From NCBI GenBank assembly GCA_965224195.1, contig OZ245040.1, forward strand, positions 1,888,001-1,952,000: 64,000 bases of DNA, written 5' to 3'. Positions 1 through 64,000 of the stretch are shown here, in pieces (position 1 is the first letter of the stretch; every line of letters begins with the position of its first letter). The position numbers and the translations under genes are program-made. The DNA is from Nitrosopumilus sp. (GTDB lineage: Archaea > Thermoproteota > Nitrososphaeria > Nitrososphaerales > Nitrosopumilaceae). A model generated the notes under the pieces. That model was not told the DNA's origin. It did not search any database and saw only the letters and a program-made list of their open reading frames with translations.

Positions 1-23
1 GATACAAAATTCGGTGAAAGAAA

Positions 24-542
24 ATGGAATATGAATTAGGTATACTGGGGTTAATCATAGGTCTCTGTGGACTAGCAGTTACATTATACCTCACTCATTA
101 CATACAAGACTCTGATAAAAAAAGAAGAGAAAAAGAGGAAGGGTTTTACAAAATGGAAACAGAATCAAATTTTGCGGAAATAAAAACAATTTTTCGTAAT
201 GTTATAACAATTGCAAATGGTTCTGGAGGTGGAGTTTGGGATGATGAAGAAAAAGAAGAAATAACTTATTCACTTAATGAATATTTTTCAAATAATTACA
301 ATAAAATACGTTATCTAGAAGATGATACCAAGCGTTCTTTGAAAAGATGGAAAAGCTTAGATGCTTCAAAACAAAATCAAATTAAAGATGTTTTAAATAA
401 CTTGAATTGGTTAATTCAAACATATTTTCCTGAAGGAATATCCATGTCTGAACATCAAAGAAGATGGATAGCACATCATAATGACCTTCATGACAAACAA
501 AAGAACGTTCGTTCCATATTGAATTCAATAAAAATATCTTAG
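24..542 (+). CDS. hypothetical protein with N-terminal transmembrane helix (passenger)
   Basis: 172-aa ORF, hydrophobic N-terminus followed by a helical domain. Confidence 0.75.
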   Translation: MEYELGILGLIIGLCGLAVTLYLTHYIQDSDKKRREKEEGFYKMETESNFAEIKTIFRNVITIANGSGGGVWDDEEKEEITYSLNEYFSNNYNKIRYLEDDTKRSLKRWKSLDASKQNQIKDVLNNLNWLIQTYFPEGISMSEHQRRWIAHHNDLHDKQKNVRSILNSIKIS

Positions 543-1321
543 ATGATATTTACGGATTTACAAGTTTCTAATACAAAACGTGCCCAGTTTTCCTGATTCA
601 AACTACGTCTTATTGAAAATTCAGCATGGTTACCGAGAGTTACAGGTACTTTATCTTCATCAATTTCATCCACTATTCCATTACATTTTCTAATTCTCAT
701 TTTAGGAGACCAATAGGTTGCTATTGGATAATGCGCTTTAAAGAATGGATGATTTGTTATACATGTGCCTGTTTGAGAATACGTAATATCATCTAAATCT
801 TCTAACTTGTCATCTACGAACTCAAAGTTTGGTTTTGCTACATCATTTGCAACATCATAAGATTTGATTTTCATTACCAATTCCAACATTTTTGGTTTGC
901 TTATTGTAATTTTTTTGAAACTTGGTTTTTCGTTTTCTTTCATTTCTGATTCATCAGATTCTTTATGAATTGCAAATGACAGTAATCTACTTACATGTGA
1001 TCTATATGCACCTCTACCGCCAACAATCAAACAATTTTTTGAAGGAGATATTAGAAATTCATAATTCTCAGTTCGAAATAAATTTCTTTCTTTAGGTGTA
1101 TTTTTGTCAATCACATCTTGGTATTGATATGTAAAAATTCCTCTTAGTGAGTTTTTTATTTTTTTGATTTTCAATATTGTTGCAGTTAAACGCACTTGTT
1201 CCAACTTGTTGATCTTATTTTTCTTTCTGTATGACATTTCAAGACCTTCTGGAAGCATTTGGGAAATTTCACCTAATCCTAAAGGATATTCATATCCAAA
1301 AACTTGAATTGATCCAACCAT
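539..1321 (-). CDS. hypothetical protein (passenger)
   Basis: 260-aa ORF convergent with 24..542; no recognised motif. Confidence 0.75.
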   Translation of the reverse strand: MVGSIQVFGYEYPLGLGEISQMLPEGLEMSYRKKNKINKLEQVRLTATILKIKKIKNSLRGIFTYQYQDVIDKNTPKERNLFRTENYEFLISPSKNCLIVGGRGAYRSHVSRLLSFAIHKESDESEMKENEKPSFKKITISKPKMLELVMKIKSYDVANDVAKPNFEFVDDKLEDLDDITYSQTGTCITNHPFFKAHYPIATYWSPKMRIRKCNGIVDEIDEDKVPVTLGNHAEFSIRRSLNQENWARFVLETCKSVNII

Positions 1322-1394
1322 AAAATTAGGTGCCTAATCCACTATATAAGACGATCCTACTTAAAGCGACATAATCCTACTTTAGATACTCAAT

Positions 1395-1685
1395 ATGAAA
1401 ACAACTGAACCAAAGAACAAATTAAAATTATGCCCCCCACTTTCTTTTTTTATTATGCAACAAAAATATCTGCGAATTATTATTTTGATGTTGGTTGGAG
1501 TAGGAATATCTTTTACAATTAATGCGATTTACACATCTTATCTAATGCATTCCATAGATCCACCAATATCTCAGGAACAGATATCCATTGCGATAATTGG
1601 TCTTATACTTAGTATTGCATGGCATTCCCCATTCTTTATTATTGCATATTTGTTATACCGAAAATATAAAAAAACAAAAAATTAA
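1395..1685 (+). CDS. small 2-TM membrane protein (start may be ATG 1455)
   Basis: Two hydrophobic segments and a basic tail. Confidence 0.55.
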   Translation: MKTTEPKNKLKLCPPLSFFIMQQKYLRIIILMLVGVGISFTINAIYTSYLMHSIDPPISQEQISIAIIGLILSIAWHSPFFIIAYLLYRKYKKTKN

Positions 1686-1691
1686 AAAATT

Positions 1692-1886
1692 ATGACTAAT
1701 TTAATATGGTATCTTTTACCTTTCTTTTTTGGGTTTGTGGGTCATGTCATGCTATCAAACTCTCTTGTACATGATGATAAAAAAACTGTAATGATTAGTT
1801 TCAGAATTGCAATAATCATAACTTGTGTTTATTCTGCGTTATTTGTTGTATACCTTATTAAATTTGGTATACTAAATGATGATTAA
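1692..1886 (+). CDS. small 2-TM membrane protein
   Basis: WYLLPFFFG hydrophobic N-terminus and a second TM. Confidence 0.5.
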   Translation: MTNLIWYLLPFFFGFVGHVMLSNSLVHDDKKTVMISFRIAIIITCVYSALFVVYLIKFGILNDD

Positions 1887-1893
1887 GAAATAA

Positions 1894-2193
1894 TCATGCA
1901 CGAATTACAAGAACTATCAAAATGAAGATATTGGTATTCAAGTTCAAATGAGCCGATAATTTACACGAAAAAGATCTGTACCTATGTGCTAACAAGTTGA
2001 CAGAACCCATTTCACTGTTAACTACTACAAATAATGCTTTGATTGCAATTCGTAATTCATTTACAAACCACTTTAATTCCATAGGTAGTTTTGCGTCATC
2101 AGAAATTTTCGTCAGACGTTCATACCAATCATCATTTAATATTTCATCAAAACCTTGAATACTTTTAATGAAATCATCATCATAGTGTGTCAT
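1894..2193 (-). CDS. hypothetical protein coupled to the RHH gene (C-terminus may be degraded)
   Basis: ATGA start/stop overlap with 2190..2336. Confidence 0.5.
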   Translation of the reverse strand: MTHYDDDFIKSIQGFDEILNDDWYERLTKISDDAKLPMELKWFVNELRIAIKALFVVVNSEMGSVNLLAHRYRSFSCKLSAHLNLNTNIFILIVLVIRA

Positions 2194-2336
2194 TTTTTAT
2201 CTTTCACCCATCTCTCGATTGCTTTTTCAACTAACTCAGACACGTCAATATCTTCTTTGATAGCTTCTATCTTTGCTTTTTTCCATACATCAGGTCTTAC
2301 TTTGATCGATGTTGTAGTTCTTTCTACTTTCACCAT
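2190..2336 (-). CDS. ribbon-helix-helix DNA-binding protein (48 aa, not in ORF track)
   Basis: Manual translation MVKVERTTTSIKVRPDVWKKAKIEAIKEDIDVSELVEKAIERWVKDKK has a strand-helix-helix pattern; divergent from the transposase. Confidence 0.8.
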   Translation of the reverse strand: MVKVERTTTSIKVRPDVWKKAKIEAIKEDIDVSELVEKAIERWVKDKK

Positions 2337-2459
2337 ATAATACCATACTACTCATAGTATATAATATTTTTCAAGAGTGTTTATGTAATAGTATTATGTA
2401 CTACTACTAGTATAAATCCAAGACAAGAAAAAGGCAAACAAATAGCACTAAAATCAGAT

Positions 2460-3524
2460 TTGATTAGAGTTTCAGACTATCATTATCATGTACATTCCCA
2501 GACTACCAATAGAGATTATGACGTTATCAGAGTAAATGAAAAATGGACGTGCACCTGTCCTGACCACAAGTATCGAAACAGAATTTGCTGTAAGCACATT
2601 CATGCAATAGAATTTTCAATCAAAATTAGAGAGGAGGTACGAGAAAGAAATAAGGTTACAATCGAACCTGTGACCATTGATTCTTGTCGCTTCTGTCATG
2701 GCAAGAACATTGTAAAAAATGGTGTTCGTAAAAACAAGCATACAGCAATTCAAAGATTCTCATGTTCAGATTGCCACAGAACATTCTCAATGAATCTAGG
2801 CTTTGAGAAGATGAAACACAATCCTAAAGGAATCACTACTGCCATGCAGTTGTATTTCTCAGGTGAATCATTAAGAAACGTGGCTAGATCCCTCAAACTT
2901 CTAGGCATGGATGTATCACACCAAACTATCTACAACTGGATTGAAAAATATACCAAACTCATGAATCAATACTTAGACAAGATAGTTCCCCAAGTAGGTG
3001 ATGCGTGGCGAGCTGACGAGATTTATGTAAAAATTCGTGGTGAATTAAAATATGTATTTGCAATGATGGATGATGAAACCAGATTCTGGATTGCTCAAGA
3101 AGTTGGTGACAGAAAAGAAGGACATAACGCAGGAGGGTTACTACAAAAGGCAAAACAAGTTACACAAACAAAACCTAAAGTGTTCATCACAGATGGTCTA
3201 GGATCATATCATGAAGCATACAAGAAAGAATTTTGGACATTGAAAAGACGTAACAGAACATTACACATCAGACATATTCACTTGCAAGATGACATGAACA
3301 ATAACAAGATGGAACGACTCAATGGAGAAATTAGAGATAGGGAAAAAGTAATGAGAGGAATAAAGAAAAAAGATTCAGTTACACTAACTGGTTATCAGTT
3401 GTTTCACAATTACATTCGACCACACAGTGCATTAGGTGGATTGACACCTAGTGAAAAATGTGGTATGGAGATTCAAGGAGACAATAAATGGATTACATTA
3501 ATTCAGAATGCTAGTAAGAAATGA
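2460..3524 (+). CDS. IS6-family DDE transposase with N-terminal SWIM finger and IS1-like Zn ribbon
   Basis: CTCPDH...CKH SWIM motif; CxxC...CxxC; WRADEIYVK, FITDG, NNKMERLNG, HNYIRPH. Confidence 0.92.
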   Translation: MIRVSDYHYHVHSQTTNRDYDVIRVNEKWTCTCPDHKYRNRICCKHIHAIEFSIKIREEVRERNKVTIEPVTIDSCRFCHGKNIVKNGVRKNKHTAIQRFSCSDCHRTFSMNLGFEKMKHNPKGITTAMQLYFSGESLRNVARSLKLLGMDVSHQTIYNWIEKYTKLMNQYLDKIVPQVGDAWRADEIYVKIRGELKYVFAMMDDETRFWIAQEVGDRKEGHNAGGLLQKAKQVTQTKPKVFITDGLGSYHEAYKKEFWTLKRRNRTLHIRHIHLQDDMNNNKMERLNGEIRDREKVMRGIKKKDSVTLTGYQLFHNYIRPHSALGGLTPSEKCGMEIQGDNKWITLIQNASKK

Positions 3525-3803
3525 TTATTGATTATCTTGACAATGAACAAAGAACAGGATTTTTCTATCTCTCATTGGATTAATTACAACTTCTACTCTT
3601 CCATCAATGATAAACAACATGTGTCCTGCACTTTTTTGAACATGTGTACATTCAACAAATGCAGGATGTTTTTCAGGATGTTCAAATTCAACAATGTCTG
3701 TTTTGAATTTGGTTAGAAGATCTACGGAAGGATCAGAAACATACTCAATATTTACAAAATATTGTGACCACGTAGGTGTTTTACATGTCCAAAAACGAGT
3801 CAA
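3525..3803 (-). CDS. hypothetical protein (passenger)
   Basis: 92-aa ORF convergent with the transposase. Confidence 0.5.
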   Translation of the reverse strand: MTRFWTCKTPTWSQYFVNIEYVSDPSVDLLTKFKTDIVEFEHPEKHPAFVECTHVQKSAGHMLFIIDGRVEVVINPMRDRKILFFVHCQDNQ

Positions 3804-4054
3804 TATGTAACAAAAACTACTGAGGGATTAAATATCTACTTCTTGATCTTCCGTATGCGTCTCAAATTTCTTAGATGATTCTTGTGCTATTTTGAAATGA
3901 CGTTCTTCCCAATGTCTTTTCTCGGATTCCATGTTATAATGTAACATAATACATGTTATAAATTTTCGAAGTTTTACAACAATCACACACGATTATTAAG
4001 AAATTTACATAATCTTAATAATATTTGATATTTGGACGGTACCACTCAAATCTC

Positions 4055-4105
4055 CATCAACTGACTTTTTACGCCTATTTTATCAACCGTAGGCTTTACA
4101 GAACC
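4055..4105 (-). repeat. IS6-like terminal repeat, right end A
   Basis: CAACTGACTTTTTACG...CAACCGTAGGCTTTACAGAACC; similar to the copies ending at 15029 and 18487. Confidence 0.75.
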
Positions 4106-4969
4106 TGATGAACACATTGATGAATTCAGAACACACATGAAAGATCACATGAAGGACCGCATGATGGACAAAGCCCATGATAAACCACATATGGATTATG
4201 ATAGACTATGTGCATTAGCAGATTCTGAACGTGCAGCAGAAATTGATGATTCAGAAAAACTTGACAGACTTTCTAAATGGTGTGATATGAGCGCTGAAGA
4301 AAGAGAAGACTATAAGATGAAACATCATGATGCCATGAAAGACAAAGCTCATGACAAAATGTCTGATGCAGCAAAAGACAAAATGAAAATGAAATTATCT
4401 GACAAATCTGACCGTATCAAGGCAATGATCATGGACAAACATGACATTTCTGATGAGCGTAGAGAAGAAATCAAGATGAAATACATTGAGAAACATGGTG
4501 ATCTGACTGACGAGAAAAAGTCTGAACTCAAAATGAAATTCAAAGATCATATGAAAAATATGAGAATGAATATCTCTGATGAGCGAAAATCTTCAATTCA
4601 TGATAGACTAGCTGAGATGAAAGCCTTCAAGGCAGAACTCCGCGATAGAGCATCTGAAATGACTGACGAGGAAAAACAGGAACTTGGAGCAGAATTCATT
4701 GAAAAGGCAAAAGACATGCAATTAGCATGGATTTCCCCACGCACACAAATGACTGCCGGCATTGATGCTGGAGATGTAGAATGTAGAGAAGGATTTAGCC
4801 TGGTAATGAAAGCATCAAACGGTGTTGCAATGTGCCTTAAAGCAGATACAGCACTTAAGTAATGAATTTGATTTCCTTCATAGATTCCTTTGTGCATGTT
4901 GCAATGTGCCTTAAAGCAGATACAGCACTTAAGATGATAGATAGAGGACTAGTAGTTCCTGCTAACTAA
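4106..4969 (+). pseudogene. Met/His/Asp/Lys-rich exported protein remnant with Nitrosopumilus-type Cys-pair C-terminal domain
   Basis: Frame is open back to the IS end, so the gene is 5'-truncated. The C-terminal SPRTQ..C.EG..LVMK..G..MCLK..TALK|MIDRG domain is interrupted by an insertion at 4860-4896. Confidence 0.75.
4823..4933 (+). repeat. 37-bp exact direct repeat flanking a 37-bp unique insert
   Basis: TGTTGCAATGTGCCTTAAAGCAGATACAGCACTTAAG at 4823-4859 and 4897-4933. Confidence 0.95.
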
Positions 4970-4988
4970 TTTTTTTCTTTTTTATTTT
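4970..4988 (+). terminator. archaeal oligo-T terminator
   Basis: T-rich tract immediately after the native stop at 4969. Confidence 0.55.
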
Positions 4989-5223
4989 AATTGAAGCCCT
5001 TCTGGCCCATGCCCTACTTGATCCTTTATCTGGCCCATGATTATAGAGGTGATACTATGACTATACCTGACTATTCTCTAGAGGATTTGTCCGACATTTC
5101 CCCCTTTGAAAATTACACTAGTGCGATCAGATATGTTGTAAATTATCCTGGTATTTTATATTCAGAAATAAAATAAAAATTTGAATTGATTTAGTAAAAT
5201 TATCTGAGAAATTAATTTTTACG

Positions 5224-6393
5224 TTAACCATTAATGAATTCATTGAGTCTAGTTTGACTTTCATCATCTTCAATATAGAAAGATTCATTTCTATTTTTTA
5301 CAATTTTTTGTTTTTTTAACCATGATGAAATAGTTGAAGCACGTCTTCTTGCTGTACTTGCTGATAAATTTGTACTATATTCTAAAAATTTAGTAATGTC
5401 ATTAGTGGTAAATTGGGTTTTAGAGTCTGATTTTAGATAAAGAAAAAATGCTTTGACAACAGGAAGTTCTTTAATTAAAGTATCAATTATGTCATTACGA
5501 TCCCCATCTGAATACGTCCCTATCTTATCTACAAGTTTAGTAGAGACATAGTAATTGTTAGATTTTTCAATTAACCCCAACATTTCTGCTGCATCTAAAT
5601 AATACATTGCCATTCTAGGACGTACACTCATTATTTTTGCTAATTTTTTAGCAGTTATTTTTTCAGATTTACAATAAAATGGAATATCCAGTACTTTATC
5701 AAAATTATTGGCGTCTGGAACAGATTTTGTATCTAAATAAAATGTATTATCCTTATTTGATGAATTTTTTAGTAATAATGAAAGATTTTGCTTATCTTTC
5801 CATTCTTGATTATTTGATGAATTTTTTAATTTTTTAGTAATATGTTCCGTTAATGCAATTATTTCTGGATTATATTCTGAAAACGTTAATGATTTTTGGT
5901 TTGTAGTACTAGTGATATTTTGAATATTATTTTGACGTATCAATGGTAATGAGCTTTTATTAAACGAACACATTGTCCAATCTAATTCACGTTCAATTTT
6001 TCTTTTAGCAGCACCCAATGTATGTAATATGTCCGAATAAGATTCATTTTCAATATCAAATAATTTAGCTGCCTTGATCGTTTCTGTAGTATCTAAAAGA
6101 AATTTAGGTATTGAAATAAAAGAAGTACTAAATTTAGTCAAAATATCTAAGGATTTTTCCAATTCAGAGTCTTCTTTTTTATGAAGTAAATCCAAATAGG
6201 TACTTTCGGCAAAAGCTAACATAAAGCTATTTTGAACAGATTTTTTCATTTTTTCTTGATTTTTTGATAATTCTAAAAATACTGAGTCTACCATTTTTAA
6301 TATTGGATTTAATACATCTAGACTTTCTTGCATGTCTTTTTGATATCTACGTTCGTAAATTTTACCTAGTGCTTTGAATATCTCATAGGACAC
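5224..6393 (-). CDS. helical protein with C-terminal tandem winged helices; likely 3' half of a frameshifted gene
   Basis: YYLDAAEMLGLI and STARRRASTISSWL wHTH motifs; frame stays open upstream past 6560. Confidence 0.75.
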   Translation of the reverse strand: MSYEIFKALGKIYERRYQKDMQESLDVLNPILKMVDSVFLELSKNQEKMKKSVQNSFMLAFAESTYLDLLHKKEDSELEKSLDILTKFSTSFISIPKFLLDTTETIKAAKLFDIENESYSDILHTLGAAKRKIERELDWTMCSFNKSSLPLIRQNNIQNITSTTNQKSLTFSEYNPEIIALTEHITKKLKNSSNNQEWKDKQNLSLLLKNSSNKDNTFYLDTKSVPDANNFDKVLDIPFYCKSEKITAKKLAKIMSVRPRMAMYYLDAAEMLGLIEKSNNYYVSTKLVDKIGTYSDGDRNDIIDTLIKELPVVKAFFLYLKSDSKTQFTTNDITKFLEYSTNLSASTARRRASTISSWLKKQKIVKNRNESFYIEDDESQTRLNEFING

Positions 6394-6533
6394 TTTTGAT
6401 GAATAATCAGGCTCCTTAATGCCATTAAGCCTAACAATTATTTCTTCTGCAGATTGTTGAGAAGTGTCTGAAAGTATGTTCTTTGGTAAAAAATCATCTA
6501 ACTGTTTAGAACTTAATGAATTATTTCTTTGTT

Positions 6534-7376
6534 TTAAAATTTGCCGAAGTTTTTTTTTAAAGCATTGTTGGGGTTTGTAGAAATTGTTAAAGTTGAATTT
6601 CTCCCTTCAGGTTTTTTCAACGAAAGTTCATAGAAATTTTCCCATAGATAATCACCTTCATTTAATTCAAGTACTACGTTAGAGTTTGCACATATAATTC
6701 CTAGACTTCTTGCTGCAGATTGAACTTTTATGTTGTCTGTCACTAAAGATGTTTTTTCATCAATACATGTTACTACAAGTCTTGATTCATAAGAAGATAA
6801 TTTTTTAATTCGTCTAAGATAATAGTCTATTTTTGTGGAACTTTCAACATCATTATATGTAGAAGATATGAATACTTGTTTTTCATCGTTTAGAAAACTT
6901 TCTAATTTTTCATTATCTTGATCATATGCAAATTGTTTTAATTCAGAATAATCATGATCTGTCAACATTATTTTAGAATGATTGAAAATTCGTTGTAATC
7001 CCTCAATCTGTACCATTTCAAAAATATCTTTGAAACTTTTTTCATCAACAACAAATGTGTCTGAAATAGGTTCAGGCTTAACGTCGTGTGTTTTATTTAG
7101 AAAATCAAGTAACAATGAACGGAATTCCATTCCTAGTTTAGTTAAGTGATAAAATGCATAAGAACCATTTTCAGGATCTGTAATTTCACCTTTAACTATG
7201 CAGTATTTTTGTAATTTTTCTAATTGTTTTTGTAAACTGTCATTTGAAAGATTTGTTTCAGTTTGTAATTTTTTGAAAGATGCCCTTTCATTTTGTTCCA
7301 ACGTCTCAATGATTAGGATGCTAGATCGTTCACTGACAGTATTAATTGCAGCTAAATTTAGGAGTGGATTTTCCAT
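6534..7376 (-). CDS. HxlR/ArsR-like wHTH fused to a PIN-like domain
   Basis: SFKKLQ..LSNDSLQKQLEKL..YHLTKLG; FVVD...YSEL...LVTDNIKVQSAARSLGI. Confidence 0.75.
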   Translation of the reverse strand: MENPLLNLAAINTVSERSSILIIETLEQNERASFKKLQTETNLSNDSLQKQLEKLQKYCIVKGEITDPENGSYAFYHLTKLGMEFRSLLLDFLNKTHDVKPEPISDTFVVDEKSFKDIFEMVQIEGLQRIFNHSKIMLTDHDYSELKQFAYDQDNEKLESFLNDEKQVFISSTYNDVESSTKIDYYLRRIKKLSSYESRLVVTCIDEKTSLVTDNIKVQSAARSLGIICANSNVVLELNEGDYLWENFYELSLKKPEGRNSTLTISTNPNNALKKNFGKF

Positions 7377-7456
7377 ATTATGCTATAATTTGATCGGGAT
7401 ATAAGAGTTCTGCATAACCAGAGTTTTTAAATAGTCAAACCCTGATTATACTAAGC

Positions 7457-7924
7457 GTGAGAAACAACATTTCCATTTACAGTGATACTCTGATTGACCA
7501 TTTAAGGCGTGGCACTTTGGAAACTTTTCTAGAGGAATGTAAGCAAGAGAGTACACGATTGTACATACCATTTGGAGTTCGCAAAGAAGTTGAAGAAGAT
7601 TTGGACAATGTGGTTGAAACTGAATTGTGGCATAATTTGTTAAAACAAGGATTATCTCAAGGGGTGATTGTAAAATCAAGGCATAAGTATGATTTTGAAC
7701 GCCCTTACAAAATTTTGTTTAGTAGATTGAATTCAATCAATCCTGAATTGAATTCTGTCCAAAGACATATTGTTACACTGTCACTTCAAATTGGAATCAA
7801 TGTTAATACCAACAATAAACAAATCATTCGAACAATTAATGAAATCAAAACTACTGCACATTTACAAAAATATGCTACACGATTAATATCAAAAGCAAAA
7901 TCAGATTCTATCAAGAATTATTAA
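7457..7924 (+). CDS. degenerate PIN-like domain protein
   Basis: IYSDTLID...LYIPFGVRKEV...VNTNNKQI follows the PIN topology. Confidence 0.55.
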   Translation: MRNNISIYSDTLIDHLRRGTLETFLEECKQESTRLYIPFGVRKEVEEDLDNVVETELWHNLLKQGLSQGVIVKSRHKYDFERPYKILFSRLNSINPELNSVQRHIVTLSLQIGINVNTNNKQIIRTINEIKTTAHLQKYATRLISKAKSDSIKNY

Positions 7925-7981
7925 TTTTTAGTTGTCTAAACTATTCTTAGATGTTGTGGGATCCCTTTACATGATTAATAA

Positions 7982-8542
7982 GTGACGAATATGCCTAAGA
8001 ACAGAATAAGAATTGTCAATCTAGAAGGAAAATGTCTAAAGTGTAAATCTACTTTTGCTACAACAATGCCTAAAGAAAATTTTATTGAAGGAACAGGGAT
8101 GATCACTTTTTGTAAAAAATGTGATAAAAAAATTGATTATAATGTTGCAAGTTATGATGAACAATTTTTAGAAGAATTGATAGGCCAGCCTTGTAAAATT
8201 TGTAATTATCCAATTTCAGACATACACCATATTATTCCTAAAAAATTTGGAGGTACAGATGAAATAAAAAATTTAGTAAATTTATGCCCAAATCATCACA
8301 GAGTATTTCATCTCCTTGTTTCAATGGAAAGAAAACAAAGAAAATTAAAAAATAAGTATTCTAATAATTTTAAATTGAATCAACAAGCCAGAATTGTTTT
8401 AGAAATTATGCAAAACGATAGAAAAATGTTTGATTATTTTCTTTCTGTAAAACCAATACTGGAAGATAACTCTGTGTTTATGACAGATGCAGAACTTTTC
8501 AGACATGTTAAAAAATTACTTAAAAAAAATAAAGAATTGTAA
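7982..8542 (+). CDS. HNH endonuclease with Zn ribbon
   Basis: CKIC..DIHHIIPKKFGGTDEIKNLVNLCPNHH. Confidence 0.88.
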   Translation: MTNMPKNRIRIVNLEGKCLKCKSTFATTMPKENFIEGTGMITFCKKCDKKIDYNVASYDEQFLEELIGQPCKICNYPISDIHHIIPKKFGGTDEIKNLVNLCPNHHRVFHLLVSMERKQRKLKNKYSNNFKLNQQARIVLEIMQNDRKMFDYFLSVKPILEDNSVFMTDAELFRHVKKLLKKNKEL

Positions 8543-8715
8543 TTACAAATTATATACTAATTCAATTAATAAGCACAAGATGGTAGTTACAAATTAGTAT
8601 GAATTTTGAAGCATGACAATTATCTAACTTTTACTATTTCTTTTAAGATTTTTCCATCTTGTCTGTTTTTTTAAAAATTACGATCAAAAATTAATCAAAA
8701 GTTATCACAAATTCT

Positions 8716-9160
8716 CTATTTTTTTATTCTAGGTAATTGATTTAGATTTGATTCCATTTCTTTGTATTTTTTTGGATAATTTGCTTGCAGTTCTTCTATG
8801 ATTTTTGCTGCTGCGGCATTTGAGCTGCTTTCCCCATAATAATTATCTAAAGTTACAATTAATTTTGAATTAAAGATATGTCCTAAATCTTTAAAGAATT
8901 CCTCTTTACTTATCGATATGGTATTGGCTAGAAAATTTCGCTCAAGTAATCGAATTAATCTAAACAATATACTGATTCCTCTATTGTGACCGAAATAAGC
9001 TCCATCTACAAACGAATGTGCTTGTAAATATCCTTGCATGAGTTTCAAAATGTTAGATAATTTTTTGAATGTTTTTTCAACAGTTTCCTCAACCTGGCCA
9101 TTACGACGCATATTAGTTACTAACGTTGTCAATGTGATTTTGGTTCCTTTAGTCTCATCT
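8716..9160 (-). pseudogene. C-terminal fragment, possibly of a DGQHR/DndB-like protein
   Basis: No credible start; ITLTTLV...HNRGISILFRL resembles DGQHR C-terminal regions (from recall, not searched). Confidence 0.4.
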
Positions 9161-9617
9161 ACATATCCGAAAAAAATCCTGTTTTTGAAAAATCTAACAT
9201 TTTTTGAATAGAATTTGATTTTTTAATACGTTGTTGCTTGAAGAAATCATTTGAAAATCCTGCATGAGTACATAACCATTTGTCATCAATGAAATAATGC
9301 ATTAATAACTTATTCCAGTCAATAGAATACTTTTTGATTGCATTGTGTTTGTCTGTTCTATACCCTGCACATTTGAGGTTTGGATTGTTTGTCATGTAAC
9401 TTAGATCATGATTACCAATCAGATGTATTCTATTTTCTTGTTTTAGTGATTTTACGAGCCATTTTACAGTGTTTATCATATCTTGTACTGTATCATCAAA
9501 GTCATCAAAATAATCTCCTAAAAATATTATTTTATCTGGATTCTCTTTTTTTATTATTTTCTCTGCTGTAAGGTAATCATTGTGGATATCTGGGATGATA
9601 ATTGTCTTGATCTCCAT
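9159..9617 (-). pseudogene. metallophosphoesterase, C-terminally truncated
   Basis: IPDIHN, FLGDYFD, IGNHD and THAG are present; the final GH motif is missing. Confidence 0.8.
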
Positions 9618-9638
9618 TCTAATTATTACAACATATCA

Positions 9639-10015
9639 TTATTTTATAATCTCTAAAATCTTTTCACTCCATTGTTTGGCTACTTTGTCTTTGAAATTAA
9701 AATTTAAAAAAGAACCTGAAATGTCCATACTCGAAGTTTTGTCATCTAATGCCGATATTCTCAAAAGATAATTCAAAGATTCTGCAAATAACAACATTGG
9801 ACGCTTATTTTTACCAAACATTGAAGACAACGATGCTGAGTGTGCCAAAAATAACAGTCGATGAGTTGTAAGGTATAGCAATCCATTTCCCATGATTCCT
9901 TTTTGATTAATCGCAAAATGACTACCTGTGTAACTGTGAATGTCTTTACTTCTGCTTGGGTCTCTAATACAATCTGTTCATTTTTTGCTAGAATTACTCC
10001 TCCCGGCATTGTCAT
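9639..10015 (-). pseudogene. PH/GRAM-like domain protein, frameshifted
   Basis: Overlapping ORFs 9773..10015 and 9639..9893 join to give LAKNEQIV...GLLYLTTHRLLF. Confidence 0.65.
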
Positions 10016-10050
10016 ATTCTAATCCCGAAATCTCTTTTTTTCATAATAAT

Positions 10051-10082
10051 ATAGTATACTAATAGTATACTAATAGTATACT
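10051..10082. promoter_or_regulatory. three tandem AGTATACT palindromes (11-bp period), putative operator
   Basis: atagtatactaatagtatactaatagtatact between divergent genes. Confidence 0.6.
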
Positions 10083-10123
10083 TTTTGATATATACATTTA
10101 GTATACCGAGAATTATTTTATGC

Positions 10124-10264
10124 GTGAAAGACGTTGAATTTGTTACCAAAGTCTCAAATATGGGTGACAAAAAGATCATAATCATTCCAAAACATTATCA
10201 TGAACTGCTAAAGAAAAGTAATCTTGTAGACACTGAAATTAATGTCATTTTAGAAAATCTTTAG
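10124..10264 (+). CDS. AbrB-like small DNA-binding protein (46 aa, not in ORF track)
   Basis: Manual translation MKDVEFVTKVSNMGDKKIIIIPKHYHELLKKSNLVDTEINVILENL. Confidence 0.65.
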   Translation: MKDVEFVTKVSNMGDKKIIIIPKHYHELLKKSNLVDTEINVILENL

Positions 10265-10615
10265 ATTCAAAATTTGTTAGAACAAAATATTGGTGAATAT
10301 TTAAAGATGAATTTATTAAAACATTCCAAATGATTAATTGACTTATATTAGTAAATTCTAAATTATTTTATGATTCAATATATTGTAGTGGGTCTTGTAG
10401 GATTGGGATTGCTTATCTTGTATCTGGTGATTAATTCTGGTATAAATCAGGCAGTTAATCCATAATCATAACAACCAAAAATTTACAATTTTAAAGCAGA
10501 TTAATTGTTCTGAATAAATTAAGATATTCAAATAAAGTTTAATTTTTTGTTGACTAGTACAATAAAATCAGCGATCAAAAAATGATTATAGTGATATTAA
10601 CACAAAGAAGTAGAT

Positions 10616-12058
10616 TTGTCTTCCAATACATTATCATCAAATCCAAAATTATTCTTTGAAAAAGGTTCCATCCGTATTGAAGATAGTAAACTAATCCGAA
10701 TCCCAAATACAAAATACGATGATAGGACCAAATCTCTCAGATCTTATGGTTTGAATTATCAAGAAATTATCGAATATCTGAAAAAAAGTGATTTGGATTT
10801 TATTGATAACGTGCCTGATTTCATACCATCTCAGGTATTTCAAATGAAAAATTTAGAACTAAGGGATTATCAACTACAAGCCATACAAAATTGGGAAAAA
10901 TCATCCATGAGAGGTTGTGTTATTTTACCTACGGGTGCTGGAAAAACTGCAATAGGAATTAAAGCAATTGAGAAAGTAAATGCGTCTACATTGATAGTAG
11001 TTCCAACAATTGATTTAATGGAACAGTGGACAAACAACATTACCAAATATCTCTCAACCGATAGTCAAAATCCTCAAGGTATTTCTGTTGGAAAATTAGG
11101 AGGAGGAGAAGATAACCTTCAGGCAATCACGGTAACAACATATGATTCTGCATATCTTCGTGCATCAACCATAGGAAATCAATTCAAATTAATAATTTTT
11201 GATGAAGTGCATCATCTGCCCGCATCTGGATACCGTTCAATTGCAGAACAATTCATTTCACCATACAGATTAGGTCTCACTGCGACAATAGAGCGAGAAG
11301 ATGAATTACATGAATTAATTCCATATCTTACTGGAGGAGTTGTGTTTCGTCTGGGGTCTCAAGAACTCTCAGACCAAAAACATTTGGCAGAATATAGCAT
11401 AGATAGAATTCAAGTAAACCTTACTCCAGAAGAACAAGAAGAATATGAGACTAATCACACAAAATTCTTGACAAATCTAAGACAGTTAGGGTTCAAGGTT
11501 CCATCAATGTACAATCTCAAACGATTAATCATGATGTCAAACAAAAACAAGATTGCAAGGGAAGCAATGCTTGCAAGAAACAAAGCAAATGAGATTGCAC
11601 TAAACAGTCAATCAAAGATAGATGAATTACAAAAAATCCTACAACAAAATAAAAATACAAAGACGATAATCTTTACACAGAATAACAAAATGGTCTATGA
11701 ACTTTCAAATAGATTTCTTATTCCATATATCACTTACAAGACAATAAAGGAAGAAAGACGAGATGTTTTGGAGGGATTCAAGTCTGGCAGATACAATGCA
11801 GTTGTCACCTCCAGAGTACTAGATGAGGGAGTAGACGTTCCTGATGCAGAATTAGGCATAATTATGAGTGGAACCGGTAGTGGACGAGAATTTATACAGA
11901 GGCTTGGCCGGATTCTAAGGCCAAAACAAGATGGCAGAAAGGCAAGGCTAATTGAACTGGTTTCAAAACACACACGAGAAACAAACACCAGTGCAAAAAG
12001 AATAACGGCACTGAACAAAAATTCTACGAATCAAGATTCATCATCCTATGGAGTGTAA
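10616..12058 (+). CDS. xpb: XPB/Rad25-like SF2 helicase
   Basis: LRDYQ, LPTGAGKT, DEVHH, GLTAT, LDEGVDVP, QRLGRILR. Confidence 0.93.
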   Translation: MSSNTLSSNPKLFFEKGSIRIEDSKLIRIPNTKYDDRTKSLRSYGLNYQEIIEYLKKSDLDFIDNVPDFIPSQVFQMKNLELRDYQLQAIQNWEKSSMRGCVILPTGAGKTAIGIKAIEKVNASTLIVVPTIDLMEQWTNNITKYLSTDSQNPQGISVGKLGGGEDNLQAITVTTYDSAYLRASTIGNQFKLIIFDEVHHLPASGYRSIAEQFISPYRLGLTATIEREDELHELIPYLTGGVVFRLGSQELSDQKHLAEYSIDRIQVNLTPEEQEEYETNHTKFLTNLRQLGFKVPSMYNLKRLIMMSNKNKIAREAMLARNKANEIALNSQSKIDELQKILQQNKNTKTIIFTQNNKMVYELSNRFLIPYITYKTIKEERRDVLEGFKSGRYNAVVTSRVLDEGVDVPDAELGIIMSGTGSGREFIQRLGRILRPKQDGRKARLIELVSKHTRETNTSAKRITALNKNSTNQDSSSYGV

Positions 12059-12103
12059 TGTGTTGTCTGACAAAATAACAAAAATAATTGGGAGTCCGTT
12101 CTA

Positions 12104-13756
12104 ATGCTTTCATCTGAATTATTACGTACCAAAATTAGTAGAGGTAAGATAACACCATTATTTTGTACTGCGAACTTTGGTAATGGTACTGATTACGAAC
12201 TTGCAAACAAACTCATTGTATTTTTTACAAATACACAAAAAGATAGACAATGTAAAGTGGAACTGTTACAAAAGATCAGATTACTTGAATCCGAATATGA
12301 TTACAAGTTAGTACGTGGGTTTTTTGCATTGTTAGAGAGGCGTTCTATTTTTGGACGATTAAACACATCATCATCTATTGCAACTCCCATACTCATAAGA
12401 CAGAAATTGTTTGAGGAATCCTCAAAGCAGGGTTTGGCTTTGTCTGATTCCCAGAGACAAGACATCATACAGAGAATCGCAGATCAGATGCATATTTCAT
12501 CAGAAAATGTTGAAACTATCATGTGGAGTGATAAAGATGAGAATTTGATATTGACACAATTTGACACCATCAATCCCAAAGATCTAATTTTATGGTATAA
12601 TCTTTCATTATTCCAAACACTTCTTTTCAAATGCACTAGATTGGAATTTTATGTAAAAGGTGGGTTGTATTGGAAACAAGTTCTGCGAAATGTTAAGAGA
12701 TATGGTCTTATGTATAATTTGGAATATTATTCAAAGGATATTTCAGATGAAGAAAAAGAAGATTCCATCAAATGTACTCTAGAAGGCCCTTTCAGTCTCT
12801 TCAAAATGACTGATAGATATGGTACATCAATGGCCAAATTATTACCCTCGATTGTAGGCACGCCCATCTGGAAAATCAATGGTTCTATAGTGAAAAAAAC
12901 AGATGATGGTCAAAAAATCTATTCATTTGAATTATCAAATGAAAGTACTAAAGAATTTCTTCGCTCAACAATAGAGTCTCCGTACCAAAATGAGAATGAT
13001 TACGTTTATGACAGTTCTACAGAAGCCACATTTGCAAAGAGATTCCAGCAACACTTTGATCAGAGTGACAAATTTGGTTGGAAAATTTCTAGAGAACCTG
13101 ACCCATTGATTGCAGATGGCAAAGCCATGATTCCTGATTTTCTTTTTGAAAGATTTGGACGTAAAGTGTATTTTGAAATTGTGGGATTTTGGACAAAAGA
13201 ATATCTTGAGAGAAAAGCTGCTAAGTTAAAAGTGCTATTTGATGATGATAACAAAAATGTTGATTTGTTGGTAGCAGTAAATTCTGAATTGGCATGTTCA
13301 CAGATTGAAACAATTTCTAAAGATAAGATTTTTACTTTTCAAAAAGATGTTTCAATCAAGCCTATTTTAGAACATTTAAAAAAAATTGATGCTGAAATAA
13401 TTGAAGAAAAGATTCACACCAAAATAAAACTTGATGAAAAAAATCTAGATTTAATTTCTATAAAACAAGTTGCTCTTGAAAATTCTCTTCCAGAGGCAGC
13501 AACATTAAAGATTCTTTTGGCGGATTATCCAGATGAGTATGTTATAGCAGGAAAATATTTGGTTTCAAATAAGAAAATCAATGTAATAGAGAAAAATATT
13601 GGTGGAATTTCAAAGTTTGTAGAGGTTTGTAAGATATTGACATCACAAAAAATCCCCGATTCATGTCATGCTGATTTACTATCAAAAATGGACTATGACG
13701 TAGTTTGGGAGAATTTGGATCCTAATCACGCCAAAATATCAAAACGTGCAGCATAA
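12104..13756 (+). CDS. bax1: Bax1 endonuclease (DUF790), XPB partner
   Basis: MLSSELLR, YNLSLFQTLL, IPDFLF..FEIVGFWTKEYL; adjacent to xpb. Confidence 0.9.
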   Translation: MLSSELLRTKISRGKITPLFCTANFGNGTDYELANKLIVFFTNTQKDRQCKVELLQKIRLLESEYDYKLVRGFFALLERRSIFGRLNTSSSIATPILIRQKLFEESSKQGLALSDSQRQDIIQRIADQMHISSENVETIMWSDKDENLILTQFDTINPKDLILWYNLSLFQTLLFKCTRLEFYVKGGLYWKQVLRNVKRYGLMYNLEYYSKDISDEEKEDSIKCTLEGPFSLFKMTDRYGTSMAKLLPSIVGTPIWKINGSIVKKTDDGQKIYSFELSNESTKEFLRSTIESPYQNENDYVYDSSTEATFAKRFQQHFDQSDKFGWKISREPDPLIADGKAMIPDFLFERFGRKVYFEIVGFWTKEYLERKAAKLKVLFDDDNKNVDLLVAVNSELACSQIETISKDKIFTFQKDVSIKPILEHLKKIDAEIIEEKIHTKIKLDEKNLDLISIKQVALENSLPEAATLKILLADYPDEYVIAGKYLVSNKKINVIEKNIGGISKFVEVCKILTSQKIPDSCHADLLSKMDYDVVWENLDPNHAKISKRAA

Positions 13757-13786
13757 CTAATTATTGTATGATTGGAGGATTGAAAA

Positions 13787-13834
13787 ATAATCGAAAATTT
13801 ACAGTATAAAAGCAACTCTGGACTTTACAGAATT
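13787..13834 (-). repeat. degenerate IS6-like right end B
   Basis: ATAATCGAAAATTTACAGTATAAAAGCAACTCTGGACTTTACAGAATT aligns with ends C and D. Confidence 0.6.
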
Positions 13835-13960
13835 GAACAACATCATGTATTAAGAACATGGGCAAGGAAAAATAATGCTCATTTTCACATACGAATTTGT
13901 AATGTTTGATTTGAGTCTAACATAATACTCGATCTAAAATTCTGTGAGGAAATGAAGTAA

Positions 13961-14927
13961 ATGTCTAGAAAAACAAAAAGTAGTTTGTAGTTATTGTAAA
14001 AAATTATTTGATAAACCAATAAGACGTATTAAAAAATGTAAAAACCATTTCTGTTTAGATGAATGTCGACTAAAATTTGAGCGTAAAGGACAACCGTATA
14101 ATAACGTTATTTGTAATTATTGTAGAAAATCTTTTCATAGAAAACCGTCATGGATTAAAAAAACAAAAAAACACTTTTGTTCAGAAATATGCAAATACAA
14201 AGGGCAGGTTAAACTTGCAAGTAAAAAATGTAAAAAATGTAAAGAATTTTTTACAGACATTCCATCTAAAATGAAAAAACGTGAGTTCTGTTCGGATTAT
14301 TGTAAATCACATTTTGAACTATTACATGGTCCATGTACTGTTTGTAAAAGAAAAGAATCCAATAAATGGCTTAAACATCCTCTTAAAAAAAATAAAACGG
14401 TTTGTACAACATGTTATCATAGAATAAAAAGTAATGCGGGCAGAAAAGGTAAATGTACAAAATGTAAAAAAACAAAATCATATCAATTCAATTATGTTGA
14501 AGGAAAACAATATTGTAAGAAATGTTATAATGAAATTTATAATACTTTAAATCAAAAAGTAAAATTAAGAGCATCACAAAAATACAATCTAAAATATTAT
14601 GATAGAACAGCTCATTATTTTCCAAATTTGACTTCGAGTCAAATGTCTTGGTTAGATAAAAGTTGGTCAAGTAACATAAAATTACAAGATGATATGAGAT
14701 GTAAGATTTGCAAAGGTTTTCCGAATTTTAGTCATCATATAATCGAAAAAGAAAAATACAAACTTTTTAGATTTTTTTCCAACAATGGAATTACATTATG
14801 TCAAATTTGCCATCATCACGTTCATGTAATTAACATGCGCATACAATTGAATTGGAATGAGATCGAGAAACAAATTAATCTAATCCAAAGGATTTTCCCA
14901 TCTTTTCATTACTTGTATTTACCTTAG
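13961..14927 (+). pseudogene. multi-Zn-finger HNH endonuclease; start codon out of frame by one base
   Basis: The frame of ORF 14271..14927 is open back to 13956 with CxxC..FCS..C repeats. ATG 13961 joins it if one A is removed near 13975-13979. C-terminal SHHI..NGITLCQICHHHVH. Confidence 0.7.
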
Positions 14928-14984
14928 ATTGAGATAAGATCATTGAAAAATCAGATGATTTTTGACAGTCTAATTATTCATAAG

Positions 14985-15029
14985 CAACCGAATTTTACAG
15001 AAAAAAGTAACCGTAGAGTTTACAGAACC
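14985..15029 (-). repeat. IS6-like right end C
   Basis: CAACCGAATTTTACAGAAAAAAGTAACCGTAGAGTTTACAGAACC. Confidence 0.8.
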
Positions 15030-15088
15030 TGTTTGAGGGTACTGTTATCCCTGACGGGGGTTGTTCCTAGTATTACCTAGCGGTTGAT

Positions 15089-15367
15089 TTATCTTAATTT
15101 GTTATTCAAATATTCGATTGCTTTTTGTGTGTCGTGATCTAATTCGATTAAAGCTAAGATTGCTTCATTTTCAGTAGAATCTGTTTTAGTCATGACAAAA
15201 GCAACATCCTCTTGCGATGGGATTAATTCAATTGAATCCGAATAAGGCTCTTCATAACCGCCATCTTTATTTGTCCATCCACTTTCAGATGGATTTTGAA
15301 TCATAATTGAAACTAAAATAATAACTGCAATTACACCAATAATGATTGGGATTATTTTTTTATTCAT
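15089..15367 (-). CDS. membrane-anchored protein with NAC-type UBA-like domain
   Basis: N-terminal TM; EDVAFVMTKTDSTENEAILALIELDHDTQKAIEYL. Confidence 0.65.
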   Translation of the reverse strand: MNKKIIPIIIGVIAVIILVSIMIQNPSESGWTNKDGGYEEPYSDSIELIPSQEDVAFVMTKTDSTENEAILALIELDHDTQKAIEYLNNKLR

Positions 15368-15500
15368 GATTAGAAAAAAATGACATTGTTTAGTAAATGT
15401 TCAAATGGTCTATTTAGTAGATTAATGATTACAACAGGGATTAATAGTGCAAAAGTATTTGTAGGATTTTTTGAATTCAAAACAATTCTTTTCAATATAA

Positions 15501-15746
15501 TTATTTATTATTTTGTTTTAATTTAGGAATTATTACTTTTCTGAAATAGTGAACTGAGAGAATTATTCCAATTGTTATGATTAGTATTGGATAAAATGTT
15601 TTAAAAAATACAAAATAGGTGTCAAGTGGACCGTTATTGATAGTGACAGTCCAAAACATTCCTCCAAGATCAGATCTTATTATTAGCAAAAGTGGAATTG
15701 TAAAAAATACTACCAATGCAATTAATATTTTTTTGAATAGTTTCAT
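15501..15746 (-). CDS. small 2-TM membrane protein
   Basis: Two hydrophobic segments. Confidence 0.55.
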   Translation of the reverse strand: MKLFKKILIALVVFFTIPLLLIIRSDLGGMFWTVTINNGPLDTYFVFFKTFYPILIITIGIILSVHYFRKVIIPKLKQNNK

Positions 15747-15760
15747 AATAAAAAAAGAGA

Positions 15761-16303
15761 TTAGGAGATTAATAAGCCTCCATTAATCCAACCTAATTGA
15801 ACACCAGTGTTGTTACCATATTCATTATCTAGGATAATGATGGTCCACAAACCAGGACCGAAATTAGAACATGATGTACTGTCAGTGCCCGTAGAAGATA
15901 ATTTCTCTGTATGGCATGCTCGACCTAAACCAGGATCTATTCCAGGCCACCAGCTAGTAAGAATATAGTGTTTCTCAGTTGTTCTATCATGATTAAATGT
16001 TACACAGTCAGACCAAGGAAATGCTCTCTCTGAGAATGTACTTGGATAACTAAATGTGGAGCTTATTGTTGCTGCACCACTGATCCAAGACTTGAAGTTA
16101 GTTACTACAGAGCCTGATACATTTTGGTTTGTACTACAATCAGTTTCAGATTGTGTGTGAGTAGTTGTTAAATTAACATCTACCGTACTATATGACATTA
16201 TAGTTGGACCATTAAATGAACTGTGAGAGTCTAAGGTTGGGATAGTTTCTACAACTTCATCGTCATATGTTGCCTCTAATTCATCAGCATAAACTAATTC
16301 TGT
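15761..16303 (-). pseudogene. secreted beta-rich protein, 5' end removed at the IS1595 boundary
   Basis: Frame is open from 16198 up to 16303 (..LVYA-DEL..) with no start or signal peptide. Confidence 0.6.
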
Positions 16304-17165
16304 CTAATTATTGGACAAAAGAATCAACTTAATTGAGTTATCCAAAATAGTTTCAACTAAATCAACATCGTTAGAATTTCTGTGTAAAAGATTCAACAGT
16401 ACAAATTCTGTATGTTGTCCCAAGTGTGATTCTGAAAAACATTATCTGATGAGTAGGGGAAATCTGAGATGTGGTAAATGCAAGACAAACTACAAGCCAT
16501 TTTCAAACACACAATTTGACAAAATCAATATCGATTATTCAAAATGGTTGGTTCTAATCAAACTCTTTGAACTTGGAATTAGTGCAAGACGTGCAGCAAG
16601 AGAAGTTGGCATCAGTTATCCTACTGCATTGCATTCTTTTGATGTAATGAGATTTTCAATCTTGGAGGAACAATCCAAAACAGATGATATTCTAAAGGGT
16701 CAAATTGAGGCTGATGAGGCATATTTTGGAGGAAAAAGGAAGGGAAATCGTGGTAGAGGCGCAAAAAACAAAACTATCGTTTTTGGAATTTTGGAGAGGA
16801 ATGGAAAGGTTCACGTTGAGATTGTAAAGATTGTAAAGGCAAAAACTTTGCTTACAAGTACCATCAAGAAAGTAAAGAAAGAAGGCATCGTGTACACTGA
16901 CAAGTGGAGAGGATATGATTCTCTAATTTTCAACGGATACAAACATCTCTCAGTTGATCACAGCAAGATGTTTGGTAAAGGTGATGTGTACATAAACGGC
17001 ATTGAGGGATTTTGGAGTTTTGCAAAAGAGAACATGGCAAAGCATCATGGAGTAAGTCCAGGAAAGTTTCTGTTATACATTAAAGAGATGGAATGGAGAT
17101 ACAACAACAGAGATGAGGATACTTTCTCATTATTGCTAGATTATATGTTGGGGGTAAATAATTGA
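16304..17165 (+). mobile_element. IS1595-family insertion sequence (ends approximate)
   Basis: Transposase bounded by CTAATTATT / AATAATTGA imperfect inverted repeat; no target duplication visible. Confidence 0.65.
16311..17165 (+). CDS. IS1595-family (ISXO2-like) transposase
   Basis: CPKC..CGKC ribbon; IEADEAYFGG, RGRGA, VYTDKWRGY, INGIEGFWS, YIKEMEWRYNNR. Confidence 0.95.
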   Translation: MDKRINLIELSKIVSTKSTSLEFLCKRFNSTNSVCCPKCDSEKHYLMSRGNLRCGKCKTNYKPFSNTQFDKINIDYSKWLVLIKLFELGISARRAAREVGISYPTALHSFDVMRFSILEEQSKTDDILKGQIEADEAYFGGKRKGNRGRGAKNKTIVFGILERNGKVHVEIVKIVKAKTLLTSTIKKVKKEGIVYTDKWRGYDSLIFNGYKHLSVDHSKMFGKGDVYINGIEGFWSFAKENMAKHHGVSPGKFLLYIKEMEWRYNNRDEDTFSLLLDYMLGVNN

Positions 17166-18420
17166 TAATCACCTCAGTTATTATCAGAATGTAGTTGAAC
17201 CTGACAATCTATCCACATGGTCTCCTCTAGAAGTACATAAGTCTAGTTATGGCAGGAATTATTTTAAAACAACAACAAATATTCTTTCACCTGGTGAATA
17301 TACTGCAATAATCTTCAATGAAAATACTGAAATCAAGAAGAATTTTACCATATTAGATTCTAAATGCTGTAGGCCACTTTCTGTTAGTGTTGAAAGACCA
17401 AGTGCATATTTGCCAGGAGAAGAATTTCAAATTTTTGTACAATCAACCCCAAATACCGAACTTGTTTTTAATTTAATTGATCCTGATGGGAAAATTTCTA
17501 AAACTAGAGATATAATGACAAATCAAATAGGTGAAATTGATTGGCAATATTTTACCCTCTCAAGAATTGCTACACCTGGAATATGGACATTTGAAGTAAC
17601 CGATGGGAATCATTTTGATTCTGTTCCACTAATTGTTACTCCAACACCTGATGACTTAATCAAAAAATCATCAACTGAAACAGAAATACAAACATCATAT
17701 GATGATATTCTGACAAATAAAGAACCAACACAGAGCATTCTTCTTACATCATCTCTTGAACCCTTTATTGATGATGGCAGAGAAAGACAAATTGCCACGT
17801 TACACCGTGGTGGACCCCCTCAATTCCAATATTTGCAAATTATGGATTCTTACAAAGCAGGATTTGATGTCAATGACAAAGGAATTGTCATATATACTGA
17901 AACTCCTCATGAGAATTATTCTTTAAATCATAAACGAGGATTTTATCTTGAAGATTGGTTGCCAGACAAAATTCCAGACGGTCAAAAATTATTGTATGCA
18001 ATAACGGGTTGTGATACTGAGAAAATAAATGAAAGCATCTATGAATCTTATTATGCAGGATATACTTTTGTTCCCAGTTATTTTGTATTGAATGAAAATG
18101 TCACCCAGTATGATTTGTATTATGGAGAAGGATTTACTATTCATATAACATATGATGATTTACAAGATGAAATCGAGAACATTATTGAAGAATCAAAAGA
18201 AAGATTTGCTGAAACATATAAAGGATATGGAGGATATCATGAAATGATGCGAGATGGAAAATCAGTACTTGTATTTGATGGTGGACATCATTATGATCAT
18301 GAACATGCACGTATATTTTGGATTTTTGATGATAAATTTAGCATATCTGTGCATTCCTATTACTACACACTTGATGAGTTAATTCCAATCTTTGAGAGCA
18401 TAATGAATGAAGCTGTTTAG
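17166..18420 (+). pseudogene. cell-surface protein with Ig/MG2-like domain, 5'-truncated at the IS1595
   Basis: The frame of ORF 17410..18420 is open back to the IS end; LIDPDG...PGIWTFEVTDG; no signal peptide. Confidence 0.65.
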
Positions 18421-18440
18421 AAAACTAATATTGATTATCA

Positions 18441-18487
18441 GTAACCGATCTTTACAGAAAAAAAGCAACCCTAGAGTTTACAGAACC
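18441..18487 (-). repeat. IS6-like right end D
   Basis: GTAACCGATCTTTACAGAAAAAAAGCAACCCTAGAGTTTACAGAACC, very similar to end C. Confidence 0.8.
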
Positions 18488-18533
18488 TGTTTAAGAAATT
18501 GATCGTGAAATAATAAAAATATTCTAAAATAGA

Positions 18534-18716
18534 CTAACGTCTCTTTCTTCTTTGTCCAGGTTTGTTTTGACCAGGGTATCTACCTAGAACAAATCGTTTA
18601 TTGTAGTTACTTTTGTTACCAACACTAGAACTAGTACCTACAATCTTTCTGCCTTCAACTTTAGGGGTTTGTCCTCGTACTTTACCTGCTTTGGTAAGTG
18701 AACCGTGTGTTGCCAT
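18534..18716 (-). CDS. rps30e: 30S ribosomal protein S30e
   Basis: HGSLTKAGKVRGQTPKVE. Confidence 0.97.
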   Translation of the reverse strand: MATHGSLTKAGKVRGQTPKVEGRKIVGTSSSVGNKSNYNKRFVLGRYPGQNKPGQRRKRR

Positions 18717-18756
18717 GATTAGAATGAAGAATTAGTGAATTTATGTATTTGGATGA

Positions 18757-20490
18757 CTACCAGTACTTGGCCTTTACAGTCTCTATGACTTTTTCATGTT
18801 CCTTACTCTTTCTACGTGCATATTTCTCCATGGCGCCAAGTGGAATACCTCCAAGAGATCTTGCAAGTGCATTAAAGGCATATCTTTGTGGGCCTTTTGA
18901 ACCAGTCTTTGTCATGAATTTTTGAATACCATATTTGAAATTGTGTTGCCATGTCTTGTAAAGAACACCCAATTGTGCAGGAGTCATTTCACTTCCAATG
19001 TTAAAGAACTGTGATTGTTCTAGTAATCCAATTGGAACAAATGTAAGTGCAGTAGCAGTAAACATTGAATCAGGTTGTTCATGTTCTAATTCACTGATTA
19101 ATTGAATAGTTTCCCATGAATCTTCAGGGGTTTCGTCATTATCAAGACCCATAATCAAAGTAAATGCTGGAATCCAATAGTTTTCATTCATTGTCTTTAC
19201 ACCTTCTTTTACAACCCAATGCCATTCAGACGGATCATATGGAGCAAGTTTCCTATCAGCATATTTACTAATTAATCTAAGACTTCCAGTTTCAAGTCCT
19301 GCTTGGACACCAATCATGTTATCAGGACCAGCTTTCATGATTTTTGAAAGATTTGGAAGTAGTTTTTCATCAGCTATTGCACCTGCCAACGTTCCATGTG
19401 TTGGATTTGTATGTTCAACTCCTGTAGACATGATTGCAGTGAATAATTCTTCTAATGCTTCTCTATTTGGCTCCATTCCTTTTGCAGTTCTAGGATCCAT
19501 CCCATAAACGAAAATATCATCACTGTGAATCCATGCAGATTTAGAACCACCTTTCTTTATGTTAACTTCAATTTCTTGTTTCACTTTTTCTGGTGAATAA
19601 TATCTTAAAGATCTTAATGTAACATCACAGAATTTACATCCTCTACCACAACCACGCATTACTTCAACCATTCCATGCATACTAGGCTCTACAATGTTAG
19701 GAATATCTTCTAAATCAGGCCTATCCCAGAAATTTACAAATCTTCCGTGAATTTTTTTTCCTTCTCTTTCAAATTCTTTAATGTTAACTTTAAAGTCACT
19801 TCTCTTACGGAATGGATCCATATTTTCAAAATCGCCATTAATCAAATAGTTAAAAAAGCGACCTGCATGTCCATCAATTTCAGGTGCAATGCCACCAAGT
19901 TCTCCTTCTAAAATTGCATAAATTCCAAACTCTTCAATTTTTGCTGGATCATAGTTGTATTGCCATGTTCCAGAAGCACCAGAAATTACTTTTGCCTTAC
20001 TTCCAGTTCTTGCTTTTGCAGCTTTAATTCTATGATGTAATTCTGCATTGTAAAATTCATCATATGATGTTTGTTTTCGTCCATAAGTAAATGTCATAGT
20101 AACTGGACCCATTCCAAGTGGATCCATTTCATAAGTTCCAATAACTTCAGTTTCAGGACCAATGAATTTTTCAATGTGATTTGGATGAGCAACAACTACA
20201 TCTTTTCGTGCAAAGCCATCACGTAACAAACCAGCTTCTAATTTTCTCAATCCATATGGAGCATATTTTGCTGCACCATCAATATCAGGTGACCAATTAC
20301 AAATAAAATCAAACAGAACTTTTGGAGTTACCTGATTTCCAAGAATTTTATACCAAAAACTCTTCTTATCTCTATTAGGATCTATTGCTGGAGCACATCC
20401 GAAAAATGTTGCAAGAGATAATCCCCTATAAGGAGACATCAAAGTTCTATCAGCGGTTAAAACTATTTTTGGAGTACCCATACCCTTCAC
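18757..20490 (-). CDS. radical SAM protein (B12-binding-domain-like family)
   Basis: EVMRGCGRGCKFC CxxxCxxC motif; APYGLRKLEA. Confidence 0.9.
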   Translation of the reverse strand: MKGMGTPKIVLTADRTLMSPYRGLSLATFFGCAPAIDPNRDKKSFWYKILGNQVTPKVLFDFICNWSPDIDGAAKYAPYGLRKLEAGLLRDGFARKDVVVAHPNHIEKFIGPETEVIGTYEMDPLGMGPVTMTFTYGRKQTSYDEFYNAELHHRIKAAKARTGSKAKVISGASGTWQYNYDPAKIEEFGIYAILEGELGGIAPEIDGHAGRFFNYLINGDFENMDPFRKRSDFKVNIKEFEREGKKIHGRFVNFWDRPDLEDIPNIVEPSMHGMVEVMRGCGRGCKFCDVTLRSLRYYSPEKVKQEIEVNIKKGGSKSAWIHSDDIFVYGMDPRTAKGMEPNREALEELFTAIMSTGVEHTNPTHGTLAGAIADEKLLPNLSKIMKAGPDNMIGVQAGLETGSLRLISKYADRKLAPYDPSEWHWVVKEGVKTMNENYWIPAFTLIMGLDNDETPEDSWETIQLISELEHEQPDSMFTATALTFVPIGLLEQSQFFNIGSEMTPAQLGVLYKTWQHNFKYGIQKFMTKTGSKGPQRYAFNALARSLGGIPLGAMEKYARRKSKEHEKVIETVKAKYW

Positions 20491-20532
20491 GGAAATAATT
20501 TTGTGATTTATTTTAAACCTTGCTAGTCAAAC

Positions 20533-21345
20533 TCAGTAATTTTCTAAAATTCCAGCCTTATTTCTATGTAAATGACCAAATTCCTTATTTGTAGATAAAT
20601 GATCCCCATCAAATACAGTTCCATCTCTACATGCAAGATCCTCACCCACACAACAACTGCCACATATTCCAACACCGCATTTCATCATTCTCTCAAGACT
20701 AGCTTGAACAAAGATTTGTTTTGCATGAGCGGCTTGAACGGTTTTGTACATCATAATTTCAGGACCACATACATACACAGCATCATAATGAGTTTCGCTA
20801 ACTAATTTTTCAACTAAATTAGTTACAAATCCTTTTTCACCATAACTACCATCATCAGTCGAAACAATAACTTGATGAGAATTATTTTTTAATAATTCAT
20901 TAGATAAATTTTCAAAAAATACCTCATCTTTTGATTTTGCTCCCATTAGTACAGTAACATCATCAGTAGGTTTTACAAAAGTAAGTAATCGCATCATTGG
21001 AACAAGACCAGTTCCACCTCCAACTAACAAAAGTTTTCCTTTTTTGACGTCAAATGAATTTCCATATGGACCTCGGATTCCAATTTGTCCTCCTACTGGA
21101 ACATTGAACAAACCAGTAGATGAAGGGCCATGTTTTCGTACAGTAAATGCTGCTTTTCCAGGTTCTTTTGAAATCATTACACTCATTGGTAATTCATTTA
21201 CACCAGGAATCCAAACCATAGCAAATTGCCCCGGAAGAACAGTTGGCATTACATCATCTGAAAAAACTAGGGTTCTAACAGTTGGTGTTTCATCAATTAC
21301 TTTTTCAATTGTAACAATTGTGGGATGATTAAGATTTCTTTGCAA
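20533..21345 (-). CDS. pyrK: dihydroorotate dehydrogenase electron transfer subunit
   Basis: PGQFAMVW, RGPYGN, GGGTG, ERMMKCGVGICGSC. Confidence 0.95.
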   Translation of the reverse strand: MQRNLNHPTIVTIEKVIDETPTVRTLVFSDDVMPTVLPGQFAMVWIPGVNELPMSVMISKEPGKAAFTVRKHGPSSTGLFNVPVGGQIGIRGPYGNSFDVKKGKLLLVGGGTGLVPMMRLLTFVKPTDDVTVLMGAKSKDEVFFENLSNELLKNNSHQVIVSTDDGSYGEKGFVTNLVEKLVSETHYDAVYVCGPEIMMYKTVQAAHAKQIFVQASLERMMKCGVGICGSCCVGEDLACRDGTVFDGDHLSTNKEFGHLHRNKAGILENY

Positions 21346-22309
21346 GACCCACCATCTCCTTTATTGTAGAATAATTTTTTCTCTTCATATAATCTAAAAT
21401 TCCTTTGTTAATATCATCAAAAACTCCAACCCAATTATCTCCAATTGCACTTCCAAGTTGAACAGCAGATGCTCCTGCCAAGAAAAATTCAACAGCATCT
21501 TCCCAAGTAGATATTCCCCCACATCCAATTATTGGTATATTATATTTTGAAGAAATTTCATAAACACATCTTAATGCAATTGGTTTAATCGGAGTTCCAG
21601 ATAATCCTCCAAATTTATTACTAAGTATAGGCCGCTGAGTTTCAACGTCAATGGCTATTGCTCTAACGGTGTTAATTGCAGTAATAGCATCAATTCCAGA
21701 ATCTATGACAGTACTAACAGTATTGAGATAATTACTAGTCCCCAATCCAACTTTAGCAATTACAGGAACGTTTGTAGTATTTTTTATAGTAGATACAATT
21801 GCTTTAACCAATCCAGGATCATCACCAACCTCCAAACCAACTTTGGCAACGTGAGGACAGGATAAATTCAACTCATATGCCTTGACTTTACAATTTTTGA
21901 ATTCTTTAATCATCATTTCAAAATCTTCAGGTACAGAACCTACCAAACTTACAACTATTGGAACATCTTGATTTGGTTCAATCATTTTTGCAAAATTTGA
22001 TGCGCCAGGATTTGAGAGACCTACAGCATTTATCCATCCGCCACCCTTTACACTAAAGATTGTAGGATTTGGGTATCCTTCCCATGGTGCAGTGCTTAGA
22101 GATTTAGTTACAACTGCACCTGCACCTGATGCATAAAGTCGATTAAACACATCTAATGATATGCCTAAAATTCCAGACGCCAACATTACAGGTTTATCTA
22201 ATTGAATTTGACCCATGTAAGTTGCAATACTAGGTTCCACTTTGATTAATGAGTCAAGTTTCGAATATAACAGTTGATTCTTGATTCTGGTACCTTTTTT
22301 AAAGGTCAT
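21329..22309 (-). CDS. pyrD: dihydroorotate dehydrogenase (likely start GTG 22240)
   Basis: LASGILG, ELNLSCPH, GGLSG, IIGCGGI. Confidence 0.95.
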   Translation of the reverse strand: MTFKKGTRIKNQLLYSKLDSLIKVEPSIATYMGQIQLDKPVMLASGILGISLDVFNRLYASGAGAVVTKSLSTAPWEGYPNPTIFSVKGGGWINAVGLSNPGASNFAKMIEPNQDVPIVVSLVGSVPEDFEMMIKEFKNCKVKAYELNLSCPHVAKVGLEVGDDPGLVKAIVSTIKNTTNVPVIAKVGLGTSNYLNTVSTVIDSGIDAITAINTVRAIAIDVETQRPILSNKFGGLSGTPIKPIALRCVYEISSKYNIPIIGCGGISTWEDAVEFFLAGASAVQLGSAIGDNWVGVFDDINKGILDYMKRKNYSTIKEMVGLAKKS

Positions 22310-22325
22310 TTAGAATCAACTAGTC

Positions 22326-23831
22326 ATGTATTCTGTAGTTTTAACAGAGTTAGGAATCTCAGTTTTCAATGATGGAAAACTAGACAAAGCATTTTCATTC
22401 TCAAATCCTGTAAAAGAGTACCTATTAGTCAAAAATAAAGAATCAAAATTAAATGAACTTGTAAATTATTTAGCATCAACTCAAAGAGGATTTTCTGTTA
22501 GTGATGAATCATTACTTGCAATTCTAAAAAAATATTCAATTGATTGTCACTTAATGGAAGAATCTGAATTAGATGAAATTCAAACAAACAAACCACAGAT
22601 TATTGTAGATTCAGGTTTTGCATCAAATCTACAAGATACACTTGGAAAATTAAGAGAATTTGCACTGGAATTATCATCATCAAAAGTTACCGAAGTTTCA
22701 GAAAGTCCAGATCTTCACATCATTCAAGCAATTAATTCTCTAGATGAAATTGATAAAATTGCAAATGGACTAAGTTCAAGGCTAAGAGAATGGTATGGAT
22801 TGCATTTTCCAGAACTAGATAATATTATTGACAGCATTAATGGATATGCACAAATTGTAATGGCAGGAAAAAGAGAATCATTAACTAAACAAATTTTTGA
22901 AGAAGCTGGTTTTCCAGAATCAAAAGTAGAGATGTTGTCATTAATTTCATCAAAAAGTAGAGGTGGAGATATTTCAGACATTAATTTATCAATAGTTCAA
23001 TCAATTGCAAAACAAGTTTTAGATTTTCACGAGTTACGTAAGAAACTTGAAGAACATGTTGAAGCAGAAATGCAAAATATTGCACCAAATACTTCAGCAA
23101 TTCTGGGTACTGCAGTAGGTGCAAGGATTTTAGGAAGAGCTGGAAGTCTCAAAAAAATGGCATCTCTTCCTGCTAGTACAATACAAGTTCTAGGAGCTGA
23201 AAAAGCATTATTCAGATCATTGAAGACAGGTTCACAACCGCCTAAACACGGATTATTATTCCAACATGCAATGGTTCATGCTGCTCCAAGATGGCAAAGA
23301 GGGAAAATTGCTCGTGCAGTAGCTGCCAAGGCAGTAATCGCTGCAAGAGTGGATGTTTACGGTAAGGGATTAAATCAAACTTTACTTGATAAACTCAACA
23401 TCAGAGTTGATGAAATTGGCAAAAAATATGAAAATCCTACTGAAAAAGACATGAGACCATCTCCATCATTTAGAAGAGAAGGCGGCTTTAGAGATAATCC
23501 AAGAAGAGGTGGAGGCCGAAACAGAGGTGGAGACCAAAGAAGAGAAGGCGGCTTTAGAGATAATCCAAGAAGAGATAGTGGAGATAGAAGAGAAGGCGGC
23601 TTTAGAGATAATCCAAGAAGAGATAGTGGAGATAGAAGAGAAGGCGGCTTTAGAGATAATCCAAGAAGAGATAGTGGAGATAGAAGAGAAGGCGGCTTTA
23701 GAGATAATCCAAGAAGAGATAGTGGAGATAGAAGAGAAGGCGGCTTTAGAGATAATCCAAGAAGAGATAGTGGAAGAAATGATGAAAGAACAGATTCAAA
23801 CAAAAAGAGAAAGAAGTTTGGAAGAAGATAA
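22326..23831 (+). CDS. nop5: C/D box sRNP protein Nop5 with repeat tail
   Basis: LREWYGLHFPEL, PASTIQVLGAEKALFR, PKHG. Confidence 0.96.
   Translation: MYSVVLTELGISVFNDGKLDKAFSFSNPVKEYLLVKNKESKLNELVNYLASTQRGFSVSDESLLAILKKYSIDCHLMEESELDEIQTNKPQIIVDSGFASNLQDTLGKLREFALELSSSKVTEVSESPDLHIIQAINSLDEIDKIANGLSSRLREWYGLHFPELDNIIDSINGYAQIVMAGKRESLTKQIFEEAGFPESKVEMLSLISSKSRGGDISDINLSIVQSIAKQVLDFHELRKKLEEHVEAEMQNIAPNTSAILGTAVGARILGRAGSLKKMASLPASTIQVLGAEKALFRSLKTGSQPPKHGLLFQHAMVHAAPRWQRGKIARAVAAKAVIAARVDVYGKGLNQTLLDKLNIRVDEIGKKYENPTEKDMRPSPSFRREGGFRDNPRRGGGRNRGGDQRREGGFRDNPRRDSGDRREGGFRDNPRRDSGDRREGGFRDNPRRDSGDRREGGFRDNPRRDSGDRREGGFRDNPRRDSGRNDERTDSNKKRKKFGRR
23472..23774 (+). repeat. 48-bp coding tandem repeat (RREGGFRDNPRRDSGD), about 5 copies plus 1 partial
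   Basis: Units start at 23538, 23586, 23634, 23682 and 23730; partial copy at 23472. Confidence 0.95.
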
Positions 23832-24492
23832 TCAGTCATTTTTTTGGATAAAATCAGAAGGACAAGAAAAATTAGCTACAGAAAATATGGTTCCTGGAAA
23901 TCAGGTTTACAAAGAAAAATTAATCATTAAAAGAGGAATTGAATACAGATTATGGGATCCGTTTAGAAGTAAACTAGCAGCATCCATTGTGAATGGTTTA
24001 GATTACTTTCCTTTTGAAAATAAAAGTCAAATTTTGTATTTAGGGGCATCTACTGGAACCACAGTTAGTCACATCTCAGATATTGTAGGTCCTAGCGGGA
24101 TTGTTTTTGCAGTAGAACATGCAAGTAGAGTGGCAAGGGATTTTTTGGATAGAGTTGCAGCATATAGAAAAAATATTATGCCAATTCTACAAGATGCAAG
24201 AAAGCCAAAAGAATATTTTTCAGTATTTGGAAAAGTTGATGTTATGTATGTAGATATTGCACAACCAGATCAAACACAAATTGCAATTGATAATTGCGAA
24301 ATGTTTCTAAAAAAAGGAGGTTATTTCTTTCTAGTTATCAAAACTAGAAGTATTGATGTAACAAAAGCTCCAAAAAGAATTGTTGAAGAAGAAATAGAAA
24401 AATTGAAACCAAGATTTGATGTTTTACAAACTATTGACCTACATCCATATGATAAAGATCATGCAATGGTAATTTCAAAATTCAAAAATTAG
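23818..24492 (+). CDS. flpA: fibrillarin-like rRNA 2'-O-methyltransferase
   Basis: YRLWDPFRSKLAA, LYLGASTGTTVSH, DIAQPDQ; TTG 23818 taken as start. Confidence 0.95.
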   Translation: MEEDNQSFFWIKSEGQEKLATENMVPGNQVYKEKLIIKRGIEYRLWDPFRSKLAASIVNGLDYFPFENKSQILYLGASTGTTVSHISDIVGPSGIVFAVEHASRVARDFLDRVAAYRKNIMPILQDARKPKEYFSVFGKVDVMYVDIAQPDQTQIAIDNCEMFLKKGGYFFLVIKTRSIDVTKAPKRIVEEEIEKLKPRFDVLQTIDLHPYDKDHAMVISKFKN

Positions 24493-25109
24493 TTATTTTC
24501 AATAATTCTCTGAACTGGTTTCCAACTTTTACGCACGAATTTTGGCATCTCATGGTTTTTTTTGTAATATTTTGTTACAAATTTTACAGTTACAGAATCA
24601 GACGGATACCCACTACCTAAATTATGATCTTTTCTTAATTTTATAATTGCTCTATCCCTACTTACTTTAGCAAGAATAGATGCAGCAGACACTACAACAA
24701 ATCTACTATCAGCACGATGATATGATTTAATTTTATGATTATCAGATAGTTTAGAAATTTCTTTTCCAAACCTAGTAGGATTTACATCGCATGAATCAAC
24801 ATAGGATACATCTGGATTTAATTTTGAAACAACTTTTGCCATGTACTTTACCTCTAAACCATTTAGACAGTGCTTCTTTACACTAGCATCAATTGATCTA
24901 GGAGAAATTTTTGCAATATAGTAATCATCTACAATTTCGATAATTTTTTTGTAGAGATATTCTCGTAACTTAGGAGTGAGTTTTTTTGAATCTTTTACAC
25001 CTAATTTGCTTAATTTTTTTATATTTTTTTTATCTATAGATATTCCAGCTATCACCAAGGGCCCCAACATAGGACCACGTCCAGCATCATCTATACCACA
25101 AATTTGCAC
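24489..25109 (-). CDS. rnhB: ribonuclease HII
   Basis: GIDDAGRGPMLGPLV, GVKDSKKL, SAASILAKV, GSGYPSD. Confidence 0.95.
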   Translation of the reverse strand: MQICGIDDAGRGPMLGPLVIAGISIDKKNIKKLSKLGVKDSKKLTPKLREYLYKKIIEIVDDYYIAKISPRSIDASVKKHCLNGLEVKYMAKVVSKLNPDVSYVDSCDVNPTRFGKEISKLSDNHKIKSYHRADSRFVVVSAASILAKVSRDRAIIKLRKDHNLGSGYPSDSVTVKFVTKYYKKNHEMPKFVRKSWKPVQRIIENN

Positions 25110-25169
25110 GAATTGTTTCTTAAAGCACAAGTATTAAACCGTTATACGTTTAGAAAAATTGAAAAACAA

Positions 25170-26318
25170 TTGGAATTTCCAGACGAAACTTTTCAAGAAA
25201 TAATTGAAGGGAAAACAAAACTGCTAGTCCCAAAAAAATCAATTATCGATAAAGTACCTCCAATGAAACCAGCATTTTTCAATCCAAAAGCAAAATTAAA
25301 TAGAGATTTTTCAATAATTGCATATTCTGCTTTTCTTAACAAATTTCAAGGTCCAAAAATTTTCTTAGAAGGGCTTTCAGGATTAGGAGCTAGAGGATTA
25401 CGAGTTGGAAATGAATTAGACATTGAAAAGATTGTAATTAATGATCTTAATCCCTCTGCACTCAAAATGGCAGAATATTCTGCAAATCTAAATGACGTAA
25501 AAAATATTGAATTTTCTGAAAAAGAAGTATGTAGATTTTTTAGCAATTATTCAAAAAAAGGAGAAAGAGGCTCAATTGTAGATATTGATCCTTTTGGATC
25601 ACCTGCAGCATTTTTTGACTGTGGGATTAGAGCAACCATGCATGGAGGCATACTATCAATCGCAGCCACAGATCTTCAAGTACTAAATGGCCTCTTTCAA
25701 TCTGCATGTAAAAGAAAGTATGGAGGAATTCCAGTTAGAACTGAATACGGAAATGAAATTGCAATTAGATTGGTTTTAGGATCTCTTAGAGCAGTTGCAG
25801 CAAGACTAGGTGTAACTGTTATTCCCATGTTTATTGAAAGTGAAATGCACTACTATAGAATATATGTCAAAGTTTTCAATAGACCAGATCAAAAAGAGAA
25901 TCTAGGATACATTTTACATTGTAAAAATTGTGGGGATAGAAAAATTTCATTAGAGCAAAAACAGGTATGTGAATTGTGTGAATCGAAAATTAGTTTGGCA
26001 GGACCATTATGGATAGATAAAATTTTTGATAAAGAATTTGTTCAAGATATGATAATAGAGAATACTAAATTAGAAACAGACAAAAATTGTGAAAAAATTC
26101 TTTGTAAATGTTTGTCTGAATCAGAAATGTCAGGAACATATTATACAATAGATGAAGTTGCATCAATAATGAAATCATCACCACCAAAACTAGAAAAAGC
26201 AATTTCAAGTTTAATTGAAAATAATTTTTTAGCTAGTGTCACAGTGTTTAATCCAACAGGGTTTAGAACTAATGCAAATATTAAAGAAATAATTAAAATT
26301 TTTGAAACTATCCAATAA
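25170..26318 (+). CDS. trm1: tRNA (guanine-N2)-dimethyltransferase
   Basis: FFNPKAKLNRD, DIDPFGSP, LAGPLW. Confidence 0.92.
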   Translation: MEFPDETFQEIIEGKTKLLVPKKSIIDKVPPMKPAFFNPKAKLNRDFSIIAYSAFLNKFQGPKIFLEGLSGLGARGLRVGNELDIEKIVINDLNPSALKMAEYSANLNDVKNIEFSEKEVCRFFSNYSKKGERGSIVDIDPFGSPAAFFDCGIRATMHGGILSIAATDLQVLNGLFQSACKRKYGGIPVRTEYGNEIAIRLVLGSLRAVAARLGVTVIPMFIESEMHYYRIYVKVFNRPDQKENLGYILHCKNCGDRKISLEQKQVCELCESKISLAGPLWIDKIFDKEFVQDMIIENTKLETDKNCEKILCKCLSESEMSGTYYTIDEVASIMKSSPPKLEKAISSLIENNFLASVTVFNPTGFRTNANIKEIIKIFETIQ

Positions 26319-26901
26319 AACCTAAACAAACAAGATATAATTCACTACTTTGTTTTCTACTTGCATCAGGTTTTGTAAGATTTATTCTAACAAATTTTTT
26401 CTTTATGTAATCTCTAAATTCCATTGAAAATTCACCATCAAAAATTTTGAATACCGCATTTCCTTTGTGTGCTAAAACTTTATCCATAATTTTTGTGCAA
26501 TCATAATTTAATGATATTTGCTTTGCATGATCAACAGTCCAATTTCCACTTACTTGAGGAGAAAGATCACAAATTACAGCATTAACTTTACGCCCAAAAT
26601 AAGATAATACTTGATCTACAACATGTTCATCTTCAATATTTTCTCTAATTATATGAGCCCCAGGAATCTCTTCAACGTATGACAAATCTATACCCATTAC
26701 TTTTCCTTGATTTCCAACTAATTTTATCGCCATTTGAGTCCAACCTCCAGGTGCGCAACCAAGATCTAAAACATTGAAACCAGGCCCTATGAGACGATAT
26801 GACTTGTTTAATTCTTGTAGTTTGAATGCAGCCCTACTTCGAAAACCTTGTTCATGAGCTAACCTACGATAATGATCTTTTCGTGCATCTGCTAGTTTCA
26901 T
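26308..26901 (-). CDS. rlmE: 23S rRNA 2'-O-methyltransferase RlmE/FtsJ
   Basis: RSRAAFKL, DLGCAPGGW, KPDASR..SSELY. Confidence 0.95.
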   Translation of the reverse strand: MKLADARKDHYRRLAHEQGFRSRAAFKLQELNKSYRLIGPGFNVLDLGCAPGGWTQMAIKLVGNQGKVMGIDLSYVEEIPGAHIIRENIEDEHVVDQVLSYFGRKVNAVICDLSPQVSGNWTVDHAKQISLNYDCTKIMDKVLAHKGNAVFKIFDGEFSMEFRDYIKKKFVRINLTKPDASRKQSSELYLVCLGFIG

Positions 26902-27812
26902 TTAGCCTTCACAGGTTTTTTCAATTCAGCAATTACCCAATCCTCAATGAATTGGCAATTAGTAGGACTAATTTCCCCCTCAAGTGAACATTTCTGCTCA
27001 ACAGGACAAACTAAACATGGTGCATTTTCAATAGATTGTGTACTAATTGGGGTTTTCTTTAAAATTAATTTGTATGTCCAACGATTGTTCTCAAGAAGTT
27101 TTTCTCTAGTAATTGTACCCATTCTTTCAAGTTTTAATGCTAATCTAGAACCAACTTGATTAGTAAGTTTAAGTTTTTTCCATAATTCACTTTGGAACAT
27201 TCCATCAGACTCTTTCTCAGCTAAAATATCACAAACTTTGTTAGTCAGTCTTTCCATGTCAACTTTTTCGATTTGGAAATTTTCAATTTCTTCATCTGAG
27301 AGTTGTTCTTCTAATTCTTCTTCAAGTGTTAATTCGGCAATTCTTTTTTCTTCTTCTAATTCTTTTTTGGTTAATTTCTTTACTTTAACTGGTTTTTCTT
27401 CTACTTTCTTTGCAGGTTTTGCAGCAGCTTTCTTTGCAGGTTTTGCAGCAGCTTTCTTTGCAGGTTTTGCAGCAGCTTTCTTTGCAGGTTTTGCAGCAGC
27501 TTTCTTTGCAGGTTTTGCAGCAGCTTTCTTTGCAGGTTTTGCAGCAGCTTTCTTTGCAGGTTTTGCAGCAGCTTTCTTTGCAGGTTTTGCAGCAGCTTTC
27601 TTTGTAGTTTTCTTTGCAGGTTTTGCAACAGCTTTCTTTGTAGTTTTCTTTGCAGGTTTTGCAGCAGCTTTCTTTATAACTTTCTTAGTAGCTTTCTTTG
27701 CTGTTTTCTTTACAGATTTTGTATCTAAAATTTTCTTTTTCTTTTTTAATGCGTCAAGATCTGCCTTAATTTTTTCTGCTTCTTCAATTAGAGTATCTTT
27801 TTTCTTTGCCAT
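26898..27812 (-). CDS. TFE-beta / RNAP III C34-like wHTH-FeS protein with histone-H1-like N-terminal repeats
   Basis: QSELWKKL wHTH plus PCLVC..KC..ISPTNC..IEDW FeS motif. Confidence 0.85.
   Translation of the reverse strand: MAKKKDTLIEEAEKIKADLDALKKKKKILDTKSVKKTAKKATKKVIKKAAAKPAKKTTKKAVAKPAKKTTKKAAAKPAKKAAAKPAKKAAAKPAKKAAAKPAKKAAAKPAKKAAAKPAKKAAAKPAKKAAAKPAKKVEEKPVKVKKLTKKELEEEKRIAELTLEEELEEQLSDEEIENFQIEKVDMERLTNKVCDILAEKESDGMFQSELWKKLKLTNQVGSRLALKLERMGTITREKLLENNRWTYKLILKKTPISTQSIENAPCLVCPVEQKCSLEGEISPTNCQFIEDWVIAELKKPVKAK
27405..27710 (-). repeat. 24-bp coding tandem repeat (AAAKPAKK x8 perfect, plus degenerate units)
   Basis: tttctttgcaggttttgcagcagc repeated at 27405-27596. Confidence 0.95.
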
Positions 27813-27866
27813 TAAATCACCTTATTTTTTAAATCCAATTTCTTATCTATCAACTCGATTTCATTC

Positions 27867-28364
27867 CTATTTAACAGTAAATGTTCCTTTTGTAGAGATA
27901 TTCTTTAGTTGTTTTGAGACCATTTCTGTGACTATATCATAAGAACCTGATGTATTAATTATCTTAGAAAAGTCTTCCCCAACAGGGATAATGTTACTGT
28001 CAGATTCAAAACACTGTTCAAAGAATCTACCTTGTGTTATTGCATCACTTTTTCCAGATAGATAAATTGTAATGTAAAGATCCCCACAACTAAATGAAGA
28101 ATCGCCAACTTTTACTTGAATTTCAATAGGTTCTGTAGTAGAATATTGTTTAGATAATCCAACAATTTCAATAGGAGAGTTATTGGAAGTATCTGTATCT
28201 TCAATAGGAGAACTATGAGAAGTGCCTACTTCAGAATTAGACATTGGCCACATGTTTAACTCTCTATCAGGTTTCTGAAGAACATCAGACAATACTGCTG
28301 AACCGATTATAATTGAGAGAATTACAGGTAAAATGAACACAATAAAAACTCGCTTGCTAGCCAT
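27867..28364 (-). CDS. membrane-anchored hypothetical protein
   Basis: N-terminal TM and a beta-rich domain. Confidence 0.75.
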   Translation of the reverse strand: MASKRVFIVFILPVILSIIIGSAVLSDVLQKPDRELNMWPMSNSEVGTSHSSPIEDTDTSNNSPIEIVGLSKQYSTTEPIEIQVKVGDSSFSCGDLYITIYLSGKSDAITQGRFFEQCFESDSNIIPVGEDFSKIINTSGSYDIVTEMVSKQLKNISTKGTFTVK

Positions 28365-28468
28365 TTTGTTTTAAAATCTATAATTCCCTTATATCTATTT
28401 AGCAAAATTCGAAAAGTTAAGATCATTTTGACGAATGAGTTAAATCGTAGCCAACTAAATATCGCTAG

Positions 28469-30562
28469 ATGCGACTTAGAAAATTCAGAGCTAGAGCATA
28501 TCGTTGCATACATGATTCTGGAGAAATAACAGTTGGAGATTTGGCAGCGTTTGTTGGAAGAAATGAGAGTGGAAAAACTACAATTCTTCAAGCCTTAACG
28601 TTGTTGAATAGAGATGAACAAGTTTCAGAATTAGATCTTTGTGATGAAATGAATGAAGAATTAAAAGAAGAAATGCGATTAGCAGAAGGAGAATTTGATT
28701 TAAACCAAAATGAAATAAGCATTATTAAAGAAAAATTTCCAGGACTGCCTGAAATTAAAAAAATTAAATTATTTAGAACAAATCAAAATCCAAGAGTTCA
28801 GTATGAGTTTGAAGATATTGAACTTAGTGATGATAGTAATAAAGGACTTAATTCATGGGAGAATTTCTCAAGACAAATATTTGGATTTTTAGATACTATT
28901 CCCAATCATCTAAGAATACAAGTAGATACAAAATTCTTCGAGGAACAAGTTCCCAAAAACCAAGAAACTTTTGATAGTGGAATGGCAGAATTTAGTAATC
29001 AATTTCATGTAATTGCCATACAAGAACCTAAAGTAATTGAAGAGTGGGAAAAAATCTATAAAAGTCCTGAAAACCAATTTTCTAATCTTCTAAGTGGTGA
29101 AAGTGAAAAATCTGCTTTGCAGAATTTTATTGCAGCAGAATTACATCCAAGATTTGTATATTTTTCAGATTATAAAAAAATCTATGGGAATATTAATCTC
29201 AATGAATATCTGAGAGAAGAAAGAGGAGAACGTCAAGATTCTATTGAATTTGTAGAAGAATTTGACAAGGCCGAAACCGTAAGAAATCTTTTCTATCTTG
29301 CAGAGTTAGATATTAAAGAATTAGATGAAGTAAAAGAAAGTCCATCAAAATACATCAAGCTTCTCAATGCAGCAAGTAACAGATTAACTAAAAAATTAAA
29401 TCCAGCATGGAAAGGTGATCCTATACATGTTGATTTAAGATATAATCCTGGAAATATTATGAGTGTAGTTATTTCTGATGTTCATAAAGATGGAACAATT
29501 ACAAATACAGGATTGTTAAACAGAAGGGCAGAAGGTTTCAAATGGACATTCTCATTCATTGTAAACTTTGCAGCTGAAACACAAAGAGCAGAATTAAAAG
29601 AAGCAATACTACTTTTAGATGAGCCTGCAAGAAATCTTCACCCAACACAGCAGATGGGAATTTCAGATTTGTTAAAAAATTTAGCAGGTTCAAACCAAGT
29701 ACTGTATGCAACACATTCACCATTTATGATATTTGATTATACACCTGGTAACTTACTCGTAGTTGAATTAGATAAGAGAAAACACCTTAGTAGAATATTT
29801 TATGATTATTGGAATGCTGATGATAAAACACTAACACCAATTTTGTATGGACTTTGTAGAGGGCAAGTTGAATCGATAGTAGACAGGGAAATAGGAACAA
29901 ACTCCAGACCAATAATTATCGTAGAGACAATGTCAGATTCCATGTATCTTAATGCATTTGATAAATTTTTGCAAGATCCAAATATTTCAATGAATCCTCT
30001 CAATGTAATTGCGGCATATAACAAAAATTCAGTTTTACCATTAGCGATATTTTACAGAAATCACGGGTATAGGACATTTGTTTTACTAGATAATTCTGAA
30101 GAATCTAAGCAAATCGCAGCCCAATTAGTTTCAAATGAATTTTCATCAATACAGACTATCTTTTTTGAACGAGAAGGGAAAAAATTAGAATCAATAGAAG
30201 ACTATATTGCACTAGAAGATTATCTGTATCCAGTAAATCAAACGTATGAAATCAAGCTCAGACAAGAAGGCTTTTTAAACCTTACACCTCAAGATGTAAT
30301 ATCTAAAGAAGGTAAAGGTATTTTAGAAAAATTAAGAAAAATATGGCAAGAACACAATGAGGATGATTGGGAAGAATTCAACAATGAAGAAATTACTAGA
30401 TATATTTGTGAGAAAATTACCTTAGATGAGACAGATTTCCTATCAGATAAAACAAAAGATCAGTTTAGATCATTATACAGACTAATTGCTGAACGGATCA
30501 GACAATATCAAAATGCAGTTACAAAATCAGACTTGAATAAATTCCAGAAGGCCAAGGCTTAA
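28469..30562 (+). CDS. OLD-family-like ABC ATPase with TOPRIM domain
   Basis: GRNESGKT, LLLDEP..LHP, ATHSPF, IIVET..D, VLLDN. Confidence 0.85.
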   Translation: MRLRKFRARAYRCIHDSGEITVGDLAAFVGRNESGKTTILQALTLLNRDEQVSELDLCDEMNEELKEEMRLAEGEFDLNQNEISIIKEKFPGLPEIKKIKLFRTNQNPRVQYEFEDIELSDDSNKGLNSWENFSRQIFGFLDTIPNHLRIQVDTKFFEEQVPKNQETFDSGMAEFSNQFHVIAIQEPKVIEEWEKIYKSPENQFSNLLSGESEKSALQNFIAAELHPRFVYFSDYKKIYGNINLNEYLREERGERQDSIEFVEEFDKAETVRNLFYLAELDIKELDEVKESPSKYIKLLNAASNRLTKKLNPAWKGDPIHVDLRYNPGNIMSVVISDVHKDGTITNTGLLNRRAEGFKWTFSFIVNFAAETQRAELKEAILLLDEPARNLHPTQQMGISDLLKNLAGSNQVLYATHSPFMIFDYTPGNLLVVELDKRKHLSRIFYDYWNADDKTLTPILYGLCRGQVESIVDREIGTNSRPIIIVETMSDSMYLNAFDKFLQDPNISMNPLNVIAAYNKNSVLPLAIFYRNHGYRTFVLLDNSEESKQIAAQLVSNEFSSIQTIFFEREGKKLESIEDYIALEDYLYPVNQTYEIKLRQEGFLNLTPQDVISKEGKGILEKLRKIWQEHNEDDWEEFNNEEITRYICEKITLDETDFLSDKTKDQFRSLYRLIAERIRQYQNAVTKSDLNKFQKAKA

Positions 30563-30645
30563 GATTTAAGAAGTTTACTCATGAAAAACACTAAACTAAG
30601 AAATAGAAAAGTAGGAAAAATTCTTTAAGGTTTAAGTGAGAGATA

Positions 30646-32802
30646 ATGAGTTTGAAGTACATGAACAGATCCTCGACTAGAGGAATTTTCCTTTCAGTTG
30701 CATTGTTATTTTCATTTGTACTAATTATATTTCCATCAAATGTTTATGGTGAGGAAATTTCAGTTACAAGTTTTGCATTAGAAGAAACATCTCTATTAGA
30801 ACTAACAAATGATTCAACAAAAGATGTCAACACACTAAGAATTTGGCTAGGGAACGATTTTAATTTTAAATCCTTCAAAACTGAAAAAGGATGGGTTGGA
30901 GAAAAGAATTCCCAAGGAGTTATTATTTTCACATCATCTCAATCCATCAAACCAGGAGAATCTGTAAAATTTGGAGTGAAAACGGACAAAGTAAATTCAG
31001 GAATTAATTGGAAAGTATTAGACAGTAAGGACACACAAGTTGGCACTGGAATGTCAATTGCAAAAGAGATTCCACTAACAATTAAAAATCCAGACAGTGA
31101 TCGAAGTTTAAAAAAGACGGGAAAAAGTATGACTATAGAATCCATATTTAGAATAGTTCCAGAAAAACCAAATGTTGGTTCTACAATCAGAGTAACAGGA
31201 GATAATTTTGGTTCGTTACAAGAATTTGATTTTTACATAGATACTAAAAAAATAGGTACTTTTGAGACAGATAATGACGGATACTTTATCACTACGATGA
31301 AAATTCCAGATAATCAAAAAGCTGATAGAGTAGAATTTATCGTAAAGGACAAAAAAGGAGAAGAACGAAAGATTAGCCTTAGAATAGGAGAGAATGACGA
31401 TAGAATTGCAGATTCAATAAATATTCCTCTTACAATTAAAGGAATTCCAAACATAGTCCATAGAGGAGACTTTTTAGAAATTTTTGGGACAGGACAACCA
31501 AATAGTGCAATAACAGCTGAGATAAAAACACCTGATGATGAAGTAATCAATTCCAGAACAGCAGAAATAGATAGTAAGGGAGATTGGAAATTAGATGAAC
31601 CAGTAATCATACCACTAGATACACCATTTGGAAAATATAGTGCAACAATTACAGATGGACGAGACAACAAATTAGTCTCTTGGACGATTGAGTCTGATAA
31701 AAAAATCATCTTAATTCCAACATCATTAAAGTTTGAAAAAGGCGAAATTATGAAATTTAATGGTACTGCATTACCAAATATTCCAATTGAAGTAACATTA
31801 GAAGACCCATTAGGAAAAGAAATTGTTTCAGATATAATACAAGTGGACGGATCAGGAAATGTAGAATTTGAATTTATAACTACACAAAATACAGTTGAAG
31901 GAACATATACACTAATTGCCACTCAGAATAAGGATAAAGAGTTTATTTATGCTGGTATTGGACAGTTACCATCAATTCCAGTCAACTTAGAATTTGACAA
32001 ATTAAATTATAAAGTAGACGATACTGCAATAATTACACTATCAGGAAAAGCATCTGAAATTATTAGTTTATTAATAATTGATCCTTCAGATAAACCAAAA
32101 GGAGATGCAATATCCATTACATTACAACCAGACGGACGTGGAACACATTCCATAGAACTTGATGGATATGCATCTGGCGTTTATACCGCAGTTATTAGCA
32201 AAGGTAGTGCTCAAAATACAGAGATTTTCACAGTTGGACTACAAATAGGCTCTGGAGAAATTAATGTGAATACCACAAAAGAAAGCTACAATCCAGGAGA
32301 TTCAATATTAATTTTGGGAGATACCGGAGAAAATGTTCTTCTTACATTAACTCTGATCAATCCAAATGGTGATGAAATTAAAGTTAAAGAGACATTTTCA
32401 GATAAAAGTGGGAAAATTTCTGAGAGTTCATTCAGGATTCCTTCAGATGGGATTACGGGATCTTGGACAATTAATGTAAAAAGTGGGGCAAATTTTGATA
32501 ATGCTGAACTTGAAGTACTTGCAACAACATTAGAAGGAATGATAATATCAGTAGAAGATGGTGCAGAGGTTCCAGGATTTGGAAAAACAATAAGCATTAA
32601 GGTGTTTGGAGCCAAACAAACCACTACCATAGAAATTGTTAATGCAGATGGAGAAACCATAGAAGAACTATCATTCCCAGCATCAAACCAAGGAGAAATA
32701 AATCAACCATGGGTTATTCCTAAAGATACTGAACCTGGAACATATACTATCAAAGCATCAGATGCATTCAACAATGCAACTGCAACTTATGAGATTCAAT
32801 AG
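30646..32802 (+). CDS. large secreted Ig-repeat cell-surface protein
   Basis: Signal peptide; repeated DP.G / G.Y beta-sandwich units. Confidence 0.8.
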   Translation: MSLKYMNRSSTRGIFLSVALLFSFVLIIFPSNVYGEEISVTSFALEETSLLELTNDSTKDVNTLRIWLGNDFNFKSFKTEKGWVGEKNSQGVIIFTSSQSIKPGESVKFGVKTDKVNSGINWKVLDSKDTQVGTGMSIAKEIPLTIKNPDSDRSLKKTGKSMTIESIFRIVPEKPNVGSTIRVTGDNFGSLQEFDFYIDTKKIGTFETDNDGYFITTMKIPDNQKADRVEFIVKDKKGEERKISLRIGENDDRIADSINIPLTIKGIPNIVHRGDFLEIFGTGQPNSAITAEIKTPDDEVINSRTAEIDSKGDWKLDEPVIIPLDTPFGKYSATITDGRDNKLVSWTIESDKKIILIPTSLKFEKGEIMKFNGTALPNIPIEVTLEDPLGKEIVSDIIQVDGSGNVEFEFITTQNTVEGTYTLIATQNKDKEFIYAGIGQLPSIPVNLEFDKLNYKVDDTAIITLSGKASEIISLLIIDPSDKPKGDAISITLQPDGRGTHSIELDGYASGVYTAVISKGSAQNTEIFTVGLQIGSGEINVNTTKESYNPGDSILILGDTGENVLLTLTLINPNGDEIKVKETFSDKSGKISESSFRIPSDGITGSWTINVKSGANFDNAELEVLATTLEGMIISVEDGAEVPGFGKTISIKVFGAKQTTTIEIVNADGETIEELSFPASNQGEINQPWVIPKDTEPGTYTIKASDAFNNATATYEIQ

Positions 32803-32840
32803 AATCAAACAATTTTATTTCACCTAATTTTCATCAAATT

Positions 32841-33353
32841 ATGAATCTTAAAGATAAAATAGTAGATTATCCAAATTTTCCAAAAAAAGGAATTCTATTT
32901 AGAGACTTTAGTCCAGTTTTGAAAAATCCATCAGCATTATCTTATATTGCTGATGAATTTGCAAAAATATTCCATCCAAAAGATATCGATGTTTTTGCAG
33001 GAATTGAATCAAGAGGATTCATTTTAGCATCAATTCTAGCCTCAAGATACAACAAAGGCATGGTAATGATTAGAAAAGCTGGAAAACTTCCTGGAAAAAC
33101 TACAAAATTAGCATATACGATTGAATATGGAAAAGATACCATAGAAATTCAAAAAGACATCATCAAAGAGGGAGAAAAAATACTCATTTGTGATGATTTA
33201 CTTGCAACAGGTGGAACAGCAAAAGCATCTGCAAAATTAATTGAAAAAGTGGGAGGAAAAATTGTAGGATTTGCATTCATCATTGAGCTAGTTGATCTTA
33301 ATGGAATCAAAGGAATTAACAAATACAATTGTAAATCATTGGTGAAATATTGA
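32841..33353 (+). CDS. apt: adenine phosphoribosyltransferase
   Basis: [24 protein letters not shown]. Confidence 0.96.
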
Positions 33354-34144
33354 TGGAAAAAGATGTAGAAATTGGAATTTTCGGTGGAACCGGAATTTAT
33401 GATTCAGGGCTACTTGAGAACGCCCAAGAAATAGATATTGATACACCTTACGGAAAACCTTCAGATACAATTACTGTAGGAACTTTCAAAGGAAGGAAAA
33501 TTGCATTTCTTCCAAGACATGGAAAAAAACATACCATTCCACCACATAAAATTAATTTTAAAGCAAATATTTGGGCATTCAAAGAACTAAGAGTTACAAG
33601 AATTATTGCACCATCTGCAGTTGGAAGCCTAAAAGAAGAATTAGCGCCAGGTCACTTTGCATTACCGACTCAGTTCATAGACTTTACAAAATCTAGAGAT
33701 GGTTCATTTTCAGAAGAAGGCAGAGTGATTCACATATCAGTAGCTGATCCTTTTTGTCCAGAACTACAATCATCAATTCTTCAAGTAACAGATAATCAAG
33801 GCTTGGAGATGCATAAAGATTGTACTTATGTCTGTATAGAAGGACCACGATTCTCAACTAAAGCTGAATCAAAATTCTATAGAACAACAGGTGCAGATAT
33901 TATTGGAATGACTCTTGTTCCAGAATGTCAACTAGCAAGAGAGGCACAGATGTGCTATGCTTCAATTTCAACAGTTACAGATTATGATGTTTGGGCTGAT
34001 AAACCAGTCACAGCTAAAGAAGTTATTGAAACACTAACAAAAAATGTAGAAAAAACAAAGAAAATTCTAACAGAGTTAATTGATAAAATTCCTAAAACAA
34101 GAAGCTGTTCTTGTGAAAAAGCATTAGCAGAAGCTGAATTCTAA
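33350..34144 (+). CDS. mtnP: S-methyl-5'-thioadenosine phosphorylase
   Basis: [27 protein letters not shown]. Confidence 0.95.
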
Positions 34145-34425
34145 TCATCAACAAAGGACTCTTTTGTGAGTCCTTCAGGAAGAGTCAAATCACCTTGAAG
34201 TAGATTTCTTTGAAGTAAATCTATTACTTCATCAACATTATAGCCTAATTTTTCCAATTCTTTCTCAGTAATTTGAGAAAGTTTAGCACCAATGTTTTGT
34301 CCACCTATTCTACCAAAGGCAATAGCTGTAAAACGAAATTCATTTTCCTCTATCGTAAATTTACCTGTAATCTTTGCAGCCATTTGGCTTCCATGAATAT
34401 TATTAATGTGAACTTTAAGATCCAT
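34141..34425 (-). CDS. hypothetical protein
   Basis: 94-aa ORF in a tightly packed run. Confidence 0.75.
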
Positions 34426-34433
34426 TTCAAAAA

Positions 34434-34832
34434 TTAAATTTCTACAGCTTTGTTAACATTGTCATCAATTAGAAAACTCCAATGTTTTTCATCTTCTACC
34501 TTGAAATCATTAATTTTAAGAGGAATTATTTTTTCATCAAGACATTCATGTTTTATTTCCCCAGTTTCTTTTAATTTTACTAATTTCCATTTGTATCTGC
34601 CTTGTTGTAATTTACATACAGTTACTCCCCATTTTGCATCAGCATCAATTTTTGGCATCCCTACTGTTTCAGCAATTTCTTCAATTCCAAGTTGTTTTTC
34701 TTCACAGAATTTTTTCTTACAAACTCCACATCTCCAAACATCAACAGAACCAATAGTTCTTTCATCAATATTGATGTTTATCACACCAAAATAGATTGGT
34801 TGATGTTTACAAGTCTCAGTATCAATACTCAA
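34434..34832 (-). CDS. hypothetical Cys-containing protein
   Basis: CKH..WRCGVCKK. Confidence 0.75.
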   Translation of the reverse strand: MSIDTETCKHQPIYFGVININIDERTIGSVDVWRCGVCKKKFCEEKQLGIEEIAETVGMPKIDADAKWGVTVCKLQQGRYKWKLVKLKETGEIKHECLDEKIIPLKINDFKVEDEKHWSFLIDDNVNKAVEI

Positions 34833-34854
34833 TGTTGTTCACCAAGTTTTGGTA

Positions 34855-35208
34855 TTATTTAGTTCTTGCATCATCATAGGGTTTTTCTAAAATTACCCCA
34901 ATATTATCAACAATTTTGTTTCGTTTAAATTCAATATTTTCTCTCTCACACATTTTTCTGTACATGTTTACTGCAGTAAATCTAGGATGCATAGCCTCAA
35001 ATTCTGTAGGAGTGATATCAATAAAAGCACCAATGTTCATTAGATCTTTTGATGCTTTTTTTGCATCATCAATAGAAATTTTTAGTTTTTCAGCAATTAA
35101 CTCAGATGGCATTTTCCCTGAGCAAGTAATCAACAAAAATACTCGTGCCTGAATAGAATCTAAATGGATTTCAGATATTAAATCATGTTCAATTCCAGAA
35201 TATGACAT
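34855..35208 (-). CDS. TrmB-like wHTH protein
   Basis: ARVFLLI..G..SELIAEKLKIS. Confidence 0.65.
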   Translation of the reverse strand: MSYSGIEHDLISEIHLDSIQARVFLLITCSGKMPSELIAEKLKISIDDAKKASKDLMNIGAFIDITPTEFEAMHPRFTAVNMYRKMCERENIEFKRNKIVDNIGVILEKPYDDARTK

Positions 35209-35252
35209 TATTTCTAAAAGAAATTGTTAAGACATAAAACATGATCTATGAA

Positions 35253-35486
35253 TTATTTTTTAATTAGAATTTTTTTAGAAATTTTCAAAGAAAATCCCAT
35301 TGCAATAAAATGAATAATTGCACCCAATATTGCAGCATATAGCATATTATCTAAAATTTTCCAAGTAATAACAAAAGACATGATTGATGGAACTGTAATA
35401 ATGACTGCAATTATAGTTCCCCTTAATGCAATTTCACGAATTGTAAGTTTATATTCCGTACTATCAGACAACAAGGAAAATTTCAA
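35253..35486 (-). CDS. small membrane protein
   Basis: Two TM segments. Confidence 0.6.
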   Translation of the reverse strand: MKFSLLSDSTEYKLTIREIALRGTIIAVIITVPSIMSFVITWKILDNMLYAAILGAIIHFIAMGFSLKISKKILIKK

Positions 35487-35488
35487 AA

Positions 35489-36001
35489 ATGGTAATAAAA
35501 ACCAAAGATACTTTATATTTGGAAGACATTAATTTTTACTGTTTGTCGAGTTATAAAGGAGCATATTCAAATGATCAATCACTAAATTTTGTAATTCCCA
35601 TCATTGTTATTTTATTTTTAGGAATTATTTACATTATGACACAAAGAGCAGATTCAGGATTTGTTAGTTTTATTCTAATTGGCGCAGCAGCAATTACAAT
35701 GTTTTATTGGGTTAAGGTTTTAAAGAAAATGGCTAAAGATCAAAAACCTACATACACACAAGCTAGAGAACAAGAAACAAAGAACTGGGTGTATGATTTG
35801 ATTAAAGGTGATGGAGAATTTGTTTTTGTCGCAGAAGTTCCAGGGCCTGAAGATAAAATTGCAGTTAGATTAGTAGATGGTATTCTATACATTCGTGGAA
35901 CATCAGGATTTTCAAAAGAAGTTCCAATAGAAGGAGTAAATGAAATGCAAATATTTGATTTCAAATATAGAAATGGTGTATTGACACTGCGAATTAAATA
36001 A
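35489..36001 (+). CDS. membrane-anchored Hsp20/alpha-crystallin protein (likely start TTG 35543)
   Basis: Two TMs; VAEVPG...YRNGVLTLRI. Confidence 0.85.
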   Translation: MVIKTKDTLYLEDINFYCLSSYKGAYSNDQSLNFVIPIIVILFLGIIYIMTQRADSGFVSFILIGAAAITMFYWVKVLKKMAKDQKPTYTQAREQETKNWVYDLIKGDGEFVFVAEVPGPEDKIAVRLVDGILYIRGTSGFSKEVPIEGVNEMQIFDFKYRNGVLTLRIK

Positions 36002-37129
36002 TTAAAGACTTTTTGCTAATTCTAATTTTTGTGGTAGATATTTGTCAGTAATATTTGTTAGACCATATTTTGAGAAAGCCTCTAACTCAGCCTTTCTTTT
36101 CAATTTTAGAAACACATCAAGTTCTTTTTTCCAAATACCATCTTGATATCTAGGATCCTTTTGTAAATCATAGCATCTCTTAATATCAGATTCAGTCATT
36201 GGAATTGTTGGTAACTTGTATTTTTCAATATCAGTAGCCCATACTCCAACCCATTTTGCATTTGGAACTGTTAGTTCTCTAAGATGAGCAGCATTTGCTG
36301 AACCAGATTTAATTACCATTGCAATATGTTCTCCATACACATCTCCATCAGTTAAAACAATTACAGGCAATTTCATTTCTTCATGTAGTCTTTTCAATAA
36401 AGTTCGAGTTGAACGAGGTGCTTGTCCACCGGTATTGATGATAATAGATTTAAATTTTTTATCAACTTGTTCCTCAACAAATCTAGTAAAGAGACCACCT
36501 TTTTCAATTGCAATAACAATTTCAGCACTAGTATCCACCAATTCAGCAGTGGTTAGACTAGGACCAATGGAATATCCATCAGGATGATTTGATAAATTCA
36601 TAGTTTTTCCCTCATATCCAGGAATAGTATATTCGATTGTCAAATCTCCAAAAATAGAGCTTCTCTCTTCAGGGAATATGTGGAAATCTTCTCTAGGCTT
36701 AGAGGTTACAGCCTCCAAATCTACAATGATATTATCAGATTCAGATTGATCTTCAAATTCAATTGCAAAAGCTTGTGATGAATAATAAACATCTCTTAAC
36801 GTAGATGACTTTTTTTCATGAGTTAGTCTGTTTGCAAAAAATGCCAACCACATTAGTTGTGTGAAAGATCTCAACTGTGCAGAGTTTCTGGAACTTCTAA
36901 CTGCAGTATTAGTCCCAAGAATATACTGTCTAAGTTTTTTATCATAAACAATGTTACTTACTGATCTACTTGGAATAGAAAATTTTGGAAATTGTCCGTT
37001 TTCCAAGTCATCGTATATTTTTGCACCATGACTCTTAAGCATCTCAAGAATATTCTTTTGTTTTTCATCAGCTTTTTTGCTTCGTTCTTTAATCTTAGTT
37101 TGTTCTTTTTTACTTGTTGCCAATTTCAT
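36002..37129 (-). CDS. top6A: DNA topoisomerase VI subunit A
   Basis: STLRDVYY, IEKGG, LTDGDVYG, KAELEA. Confidence 0.96.
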   Translation of the reverse strand: MKLATSKKEQTKIKERSKKADEKQKNILEMLKSHGAKIYDDLENGQFPKFSIPSRSVSNIVYDKKLRQYILGTNTAVRSSRNSAQLRSFTQLMWLAFFANRLTHEKKSSTLRDVYYSSQAFAIEFEDQSESDNIIVDLEAVTSKPREDFHIFPEERSSIFGDLTIEYTIPGYEGKTMNLSNHPDGYSIGPSLTTAELVDTSAEIVIAIEKGGLFTRFVEEQVDKKFKSIIINTGGQAPRSTRTLLKRLHEEMKLPVIVLTDGDVYGEHIAMVIKSGSANAAHLRELTVPNAKWVGVWATDIEKYKLPTIPMTESDIKRCYDLQKDPRYQDGIWKKELDVFLKLKRKAELEAFSKYGLTNITDKYLPQKLELAKSL

Positions 37130-38981
37130 TTTCCCCCTCTACTGATTGTTTAGATTCAACTGCATTTTCTTCTAATAGTTTCTTGTAATTAGGTTCTTTC
37201 TTATTTCCAGCAAGCTCTGTACAAAATTCTGCAATTTGTGGTAAATATTTTGCATAAAGATTTGCTCTCTTTTTTGCCATATCAGCTTGACCTCTTTTCG
37301 ACATGTATGCTGCCAATTTTCTTGACAATAATTGTAATCCAAGTCTTAATTCTCGTTCAATTTCAGATCTATCGGCAACATTTTCCTTTCCTGCAGTTTT
37401 GTATGGAATTCTTGTTGAACAAATATGAGATACGATGATGAATGGGGGTTCTCCTTTTACTTTGTATCGTCCCCAATCAGTATCATTTACAACTTTTAGC
37501 ACAACATCACTTCCTTCATCATAAAGTAATGGAATTCTATTGGCATATCGATAAACATGTGGTCCGCCTGATTTTATATCCCCACCATAAGCAATACCCA
37601 TCTCAATAATGAATGGGAATCCTGAATATGCAGATGCTGAGCGTTGAACGACCGCAGTGAAATCAGGATTGAAGAATTTTTTAATTCCTTTTTCCAAAGG
37701 GGCTTCTCCTAATGGTGCTAAACAACTAGAATCAGGTACCATGAAATCTTCAAATTTTTGAAGTGCGTCACTCAAATTGACTAATTCTTGATTCGATAAA
37801 GTTCCCATTCTTTTTTCAGGTTTGAATCCTGCAAATTCTGCAAATTTTACAGCAGTAGTAGGTCCAATTCTTTGAAATCTTTTTGTAAGAAATGTTGTGA
37901 GCGGTTCTCCTTGTACAGTATTAGTTAGCTGTTTGTAATACTGACTTTCAGGATCCATATCTACTGATTTTGATTGTGAATCACCAAAATCCCAGTAAAA
38001 CAATTTTTTATTTGGCATATCTATATCTTCAATTCTAATTTTGTTTAATTTTTCAAAATCCATTTTTAAAAATGACATCAAAGCTATTACAACTCTAACT
38101 TGGCGTGGAAGTGTTTTCCATTTTTTCTTTGCTTTGTCCATAATTGCAGTGAAACTAAGATTTTTTACAGACAGGCCTAGATCTTTTCTAACTTTTTCAA
38201 TCATTGCATCATCAATAGTAGGGATTTCAAATTGAGATTCTACAATCATTCTTCTAATTCTTTCAACATCGATTCCATGTGGATGAGGTCGAATAATAGT
38301 TGGAGGTGGAGGGATTTCTTTTACAAATCTTGGATGACTGAATTTTTGTTCCTTTGGATCATCAAAAGTAATTGAAGCATAAGGAGTGATTAAAGATGTT
38401 TCATAAACATAATCTCTAATTTTAGTTCCTGCTTTTGAATAATCTCCCTCTAAACAAATACTTACACTAAGTCCTTTTTTTGAAACTTCTTTAGTTGTAT
38501 GTTTTACAATTACAGGTTTATTTTTTTGAATATCAAGTAATAATTCAAATGAATCTTGAGTAGCACCATCTACAGAGCTTTTTACAATTACCGGCTTGTT
38601 AGTAGTAATTTGCCCATAAAGAATTGCCATAGTTGCACCTAAACCAAACATCCCTCTTGCTTGTTTAAGTCCAAATTTAGAACCATAAAGTACAGTTCCA
38701 AAAGCCAATGGAATGTACTCAGCATCTATTCCAGGGCCATTATCCTTTACAATTAATATGTATGGCTTAGGATCTGGCTTGTCAGGATCAACAGCCTTGA
38801 TTGTCAAATGTACATCTGGAAGAATCCCTTTTTGATCACACGCATCTAAAGCATTTTCAACAAACTCTCGTACTGCAGTGTAAAGAGATCTTGTAGGATT
38901 ACTGAAGCCAGCTAAATCACGATTACTGTAAAAGAATTCACTTGGTGAAATTTGGTTAAATTTTTCTTTAATAGAAGACAT
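37110..38981 (-). CDS. top6B: DNA topoisomerase VI subunit B
   Basis: EFVENALDA, DNGPGI, RGMFGLG, RYANRIPLLY. Confidence 0.97.
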   Translation of the reverse strand: MSSIKEKFNQISPSEFFYSNRDLAGFSNPTRSLYTAVREFVENALDACDQKGILPDVHLTIKAVDPDKPDPKPYILIVKDNGPGIDAEYIPLAFGTVLYGSKFGLKQARGMFGLGATMAILYGQITTNKPVIVKSSVDGATQDSFELLLDIQKNKPVIVKHTTKEVSKKGLSVSICLEGDYSKAGTKIRDYVYETSLITPYASITFDDPKEQKFSHPRFVKEIPPPPTIIRPHPHGIDVERIRRMIVESQFEIPTIDDAMIEKVRKDLGLSVKNLSFTAIMDKAKKKWKTLPRQVRVVIALMSFLKMDFEKLNKIRIEDIDMPNKKLFYWDFGDSQSKSVDMDPESQYYKQLTNTVQGEPLTTFLTKRFQRIGPTTAVKFAEFAGFKPEKRMGTLSNQELVNLSDALQKFEDFMVPDSSCLAPLGEAPLEKGIKKFFNPDFTAVVQRSASAYSGFPFIIEMGIAYGGDIKSGGPHVYRYANRIPLLYDEGSDVVLKVVNDTDWGRYKVKGEPPFIIVSHICSTRIPYKTAGKENVADRSEIERELRLGLQLLSRKLAAYMSKRGQADMAKKRANLYAKYLPQIAEFCTELAGNKKEPNYKKLLEENAVESKQSVEGENEIGNK

Positions 38982-39540
38982 CTTGATCTTCCCATAATTT
39001 CATTCGTTCTTGTTTTGCTGTTCTGTTTGCAGCTTCCAGTTTTGTGTAAACTGCACCATGCATACTTCCACTTGAAATTGAAGATATAGCATCAACTGCT
39101 AAACGTAATTTACTTGAATCACCAATTATTGAAACAGTTCTCCCATAAACTGAGATATGAGTACCACTAAGATTTTCCATATTTCGTCTTGCTCTACCAC
39201 CCTCTCCAATAATCCTCCCTTTTATCCTTTCAACATTAGCATTAGATTTTCCTGCAAATTCTCTAAGATCTATTACATGTAATGCATTTTCACCTTTTAG
39301 TAAAGTCATTGCATTTTCAGGAGAAAATCCTCTTCCAATTGCTGTAACTATCTCCATAGCTTTGAATGGTTGTATTTTCTCAACATCCCCTTGAGTTCGG
39401 ATAAAAACTTCTCCAGTGTCACCATCAATCTCTAAAGAAACATGGCAAGCTTCTTCAATTTTGGATTTCACATTTCCAGATTTACCGATTAAAACCCCAA
39501 CTCGATCACTTGGAATACGAATTAATTTTTCAAAACTCAT
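38968..39540 (-). CDS. KH-domain RNA-processing protein (Dim2/Pno1-like)
   Basis: GVLIGKSG, AIGRGFSPE, KGRIIGEGG. Confidence 0.92.
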   Translation of the reverse strand: MSFEKLIRIPSDRVGVLIGKSGNVKSKIEEACHVSLEIDGDTGEVFIRTQGDVEKIQPFKAMEIVTAIGRGFSPENAMTLLKGENALHVIDLREFAGKSNANVERIKGRIIGEGGRARRNMENLSGTHISVYGRTVSIIGDSSKLRLAVDAISSISSGSMHGAVYTKLEAANRTAKQERMKLWEDQDVFY

Positions 39541-40316
39541 TTTACAATATCCTCAAATATTTTATCTGAATCTTCAACAAGAATTCCTCTTTTATTGAAG
39601 AATCTTCCAATGTTATTAATATCACGTTTAAGAAATCCTTTGGCATTTGGATGTCTAAGATCAACCCCAGAACCCAAATCAAAAACAACTAGGCCTTTTT
39701 CAGTTTTGAAAATATTATACTCTGAAAAATCACCATGAACTAATTTTGCCTTTTTGTATAGATCATCTAAAATAGATATAGTCTGGGCATAGTCACCCTC
39801 ATCAACTTCTGAAGTGAGTAATGACTTTGCAGGAGCACCATTATCACCGATAAATTCCATAGCCAGAACATTATTTGTAACATATAGAGGTCTTGGAACA
39901 GGAATTCCAGCCTCATAACATTGAGTTAGATTTCGATATTCCTTTTTTGCCCACAGATATACAAGATTTTTTGTTCCCTTTTTCAGGTGAGAAAATCGCG
40001 GGTCTCCAAGAATGTATGGTTCACGTTTTTTAAAATTTGCAGTACTAACTAAATAAATTTTTAAAGCAATATCAACATCATGTTCATCAACACCCCAAAA
40101 AAGAACAGATTCCTTTCCTGCACTTACAGACCCATTAACATAAGCAATAACATGATCAGTGATCATTTTGTAAAGAGTCATGACAGTGGGTTTATCTAAA
40201 ACTTCATTGACTACTTTTCCTTTTTTGAATCCATCTTCTAGGGGGGATCGTTTTCGTTTTGATCTTAATTTATTATCTAATTTAGATTCTAATTTTTTAC
40301 TAATTATATCAGTCAT
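39537..40316 (-). CDS. rio1: RIO1 family serine kinase
   Basis: SAGKES, WAKKEYRNL, LVHGDFSEYNI. Confidence 0.93.
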   Translation of the reverse strand: MTDIISKKLESKLDNKLRSKRKRSPLEDGFKKGKVVNEVLDKPTVMTLYKMITDHVIAYVNGSVSAGKESVLFWGVDEHDVDIALKIYLVSTANFKKREPYILGDPRFSHLKKGTKNLVYLWAKKEYRNLTQCYEAGIPVPRPLYVTNNVLAMEFIGDNGAPAKSLLTSEVDEGDYAQTISILDDLYKKAKLVHGDFSEYNIFKTEKGLVVFDLGSGVDLRHPNAKGFLKRDINNIGRFFNKRGILVEDSDKIFEDIVK

Positions 40317-40400
40317 TGAAAATGGATACTCCTACTAGATAAAAGAGATTGCTGTTAAAATCTAAAAAAGTTTGTAAAGTAAAAATCAAATCAAACAACA

Positions 40401-40697
40401 TTACATATTAAATATAATTAAAAACGGAACATCAGAAACTGTCTTAACAGCATATTCAGAACCAACACCGAGTTTTAGAGCTAATGATACAGTGTCTTTT
40501 CCAGCCATGTTAATAATTGAAGAACTATTCAATAAAGATTCAGCTCCATCTTTTTCAACAAATCTTTCCCCATAGTAATTTTTACTAATATGCATAGTTA
40601 AATCACCTTCAACAATTTTTTTCCCCAATAACTCAGTGTCACAAATATTGAGCATTGATTGTTTTTGATAATTTGTAGTTTTTACCGAGAATTGCAT
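40401..40697 (-). CDS. DUF424 family protein
   Basis: ICDTELLGK..YYGE..INMAG. Confidence 0.85.
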   Translation of the reverse strand: MQFSVKTTNYQKQSMLNICDTELLGKKIVEGDLTMHISKNYYGERFVEKDGAESLLNSSSIINMAGKDTVSLALKLGVGSEYAVKTVSDVPFLIIFNM

Positions 40698-41119
40698 TAC
40701 GCATATTTACCTTTCAAAGTAGATTTTGCACCACATGCTTCACATATTAAAAATGATATTCTATTTTCTTTTAAAATTTTTGTATCAGGGCTTTTACATG
40801 TTGGACATTCAAGATAGTCTTTTACATAAATTTGAAATAATCTTGTAAAATCATCAGGAGCTCTTCTACCAACAAACATGGCCTTATCACCAAGTCTTTC
40901 TGCTGGAACTGCAAATTCTTTTGAAAGATATTGTAAAACTTTGTCAGGATCTCTTCGTAAAATCTTTGGAAATTCTGAAAAATTTCTTAAAAATGTCTTT
41001 TGACCTTCCCACATTACATCAACAATTGGAAGCTCAAATCTAGTTTGAGATTCCTTATCAGTGTCACCTAGTTTGTCCTGAATACGTTTGAGTAGATTCT
41101 CGTAATCTGATTTAGTCAC
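40697..41119 (-). CDS. eif2b: translation initiation factor 2 beta subunit
   Basis: RFELP, CPTCKSPDT, CEACGA. Confidence 0.95.
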   Translation of the reverse strand: MTKSDYENLLKRIQDKLGDTDKESQTRFELPIVDVMWEGQKTFLRNFSEFPKILRRDPDKVLQYLSKEFAVPAERLGDKAMFVGRRAPDDFTRLFQIYVKDYLECPTCKSPDTKILKENRISFLICEACGAKSTLKGKYA

Positions 41120-41188
41120 TAAAAAATGGTGCATGGTTGACCCTATATGGGTTTTGAAAAAGAGAAATCGTGTGGGTTTTGTTGACGG

Positions 41189-41341
41189 TTATTCTTTTGG
41201 CATTGCACCAATACGGAATACGTTAGTTCCACATGTTGGACATGTACCTTTTACAGCAGGGCGTCCGTTCTTTAATGTAGTTTCTTTAGGATCTTTAATA
41301 TCCCTTTTTGCTCTACATTTTACGCAATATGCTTGAACCAT
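41189..41341 (-). CDS. DUF5679 small Zn-ribbon protein, Cren7-like (50 aa, not in ORF track)
   Basis: Manual translation MVQAYCVKCRAKRDIKDPKETTLKNGRPAVKGTCPTCGTNVFRIGAMPKE. Confidence 0.85.
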   Translation of the reverse strand: MVQAYCVKCRAKRDIKDPKETTLKNGRPAVKGTCPTCGTNVFRIGAMPKE

Positions 41342-41590
41342 TATGAAATTTGTCAAACTTTGTGGTATTTAGGCAGAGGCTGTGAAAATTATTTCACTAT
41401 AGACTAGATGTGCGTAAATTTTTTTACGCATCAAAATAGCTATTTTACGACTAATTACAAAAAATTCCATCATTTTAAAAAAAATCTTAACAGTATTCTC
41501 AAAAATCAGGCTTTTTCGAATATTTATTTGATAAACAGAAATTTCATGAATTATTACCAATTATAAACTCCTTATTAGTAAAATTATAAA

Positions 41591-42091
41591 ATGGCATCAA
41601 AAAAAGGAATAGCTACAACAGCAATAATTTTAGCGGCAATTACAAGTGCAAGTTTTTTGTTATGGATTATTCCACAAAATGTTGAAACAACTTTTGTCGT
41701 GTCAGATTATAAAAATTATCTAGACGGAGTTAAAAAAATCCATGAAGTTTTAGAAGAATCGATTGAGATTGAATATGAAAATTTAAAAACAGGGGAAATT
41801 TTACCACAAGACTATATTTCAGTCACTGAAGTTACATCATCTCAAGTAACTACACAAATTAGTGAATTTGTAACATCAAAACCATCAGAAGAATGGCAAA
41901 CAAGTTACATCAATTACATGGAGGCTTTGAAATTATTTAATTCCCATATTATAGAAACCAAGGTTTTAGCCAAAATGATTGAAAATAAAAGTACTAAGGA
42001 TGAAATGAGTGAAACTTTGAAAAAAATAGATATGTTAAAAGCTGAATCTATAGAGTTTGTAAAAATGTCTGATCAATCAAGACCAGGCTAG
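41591..42091 (+). CDS. exported helical hypothetical protein
   Basis: N-terminal signal/TM. Confidence 0.75.
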   Translation: MASKKGIATTAIILAAITSASFLLWIIPQNVETTFVVSDYKNYLDGVKKIHEVLEESIEIEYENLKTGEILPQDYISVTEVTSSQVTTQISEFVTSKPSEEWQTSYINYMEALKLFNSHIIETKVLAKMIENKSTKDEMSETLKKIDMLKAESIEFVKMSDQSRPG

Positions 42092-42161
42092 CCTCAAAAC
42101 CGAATTTTACTATTCATAGAAGTTGGAAATCGTTAAAAGGTAATTTTGTAAAAGAAATAGA

Positions 42162-43307
42162 ATGTCTCAACGAACAGGTAAAGTTGAAAAGGATGTTAAT
42201 GCATCTACTGCCAATAAATTACTAGTAATTTGCATTGATAGGGATAATGATGTAGGTGAAAAAGCAGGTATTGTTACACCAGTCATTGGTAGAGATGCAT
42301 GTATTGAGGCAGCTCAAAGATTAGCTTTAGAAGATCCTGAAGATGCAGATTCAAATTCTATTTTTGCGGCAATTAAAACATATGAAGATTTAATCAGTAA
42401 AGGATACCAAGTTGAGGTTGTAACTGTTGCAGGGGTTAAAGATAGAGGAGTTCAAGCTGATGAAAAAATTTTAGTAGAAACAAGAAAGGTTTTAGAAAAA
42501 TTTTCGGCAAACGGTGCAGTTATTGTATCTGATGGAGAAGATGATGAAAGTGTAATACCTGTAATTCAAAATGTGCTTCCAGTAGTATCAGTACAACGTG
42601 TAATAATGAAAGTTAGTAGAAGTGTAGAATATTCGTATGCAGTTTTTGGAAAATATCTCAAAATGCTTGCATATGATTCAAAATATTCAAAATTCTTTTT
42701 AGGAGTTCCAGGAATTCTTTTGTTAATAGGAGGTGTTGCAACAGTGTTTGGTTATACCGCAGAAATATTTGCAGTACTAGTAAGTATTTTGGGTGGCGCA
42801 TTTTTAATTAGGGCATTTGATATTGATAGAGTATGGTCAAGTTGGTCAAAACCAACACCGATGGGTTTTATCAGAATGTTTACAATGGTTGCAGGTGTTT
42901 TACTAATTCTTTCATCTGTACCAGCTGGAGTTAGTACAGTTGATCCAGAATTAATAAAAACAGATGCAACATTTGTTTCAACAATTACAGACAAAATGAT
43001 AGTTGGACAATTCGTGTCGGGAGTAATACCAATTTTATGGATTGGGTTAGGTTCAATATTTGCAGGTATATTACTCAGTAATTGGATTGGGGGAATTCCA
43101 AGGCAGATTAGTGATATTTTGAGAATTATTGTATTGGGTGCACTTTACCCAACGGTATTGCAATTTACCAACATTATGATCAATGATGAACCCTCACTTA
43201 CACTGATTCCACCATTACTAGGAGGATTAGCAGCAACTCTAGTCTCAGCTACAATTCTCTTTAAAAAATATAGAAAGCATAAAGATCAAGAAATGATTTC
43301 AGACTAA
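42162..43307 (+). CDS. DUF373 family membrane protein
   Basis: LVICIDRDND, DPEDADSN, VSDGEDDE, multiple TMs. Confidence 0.9.
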   Translation: MSQRTGKVEKDVNASTANKLLVICIDRDNDVGEKAGIVTPVIGRDACIEAAQRLALEDPEDADSNSIFAAIKTYEDLISKGYQVEVVTVAGVKDRGVQADEKILVETRKVLEKFSANGAVIVSDGEDDESVIPVIQNVLPVVSVQRVIMKVSRSVEYSYAVFGKYLKMLAYDSKYSKFFLGVPGILLLIGGVATVFGYTAEIFAVLVSILGGAFLIRAFDIDRVWSSWSKPTPMGFIRMFTMVAGVLLILSSVPAGVSTVDPELIKTDATFVSTITDKMIVGQFVSGVIPILWIGLGSIFAGILLSNWIGGIPRQISDILRIIVLGALYPTVLQFTNIMINDEPSLTLIPPLLGGLAATLVSATILFKKYRKHKDQEMISD

Positions 43308-43394
43308 ATTCATTCAAAAATGAATTAATAATTCAAATTTCTGAAAAACACTGATATCTTCTATCAAGTGTAAATTATCAAAGGGTGAATAGAT

Positions 43395-44186
43395 ATTAGT
43401 AAAATCAAAGATTTAATTTTTAAGACTTCAGGACTCTATAAGATCTACAGTAAAAGATTAGAAAATGAAATTAAAAATGGAGACATTCCTAATCACGTTG
43501 CATTAATTTTGGATGGTAATAGAAGATGGGCCAAAGTGCATCTTTCAATGCCAAAAAAAGGTCATTGGAAAGGAGCAGATGCTGTTGAAAATCTTCTTGA
43601 CTGGTGTGAAGAATTTGATATCAAAATTGTTACTTTGTATGCACTTTCTGCAGAAAATCTTGATAGAAATGATGATGAATTGAAATACCTTTATGAATTA
43701 ATTCAAATGAGATTAGAGAAATTATTGAATGATCCAAGAATCCATAGAAGTAAAATGAGAGTTAAAGGGATTGGAAGAATAGAACTTTTGCCTGAATCAA
43801 TTAAAAAAGTTTTACAGCAATTAGATGAGGCCACAAAAGAATATGATAATCATTTTCTAAATATTGCACTTGCATATGGAGGACAAAATGAATTAGTAGA
43901 TGCAGTAAAAAAAATTGGAAGTAAAATAAAAGAAGGATCTCTTAATGTAGAAGACATAAACAAGAAAGAAATTGAATCAAATCTCTATACATCACATTTA
44001 CCACAATCATCACCAGACATGGTTTTAAGAACTTCAGGAGAAAAAAGATTAAGTGGGTTTTTGATGTGGCAAAGTGCCTATAGTGAATTAGTCTTTATGG
44101 ATATTTTTTGGCCAGAATTTAGAAAAATAGATTTAATGAGGGCAATTAGAACATATCAAGTGAGGAAGAGGAGATTAGGAAAATGA
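43395..44186 (+). CDS. uppS: cis-prenyltransferase (undecaprenyl diphosphate synthase)
   Basis: IPNHVALILDGNRRWA, RTSGEKRLSGF; frame extends upstream of the track start 43509 to a stop at 43386. Confidence 0.93.
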   Translation: MSKIKDLIFKTSGLYKIYSKRLENEIKNGDIPNHVALILDGNRRWAKVHLSMPKKGHWKGADAVENLLDWCEEFDIKIVTLYALSAENLDRNDDELKYLYELIQMRLEKLLNDPRIHRSKMRVKGIGRIELLPESIKKVLQQLDEATKEYDNHFLNIALAYGGQNELVDAVKKIGSKIKEGSLNVEDINKKEIESNLYTSHLPQSSPDMVLRTSGEKRLSGFLMWQSAYSELVFMDIFWPEFRKIDLMRAIRTYQVRKRRLGK

Positions 44187-44602
44187 TTGAAGAAACATCT
44201 GCAGGAATAGTATTATTTAGAAAAGAGGAATCTAAAAATTTATTTTTACTTTTACACTATCCTTCAGGACATTGGGACTTTGTTAAAGGTAAAATGGAAA
44301 AAAATGAAACAATTCATGAAACAGCAATAAGAGAAACAAAAGAAGAAACTGGAATTACCGATGTAAAATTTTTGGATAATTTTGAAGAATGGATTGAATA
44401 TAATTTTCAATATCAAGGTGAATTAGTCCATAAAAAAGTAGTATTTTTCTTGGCTGAAACAAATACTAAAAATATAGAAATATCTCATGAACATCTAGAT
44501 TACACCTGGGTGGATTATAATACTGCCATGGAAAAAACTACTTTTGATAATGCAAAAACAGTTTTAACAAAAGCACAAGTGTTACTTTCCAAAACTTTGT
44601 AA
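44183..44602 (+). CDS. NUDIX hydrolase (Ap4A hydrolase-like)
   Basis: HWDFVKGK..AIRETKEETG, ISHEH. Confidence 0.92.
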   Translation: MIEETSAGIVLFRKEESKNLFLLLHYPSGHWDFVKGKMEKNETIHETAIRETKEETGITDVKFLDNFEEWIEYNFQYQGELVHKKVVFFLAETNTKNIEISHEHLDYTWVDYNTAMEKTTFDNAKTVLTKAQVLLSKTL

Positions 44603-45322
44603 TTGTAATTCTTTTGCAACTTGTGTAGGGTTTTTTGAATTTAGAATTGTTCTTCCAACAATGAGATAATTAGTTCCAGATGAAATTACTTCATTTGCAT
44701 TACCTCCTTGAGTACCAACACCTGGAGAAAAAATACTCAAATTTTTTCCTGCTTGTTTAGAACAGTATTGAATTATTTTTGGAAATGTAGCCCCTACCAC
44801 AATTCCATCAACCTTTGCAGTTAGAGCCCAATTCAAAAATAGTTGGTATAATTGTTGCTTTTTACCCATTTTAATTTCCATGTCATATGATAATTTAGCC
44901 TCAGGTACGCTCATATGACATAATGTGATAATCCCTTTACCATTTTTGTGAGCAGATTTCACTAAATTTTTTAAACTATCAAGACCCATAATTGGATTTG
45001 TGATAACTGCATCAAATCCTAAATTCCACAAATGATCAGCAGTTACTCTATTAGTATTTCCAATATCATTAAGTTTGATATCAGCAATAGTTTGTAATCC
45101 ATATCTATGTGCAGTTTTGTTAATTTTTTGAATTTCTTTTCCACTTAGTGGTAAAAGTAAATGAAAATTTAATTTAATTCCACATAGAAATGGATGTAAT
45201 TGCTTTATGTTTTGAATTGTTTTTGATTCTAAATTTTTAACAGATAGATCATAATCATTGGCAAGAATGACTTTGCCATTAGTTTTTGATACCTGTGAAA
45301 GTCTAGTTTTGAAGGTGGCCAT
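44582..45322 (-). CDS. pyrF: orotidine 5'-phosphate decarboxylase
   Basis: ADIKLNDIGNT, SPGVGTQGG, IVGRTI. Confidence 0.95.
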   Translation of the reverse strand: MATFKTRLSQVSKTNGKVILANDYDLSVKNLESKTIQNIKQLHPFLCGIKLNFHLLLPLSGKEIQKINKTAHRYGLQTIADIKLNDIGNTNRVTADHLWNLGFDAVITNPIMGLDSLKNLVKSAHKNGKGIITLCHMSVPEAKLSYDMEIKMGKKQQLYQLFLNWALTAKVDGIVVGATFPKIIQYCSKQAGKNLSIFSPGVGTQGGNANEVISSGTNYLIVGRTILNSKNPTQVAKELQLQSFGK

Positions 45323-45983
45323 AATCTACTAGTGGGTGAGTGTCTTTCAATTTTATTATTTTGATATAAGAATATCCATGTTCAGATGGATTTTCTACGA
45401 ATGTTGGTTGTGTTCCATTAGTCGTAGAGAATTTTAAAAATGGATTTTGTGGATCGGAATCTAACACTACATGACAAAAATAAGATGTTCCCTCATCATT
45501 GAAATTCATGAAAACCCCAATTAGCCATTTATTATTATGAGGAAATAAGAATAATGGGAATGGGATCTCTTCTAGTCCCCAAGTAAGTTTTGCAAGACTA
45601 GACATATCTTCTAATTGAATTGGTTGATATCTATCCAAAGTGCCATTACCAGGTTGTAATGTTTTAGGTAATGATTTGATCCTAACAATTGGAGAATAAA
45701 GTTTGCTAGCATCTGAAGTAGTATCAACAATTTCTGATTCTTCTTTACCACCTTTTAATCCATAACAAAGATAGTGACCTTTGTTTTGAAGAGGAGTATA
45801 GTATACAATTGGTTTTTCTTTTAAAACATCCATCTGTACTGATAAAATTTTCTTTCCATCATAATCATGTAAAAATGAAACACGAGGAGCACGCTCTAAT
45901 GCACAAACGAGCCTAGTAAATTCTAAAGTTGAATGGACTTGGATGTAACGTGGTAATTTATCAGTAGTTTGTAACTTGTCCAC
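45303..45983 (-). CDS. hypothetical protein
   Basis: 226-aa ORF between purA and pyrF. Confidence 0.8.
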   Translation of the reverse strand: MDKLQTTDKLPRYIQVHSTLEFTRLVCALERAPRVSFLHDYDGKKILSVQMDVLKEKPIVYYTPLQNKGHYLCYGLKGGKEESEIVDTTSDASKLYSPIVRIKSLPKTLQPGNGTLDRYQPIQLEDMSSLAKLTWGLEEIPFPLFLFPHNNKWLIGVFMNFNDEGTSYFCHVVLDSDPQNPFLKFSTTNGTQPTFVENPSEHGYSYIKIIKLKDTHPLVDYGHLQN

Positions 45984-46032
45984 AGGGATTAGCTGTTGGT
46001 TATCAAATTAAACTTATCCAAAACAAAGGAGC

Positions 46033-47034
46033 CTAGTTTCTTCTATCAACAACATCATTGACAGCAGGACCAGTTCCAATAATTGTAACAGGCGTGTTTA
46101 ATTCTTTTTCAATATTTTTAATGAATGCTTTTGCATCTACAGATAATTTATCGTAAGAAGTTTCACCTGCACAATCAGTAAAGAGTACATCTAATTTTGT
46201 TATAGAAATTTGTGTCGCACCATTAAGCATAATTGCACGCCTAGCTAAATCAAAATCAAAATCTGCAACACGTCTTTGACGACCTGTAACCGTACCAAAT
46301 TCAGACCAGCCTTTTTTTTCTGCGTCTTCAAGTGAAAGTTCCTTATCAAGAGGTCCAGTTCCAACACGCGTAACATATGATTTGAAGACAATAATTACTT
46401 CATCTACTTTAGTTGGTCCAAGACCAATATCAGCACAGATTCCTGAAGCAGTAACATCTTTTGATGTTACAAATGGATATGTTCCATGCCAGAGAGAAAG
46501 AAAAGTTCCTTGTGTACCCTCTACCAAGACATTTTCATTTGCATCAAGTGCAGAATTTACCTCTAAAGGCACATCAACGATTAGGGAAGATAATGAATCG
46601 AAATCTTTTGCTAGTTTTAAAACTCTCATAGCACGGTCAGCATTTGCAGGTCCAGTTCCAGAACCAGTACTTCCAATTTTTTCTTTTAATTCTCCTTTTG
46701 AATCTCTGATCAAATGAGTTTCTTCAATAACCCCACAGTGTTTATCAATAAAAGAACGTCCTGTTACATCAAAATCTTGAATTTCTTTGTTAAGAACATC
46801 AGGATTAATTACAACACCAGGCCCAATCATTACTTTGGCATTTTTATTAAGAAATCCACTTGGAATCATTCTTACTTTATACACTTTATCTCCATCTCTA
46901 ATTGTATGACCAGCATTTGGGCCAGCACCACCGCGTACGATTATTTTTGGATTATCTTTAATTGCTAAATATGAGATGATCTTTCCTTTTCCTTCATCTC
47001 CAAAAAATCCGCCAACAACTACAGTTGATGTCAT
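46033..47034 (-). CDS. purA: adenylosuccinate synthetase (short archaeal form)
   Basis: GDEGKGK, GPNAGHT, EGTQG, GTVTGRQRR. Confidence 0.97.
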   Translation of the reverse strand: MTSTVVVGGFFGDEGKGKIISYLAIKDNPKIIVRGGAGPNAGHTIRDGDKVYKVRMIPSGFLNKNAKVMIGPGVVINPDVLNKEIQDFDVTGRSFIDKHCGVIEETHLIRDSKGELKEKIGSTGSGTGPANADRAMRVLKLAKDFDSLSSLIVDVPLEVNSALDANENVLVEGTQGTFLSLWHGTYPFVTSKDVTASGICADIGLGPTKVDEVIIVFKSYVTRVGTGPLDKELSLEDAEKKGWSEFGTVTGRQRRVADFDFDLARRAIMLNGATQISITKLDVLFTDCAGETSYDKLSVDAKAFIKNIEKELNTPVTIIGTGPAVNDVVDRRN

Positions 47035-47113
47035 ATTGTTAAACGTCTATTTGGTTTATTTAAGCTAAAGTATTTTCCATGATTTTATATTCAACATATA
47101 GAAATTTAGATCG

Positions 47114-47575
47114 ATGGTTGGTGAAAATTTTGTAGGTAATATTATTATCAACTTGGCAAATTTACCGGATTTTCTAAGAAATCCAATTTTAAAAAAAAGA
47201 ATGATAGAATTTTTTTCATTGTCTGATGAAGAAAAAATTGAAGTTATCAATAATGCATTAGAAGCTGGTCCTACAATTCCTTTTCCTAACTTTTCAAAAC
47301 TTTTCAAAACATGGCTCAAAATTTTAACAACATTATCTGAAGAACAAAGAGAAGGGTTATTTTCAGCATATATTACAGAGGTTGCTCGCTCACCACAAAA
47401 ACTAATTGAATTTAATGTTGATGGGATTTTAGAGATATTTTTGACATTAGAAGAAAATGAAAGAGAAATTCTTGCAATTACAATTAAAAAAATAATCAAT
47501 AATTTAGATGAAAATTCAAAAAGACGAATTTTGCTAGTGATACCAGAAAATGCTAAAAAACACTTAAAATTTTAG
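47114..47575 (+). CDS. hypothetical helical protein
   Basis: 153-aa ORF with natural composition. Confidence 0.75.
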   Translation: MVGENFVGNIIINLANLPDFLRNPILKKRMIEFFSLSDEEKIEVINNALEAGPTIPFPNFSKLFKTWLKILTTLSEEQREGLFSAYITEVARSPQKLIEFNVDGILEIFLTLEENEREILAITIKKIINNLDENSKRRILLVIPENAKKHLKF

Positions 47576-47853
47576 GCGCCTGGTCGTTCTTCAGGTTTTC
47601 GGTTATCTTCATTGGTGTAATCAACCACTTCTCCTTCTGGAGACAAAACACCTACAAAGATCTTCTCATGTTTTTTTAATAATTTCCTATGATCCAACAT
47701 AGACATATCAAGTTTCATCTCATTCATTACCATGATTTGATATTCTTTCCATTCAGCCCAACATTTGTTACATGTAGGATATTTTGCTGCAACAACTCCT
47801 AGTTCTTCGTTATCAGGGATAGAATTCTTACATTTGGTACAAGTACGACTCAT
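47572..47853 (-). CDS. Fe(II)-trafficking YggX-like protein
   Basis: CWAEWKEYQIMVMNEMKLDM..HRKLL; start at MSRTCTKC. Confidence 0.8.
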   Translation of the reverse strand: MSRTCTKCKNSIPDNEELGVVAAKYPTCNKCWAEWKEYQIMVMNEMKLDMSMLDHRKLLKKHEKIFVGVLSPEGEVVDYTNEDNRKPEERPGA

Positions 47854-47930
47854 AAAAAATAAGAATAATGAACTCCTTTTATCTTTTATTGAATGTAAAA
47901 CAATAATAATTATCAAAGAGGTATGGAGGC

Positions 47931-48140
47931 ATGAAGATAAAATGCCCAAAATGTAAAGAAAATGCAGAATTGGCAATGGATTATTCAGTTGTAAAATGTG
48001 GTTCTTGTGATTTGGATATGAGCTATGGAGAATACGTAAAATTTGTGGCTCATAATGAACCAAAATATTCAGATATTTTAGGAGATTATGCAGCTAGTAC
48101 AGAAGGCCATACTTCGGGTTCTTTGGATGAATGGGATTAA
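47931..48140 (+). CDS. small Zn-ribbon protein
   Basis: CPKC...CGSC. Confidence 0.75.
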   Translation: MKIKCPKCKENAELAMDYSVVKCGSCDLDMSYGEYVKFVAHNEPKYSDILGDYAASTEGHTSGSLDEWD

Positions 48141-48200
48141 CAAAATAGTGTAATGATTCATCAGATTAAAATAATTAATTAAACAAGATTCTATTCATCA

Positions 48201-48842
48201 TTGGAATTTTTATTAGAAAATATTCTTAACTTGGTAGGATTTTTGGTAGGACTTGCAATCGGCATAATGTCATATATTGGATTTAGAAATACAGGAAGTC
48301 CAACATTATTTAGATTAACAATTGCATTTTCTTCAATTAGTTTAGGATTTTTTGTCATATGGACAGGGTATATGGTAGAAGACTTTGTAACAAAAACAGG
48401 AAGTGTTGAAAGATGGATTCAAACTTTAGGAATTGCAATTCAAACAGTTGGATATTTTTTTATTGCATTTTCACATAGCATAAAATCATTCTTTCCAAAA
48501 TCTAGTTACTTTAGATCAGTTGGAATAATACCATTATTCCTAGTATCATCGGTTCAGTTGGAACATATTTTCCGATCTGTTTCATTCATCCTATTAGCAT
48601 ATGGTGCAATTGAAACAATGTTATCATATTTTGAAAATAGGAATAAAGGCGCAATATCAATTTCAATAGGATTAGGACTTTTAGCATTAGGAGAATTTGT
48701 AGGATGGTATTCATTTGTATTTCCGGAATCAATTCTGTACTCAGCATCAATGATAATCAAAATTGGAGGATTGATAGCATTATTCATTCCCGTAAGCAAA
48801 GTGCCTCTAACCAAGATAAAATTTGATGAAGATTTAGAATAA
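48201..48842 (+). CDS. multi-pass (about 7 TM) membrane protein, possible sensor
   Basis: Multiple hydrophobic helices; upstream of a wHTH gene. Confidence 0.8.
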   Translation: MEFLLENILNLVGFLVGLAIGIMSYIGFRNTGSPTLFRLTIAFSSISLGFFVIWTGYMVEDFVTKTGSVERWIQTLGIAIQTVGYFFIAFSHSIKSFFPKSSYFRSVGIIPLFLVSSVQLEHIFRSVSFILLAYGAIETMLSYFENRNKGAISISIGLGLLALGEFVGWYSFVFPESILYSASMIIKIGGLIALFIPVSKVPLTKIKFDEDLE

Positions 48843-48962
48843 TTAATTATCAGGCGCAAGATTTAGAATAATTTCAAATTTGTCAAATTCTTTTATCTTT
48901 TTAGTATATTGGAAAATATCAGTGCCCTCTCATAGAAATTAGAATAATCATCAAGTGTACAA

Positions 48963-49250
48963 ATGGCTGAATATAGAACACATATGAAAATTATTGGAGA
49001 TATTCTAGCAACAACAAGAGATGACTTACAAGATGAAGATGGAGCATCAGTTACTTATCTAATTAGAAAAGCCAATATTTCACATTCAAGGATTTCAACT
49101 ATTTTGAAAACTCTAGTATCTCAAGGACTTTTAGAAAAAGTAGACAATCAAGGTTCAAAGAAATATAAAATTAGTGATCCAGGTAGAGAATTTTTACAAG
49201 CATATTATACATTTACAAACTTTGCAAATGATTTTGGATTAAGCATCTAA
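48963..49250 (+). CDS. winged-helix transcriptional regulator
   Basis: YRTHMKIIGDIL..LIRKANISH..YKISDPGREFL. Confidence 0.88.
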   Translation: MAEYRTHMKIIGDILATTRDDLQDEDGASVTYLIRKANISHSRISTILKTLVSQGLLEKVDNQGSKKYKISDPGREFLQAYYTFTNFANDFGLSI

Positions 49251-49354
49251 TCTGTTACTTCTTCAGATTCAGCTAAATTATCATCAAAATCATCATCAAA
49301 ATCATCATCAAAATCATCTTCAAAATCATTATCCTCATAATCTATAGTTGACAT
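49247..49354 (-). CDS. 35-aa highly acidic peptide (not in ORF track)
   Basis: Manual translation MSTIDYEDNDFEDDFDDDFDDDFDDNLAESEEVTD. Confidence 0.5.
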   Translation of the reverse strand: MSTIDYEDNDFEDDFDDDFDDDFDDNLAESEEVTD

Positions 49355-49395
49355 ACTTTTCAAAGAAGTGTCTAAACTGTTAAAAACTTATTCAA

Positions 49396-50031
49396 ATGAA
49401 AATGATAATTAAAGAAAAAAATAATGATAATGTATTGAAAGTAAGTTGCAACAAAGAAGGCATAGAAAAAGCTTCAGAAATAATTAATTATGGAGGAATT
49501 ATAATTTTTCCAACGGATACTGTTTATGGAATTGGATGTAATCCATACAATAAAGAATCAGTAGAAAAAATCTATAAAATTAAATCAAGAAATATCATGA
49601 AATCAGTTCCGGTTTTAACATATTCAATTGAAACAGCTGAAAAAATAGTTGAATTTGATCAATTTACTAAAAAAATTGTTGAAAAATTTTGGCCTGGTCC
49701 ACTAACAGTAATTTTGAAAGTTACAGACAAGAAAATTAAAGAATCATTGCATTTAGAAAATAAAATTGCTATCAGGATTCCTGATCATAAATGTACATTA
49801 GAATTATTAAAAAAATGTAATTTTCTAGTAGGAACTAGTGCAAATATTTCTGGGGATTTATCATATACAGATCCAGAAAAATGTTTGAAAAAATTAGAAG
49901 CCTATGATGTTTTTGTTGATGGTGGTATAATTACAAGTAAAGGAGAATCAACAATAATTGAAATAGAAAATGAACAGATCAAAATAATCCGGAAAGGTTC
50001 TTTAACCAAAGAGGAAATTTTACAATCATGA
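49396..50031 (+). CDS. sua5: threonylcarbamoyl-AMP synthase TsaC/Sua5 (likely start TTG 49435)
   Basis: FPTDTVYGIG, FWPGPLTVIL, TSANISG. Confidence 0.93.
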   Translation: MKMIIKEKNNDNVLKVSCNKEGIEKASEIINYGGIIIFPTDTVYGIGCNPYNKESVEKIYKIKSRNIMKSVPVLTYSIETAEKIVEFDQFTKKIVEKFWPGPLTVILKVTDKKIKESLHLENKIAIRIPDHKCTLELLKKCNFLVGTSANISGDLSYTDPEKCLKKLEAYDVFVDGGIITSKGESTIIEIENEQIKIIRKGSLTKEEILQS

Positions 50032-50549
50032 ATCTAATAATTACTTGTCCTAGGCATCTTGAACCAGAAACAGAAGAGGAATTAATCAATATTTTAGAAG
50101 AATTTGGAGATTCTGATGTTAAAGTCACAATCACTAACATGTCAGGTATTTTGACTGCTGAAACAAAACTTGACCCTATAGAAGTTGTAAGAAAAATTAA
50201 GGAAATGCTTCTTGATGAACCATGGAGTGTGAGATATTGTAAAAGAATCATTCCAATACAGAAAGTTGTTGAATCAAATATCGGAGAAATCGAAAAAAGT
50301 GTTGCAGAATTATCAAATCAAATTTTAGATGAGGAGACATATAGGATATCAATTGAAAAAAGAAATTCAGATTTATCAAGTAAAGAAATTATCACAAAAA
50401 TTGCCAATAATATAAAAAATAAAGTTTCTCTAGAATTTCCAGATAGAATTCTATTAATTGAAATTTTAGGTAATAAAACAGGTGTTTCTATTCTAAAAAA
50501 ATTAGATATTCTAAGTACAGAAAAAACCAAACGAAGTATGTCAGAGTAA
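50028..50549 (+). CDS. THUMP domain protein
   Basis: TYRISIEKR..KVSLEFPDRILLIEILG. Confidence 0.88.
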   Translation: MNLIITCPRHLEPETEEELINILEEFGDSDVKVTITNMSGILTAETKLDPIEVVRKIKEMLLDEPWSVRYCKRIIPIQKVVESNIGEIEKSVAELSNQILDEETYRISIEKRNSDLSSKEIITKIANNIKNKVSLEFPDRILLIEILGNKTGVSILKKLDILSTEKTKRSMSE

Positions 50550-51314
50550 CACAGTAGCTTTTTCAACTAAAATATCAGCCAAAGGGTTTTTTGAAATAAT
50601 TGAATCAGTATGTTTTGTTGTTATTTTGAATTGTTTCTTTAGAAAAGACTCATTATTTTTTGAAAACATTGGACTAGATATTGACTTTAATTCAAGATAC
50701 AATGAATTAAGAGTTTTTTTATTCCCAATTGCAATAATAACAAAATTAGTATTAAATTTAATTCCAACATTTTTAATTGCATCAGAAATTTGTGTAATTA
50801 AAGCAAATCTCATTAGAATGTCAGTTTCAAGTTTGTTTGAAAGTAAAATATTATTTTTTTCAGATTCAATAGATAATGAAATAATTTTTTTTAAATGATG
50901 ATTATTTAGAATATAATTACTAGATACAGCTTGAAGTACAACTTTAGGATATTTTTTTCTCAAGTCATCGATGAATTTCACATTAATTGATTTTTGACCT
51001 TTAATTTCAATAACCTGAATTATTTTTTTAGAAAATTCAAAATTAACTTTTTTTGATGATCCACCATGAATCACAGGGATTATACTTACAAGATCATTTT
51101 CTTGTATTATTGTAGATGTACCATACATTGCAGAAGAATCAGCACCATTAATTGCAATTAAAACATTATCAGTATCAAGATTTGGTGTATCTACAGGTTT
51201 TAGTTTCAGTAGTAAATTAATCAATTCATGAATGGTTAAATTAGATTGATCAATTTTTAATTGTTCTACCGGGAAAGATTTTTTTGCACCACCTACAAAT
51301 TTTACAGTAAACAT
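50541..51314 (-). CDS. cgi121: MoaD/SAMP ubiquitin-like domain fused to KEOPS Cgi121
   Basis: VSIIPVIHGG followed by ETDILMRFALITQISDAIKNVG. Confidence 0.85.
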   Translation of the reverse strand: MFTVKFVGGAKKSFPVEQLKIDQSNLTIHELINLLLKLKPVDTPNLDTDNVLIAINGADSSAMYGTSTIIQENDLVSIIPVIHGGSSKKVNFEFSKKIIQVIEIKGQKSINVKFIDDLRKKYPKVVLQAVSSNYILNNHHLKKIISLSIESEKNNILLSNKLETDILMRFALITQISDAIKNVGIKFNTNFVIIAIGNKKTLNSLYLELKSISSPMFSKNNESFLKKQFKITTKHTDSIISKNPLADILVEKATVLL

Positions 51315-51353
51315 ATCTATCTAATTTAAAATTAAGAAATTATATTTAATTTA

Positions 51354-51719
51354 TTATTCGGTTTCTTCTTCAGCAGTCTTAGAAGATATTTCTTCAGTGG
51401 TTGCCTCAACAACTGTTTCGGTTGCTTCAACAGTTTCTACACCTTCTTCTGCAACAACATCTTCAGTCAATTTTATTTCAGATTTTTCTTCAACTTGTTG
51501 TTCATCTTTTGATGCTGTAATTCTAGCCTGTTTAGCTTTTTCTTCACGTACTTCTTTTTTGATAAATTTAGTAATATAACCTGCAATTTCGTTTTTCAAA
51601 CCTTTAGAACGTACTATAGAAACTTGATCTAAGGCTTTTTTGTTATCGGCAAAATCTTCGCCAAATTTGGTTTTATGATCTACTAGAACTTCATATGAAA
51701 GTCGCTTAATTCTATCCAC
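51354..51719 (-). CDS. rps17e: 30S ribosomal protein S17e with acidic tail
   Basis: DFADNKK..SKGLKNEIAGYIT. Confidence 0.95.
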   Translation of the reverse strand: MDRIKRLSYEVLVDHKTKFGEDFADNKKALDQVSIVRSKGLKNEIAGYITKFIKKEVREEKAKQARITASKDEQQVEEKSEIKLTEDVVAEEGVETVEATETVVEATTEEISSKTAEEETE

Positions 51720-51966
51720 TAACCGATTACATGAGGGGGGTATTTTATACCTATATTAGACTAAAAACGTGTTTGTGTAGGCATAAAAATAATAAAACCG
51801 TAATTTCAACCTATAGGACATTATCTTTAATATTATTTCAATGATTACTACAAATAAATAATATTTTGAGGCTTAATTGTACACTAACAAATAAAGTATA
51901 TAACAATATTTGGTGCTGTTTCGTTGATGGGACATCTTGTGCCTGTTTTGTGTCGGGACATAAAAT

Positions 51967-52269
51967 TTAGGAATTACTTGTAATCACAGCATTAGAATCT
52001 ACAACAGTATTACCTGATTCTTTATTCAAATTACCATTTACAATACTATGTATAACTAACTCTCCTCCCCGATTTGTTACATTTCCTTTAACTATTCCAT
52101 GTAAATCACATTTAGCAAAATTATTAATTATTAAATCACCATTAATGATTTCATTTAGTATCAAATAGGAATTTTCCTGAACAGTTACATTTCCATCTAT
52201 GATTCCTCTTATTCTCAATTCATGTTTTACAAAAAGATCATTATGAATTGTATCATTAATTTCTTCCAT
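51967..52269 (-). CDS. bactofilin-like beta-helical repeat protein (passenger)
   Basis: Repeating GIIDGNVTV / IINGDLII / GIVKGNVTN / IVNGNL. Confidence 0.65.
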   Translation of the reverse strand: MEEINDTIHNDLFVKHELRIRGIIDGNVTVQENSYLILNEIINGDLIINNFAKCDLHGIVKGNVTNRGGELVIHSIVNGNLNKESGNTVVDSNAVITSNS

Positions 52270-52274
52270 GTTAT

Positions 52275-52553
52275 TTATTTAAGATATTTCCAAACTATTG
52301 CAAATACACAAGGACTAACAAGAAAATGACTAATTAGATACCCAGTTGTATTACTAACAACAAATGATTGAAAATTAGTTAATCCTGTTACTTCAGGGTT
52401 AAACCAAAGAGTAGTTCCTATGAATACTATAATTGTGGTTATGATTTGCCAAAATAAGTGAATTCTAGCTTTTGATTTTTTGATGCTCTTTGTTTTTGAT
52501 TTCATATTTCTAAAGATTTTTTTCAGCCCATTTGACAGCCTTATATCCTGCAA
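52275..52553 (-). CDS. small 2-TM protein (passenger)
   Basis: Basic N-terminus and two TMs. Confidence 0.55.
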   Translation of the reverse strand: MQDIRLSNGLKKIFRNMKSKTKSIKKSKARIHLFWQIITTIIVFIGTTLWFNPEVTGLTNFQSFVVSNTTGYLISHFLVSPCVFAIVWKYLK

Positions 52554-52839
52554 ACAAGCCCAAGGCTATGCCTCCAAGAGTAACTAATCCTTTAGGAATA
52601 CCTGTTTCTTCCTCAACATAATTTGAGGCATGATTAATTGTTCCTGATGAAAAATCAGTTGCATTAAATTTGTCAATATGCACATATCCTATTTGAGAAT
52701 CTTTCTCAAATATTGCATGTCTATTACCATATTGCTCAAGTTCTCTAAACTCTTCTTTACCATCAGTTCTGAAATAACTGGTATCTTTCCACTGACCTTC
52801 AATAATTTCAAAACGATAAATTGAATTATTCATTTTCAA
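52510..52839 (-). CDS. hypothetical protein with C-terminal membrane anchor (passenger)
   Basis: GYVHIDKFN; Gly-rich TM tail. Confidence 0.65.
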   Translation of the reverse strand: MKMNNSIYRFEIIEGQWKDTSYFRTDGKEEFRELEQYGNRHAIFEKDSQIGYVHIDKFNATDFSSGTINHASNYVEEETGIPKGLVTLGGIALGLFAGYKAVKWAEKNL

Positions 52840-53239
52840 CCATTAACTCCTGTGTTTTTAATTCTGAGGTTTTTTCTTTATCCAATACTAATTGAATTGG
52901 AATTTCTGGTGTTTCATCTTGAATCTTAGTTTTAGCAACTAAGAAAGCGAATTTTTCTAAATGTTGAATTGCCTCAGAATTAGAATTAATTTTATACATT
53001 TTAGAACGACCTGATGTTCTTGTATTGTCTATCAAACCTAATTTTTCTAATTTTGGTACTGCTCGATAAATATGGCGAGTTGAGATTCCAGCATTTCTTG
53101 CAATGTCTGATTCGGAATAATCAAACTCTCTGAAGATCAACAAGAAGTCTAAAATTTTTGCAGTAGACGTACCCAAGAAAAGTTCACCTAATACACCCAA
53201 TTGGGTTTTACTAAAAATGGAGTTATCTTGTTCTGACAT
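52826..53239 (-). CDS. winged-helix transcriptional regulator (passenger)
   Basis: KILDFLL..DYSESDIARNAGIS..LEKLGLI..TRTSGRSKMYKIN. Confidence 0.88.
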   Translation of the reverse strand: MSEQDNSIFSKTQLGVLGELFLGTSTAKILDFLLIFREFDYSESDIARNAGISTRHIYRAVPKLEKLGLIDNTRTSGRSKMYKINSNSEAIQHLEKFAFLVAKTKIQDETPEIPIQLVLDKEKTSELKTQELMVENE

Positions 53240-53282
53240 AGTAGATCGTTACACTATTTCAAAATCATAAGTATATTTACCT

Positions 53283-53314
53283 TGTCATATCATTATGACA
53301 TGCACGTCATAATG
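53283..53314. promoter_or_regulatory. inverted-repeat operator between divergent genes
   Basis: CATTATGAC-N6-GTCATAATG perfect 9-bp inverted repeat, overlapping TGTCAT..ATGACA. Confidence 0.6.
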
Positions 53315-53355
53315 TTTATATCTAATCAAAAGATGAGTAAAGCTGAGGGGAAAAG

Positions 53356-54042
53356 ATGACAGACTATTGTCTTACTGTATTGAGGGTTTTACTCCACTTA
53401 GGTAGAGTAGGAAAGGATACCATTACTGTTAGTCATTTTCTATCTTTTGTGCCTAGTGTAGTTTCTAACAGAATTCTCACTACAATCACAGAATTAGCCC
53501 ATTTAGGATTCATTGAAAGAACATCGGATGATAGAATATCCATTAGAAGAAAACGAAGAGATGATGTTTGTAGATTAATGGATCCTGAACCAGATCCTGT
53601 CATTAAAAGCATAAAACCAATCGAAGATACAATTCCAAAATCATTTGATAAAACTCCATTTTTGATTACAGAAGGAGGTCATAAAGTAAAAGGGGTTGTT
53701 GACAAATATGCATTTCATAAAAATAAATTTGATTCAAAAATTATCGTGTATTTAGTTTCAGATAATCAAAAGAAAAGTACGATTAGAATAGGAAGTTTAA
53801 CTGATAGAAATTCATTGTATAGACGAGCAATTCTTGGAATTAATTCTGAATTTGGTACTACCGTATTTACTAAAGCAATGATGAATAAATTAGGTTCATC
53901 AATAGTAGGAAATAGACAACCAACTAAAGCATTGATAGATATTATGATTTTTGATGGTTATGTAATTCCAATTGATGATAAACATTTTATGAGAACTTCA
54001 AAAGGAGTTCCACCTGCTAACGGTTTAACGATTGAACGTTAA
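53356..54042 (+). CDS. hypothetical protein with wHTH-like segments (passenger)
   Basis: ITELAHLGFIER; 228-aa ORF. Confidence 0.7.
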   Translation: MTDYCLTVLRVLLHLGRVGKDTITVSHFLSFVPSVVSNRILTTITELAHLGFIERTSDDRISIRRKRRDDVCRLMDPEPDPVIKSIKPIEDTIPKSFDKTPFLITEGGHKVKGVVDKYAFHKNKFDSKIIVYLVSDNQKKSTIRIGSLTDRNSLYRRAILGINSEFGTTVFTKAMMNKLGSSIVGNRQPTKALIDIMIFDGYVIPIDDKHFMRTSKGVPPANGLTIER

Positions 54043-54298
54043 ATCATAATATCGTTTTTCAATTTATTCTAGATCTATTTTCTGGAAGTGGCGGTGTCTC
54101 ACGTTCCTAATATACCACTTTTTGATTTTGTTGAATGTGAAGGTTCCCCACTTCAAATACTTCTCTTTAGATCAAAATAATTATACCATGTTATTGTTAG
54201 AAAAACCGCTCGTTAAATGGATGATTCAAAAAATGTCATTTATGAAAACTGCTGGACTAAATATCAAAATGGAGATAGTTCACTCATGAAGTTTTCAA

Positions 54299-55423
54299 TT
54301 AACTTTGACTTGCATTTTGAATCAGGGTCTTCCACTTGTCAGAACCCTTCACATCTACTCCACAAGCATCAGCAGGAGTCTTCCCATCCAAAACCATGTG
54401 AGGGCGTACGTAATTATGATAAATTTGGCATCCATCAAATATTGGTGAGTCTTTGCTCTTTACTCCCCTCATTACTTTCTCTCGGTCTCAAAATTCTCCA
54501 TTGAGTCTTTCCATCTTGTTGTTGTTTCTATCTCCTTTCAGTGAGATGTGTCTAATGTGAATTGGTGAGCCTTTCTTTACTGCACCATATTCCTTTTTGA
54601 AAGCGTCTCTGTATGCCTGTAATCCATCTGTAACAAAAACTCGTGGTTTTGTCTCCATCGAGTTCTTTGCCATTTTGAGCAAGTTCCTAGCATCATGTTT
54701 GAACTTGGAATCTGCCACTTCTTGAGCAATCCAGAATCGAGTCTCATCATCCATTAGGGCAAAGAGGTATTTCTTGTCTCCCTTGACTTTGACATATACT
54801 TCGTCTGCTCTCCAAGTATCTCCTACTTGTGGCACGATGGTATCAAGATGGGTTTTCATCAATTCAGTGTATTTCTTTATCCACTTGTAGACAGTAGAAT
54901 GAGCCACATTGACACCTTGCAATCTGATGAATTTCTGAACATTTCTCAAGGATTCTCCTGTAAAGTATAATTGCATGGCAGAAGTGACGATTTTTGGATT
55001 TACTGATAATTTCTCAAATCCTAGATTGAATGAAAATCTATTTTTACAATTTTTACAAGAAAATCTTTGAAGATCATAATTCTTGTTGTGTCTAATTCCA
55101 TGCTTTACAATGTTACATGAAAAGCATTTTGGGCATTGGGAATTATTCACTTCTTCAATTATAATTTTATTTCTAATTCTTACTTCTTCTCTTATCTTGA
55201 TACTGATTTGGATTGCTAGGGCGTGTTTGCAAGTGACCTTTCTATACACATGATCAGGACAGGTACACTTCCAACCAAATTCAGTTGAGAAAATATCATA
55301 GATTCTATTTGTTGCCAAAGATTTCATGTGATAATGATTATCGTTAATTCTGAGAATGTGGGTATTGGGATTATCTAGTAATTTTTGTGCCCTTTCTTCT
55401 CTTGAAATGTACTCTTTTACCAT
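54299..55423 (-). pseudogene. IS6-family transposase (SWIM + Zn ribbon + DDE), inactivated
   Basis: Paralogue of 2460..3524. A nonsense TGA replaces Arg (NGEF*DREKVMRG), then a one-base insertion precedes KDSPIFDG..HNYVRPH..WKTLIQNAS. Confidence 0.9.
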
Positions 55424-55432
55424 ATATTGTAA

Positions 55433-55484
55433 TAGGTACCTAATAATATAAACATTTAGGTACCTAACATAAAGTAGGTACCTA
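55433..55484. promoter_or_regulatory. three perfect TAGGTACCTA palindromes, putative operator
   Basis: At 55433-55442, 55457-55466 and 55475-55484, between the transposase and the AbrB gene. Confidence 0.75.
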
Positions 55485-55519
55485 CACTTTATTAGGAACT
55501 TTCAACTAAAAATATTGAT

Positions 55520-55684
55520 TTGAAATTACAAAAACAACTTTCTAGAAAAGTTGGAAATGAGGAATATGCTAAATGGGTTGTTGTTATTCCTCCAGAAAAA
55601 ATCAAAGAATTAGGCTGGGAAGAAGGCGTAGAACTTGAAGTTGATCCAAAAAGTGATAAACTTATTTTGAAACCGAAGAAATAG
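55520..55684 (+). CDS. AbrB/MazE/SpoVT-family DNA-binding protein (54 aa, not in ORF track)
   Basis: Manual translation MKLQKQLSRKVGNEEYAKWVVVIPPEKIKELGWEEGVELEVDPKSDKLILKPKK. Confidence 0.85.
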   Translation: MKLQKQLSRKVGNEEYAKWVVVIPPEKIKELGWEEGVELEVDPKSDKLILKPKK

Positions 55685-56378
55685 GCTTTTTCAAATCTTC
55701 AAAAAATGTTTCAAACCTAGTTGATAAACTAGTTGAGTACTCTTGGATTTGTTCCATTTGTTTTACTGTTACTTCTAAAATAGGGTATTTCATATCTGAT
55801 TCTTCTCGTGTTTTTTCGACTTCTAAGATATCTGGAATAAACCAAACTTGGGGATTCCCACCAACAGATTCATCGAGATTAAAGTGAATGACATAGTTAA
55901 TTGTAGCAAATGCAATTTTTGCACCCTCAATCATTGTAAGATCTTTATGCCATAATTGTCTTAACAAAAATGAGCCATATGGTTCACCACTTCCTACCGT
56001 GATGTATGTTTTGATTGGTTCTGCAATTCCGTTTGAAGTTGCAATATTGAATAATTCGGCATTCATCCCTGCCCTGATTCCAATTACGACATCCATTCCA
56101 CCACCTCTTGAATAATATCGGTTATGAAGTTCTAAACTTCTATCTTCAACATATTGAAAAAATTCTTTGTCATTTGTTATTTCATCATCTCTAACTTTAG
56201 TTGTAAGCTCATCGGAAAATCTTTCTAAGATGGCACTGGTTCCAGCACCACCCATAATTACATTAGGTAAAATTTTTACGAGTTTTTCTCTATTAGATGA
56301 AACACTACCACGAAAAATTTTTGTATCTGCAACTAAAACAACACCATCAATACATCTCATTCCAATAACATATGTCAT
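55662..56378 (-). CDS. proteasome beta-like Ntn threonine protease (passenger)
   Basis: M-TYVIGMRCIDGVVLVADTK..EKL..GGAG..VGSG..SVGG; AAGGAA just upstream of ATG 56378. Confidence 0.88.
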   Translation of the reverse strand: MTYVIGMRCIDGVVLVADTKIFRGSVSSNREKLVKILPNVIMGGAGTSAILERFSDELTTKVRDDEITNDKEFFQYVEDRSLELHNRYYSRGGGMDVVIGIRAGMNAELFNIATSNGIAEPIKTYITVGSGEPYGSFLLRQLWHKDLTMIEGAKIAFATINYVIHFNLDESVGGNPQVWFIPDILEVEKTREESDMKYPILEVTVKQMEQIQEYSTSLSTRFETFFEDLKKPISSVSK

Positions 56379-56500
56379 TTCCTTTTTTATTGGACTTTGG
56401 TACCTAATAAAGAGATCCTTGTTAAACATAGTTTTTAATTAAAACACCTCATGTCCCGACAAAAAACACGAAGAAAATGTCCCATCAATCGAACAACACC

Positions 56501-56843
56501 CTAGCTTGTCATATATGATTTTTGTAAACTGCCCAACCATTGCAGGGTTTGGGGCCTCATCATATCTCTTGAGAGCATGCAAGACTCTCTGATTAATTTT
56601 GTACAAGAGCACAGCCTTTGCATCAATGACACTGCACATCTCAGAATCCAAGTCGCCAAGCGGCGTTTTATTCTCAAGATCAAGTTGTCTTTTCTCCATG
56701 TGAACCTGGTTGTCAGACTTGCCACAGCTTTGGTCTTTGCACCAGTGATCATTTACCTTGTATATGGCATCACCGGCTCTGATTTGTACACTGCAAACCT
56801 TGCACGTGCTATCAAACCTTGAGGCCATAGATACGGCAGACAT
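56501..56843 (-). pseudogene. virus-like Zn-finger protein, 3' end cut by the transposon end
   Basis: ASRFDSTCKVC..IRAGDAIY..HWC; the ORF reads into the terminal repeat; higher GC than its neighbours. Confidence 0.55.
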
Positions 56844-56846
56844 ATC

Positions 56847-57140
56847 CTATTGCATCCTCCTCAAAAACTCTAGATATTTTGTTGGCGAGTTGTTGGTTGA
56901 TTCAGGCGAGTAGAACATTTGGATTGTCTCAAGCATCTCATCTGCATAGTCTGTAAACTTTACTTTATGTATGCGGCATTTTCCGTCTTCACATGACTCT
57001 ATGATGACGATTTGATTTGCAATAAAATTTGTCTCCTCATAATGCATAAAGGCATACATTGCAGCCTGCAAATACCACACATCTCGTCGTTTGCCGTAAC
57101 GAAGTTTTCGTGTTGTTTTAAAAATATTGAAAGTGACAAT
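56847..57140 (-). pseudogene. C-terminal fragment of a virus-type PD-(D/E)XK (Cas4/RecB-like) nuclease
   Basis: FKTTRK...WYLQAAMYA (QxxxY motif). Confidence 0.55.
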
Positions 57141-57284
57141 GATATCCAGAGATGAATTTGTGACAGATCATAACAATGGCTATGTAAAATAATACATTAT
57201 AAAAATAATATGATCATAAAAATCAAAATAATCTAGTTTCACTAACATATGTGCAGAAATAAACATTATACCATAAAGTAATAC

Positions 57285-58213
57285 ATGAGTATTTTAATAA
57301 CCAAACAACGCGGTTCTTTATTATTTGAAGAATCGATAAAATCAAAATACACCAAAAAGAACTATACATCACATCTTAACCAATTCTTGACATTTGCAGA
57401 TTTTGATTCTCAAAACCAGTTGTTATCAGTACCACATTTAGAATTACAATACAAGCTAGAAAATTATCTTATAGAATTGAAACGTACTACAAACCCCAAT
57501 TCCATACCCTCAAAGTTTCAGGGCATAAAACATTTTTGTGTTATGAATGAAATTAATCTAAATTGGAATATTATTGTCAAAATGTTCCCACAAAAACAGA
57601 AATCTCAAAGCTTGAGAGCATGCACTACAAAAGAAGTTAAAAATTTAGTATACAGTACAGCAAATCTTAGAAATAAGGCGTTAATTCATTTCTTTGGATC
57701 TACTGGTGCTAGAGTAGGTGTCTTTGATCATGATTTATCAATGAGATATATGATGAAAATGCCCTATGGTTGTACAGCTGTATTGCTCTATGCTGGAGAC
57801 CTAGAAGAATATTGGACATTTCTCACACCACAAGCAACAAAAGTAGTAAATGCATATCATGACTATCGTAAAAATAATGGTGAAATATTTTACAAAGATA
57901 CACCAATATTTGCAACTTGTAAGTTTCATCCTAAACAGATAGGATGGAGTGGTGTTCGTTCTATGATATATAGAACAATACAAAAAAGTAACATTACAAG
58001 ACTAAAGTATGATAATCGTTTTGATGTACAAGCTGATCATAGCTTTAGAAAGCGATACAACACCATACTAAAATTGGATACTCTGTAAACTATAACATTG
58101 CAAAGAAACTAATGGGCCACAAAAATGGTCTTGATGGAGTTTACTTTACCCCAACATTAAAGGAACTATTTATAGAATTTAAGAAAATAATGCATAAAAT
58201 AGAGATCAGGTAA
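57285..58213 (+). pseudogene. tyrosine recombinase/integrase, frameshifted
   Basis: STGARVG and HSFRKRY; LMGHKNGLDGVY with the catalytic Tyr lies in another frame after about 58080 and ends at TAA 58213. Confidence 0.88.
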
Positions 58214-58255
58214 ACTTACAATTAATTAATAAACCACAAATAACAACAACAAATA

Positions 58256-58459
58256 TTGTCTAATGAAAAACCAAATTTTGTTTCTGCTAAAATAACTATG
58301 CCTGACGGTAAAGAATATGAAGTAATATTACCTGCTAAAATTTTTAGTACTGGTCGTGCTGGATTTTATTCTCAAATCCCATCAATGGCATACGATAATG
58401 ATGTTTATGGTGGGCAAATCCAAATTTGGAAAAAATCTGAGAAAAAAGAACAAGATTAG
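58256..58459 (+). CDS. small hypothetical protein
   Basis: KIFSTGRAGFY; 67 aa. Confidence 0.6.
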   Translation: MSNEKPNFVSAKITMPDGKEYEVILPAKIFSTGRAGFYSQIPSMAYDNDVYGGQIQIWKKSEKKEQD

Positions 58460-58478
58460 CAAAATTTTAATTGTAGAA

Positions 58479-59185
58479 TTAGTCTAGTTTTACACGAATT
58501 TGACCTGTAAGTAATTTTTGCATTAAACCTTTTTTGAGCCTTTCTAGTTTTTCTTTATATTCTTGATTTTTTTGTATATATGCATCAACTCCTGATAGAA
58601 TTGATGCAATTTTCTTCCGCTCTTTAACATCGTTTGGTACAAAGATTTTTGCATCCGATACAACTGAACTGGTAATTGCAGGATATGCCATTCCTTCCAT
58701 AAATGGAATAAAATTTAATTCAAAAAAATGACTTTTGAAATAATTAAAAAGAAAACCTGTATCAGAAATAATCTTTGATCTTATTACTGTAAATCCTGTT
58801 GAACAAATAAGGTTATGTTTTTCAAATATAATTAATGAAAATGCTTTGAGATAAGGACGGACTGTTGAAACAATAATGTCGTTGTGCTTTATAATTCGCT
58901 GAGCTCTACTAGGTCGTTTATCTTTATTAAATTTTTTCAATTTTGTAACTTGAAAATTCTCTATGGATAAAATATCAATATACTCAATTTTGTCAAAGTT
59001 ATAATTATCTTTGATTTGTTCCGAATTCACTTTAGTTAAATCTTTTATTTGAAATTGTTTCCATTCCTTAGGAATCTCAATCTCTTTCCCAAACAACCAT
59101 TTTACCGTCTTAAATTTACTATGCCCAATACCTCTGGTTAACAGCTTCTGCATCAGCCCTTTCTTCAACCTCTCAGATTTCTTAA
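58479..59185 (-). pseudogene. hsdS: type I restriction-modification specificity subunit, C-terminal half only
   Basis: LKKGLMQKLLT twice, EIPKEW, STVRPYL, CSTGF; a single target-recognition domain. Confidence 0.85.
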
Positions 59186-59721
59186 CAACTGTTAGGTGAT
59201 AGTGTCTTTATTATTAGCTCTTTGATAGTTGGTTTAGTGTTCTGTTTAGATTTGTAATTGCAGTCAAGGTCAGTTACAGTTCCAGCGACTATATGACTAT
59301 CACATTTTTTAGTTTGAAAGCCTTGTGAACTGTAAAAAGGAATTTGTGACGTTAATTCTGAATTTTTAAGTGGTACCCACTGAATTTCTGTATACATTAA
59401 GGTCTTTGAACTGGGTGTTTGGAATACTTGGATAATCATCATCAGATACCCTAACCAAAATCAACTTTAAATGGAACAGGGTTAAGCATTAATAGGTTCA
59501 AAAAGTCCACCACCTAGTGTGATTATAGAAGCAGGAAGTGGTGTAGAAGATGTGGTAATTATGGTAGGAGGTGGATTTGGTATAGCAGCACCGCCACTAA
59601 AATCTTGAGAATATGCAACATTAGAAAAACCTGTGAAAATCAATAATGTAACTAGTACAGGCAAAACAAACATTCTAAGTGAGATTATAGAAGATTTCCT
59701 TAACATGAAATGATTGGACAT
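59182..59721 (-). pseudogene. fragments of a secreted protein
   Basis: Signal-peptide ORF 59482..59721 followed by ORF 59182..59442, which abuts the hsdS fragment. Confidence 0.45.
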
Positions 59722-59820
59722 AACAGTATTATTTAATTATTGTCATACAGGTTATTATCATCATGCAGGATAATAATTAAATAAAGTCATATTTTTATAT
59801 CATCATATATAGTACAACAC

Positions 59821-59967
59821 ATGCCAAAACGCGTAACAATAATGCTCGATGATGACATTGACAAAAAACTAAGAATATTACAAGCAGATAAGATTAAAAA
59901 ATCACAAAAGAGCGTTAATTTTTCACATGTAATAAATGCCACATTGAGAAAACAGTTAAAATTATGA
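59821..59967 (+). CDS. ribbon-helix-helix protein (48 aa, not in ORF track)
   Basis: Manual translation MPKRVTIMLDDDIDKKLRILQADKIKKSQKSVNFSHVINATLRKQLKL. Confidence 0.8.
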   Translation: MPKRVTIMLDDDIDKKLRILQADKIKKSQKSVNFSHVINATLRKQLKL

Positions 59968-60113
59968 TCTGCCCAGAGTGTGAGACTATTTACATCGGTG
60001 ATGTAGATAAATGCACTACTTGTGGGTATGATTTTGAACAAGAAAAATAATAAATTGATTTTTAATAATAATATCAAATAAATTTGTCTAAACTATACTG
60101 GAACATTTTATAC

Positions 60114-60869
60114 CTATATTCCTAAAAATGAATTTGAATTCTTTTCCAACATAGATGCCATATCATCAAAAGATTTACCTAGAATTTTTGAAGCACAAAA
60201 AATTACACTCGGAATAAAGCTAATTTGTCCTGATTTCATTTCAAAACATCTAGAAAATCTTACAGGTCCGTCAGTTTCAACAAGAATTTGAGATTCGCTA
60301 GTTTTTGACAATAAAGTTTGCTTGTCATTTGCATAAATCATTACAGGTCCATATGACACAAAAAATCCCATATCCATGGCTCTTTGAAGTTGTTTTTTAC
60401 TTCCATCAAACCAATGTAACAATGCATGTTTGGTATTATATGATGTCATGATTTCAAAAATATCATCAAGGCTTTTTCTTGAATGAATGGATACAGGTTT
60501 GTTGAATTTTTCAGCAAATGATAATAATGTTTCAAATACATGATTTTGTTTTACTATATCTTCATTTTTGTTAACATAAGTTGGATCCAATCCAATTTCT
60601 CCTATTCCAGAAATATGATCATGGTTATCTTCAATTAATTTGGAAATATTTTCAAGTTCTTCATTTACACATTCAGGATGAATTCCAATAAATGGTAAAA
60701 TTAAATTACTTTTTTTAGCAAGTTCTAATGTCTGTATTGAATTATCATAATTCATGGATACACAACACGCTTTAATTTTCAAAAATTCCATTTGTTTTAA
60801 GATAAATTCCATATCAGAAATATACTCTGGATCAGACAAATGTATATGAGAATCAAAATACCAAGTCAT
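60114..60869 (-). CDS. tatD: TatD family hydrolase
   Basis: DSHIHL, GIHPE, GEIGLD, IHSR, LVETDGP. Confidence 0.95.
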   Translation of the reverse strand: MTWYFDSHIHLSDPEYISDMEFILKQMEFLKIKACCVSMNYDNSIQTLELAKKSNLILPFIGIHPECVNEELENISKLIEDNHDHISGIGEIGLDPTYVNKNEDIVKQNHVFETLLSFAEKFNKPVSIHSRKSLDDIFEIMTSYNTKHALLHWFDGSKKQLQRAMDMGFFVSYGPVMIYANDKQTLLSKTSESQILVETDGPVRFSRCFEMKSGQISFIPSVIFCASKILGKSFDDMASMLEKNSNSFLGI

Positions 60870-60965
60870 TTCTTCATCAATTATTCAAATAGTCTGTATA
60901 AATCGATTCCTTAGTGATATTTTTTCACTCATTATCTTTTTTCGGAAAAAATTAAAACTAAATTC

Positions 60966-61187
60966 ATGAAATCATCAGAATTGGGATTATCTGCAATGTA
61001 TAGAATTCTAAAAAAAGCAGGTGCAGAGAGAGTTAGCGATGAGTCTGCAGAGGAGTTGAGAAGGACAATTGAAGAAATTGCAGATGGTATTGCCAAAAGT
61101 GCAGTAGATATGGCCTCCCATGCCAGTAGAAAAACGGTAAAAGGTGAAGATGTAAAGTTGGCTTCTAAACCATTTAACAAATTCTAA
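60966..61187 (+). CDS. archaeal histone
   Basis: [27 protein letters not shown]. Confidence 0.96.
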
Positions 61188-61226
61188 TCTAAAGAGTTTA
61201 ATTGTTCATTTTGTGTTTTTTAAAAC

Positions 61227-61298
61227 GGTACTCTGGCAGAACGGTTATGCGTGAGCCTGCAAAGCTTATACAAGGGGGTTCGACTCCCTCGGGTACCT
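61227..61298 (+). tRNA. tRNA-Cys (GCA)
   Basis: Acceptor GGTACTC/GGGTACC, anticodon arm TGAGC-CTGCAAA-GCTTA, T loop GTTCGAC, U discriminator. Confidence 0.93.
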
Positions 61299-61708
61299 TA
61301 TCCTACTATGACTTGACCTTCCATCCAAGGATGAAGTGTGCAAAAATAATCATGGATGCCTTTTTCATCAAAATTAAAAGTGAATGATTCGTATGGATCT
61401 AAATGTCCACTATCAAATAGATCAGAAGGTTCACCATAAAATCCTGAAGTGACACTGTGAAATGCAGAATCTTCATTTATCCAAGTAACTTGATTTCCAG
61501 AATCAATAGTAAATACAGATGGAATATAGCATCTATCGGCCTCCTCACATCCAGGACGAGAAGATTTTGTTGACATTATGATGTCTCCAATAACAACTAT
61601 TTCATGTTCTTCAGAAATTTTTTCGATAGAAGAATCAGAAGTGGTTAAACCAATTATTATGATTACAAAAACTGCAACAATACCAATTATAATTATTTTC
61701 TTTAACAA
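61298..61708 (-). CDS. plastocyanin/cupredoxin blue copper protein
   Basis: N-terminal TM; VTWINED..HSVTSG..YFCTLHPWMEG. Confidence 0.93.
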   Translation of the reverse strand: MLKKIIIIGIVAVFVIIIIGLTTSDSSIEKISEEHEIVVIGDIIMSTKSSRPGCEEADRCYIPSVFTIDSGNQVTWINEDSAFHSVTSGFYGEPSDLFDSGHLDPYESFTFNFDEKGIHDYFCTLHPWMEGQVIVG

Positions 61709-61783
61709 ATTATATCATTTCCTTTTCAAAGTTATTACATAATTACCTAATTCTCTAAATATATAGCATATTAGAAGATACAA

Positions 61784-63535
61784 TTGGCTCAAAACGGAAA
61801 TGGATTGTTAGAATACATACCTGGTTCACATACATTGTTAGTTCAAAAAAACTCCAGTCCACCTCTAGAAGGATTTGCAGAGAACATACAAGAAAGTATT
61901 CAAGAATACGCTGAAAATTCAAAAAGTGAAGTAGAAAAAGGGAATAATTTTCTTCAGTGGATTCTGACAAGGGTTTTTGAGGCTACTGAAGATGATGCTG
62001 CAGATGCTATTGTAGATGGAGCAAATGATCTTGGAATTGATGCCTATCTTCCAGTAGATTTTTCAGATAATACTATCAGATTATTCCAATCAAAATATGG
62101 AACATCACATTCTCTAGAAGCTATAGCTAAATTCAAAGAAGATGCACAAAGATTACTTGCAAAAGATGTAGTGAAAATGAGGCCTGAACTTGCCCAACTT
62201 GTTACTAAAATAAAAGAGAAAAATCTAAAAATAAAATGCTGTTATGTTACAGATCAAGATGTAGACTATTCAGATGACCTGGTAGAAATCATTGATCAAA
62301 AAATAATAATTCAAAAATTATGGGATAGAATAAAAAAGCCTGCAGCAGGAAAAAAATCATCAATAAAATTAGAAAGAATGTTAAGACATGAAAACACCAT
62401 TCTGGGAATTCTGAAGCTGCGTGAACTGACAGAATTTGTAAGTAAGAATAGAGATTATGTCTTTGAATCCAACATTAGACAATGGATGCAGTTTAAAACT
62501 ACAGTTAACAAAGGATTAAGAGAAACATTACAAAGTAATCCAGGTAAGTTTTTCTTTTACAACAATGGAATAACGATTGTAGTTAGTGATTTTTCAGAAT
62601 TAGGAGAGAATTTAATTGAATTACATGCACCTCAAATTGTTAACGGAGCACAAACGTCAAACTCTATTCTTGATCATTCAAAGAGAACAAAAAATATGGA
62701 TGGTTCAATGACTGTTACAATAATCAAAGCAAACGATGAAGAAGAACAAAATAATATTACAAAGTATAGGAATTCCCAAAATTCAGTTCGAGGAAAAGAT
62801 CTAGTTTCGTTAATGGATTTTCATAAATCAATTAAATCACAATTGAAAAGTTGTGGTTATTTTTATGAAATTCAAGCAGGTTCTTTTGATACAAAAACAA
62901 AATCAAAACAATGTGAATATGATGGAGACACAATATACAACAATTATCTTCCAGATAATCATAAAAAAGTCATTGTTGCAAAAGATGCAATTCAATCTTT
63001 AGTTGCAGGAATTGAACAAAGACCTACAGAAGCATATAGTTCACCAGCACAATTTCTTCCAAGAGGAAGTAAATACGATGACATATTCAATGATAATCTT
63101 AAAGACGATTATAGAATTTTACTATATCCATATCTTGTAAAAGAATTTGCAAAAAAGTCATTAAAATATGGAAAACAAGGTGGCCATAAAACAAAAAGAT
63201 ATGCAACATTATTTTTTGTTGCAGTGTATTTCAGAATTCTTCATAAAAAAATTCTAGAGTCAAAAGGGGATTTCAAAGGAGACATAAGAAAATTAGAACC
63301 TATTTTTCGCAGTTTCAAACTAAATTCTAGAATTTTAAAAATTACAGATGTGATAGTAACTAAATTTCTTGAAGATACAGTAGTTGATGATGAGATTGAA
63401 ATGGCAAACACTAAACATAATTTTTTCTCTCAACATGTATGGAATGATGCAATGCTTCGAGTAATTGATAAAAAAATTAGACAAGAGGAAGACGAAATTT
63501 TAGCATTAAAGAAACTTACATCTAGTTTATTTTAA
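61784..63535 (+). CDS. AIPR family protein
   Basis: DGANDLGIDA..FQSKY; FESNIR; FFFYNNGITIV; QIVNGAQT; NSQN. Confidence 0.9.
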   Translation: MAQNGNGLLEYIPGSHTLLVQKNSSPPLEGFAENIQESIQEYAENSKSEVEKGNNFLQWILTRVFEATEDDAADAIVDGANDLGIDAYLPVDFSDNTIRLFQSKYGTSHSLEAIAKFKEDAQRLLAKDVVKMRPELAQLVTKIKEKNLKIKCCYVTDQDVDYSDDLVEIIDQKIIIQKLWDRIKKPAAGKKSSIKLERMLRHENTILGILKLRELTEFVSKNRDYVFESNIRQWMQFKTTVNKGLRETLQSNPGKFFFYNNGITIVVSDFSELGENLIELHAPQIVNGAQTSNSILDHSKRTKNMDGSMTVTIIKANDEEEQNNITKYRNSQNSVRGKDLVSLMDFHKSIKSQLKSCGYFYEIQAGSFDTKTKSKQCEYDGDTIYNNYLPDNHKKVIVAKDAIQSLVAGIEQRPTEAYSSPAQFLPRGSKYDDIFNDNLKDDYRILLYPYLVKEFAKKSLKYGKQGGHKTKRYATLFFVAVYFRILHKKILESKGDFKGDIRKLEPIFRSFKLNSRILKITDVIVTKFLEDTVVDDEIEMANTKHNFFSQHVWNDAMLRVIDKKIRQEEDEILALKKLTSSLF

Positions 63536-63698
63536 TTTCAAAGGTAGAAGTCTAACCAAGTAAAAATCTTGCAGGAGGTTTACATTGGCCAGACTGTCTA
63601 CCTGAATTGAGTATAAAGCAGTAATATTTAACATAATTTTTCTGACCAGGATTTATTCGAGAATGTTTTTTATATCGAGTTAAAAGAGCGTTGTTACT

Positions 63699-63866
63699 TT
63701 GGGTAAAAAAGAAAAATGTGTGATTTGCAGTGAAACAGTAGAACTTCAATTCAAAGCAATGGAAGAATGGAAAATTGACGGCACATTGTGTGGTAAATGT
63801 TATTCAAAACAACTCAATGAGTATTATCCAGGGGAACACGTTAGAGTAAACAAGCATTTAGATTAA
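63699..63866 (+). CDS. small Zn-finger protein (55 aa, not in ORF track)
   Basis: Manual translation MGKKEKCVIC...LCGKCYSKQLNEYYPGEHVRVNKHLD. Confidence 0.7.
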   Translation: MGKKEKCVICSETVELQFKAMEEWKIDGTLCGKCYSKQLNEYYPGEHVRVNKHLD

Positions 63867-63868
63867 TT

Positions 63869-64000
63869 TTATTCTAATTTTGAAAGTTTATTCACATTAA
63901 TACAATTCCAAACAAGTGGATCATTTTTTACATCTTTTTCTTCTAAAAATTTGATGTCAGTGATTATTTTTTTCTTTTTTAGTAAATTAACTTGAAAACT
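63869..64000 (-). CDS. 3' end of a gene extending beyond the window
   Basis: Open frame ..NDPLVWNCINVNKLSKLE*. Confidence 0.45.
   Translation of the reverse strand, partial: SFQVNLLKKKKIITDIKFLEEKDVKNDPLVWNCINVNKLSKLE

What the first reader, a model, noticed from the sequence alone, without database searches (positions are those of the whole stretch)
4823..4933. 37/37/37-bp repeat-insert-repeat inside a protein gene, resembling an ectopic CRISPR spacer integration
Seen: 37 bp of coding sequence (VAMCLKADTALK) is duplicated exactly around a 37-bp foreign insert, TAATGAATTTGATTTCCTTCATAGATTCCTTTGTGCA (boundary ambiguous by one base, 36/38). The native C-terminus MIDRGLVVPAN resumes after the second copy. 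The duplicated unit starts (T)GTTGCAAT, ends AAG and has a GTGC/GCAC dyad, like many archaeal CRISPR repeats. Known: Cas1-Cas2 inserts a spacer-sized fragment while duplicating a repeat-length target, and off-target integration has been shown experimentally. Inference: a natural off-target acquisition, i.e. a nascent array. No cas genes are in this window.
Basis: partly seen in the sequence, partly recalled or inferred. Interest (0 to 1): 0.8.

Follow-up and report, generated by a model that had tools for sequence, protein, structure and literature searches.

The report
Off-target CRISPR spacer insertion scar
A CRISPR spacer-sized piece of DNA was inserted into an ordinary gene of a marine ammonia-oxidising archaeon, duplicating a repeat-length stretch of it, and about thirty more such scars lie across the same genome, so CRISPR memory-making here repeatedly misfires into the chromosome.

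Summary
Window 4823-4859 and 4897-4933 are identical 37-nt copies around a 37-nt insert (boundary ambiguous, 36/38).

- **Empty sites:** two paralogues in the same genome and orthologues in 13 related Nitrosopumilus genomes carry one copy of the unit and no insert.
- **CRISPR machinery:** the genome, outside this window, holds three Cas1 genes and three large arrays. These are type I-G (36-nt repeat), type I-B (30-nt) and I-B-like (37-nt), with spacers mostly 35-38 nt. The scar's geometry equals one repeat plus one spacer.
- **Origin of the insert:** it is not foreign. It matches the antisense strand of a DUF7482 gene 1.66 Mb away (36/37), and matches alleles of that gene in two metagenome contigs exactly.
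- **Not unique:** 30 isolated units plus 2 more share this geometry in the genome, and two have 30-nt duplications.
- **Relatives:** a Cas-free relative has none in 1.36 Mb. A second CRISPR-bearing species has 5 in 0.52 Mb.

Best reading (0.88): an off-target Cas1-Cas2 integration scar, not a working array. Not settled: read-level support, the PAM, and which adaptation module acted. The mechanism is known from E. coli experiments; the natural scale seen here appears unreported in my searches.

The parts
4137..4862 (+). Target gene, now truncated (241 aa): Lys/Asp/Met-rich protein with no Pfam family. It ends at a TAA brought in by the insert, 11 codons before the native stop.
   Evidence: ORF list; no Pfam hit for the intact paralogue; orthologues in 47 Nitrosopumilus/Nitrosopumilaceae loci run on to residues 190-192 of 192.
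4823..4859 (+). Copy 1 of the duplicated target (37 nt, or 36 nt from 4824). It is native coding sequence, VAMCLKADTALK.
   Evidence: 100% identical pair; a single copy in two paralogues and in orthologues.
4860..4896 (+). Spacer-sized insert (37 nt, or 38 nt with T4897). It is the antisense strand of a DUF7482 gene.
   Evidence: 36/37 match to own genome C1:234869-234905 minus strand; 37/37 to two metagenome contigs that are orthologues of that gene.
4897..4933 (+). Copy 2 of the duplicated target.
4934..4969 (+). Displaced native 3' end of the gene (MIDRGLVVPAN plus stop), now out of reach of the truncated ORF.

Best explanation
This is the scar of an off-target, full-site spacer integration by one of the genome's own Cas1-Cas2 adaptation complexes.

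A 37-38-bp prespacer was cut from a DUF7482 gene, either the cell's own copy or a near-identical allele from a related strain. Cas1-Cas2 joined it by two strand-transfer attacks on opposite strands, 36-37 bp apart, inside the 3' end of an ordinary gene instead of at a leader-proximal CRISPR repeat. Gap filling then duplicated the 36-37 bp between the two attack sites. The result is unit-insert-unit, and the gene is truncated by 11 codons.

- **Which module:** either the type I-G Cas4/Cas1 fusion with Cas2 (36-nt repeat, giving 36 + 38) or the I-B-like module beside the 37-nt-repeat array (37 + 37). I lean slightly to type I-G.
- **Status of the product:** a dead-end scar, not a working array.
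- **Shown:** the structure, the empty sites, the donor, the presence of cas genes and arrays, the match in geometry, the recurrence across the genome, and absence from a Cas-free relative.
- **Inferred:** the enzyme, the order of the steps, and the lack of crRNA function.
For: 1. **Clean insertion.** A 74-nt insertion made of a 37-nt insert plus an exact 37-nt duplication, seen against two paralogues and two orthologues.
2. **Relatives.** In 13 of the 19 same-genus genomes with a match, the two flanks abut on one copy of the unit. None of the 40 relatives searched has the insert at this place. All 47 orthologous loci run through the C-terminus.
3. **Adaptation genes.** Three Cas1 genes (309.6, 304.6 and 243.8 bits). 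They sit in a type I-G locus (Cas4g/Cas1g 714.7 bits, Cas3g, Csb1, Csb2, and a Cas2-like frame), a type I-B locus and an I-B-like locus (Cas1, Cas2, Cas4).
4. **Arrays.**
   - 90 repeats of 36 nt; spacers of 36, 37 and 38 nt number 30, 31 and 12 of 89.
   - 132 repeats of 37 nt; spacers of 35, 36, 37 and 38 nt number 38, 40, 20 and 7 of 131.
   - 69 repeats of 30 nt.
5. **Genome-wide recurrence.**
   - 33 of 46 isolated direct repeats of at least 28 nt (periods 40-130) have a period of 70-76. Every other period has at most 2.
   - 30 have a unit of 34-40 nt and a gap of 32-40 nt; 20 of these are exact. Two more lie close to other events.
   - Two events have 30-nt units with 36- and 39-nt gaps, matching the 30-nt array.
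6. **Other empty sites.** 9 of 34 events have an uninterrupted paralogous copy elsewhere in the genome.
7. **Gradient across relatives.**
   - G010, with no Cas1 and no array: 0 such units in 1.36 Mb.
   - G123, with Cas1 x2 and 36- and 30-nt arrays: 5 in 0.52 Mb.
   - G018, with no Cas1 hit but a 6-repeat I-G-type array: 2 in 0.8 Mb, carrying 2 and 3 mismatches.
8. **Self-matching inserts.** 8 of 39 ectopic inserts match the genome elsewhere. None of 288 array spacers does over more than 24 nt. This is expected if only expressed spacers are purged for self-targeting.
9. **Position in the genome.** 16 of 39 events lie outside open frames of at least 100 aa, and several others lie within about 20 codons of a stop. 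This fits real insertions filtered by selection.
10. **Target motif.** One end of the unit, (T)GTTGCAAT, resembles the shared repeat end GCTTCAAT/GTTTCAAT. The motif GYTNCAAY is fully matched in 6 of 30 events against 0.19 expected.
Against: - **No read-level confirmation.** Only Logan contigs were on hand. In 3 of the 4 runs laid they show the form that skips the 74 nt, and no contig bridges a unit-insert junction. Depth of 287 against 87 in the flank suggests the three gene copies were collapsed into one contig.
- **No PAM.** No consistent PAM was seen beside this or the other self protospacers.
- **Repeat resemblance is weak when tested a priori.** Against the real 10-nt repeat ends, 6 of 32 events score at least 7/10 where 2.56 are expected (p 0.04). 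This event scores 7/10 (random P 0.08). The other end shows no enrichment. The stronger motif statistic was defined after seeing the data.
- **No leader-like sequence** next to the unit.
- **One mismatch** to the own-genome donor.
- **The Cas1-negative genome G018 still has 2 strict and 3 near-strict units**. I explain this by its orphan I-G-type array, which is an inference.
- **Few comparison genomes.** Only one Cas-free genome (G010) was scanned whole, and two other relatives (G123, G018) in part.
Confidence: 0.88

Rival explanations
1. Break repair without Cas proteins: a staggered double-strand break in the gene was filled in, and a stray 37-nt fragment of chromosomal DNA was captured by end joining or template switching.
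For: The insert is self-like DNA. No PAM was found. The target's resemblance to the repeats is weak for this single event.
Against: - It gives no reason why duplication lengths cluster at 36-37 and 30 nt and insert lengths at 34-39 nt, the values of the resident arrays.
- It gives no reason why a Cas-free relative has none in 1.36 Mb.
- The donor is 1.66 Mb away, not nearby.
Confidence: 0.04
2. Assembly or sequencing artefact: a chimeric or mis-polished consensus at one copy of a three-copy gene.
For: The public contigs laid show only the 74-nt-skipping form, and none bridges a junction. The gene is multi-copy.
Against: - Contigs drop minority paths, and the depth pattern fits collapse of three copies.
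- An artefact would not build exact repeat-length duplications around spacer-length inserts about 30 times. Most of these inserts are absent from the rest of the genome (31 of 39). 10 of the 30 strict events carry 1-2 mismatches that suggest age. They are also depleted from coding sequence.
- The same structures occur in an independently assembled species.
Confidence: 0.04
3. Insertion by another Cas1-family or transposon integrase (a casposase, or an IS excision footprint) and not by a CRISPR adaptation complex.
For: Casposons occur in this genus according to the literature (listing and abstracts seen; passages of PMC6563490). Cas1 hits of about 200 bits in open frames of about 410-420 aa are common in relatives. 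IS elements flank the gene.
Against: - All three Cas1 genes of this genome sit next to arrays and cas genes, and no further Cas1 hit was found.
- The insert is 37 nt with no terminal inverted repeats or element genes.
- Target duplications of casposons and IS elements are much shorter than 36-37 bp (recalled, not tested here).
Confidence: 0.02
4. A working nascent CRISPR array: the unit is transcribed and processed, and can take further spacers.
For: It has repeat-spacer-repeat form. One unit end resembles the conserved repeat end. De novo array birth by this route has been proposed (passages).
Against: - There is only one spacer here, and no isolated site was seen with two.
- The unit has no hairpin: z 0.34 and -0.82, against -2.81 for the type I-G repeat.
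- There is no leader resemblance.
- The spacer matches the cell's own DUF7482 gene, so an active crRNA would risk self-targeting.
Confidence: 0.02

Closest known systems
Non-canonical (off-target) spacer integration by Cas1-Cas2, 'neo-CRISPR' loci (Nivala, Shipman and Church 2018, Nat Microbiol). The paper itself is not held; it is known here only through citing passages.
   Same: A spacer-sized insert flanked by a duplication of repeat length at a genomic site outside any array, in a cell with an active adaptation module.
   Different: - That work used E. coli type I-E with over-produced Cas1-Cas2 and supplied oligonucleotides, and reported only circumstantial natural cases in two other species.
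- This is a natural event in an archaeon with type I-G and I-B systems, accompanied by about 30 sister events.
- IHF-site dependence has no counterpart shown here.
In vitro off-target full-site integration by Pyrococcus furiosus Cas1-Cas2 (PMC6698737; abstract and passages read).
   Same: Paired strand transfers on opposite strands one repeat length apart, at non-CRISPR sites that share some bases with the repeat borders. Leader not required.
   Different: That is a plasmid assay with a 30-bp spacing. Here the products are fixed in a chromosome, the spacing is 36-37 bp (and 30 bp in two events), and only one unit end shows repeat-like bases.
Isolated or orphan mini-arrays proposed to arise by off-target acquisition (Shmakov et al. 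2020, CRISPR J). The paper is not held; it is known only from a citing passage in PMC13142298.
   Same: Repeat-spacer-repeat units far from cas genes, explained by off-target acquisition.
   Different: Here the 'repeat' is plainly the coding sequence of a conserved gene, with empty sites in paralogues and orthologues. The origin is therefore demonstrable and not merely proposed.
[quoted passage not shown]
   Same: Integration away from the leader-proximal repeat.
   Different: Those events occur at internal repeats of a true array, not in unrelated genes.

Membership tests
Off-target Cas1-Cas2 spacer integration product | Direct duplication of the target with the length of a resident CRISPR repeat | tested here: met
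   The unit is 37 nt (or 36). The resident repeats are 36, 37 and 30 nt.
Off-target Cas1-Cas2 spacer integration product | Insert with the length of resident spacers | tested here: met
   The insert is 37 nt (or 38). In the 36-nt-repeat array, 37 nt occurs in 31 of 89 spacers and 38 nt in 12 of 89. In the 37-nt-repeat array, 37 nt occurs in 20 of 131.
Off-target Cas1-Cas2 spacer integration product | Adaptation genes (cas1, cas2) present in the genome | tested here: met
   Three Cas1 genes; a Cas4/Cas1 fusion, Cas2 and Cas4.
Off-target Cas1-Cas2 spacer integration product | Homologous sites without the insert, carrying a single copy of the unit | tested here: met
   Two paralogues, 13 related genomes, 47 of 47 orthologous loci, and an alignment.
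Off-target Cas1-Cas2 spacer integration product | Protospacer flanked by the system's PAM | tested here: inconclusive
   The PAMs of the three systems are unknown. Flanks of 8 self protospacers show no consensus. Overlapping array spacers gave too few flanks. No phage or viral matches.
Off-target Cas1-Cas2 spacer integration product | Target resembles the repeat borders | tested here: inconclusive
   The post hoc motif GYTNCAAY is matched by 6 events against 0.19 expected, this event included. The a priori test against the real repeat ends is weak (6 against 2.56, p 0.04; this event 7/10, P 0.08), and the other end shows none.
Off-target Cas1-Cas2 spacer integration product | Present in the DNA molecules themselves (reads bridging both junctions) | tested here: inconclusive
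   Only contigs could be laid. They show the collapsed empty form, and none bridges a junction.
Off-target Cas1-Cas2 spacer integration product | Catalysis by Cas1-Cas2 at this site | not testable with these tools
   Needs an integration assay or genetics.
Functional CRISPR array | Repeat with the processing signals of the system (hairpin or handle) | tested here: not met
   The unit folds no better than shuffles (z 0.34 and -0.82). The type I-G repeat has a 7-bp stem, z -2.81.
Functional CRISPR array | Leader next to the first repeat, and further spacer uptake | tested here: not met
   No resemblance by eye to the three leaders. There is a single spacer.
Casposon or other transposon insertion | Element with terminal inverted repeats, its own integrase and short target duplications | tested here: not met
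   The insert is 37 nt of a DUF7482 gene. No Cas1 was found beyond the three array-linked ones.

The most novel reading that the evidence does not exclude
In CRISPR-bearing Nitrosopumilus, off-target spacer integration may be a recurrent mutational force and not a rare accident. Dozens of repeat-length duplications around spacer-length inserts accumulate per genome. They break or truncate genes, are filtered by selection, and fade after cas loss. They would leave a natural record of the target choice of type I-G (Cas4/Cas1 fusion) and I-B integrases, and a standing pool of raw material for new arrays.
Probability: 0.75. Interest if true: 0.8.

Novelty: new member of a known kind. Interest (0 to 1): 0.72.

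Why it matters
Off-target integration by Cas1-Cas2 has been shown mainly with over-expressed E. coli proteins and in test tubes. For natural genomes, the passages I could read speak of circumstantial or proposed cases.

Here a single event can be proven to be an insertion, because empty sites survive in paralogues and orthologues. It also sits in a genome with about 30 sister events.

That gives three things:
- A natural catalogue of target sites for archaeal type I-G and I-B adaptation modules.
- A measurable genomic cost of CRISPR adaptation, since genes are truncated or broken.
- Direct material for the question of how new arrays and new repeat sequences arise.

The apparent gradient runs from Cas-rich genomes, through a genome with only an orphan array, to a Cas-free genome. 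If it holds in more genomes, it would allow rates of gain and decay to be estimated.

Tried and rejected
**Reads.** The look-up of sequencing runs listed 23 runs, all kept as Logan contigs, with a best word share of 0.69. Read laying on X18, X20, X22 and X23 showed:
- the 74-nt-skipping form in 3 of the 4 runs;
- the donor locus as a separate contig;
- a perfect unique flank from 5004 to 5300;
- no contig bridging a unit-insert junction.

This neither confirms nor refutes the insertion, because contigs drop minority paths.

**PAM.** Flanks of the self protospacers and overlaps between array spacers gave no consensus.
- A blastn of the 30-nt array against the phage collection found nothing.
- Exact searches of viral contigs with the insert and with four other ectopic inserts found nothing (0 of 5).

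**Junction in metagenomes.** Not found.

**Leader resemblance.** None seen by eye.

**Dyad in the unit.** Not better than shuffles.

**Empty sites in relatives for three other events.**
- One (C1:1363425) has a clean empty paralogue in the same genome.
- Two (739057 and 1228750) were inconclusive, because the far flank is not conserved.

**G018 as a second negative control.** It turned out to carry an orphan I-G-type array and 2 strict units, so it is not a clean negative.

**Rows dropped before counts.**
- Events inside the three arrays.
- Events with another repeat of at least 20 nt within 150 nt. This removes protein-repeat regions, and also 912527, 912673, 1326359 and 1326527, which I looked at by hand.
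- Units outside 34-40 nt or gaps outside 32-40 nt, for the 'strict' count (9 of 39). Some of these are protein repeats (129726, 778950, 1717459). Others may be odd integrations (798295 at 43/32, 923061 at 46/34).

**Literature.**
- Nivala 2018 and Shmakov 2020 are not held, so I saw only citing passages. Supplements were not consulted.
- I found no report of many natural off-target units in one genome in searches. That is the limit of the claim.

Full report
**1. The observation**

The window is G000:C1:1888001-1952000. The repeat finder reports two 100% identical 37-nt copies at 4823-4859 and 4897-4933, spaced 74 nt apart. They enclose 4860-4896, which reads TAATGAATTTGATTTCCTTCATAGATTCCTTTGTGCA.

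The upstream ORF, 4137..4862, ends ...NGVAMCLKADTALK at a TAA that the insert supplies. A 35-aa frame at 4862..4969 carries VAMCLKADTALKMIDRGLVVPAN.

**2. It is an insertion**

The unit occurs four times in the genome with no mismatch. Two copies are here. The others are at C1:44904-44940 (minus strand) and C1:1019919-1019955 (plus strand).

Both other places are near-identical copies of the same gene. They read straight from ...AACGG through one unit into ATGATAGATAGAGG... and the stop. The intact protein ends ...VAMCLKADTALKMIDRGLVVPAN.

An alignment with these two paralogues and two orthologues shows a single clean 74-nt gap.

Among 40 relatives searched with 1044 nt of the locus:
- 19 of 24 same-genus genomes have a match.
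- In 13 of these, the hit to query 1-723 and the hit to query 761 onward overlap by 32-37 nt in the subject. They therefore hold one copy of the unit and no insert.
- None has the insert at this place.

A scan of species-representative genomes found 47 orthologous loci, titled Nitrosopumilus, Nitrosopumilaceae, Nitrosarchaeum or Thaumarchaeota. All 47 match through residues 190-192 of 192.

**3. Where the insert came from**

With up to 3 mismatches allowed, the insert matches one other place in the genome: C1:234869-234905 on the minus strand, at 36/37.
- This place is 1.66 Mb away.
- It lies inside a 487-aa secreted-type protein with a DUF7482 domain (348.6 bits). The insert is its antisense strand.
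- The single difference is a C in the gene against a T in the insert.
- The next base, T, also matches, which explains the 36/38 ambiguity.

An exact 37/37 match, with the T, exists in two metagenome contigs. Their flanks show them to be orthologues of the same gene. The fragment therefore came either from the cell's own gene, with one later change, or from DNA of a close relative.

It is not viral by any search I could run: no match in viral contigs.

**4. The genome's CRISPR equipment**

Pfam Cas_Cas1 finds three genes, at C1:714347-715189, 947177-948019 and 1455266-1456123. None is in the window. Each lies beside a large array.

| Array | Coordinates (C1) | Repeats | Repeat length | Spacer lengths |
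|---|---|---|---|---|
| A | 707205-713740 | 90 | 36 nt | 34-42 nt; 36, 37 and 38 nt in 30, 31 and 12 of 89 |
| B | 941990-946529 | 69 | 30 nt | mostly 36-37 nt |
| C | 1457181-1466783 | 132 | 37 nt | 32-48 nt; 35, 36, 37 and 38 nt in 38, 40, 20 and 7 of 131 |

NCBIfam names the neighbouring genes.
- **Array A, type I-G:** Cas4g/Cas1g fusion (714.7 bits), Cas3g, Csb1 and Csb2. A Cas2-like frame lies between the fusion gene and the array; I recognised it by eye.
- **Array B, type I-B:** Cas6, Cas7/Csh2, Cas5b, Cas3, Cas4 and Cas1b.
- **Array C, I-B-like:** Cas7/Csh2, Cas5b, Cas3, Cas1, Cas2 and Cas4.

The scar's geometry therefore equals one repeat plus one spacer, either of array C (37 + 37) or of array A (36 + 38).

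**5. The event is one of many**

I scanned contig C1 for direct repeats with a period of 40-130 nt.
- **Isolated repeats:** outside the arrays and away from other repeats, 46 of at least 28 nt have non-overlapping copies.
- **Period:** 33 of the 46 have a period of 70-76. No other period has more than 2.
- **Strict geometry:** 30 have a unit of 34-40 nt and a gap of 32-40 nt. Of these, 20 are exact, 8 have one mismatch and 2 have two mismatches. Unit lengths run 34-39 nt and gaps 34-39 nt.
- **Two more of this geometry:** 912527 and 1326527 lie close to other events.
- **30-nt class:** two events have 30-nt units with 36- and 39-nt gaps (912673 and 1228750), the geometry of array B.
- **Empty sites:** 9 of 34 events have an uninterrupted paralogous copy elsewhere in the genome. 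These are true empty sites, as for the event under study.
- **Self-matching inserts:** 8 of 39 inserts match the genome elsewhere. None of the 288 array spacers does so over more than 24 nt. This is the pattern expected if self-matching spacers are lethal only when they are expressed.
- **Position:** 16 of 39 events lie outside any open frame of at least 100 aa. Several of the rest lie within about 20 codons of a stop, as this one does. In a compact archaeal genome (coding density not measured here) this points to real insertions filtered by selection.

**6. Relatives as controls**

Cas1 is found in 52 of 121 genomes of the genus, G000 included.

| Genome | Cas1 and arrays | Sequence scanned | Strict units found |
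|---|---|---|---|
| G000 | 3 Cas1, 3 arrays | 2.06 Mb | 30, or 14.6 per Mb |
| G123 | 2 Cas1; 36-nt array (48 repeats, very like array A) and 30-nt array (61 repeats) | first 0.52 Mb | 5, plus one 30/39 unit |
| G018 | no Cas1 hit; a 6-repeat I-G-type array | 0.8 Mb | 2, with 2 and 3 mismatches, plus 3 near-strict |
| G010 | no Cas1, no array | whole 1.36 Mb | 0; 8 isolated repeats in all |

For G018 I read the units as older scars from a time when an adaptation module was present. That is an inference.

The order G000 > G123 > G018 > G010 fits a Cas-dependent origin. It rests on four genomes, two of them scanned only in part.

The 36-nt I-G-type repeat is the element shared by all three genomes that have units. 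This is my reason for leaning slightly to the type I-G module.

**7. Target choice**

In the orientation in which the arrays' repeats begin GCTTCAATGG (array A) or GTTTCAATCC (array C, reverse strand), the unit begins (T)GTTGCAATG.
- The motif GYTNCAAY is fully matched near one end in 6 of 30 events against 0.19 expected, this event included. That motif was written after looking at the data.
- The a priori test, against the real 10-nt repeat ends, is weaker. 6 of 32 events score at least 7/10 against 2.56 expected (binomial p 0.04). This event scores 7/10, with a random probability of 0.08. The opposite end shows no enrichment.
- No leader-like sequence lies beside the unit.
- The unit has no meaningful hairpin, unlike the type I-G repeat.

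Published in vitro work on P. furiosus Cas1-Cas2 describes the same behaviour. It found leader-independent full-site integration at non-CRISPR sites one repeat length apart, with some repeat-like bases (PMC6698737; abstract and passages read).

**8. What could not be settled**

- **Read support:** only Logan contigs were available. They show the 74-nt-skipping form, at about three times the depth of the flank, and the donor locus. None bridges a junction.
- **PAM:** undetermined.
- **Module:** which of the two modules acted is open.
- **Transcription:** whether the unit is transcribed could not be tested.

**9. Comparison with what is known, and novelty**

Off-target integration that creates repeat-spacer-repeat units is a known behaviour of Cas1-Cas2.
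- Nivala et al. 2018 is known here through citing passages only. They describe E. coli experiments plus 'circumstantial evidence' in two other species.
- Off-target acquisition is one of three proposed origins of isolated arrays (a passage citing Shmakov et al. 2020).

The event is therefore a new, unusually well-documented natural member of a known kind.

What I did not find in print is a natural genome with tens of such scars, or their link to type I-G and I-B systems in Nitrosopumilus.

**10. Verdict**

- Confidence in Cas1-Cas2 off-target integration is 0.88.
- Interest is 0.72.

Noticed in passing
G000:C1 (own genome, outside the window): 3949, 173581, 682088, 690211, 703813, 739057, 882675, 886994, 898236, 907258, 911485, 912527, 1090869, 1159163, 1238977, 1277616, 1326527, 1363425, 1490408, 1541050, 1542932, 1549643, 1639458, 1692970, 1698884, 1718775, 1745573, 1973078, 2047816, 2052402, 2053230: 31 further isolated repeat-insert-repeat units with a 34-39-nt duplication and a 34-40-nt insert. 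Eight of them lie within 41 kb (882-923 kb), a possible hot spot or tolerant island.
   Followed up: partly
G000:C1:912673-912768 and 1228750-1228848: Two units with a 30-nt duplication and 36- and 39-nt inserts, the geometry of the type I-B array with 30-nt repeats. The first lies 75 nt beyond the end of a 36-nt-type unit.
   Followed up: partly
G000:C1:1326359-1326501, 923061-923186, 798295-798412: Units with over-long duplications (54, 46 and 43 nt) around 35-, 34- and 32-nt inserts. They may be integrations with a slipped ruler, or something else.
   Followed up: no
G000:C1:1626150-1626330: A degenerate I-G-type mini-array far from the cas genes: one full repeat variant, a 39-nt spacer and a truncated second repeat.
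   Followed up: no
window 2460-3524 (+); L004 10-930: The target gene exists in three near-identical copies, two of them next to transposase genes. The window copy lies beside a DDE_Tnp_IS240 plus SWIM transposase, and the copy at C1:1019.4 kb is 5'-truncated beside a DDE_Tnp_4 transposase. An IS element of about 440 nt occurs in at least 15 copies in the genome.
   Followed up: partly
G000:C1:943550-943919 (array B): Two adjacent spacers of the 30-nt array are present twice (spacers 24 and 25 equal spacers 28 and 29). This is an internal duplication of the array.
   Followed up: no
window 23538-23811 and 27404-27708: A 48-nt tandem repeat, 4.9 copies at 100% identity, and a 24-nt tandem repeat of 11.3 copies. 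Both are probably coding repeats and unrelated to the finding.
   Followed up: no
G018 (relative), first 800 kb: This genome is filed in the same genus but has 54% G+C, against 31-34% for G000 and G010. It has no Cas1 hit but a 6-repeat I-G-type array at 252741-253141 in which the first and fifth spacers are identical.
   Followed up: partly
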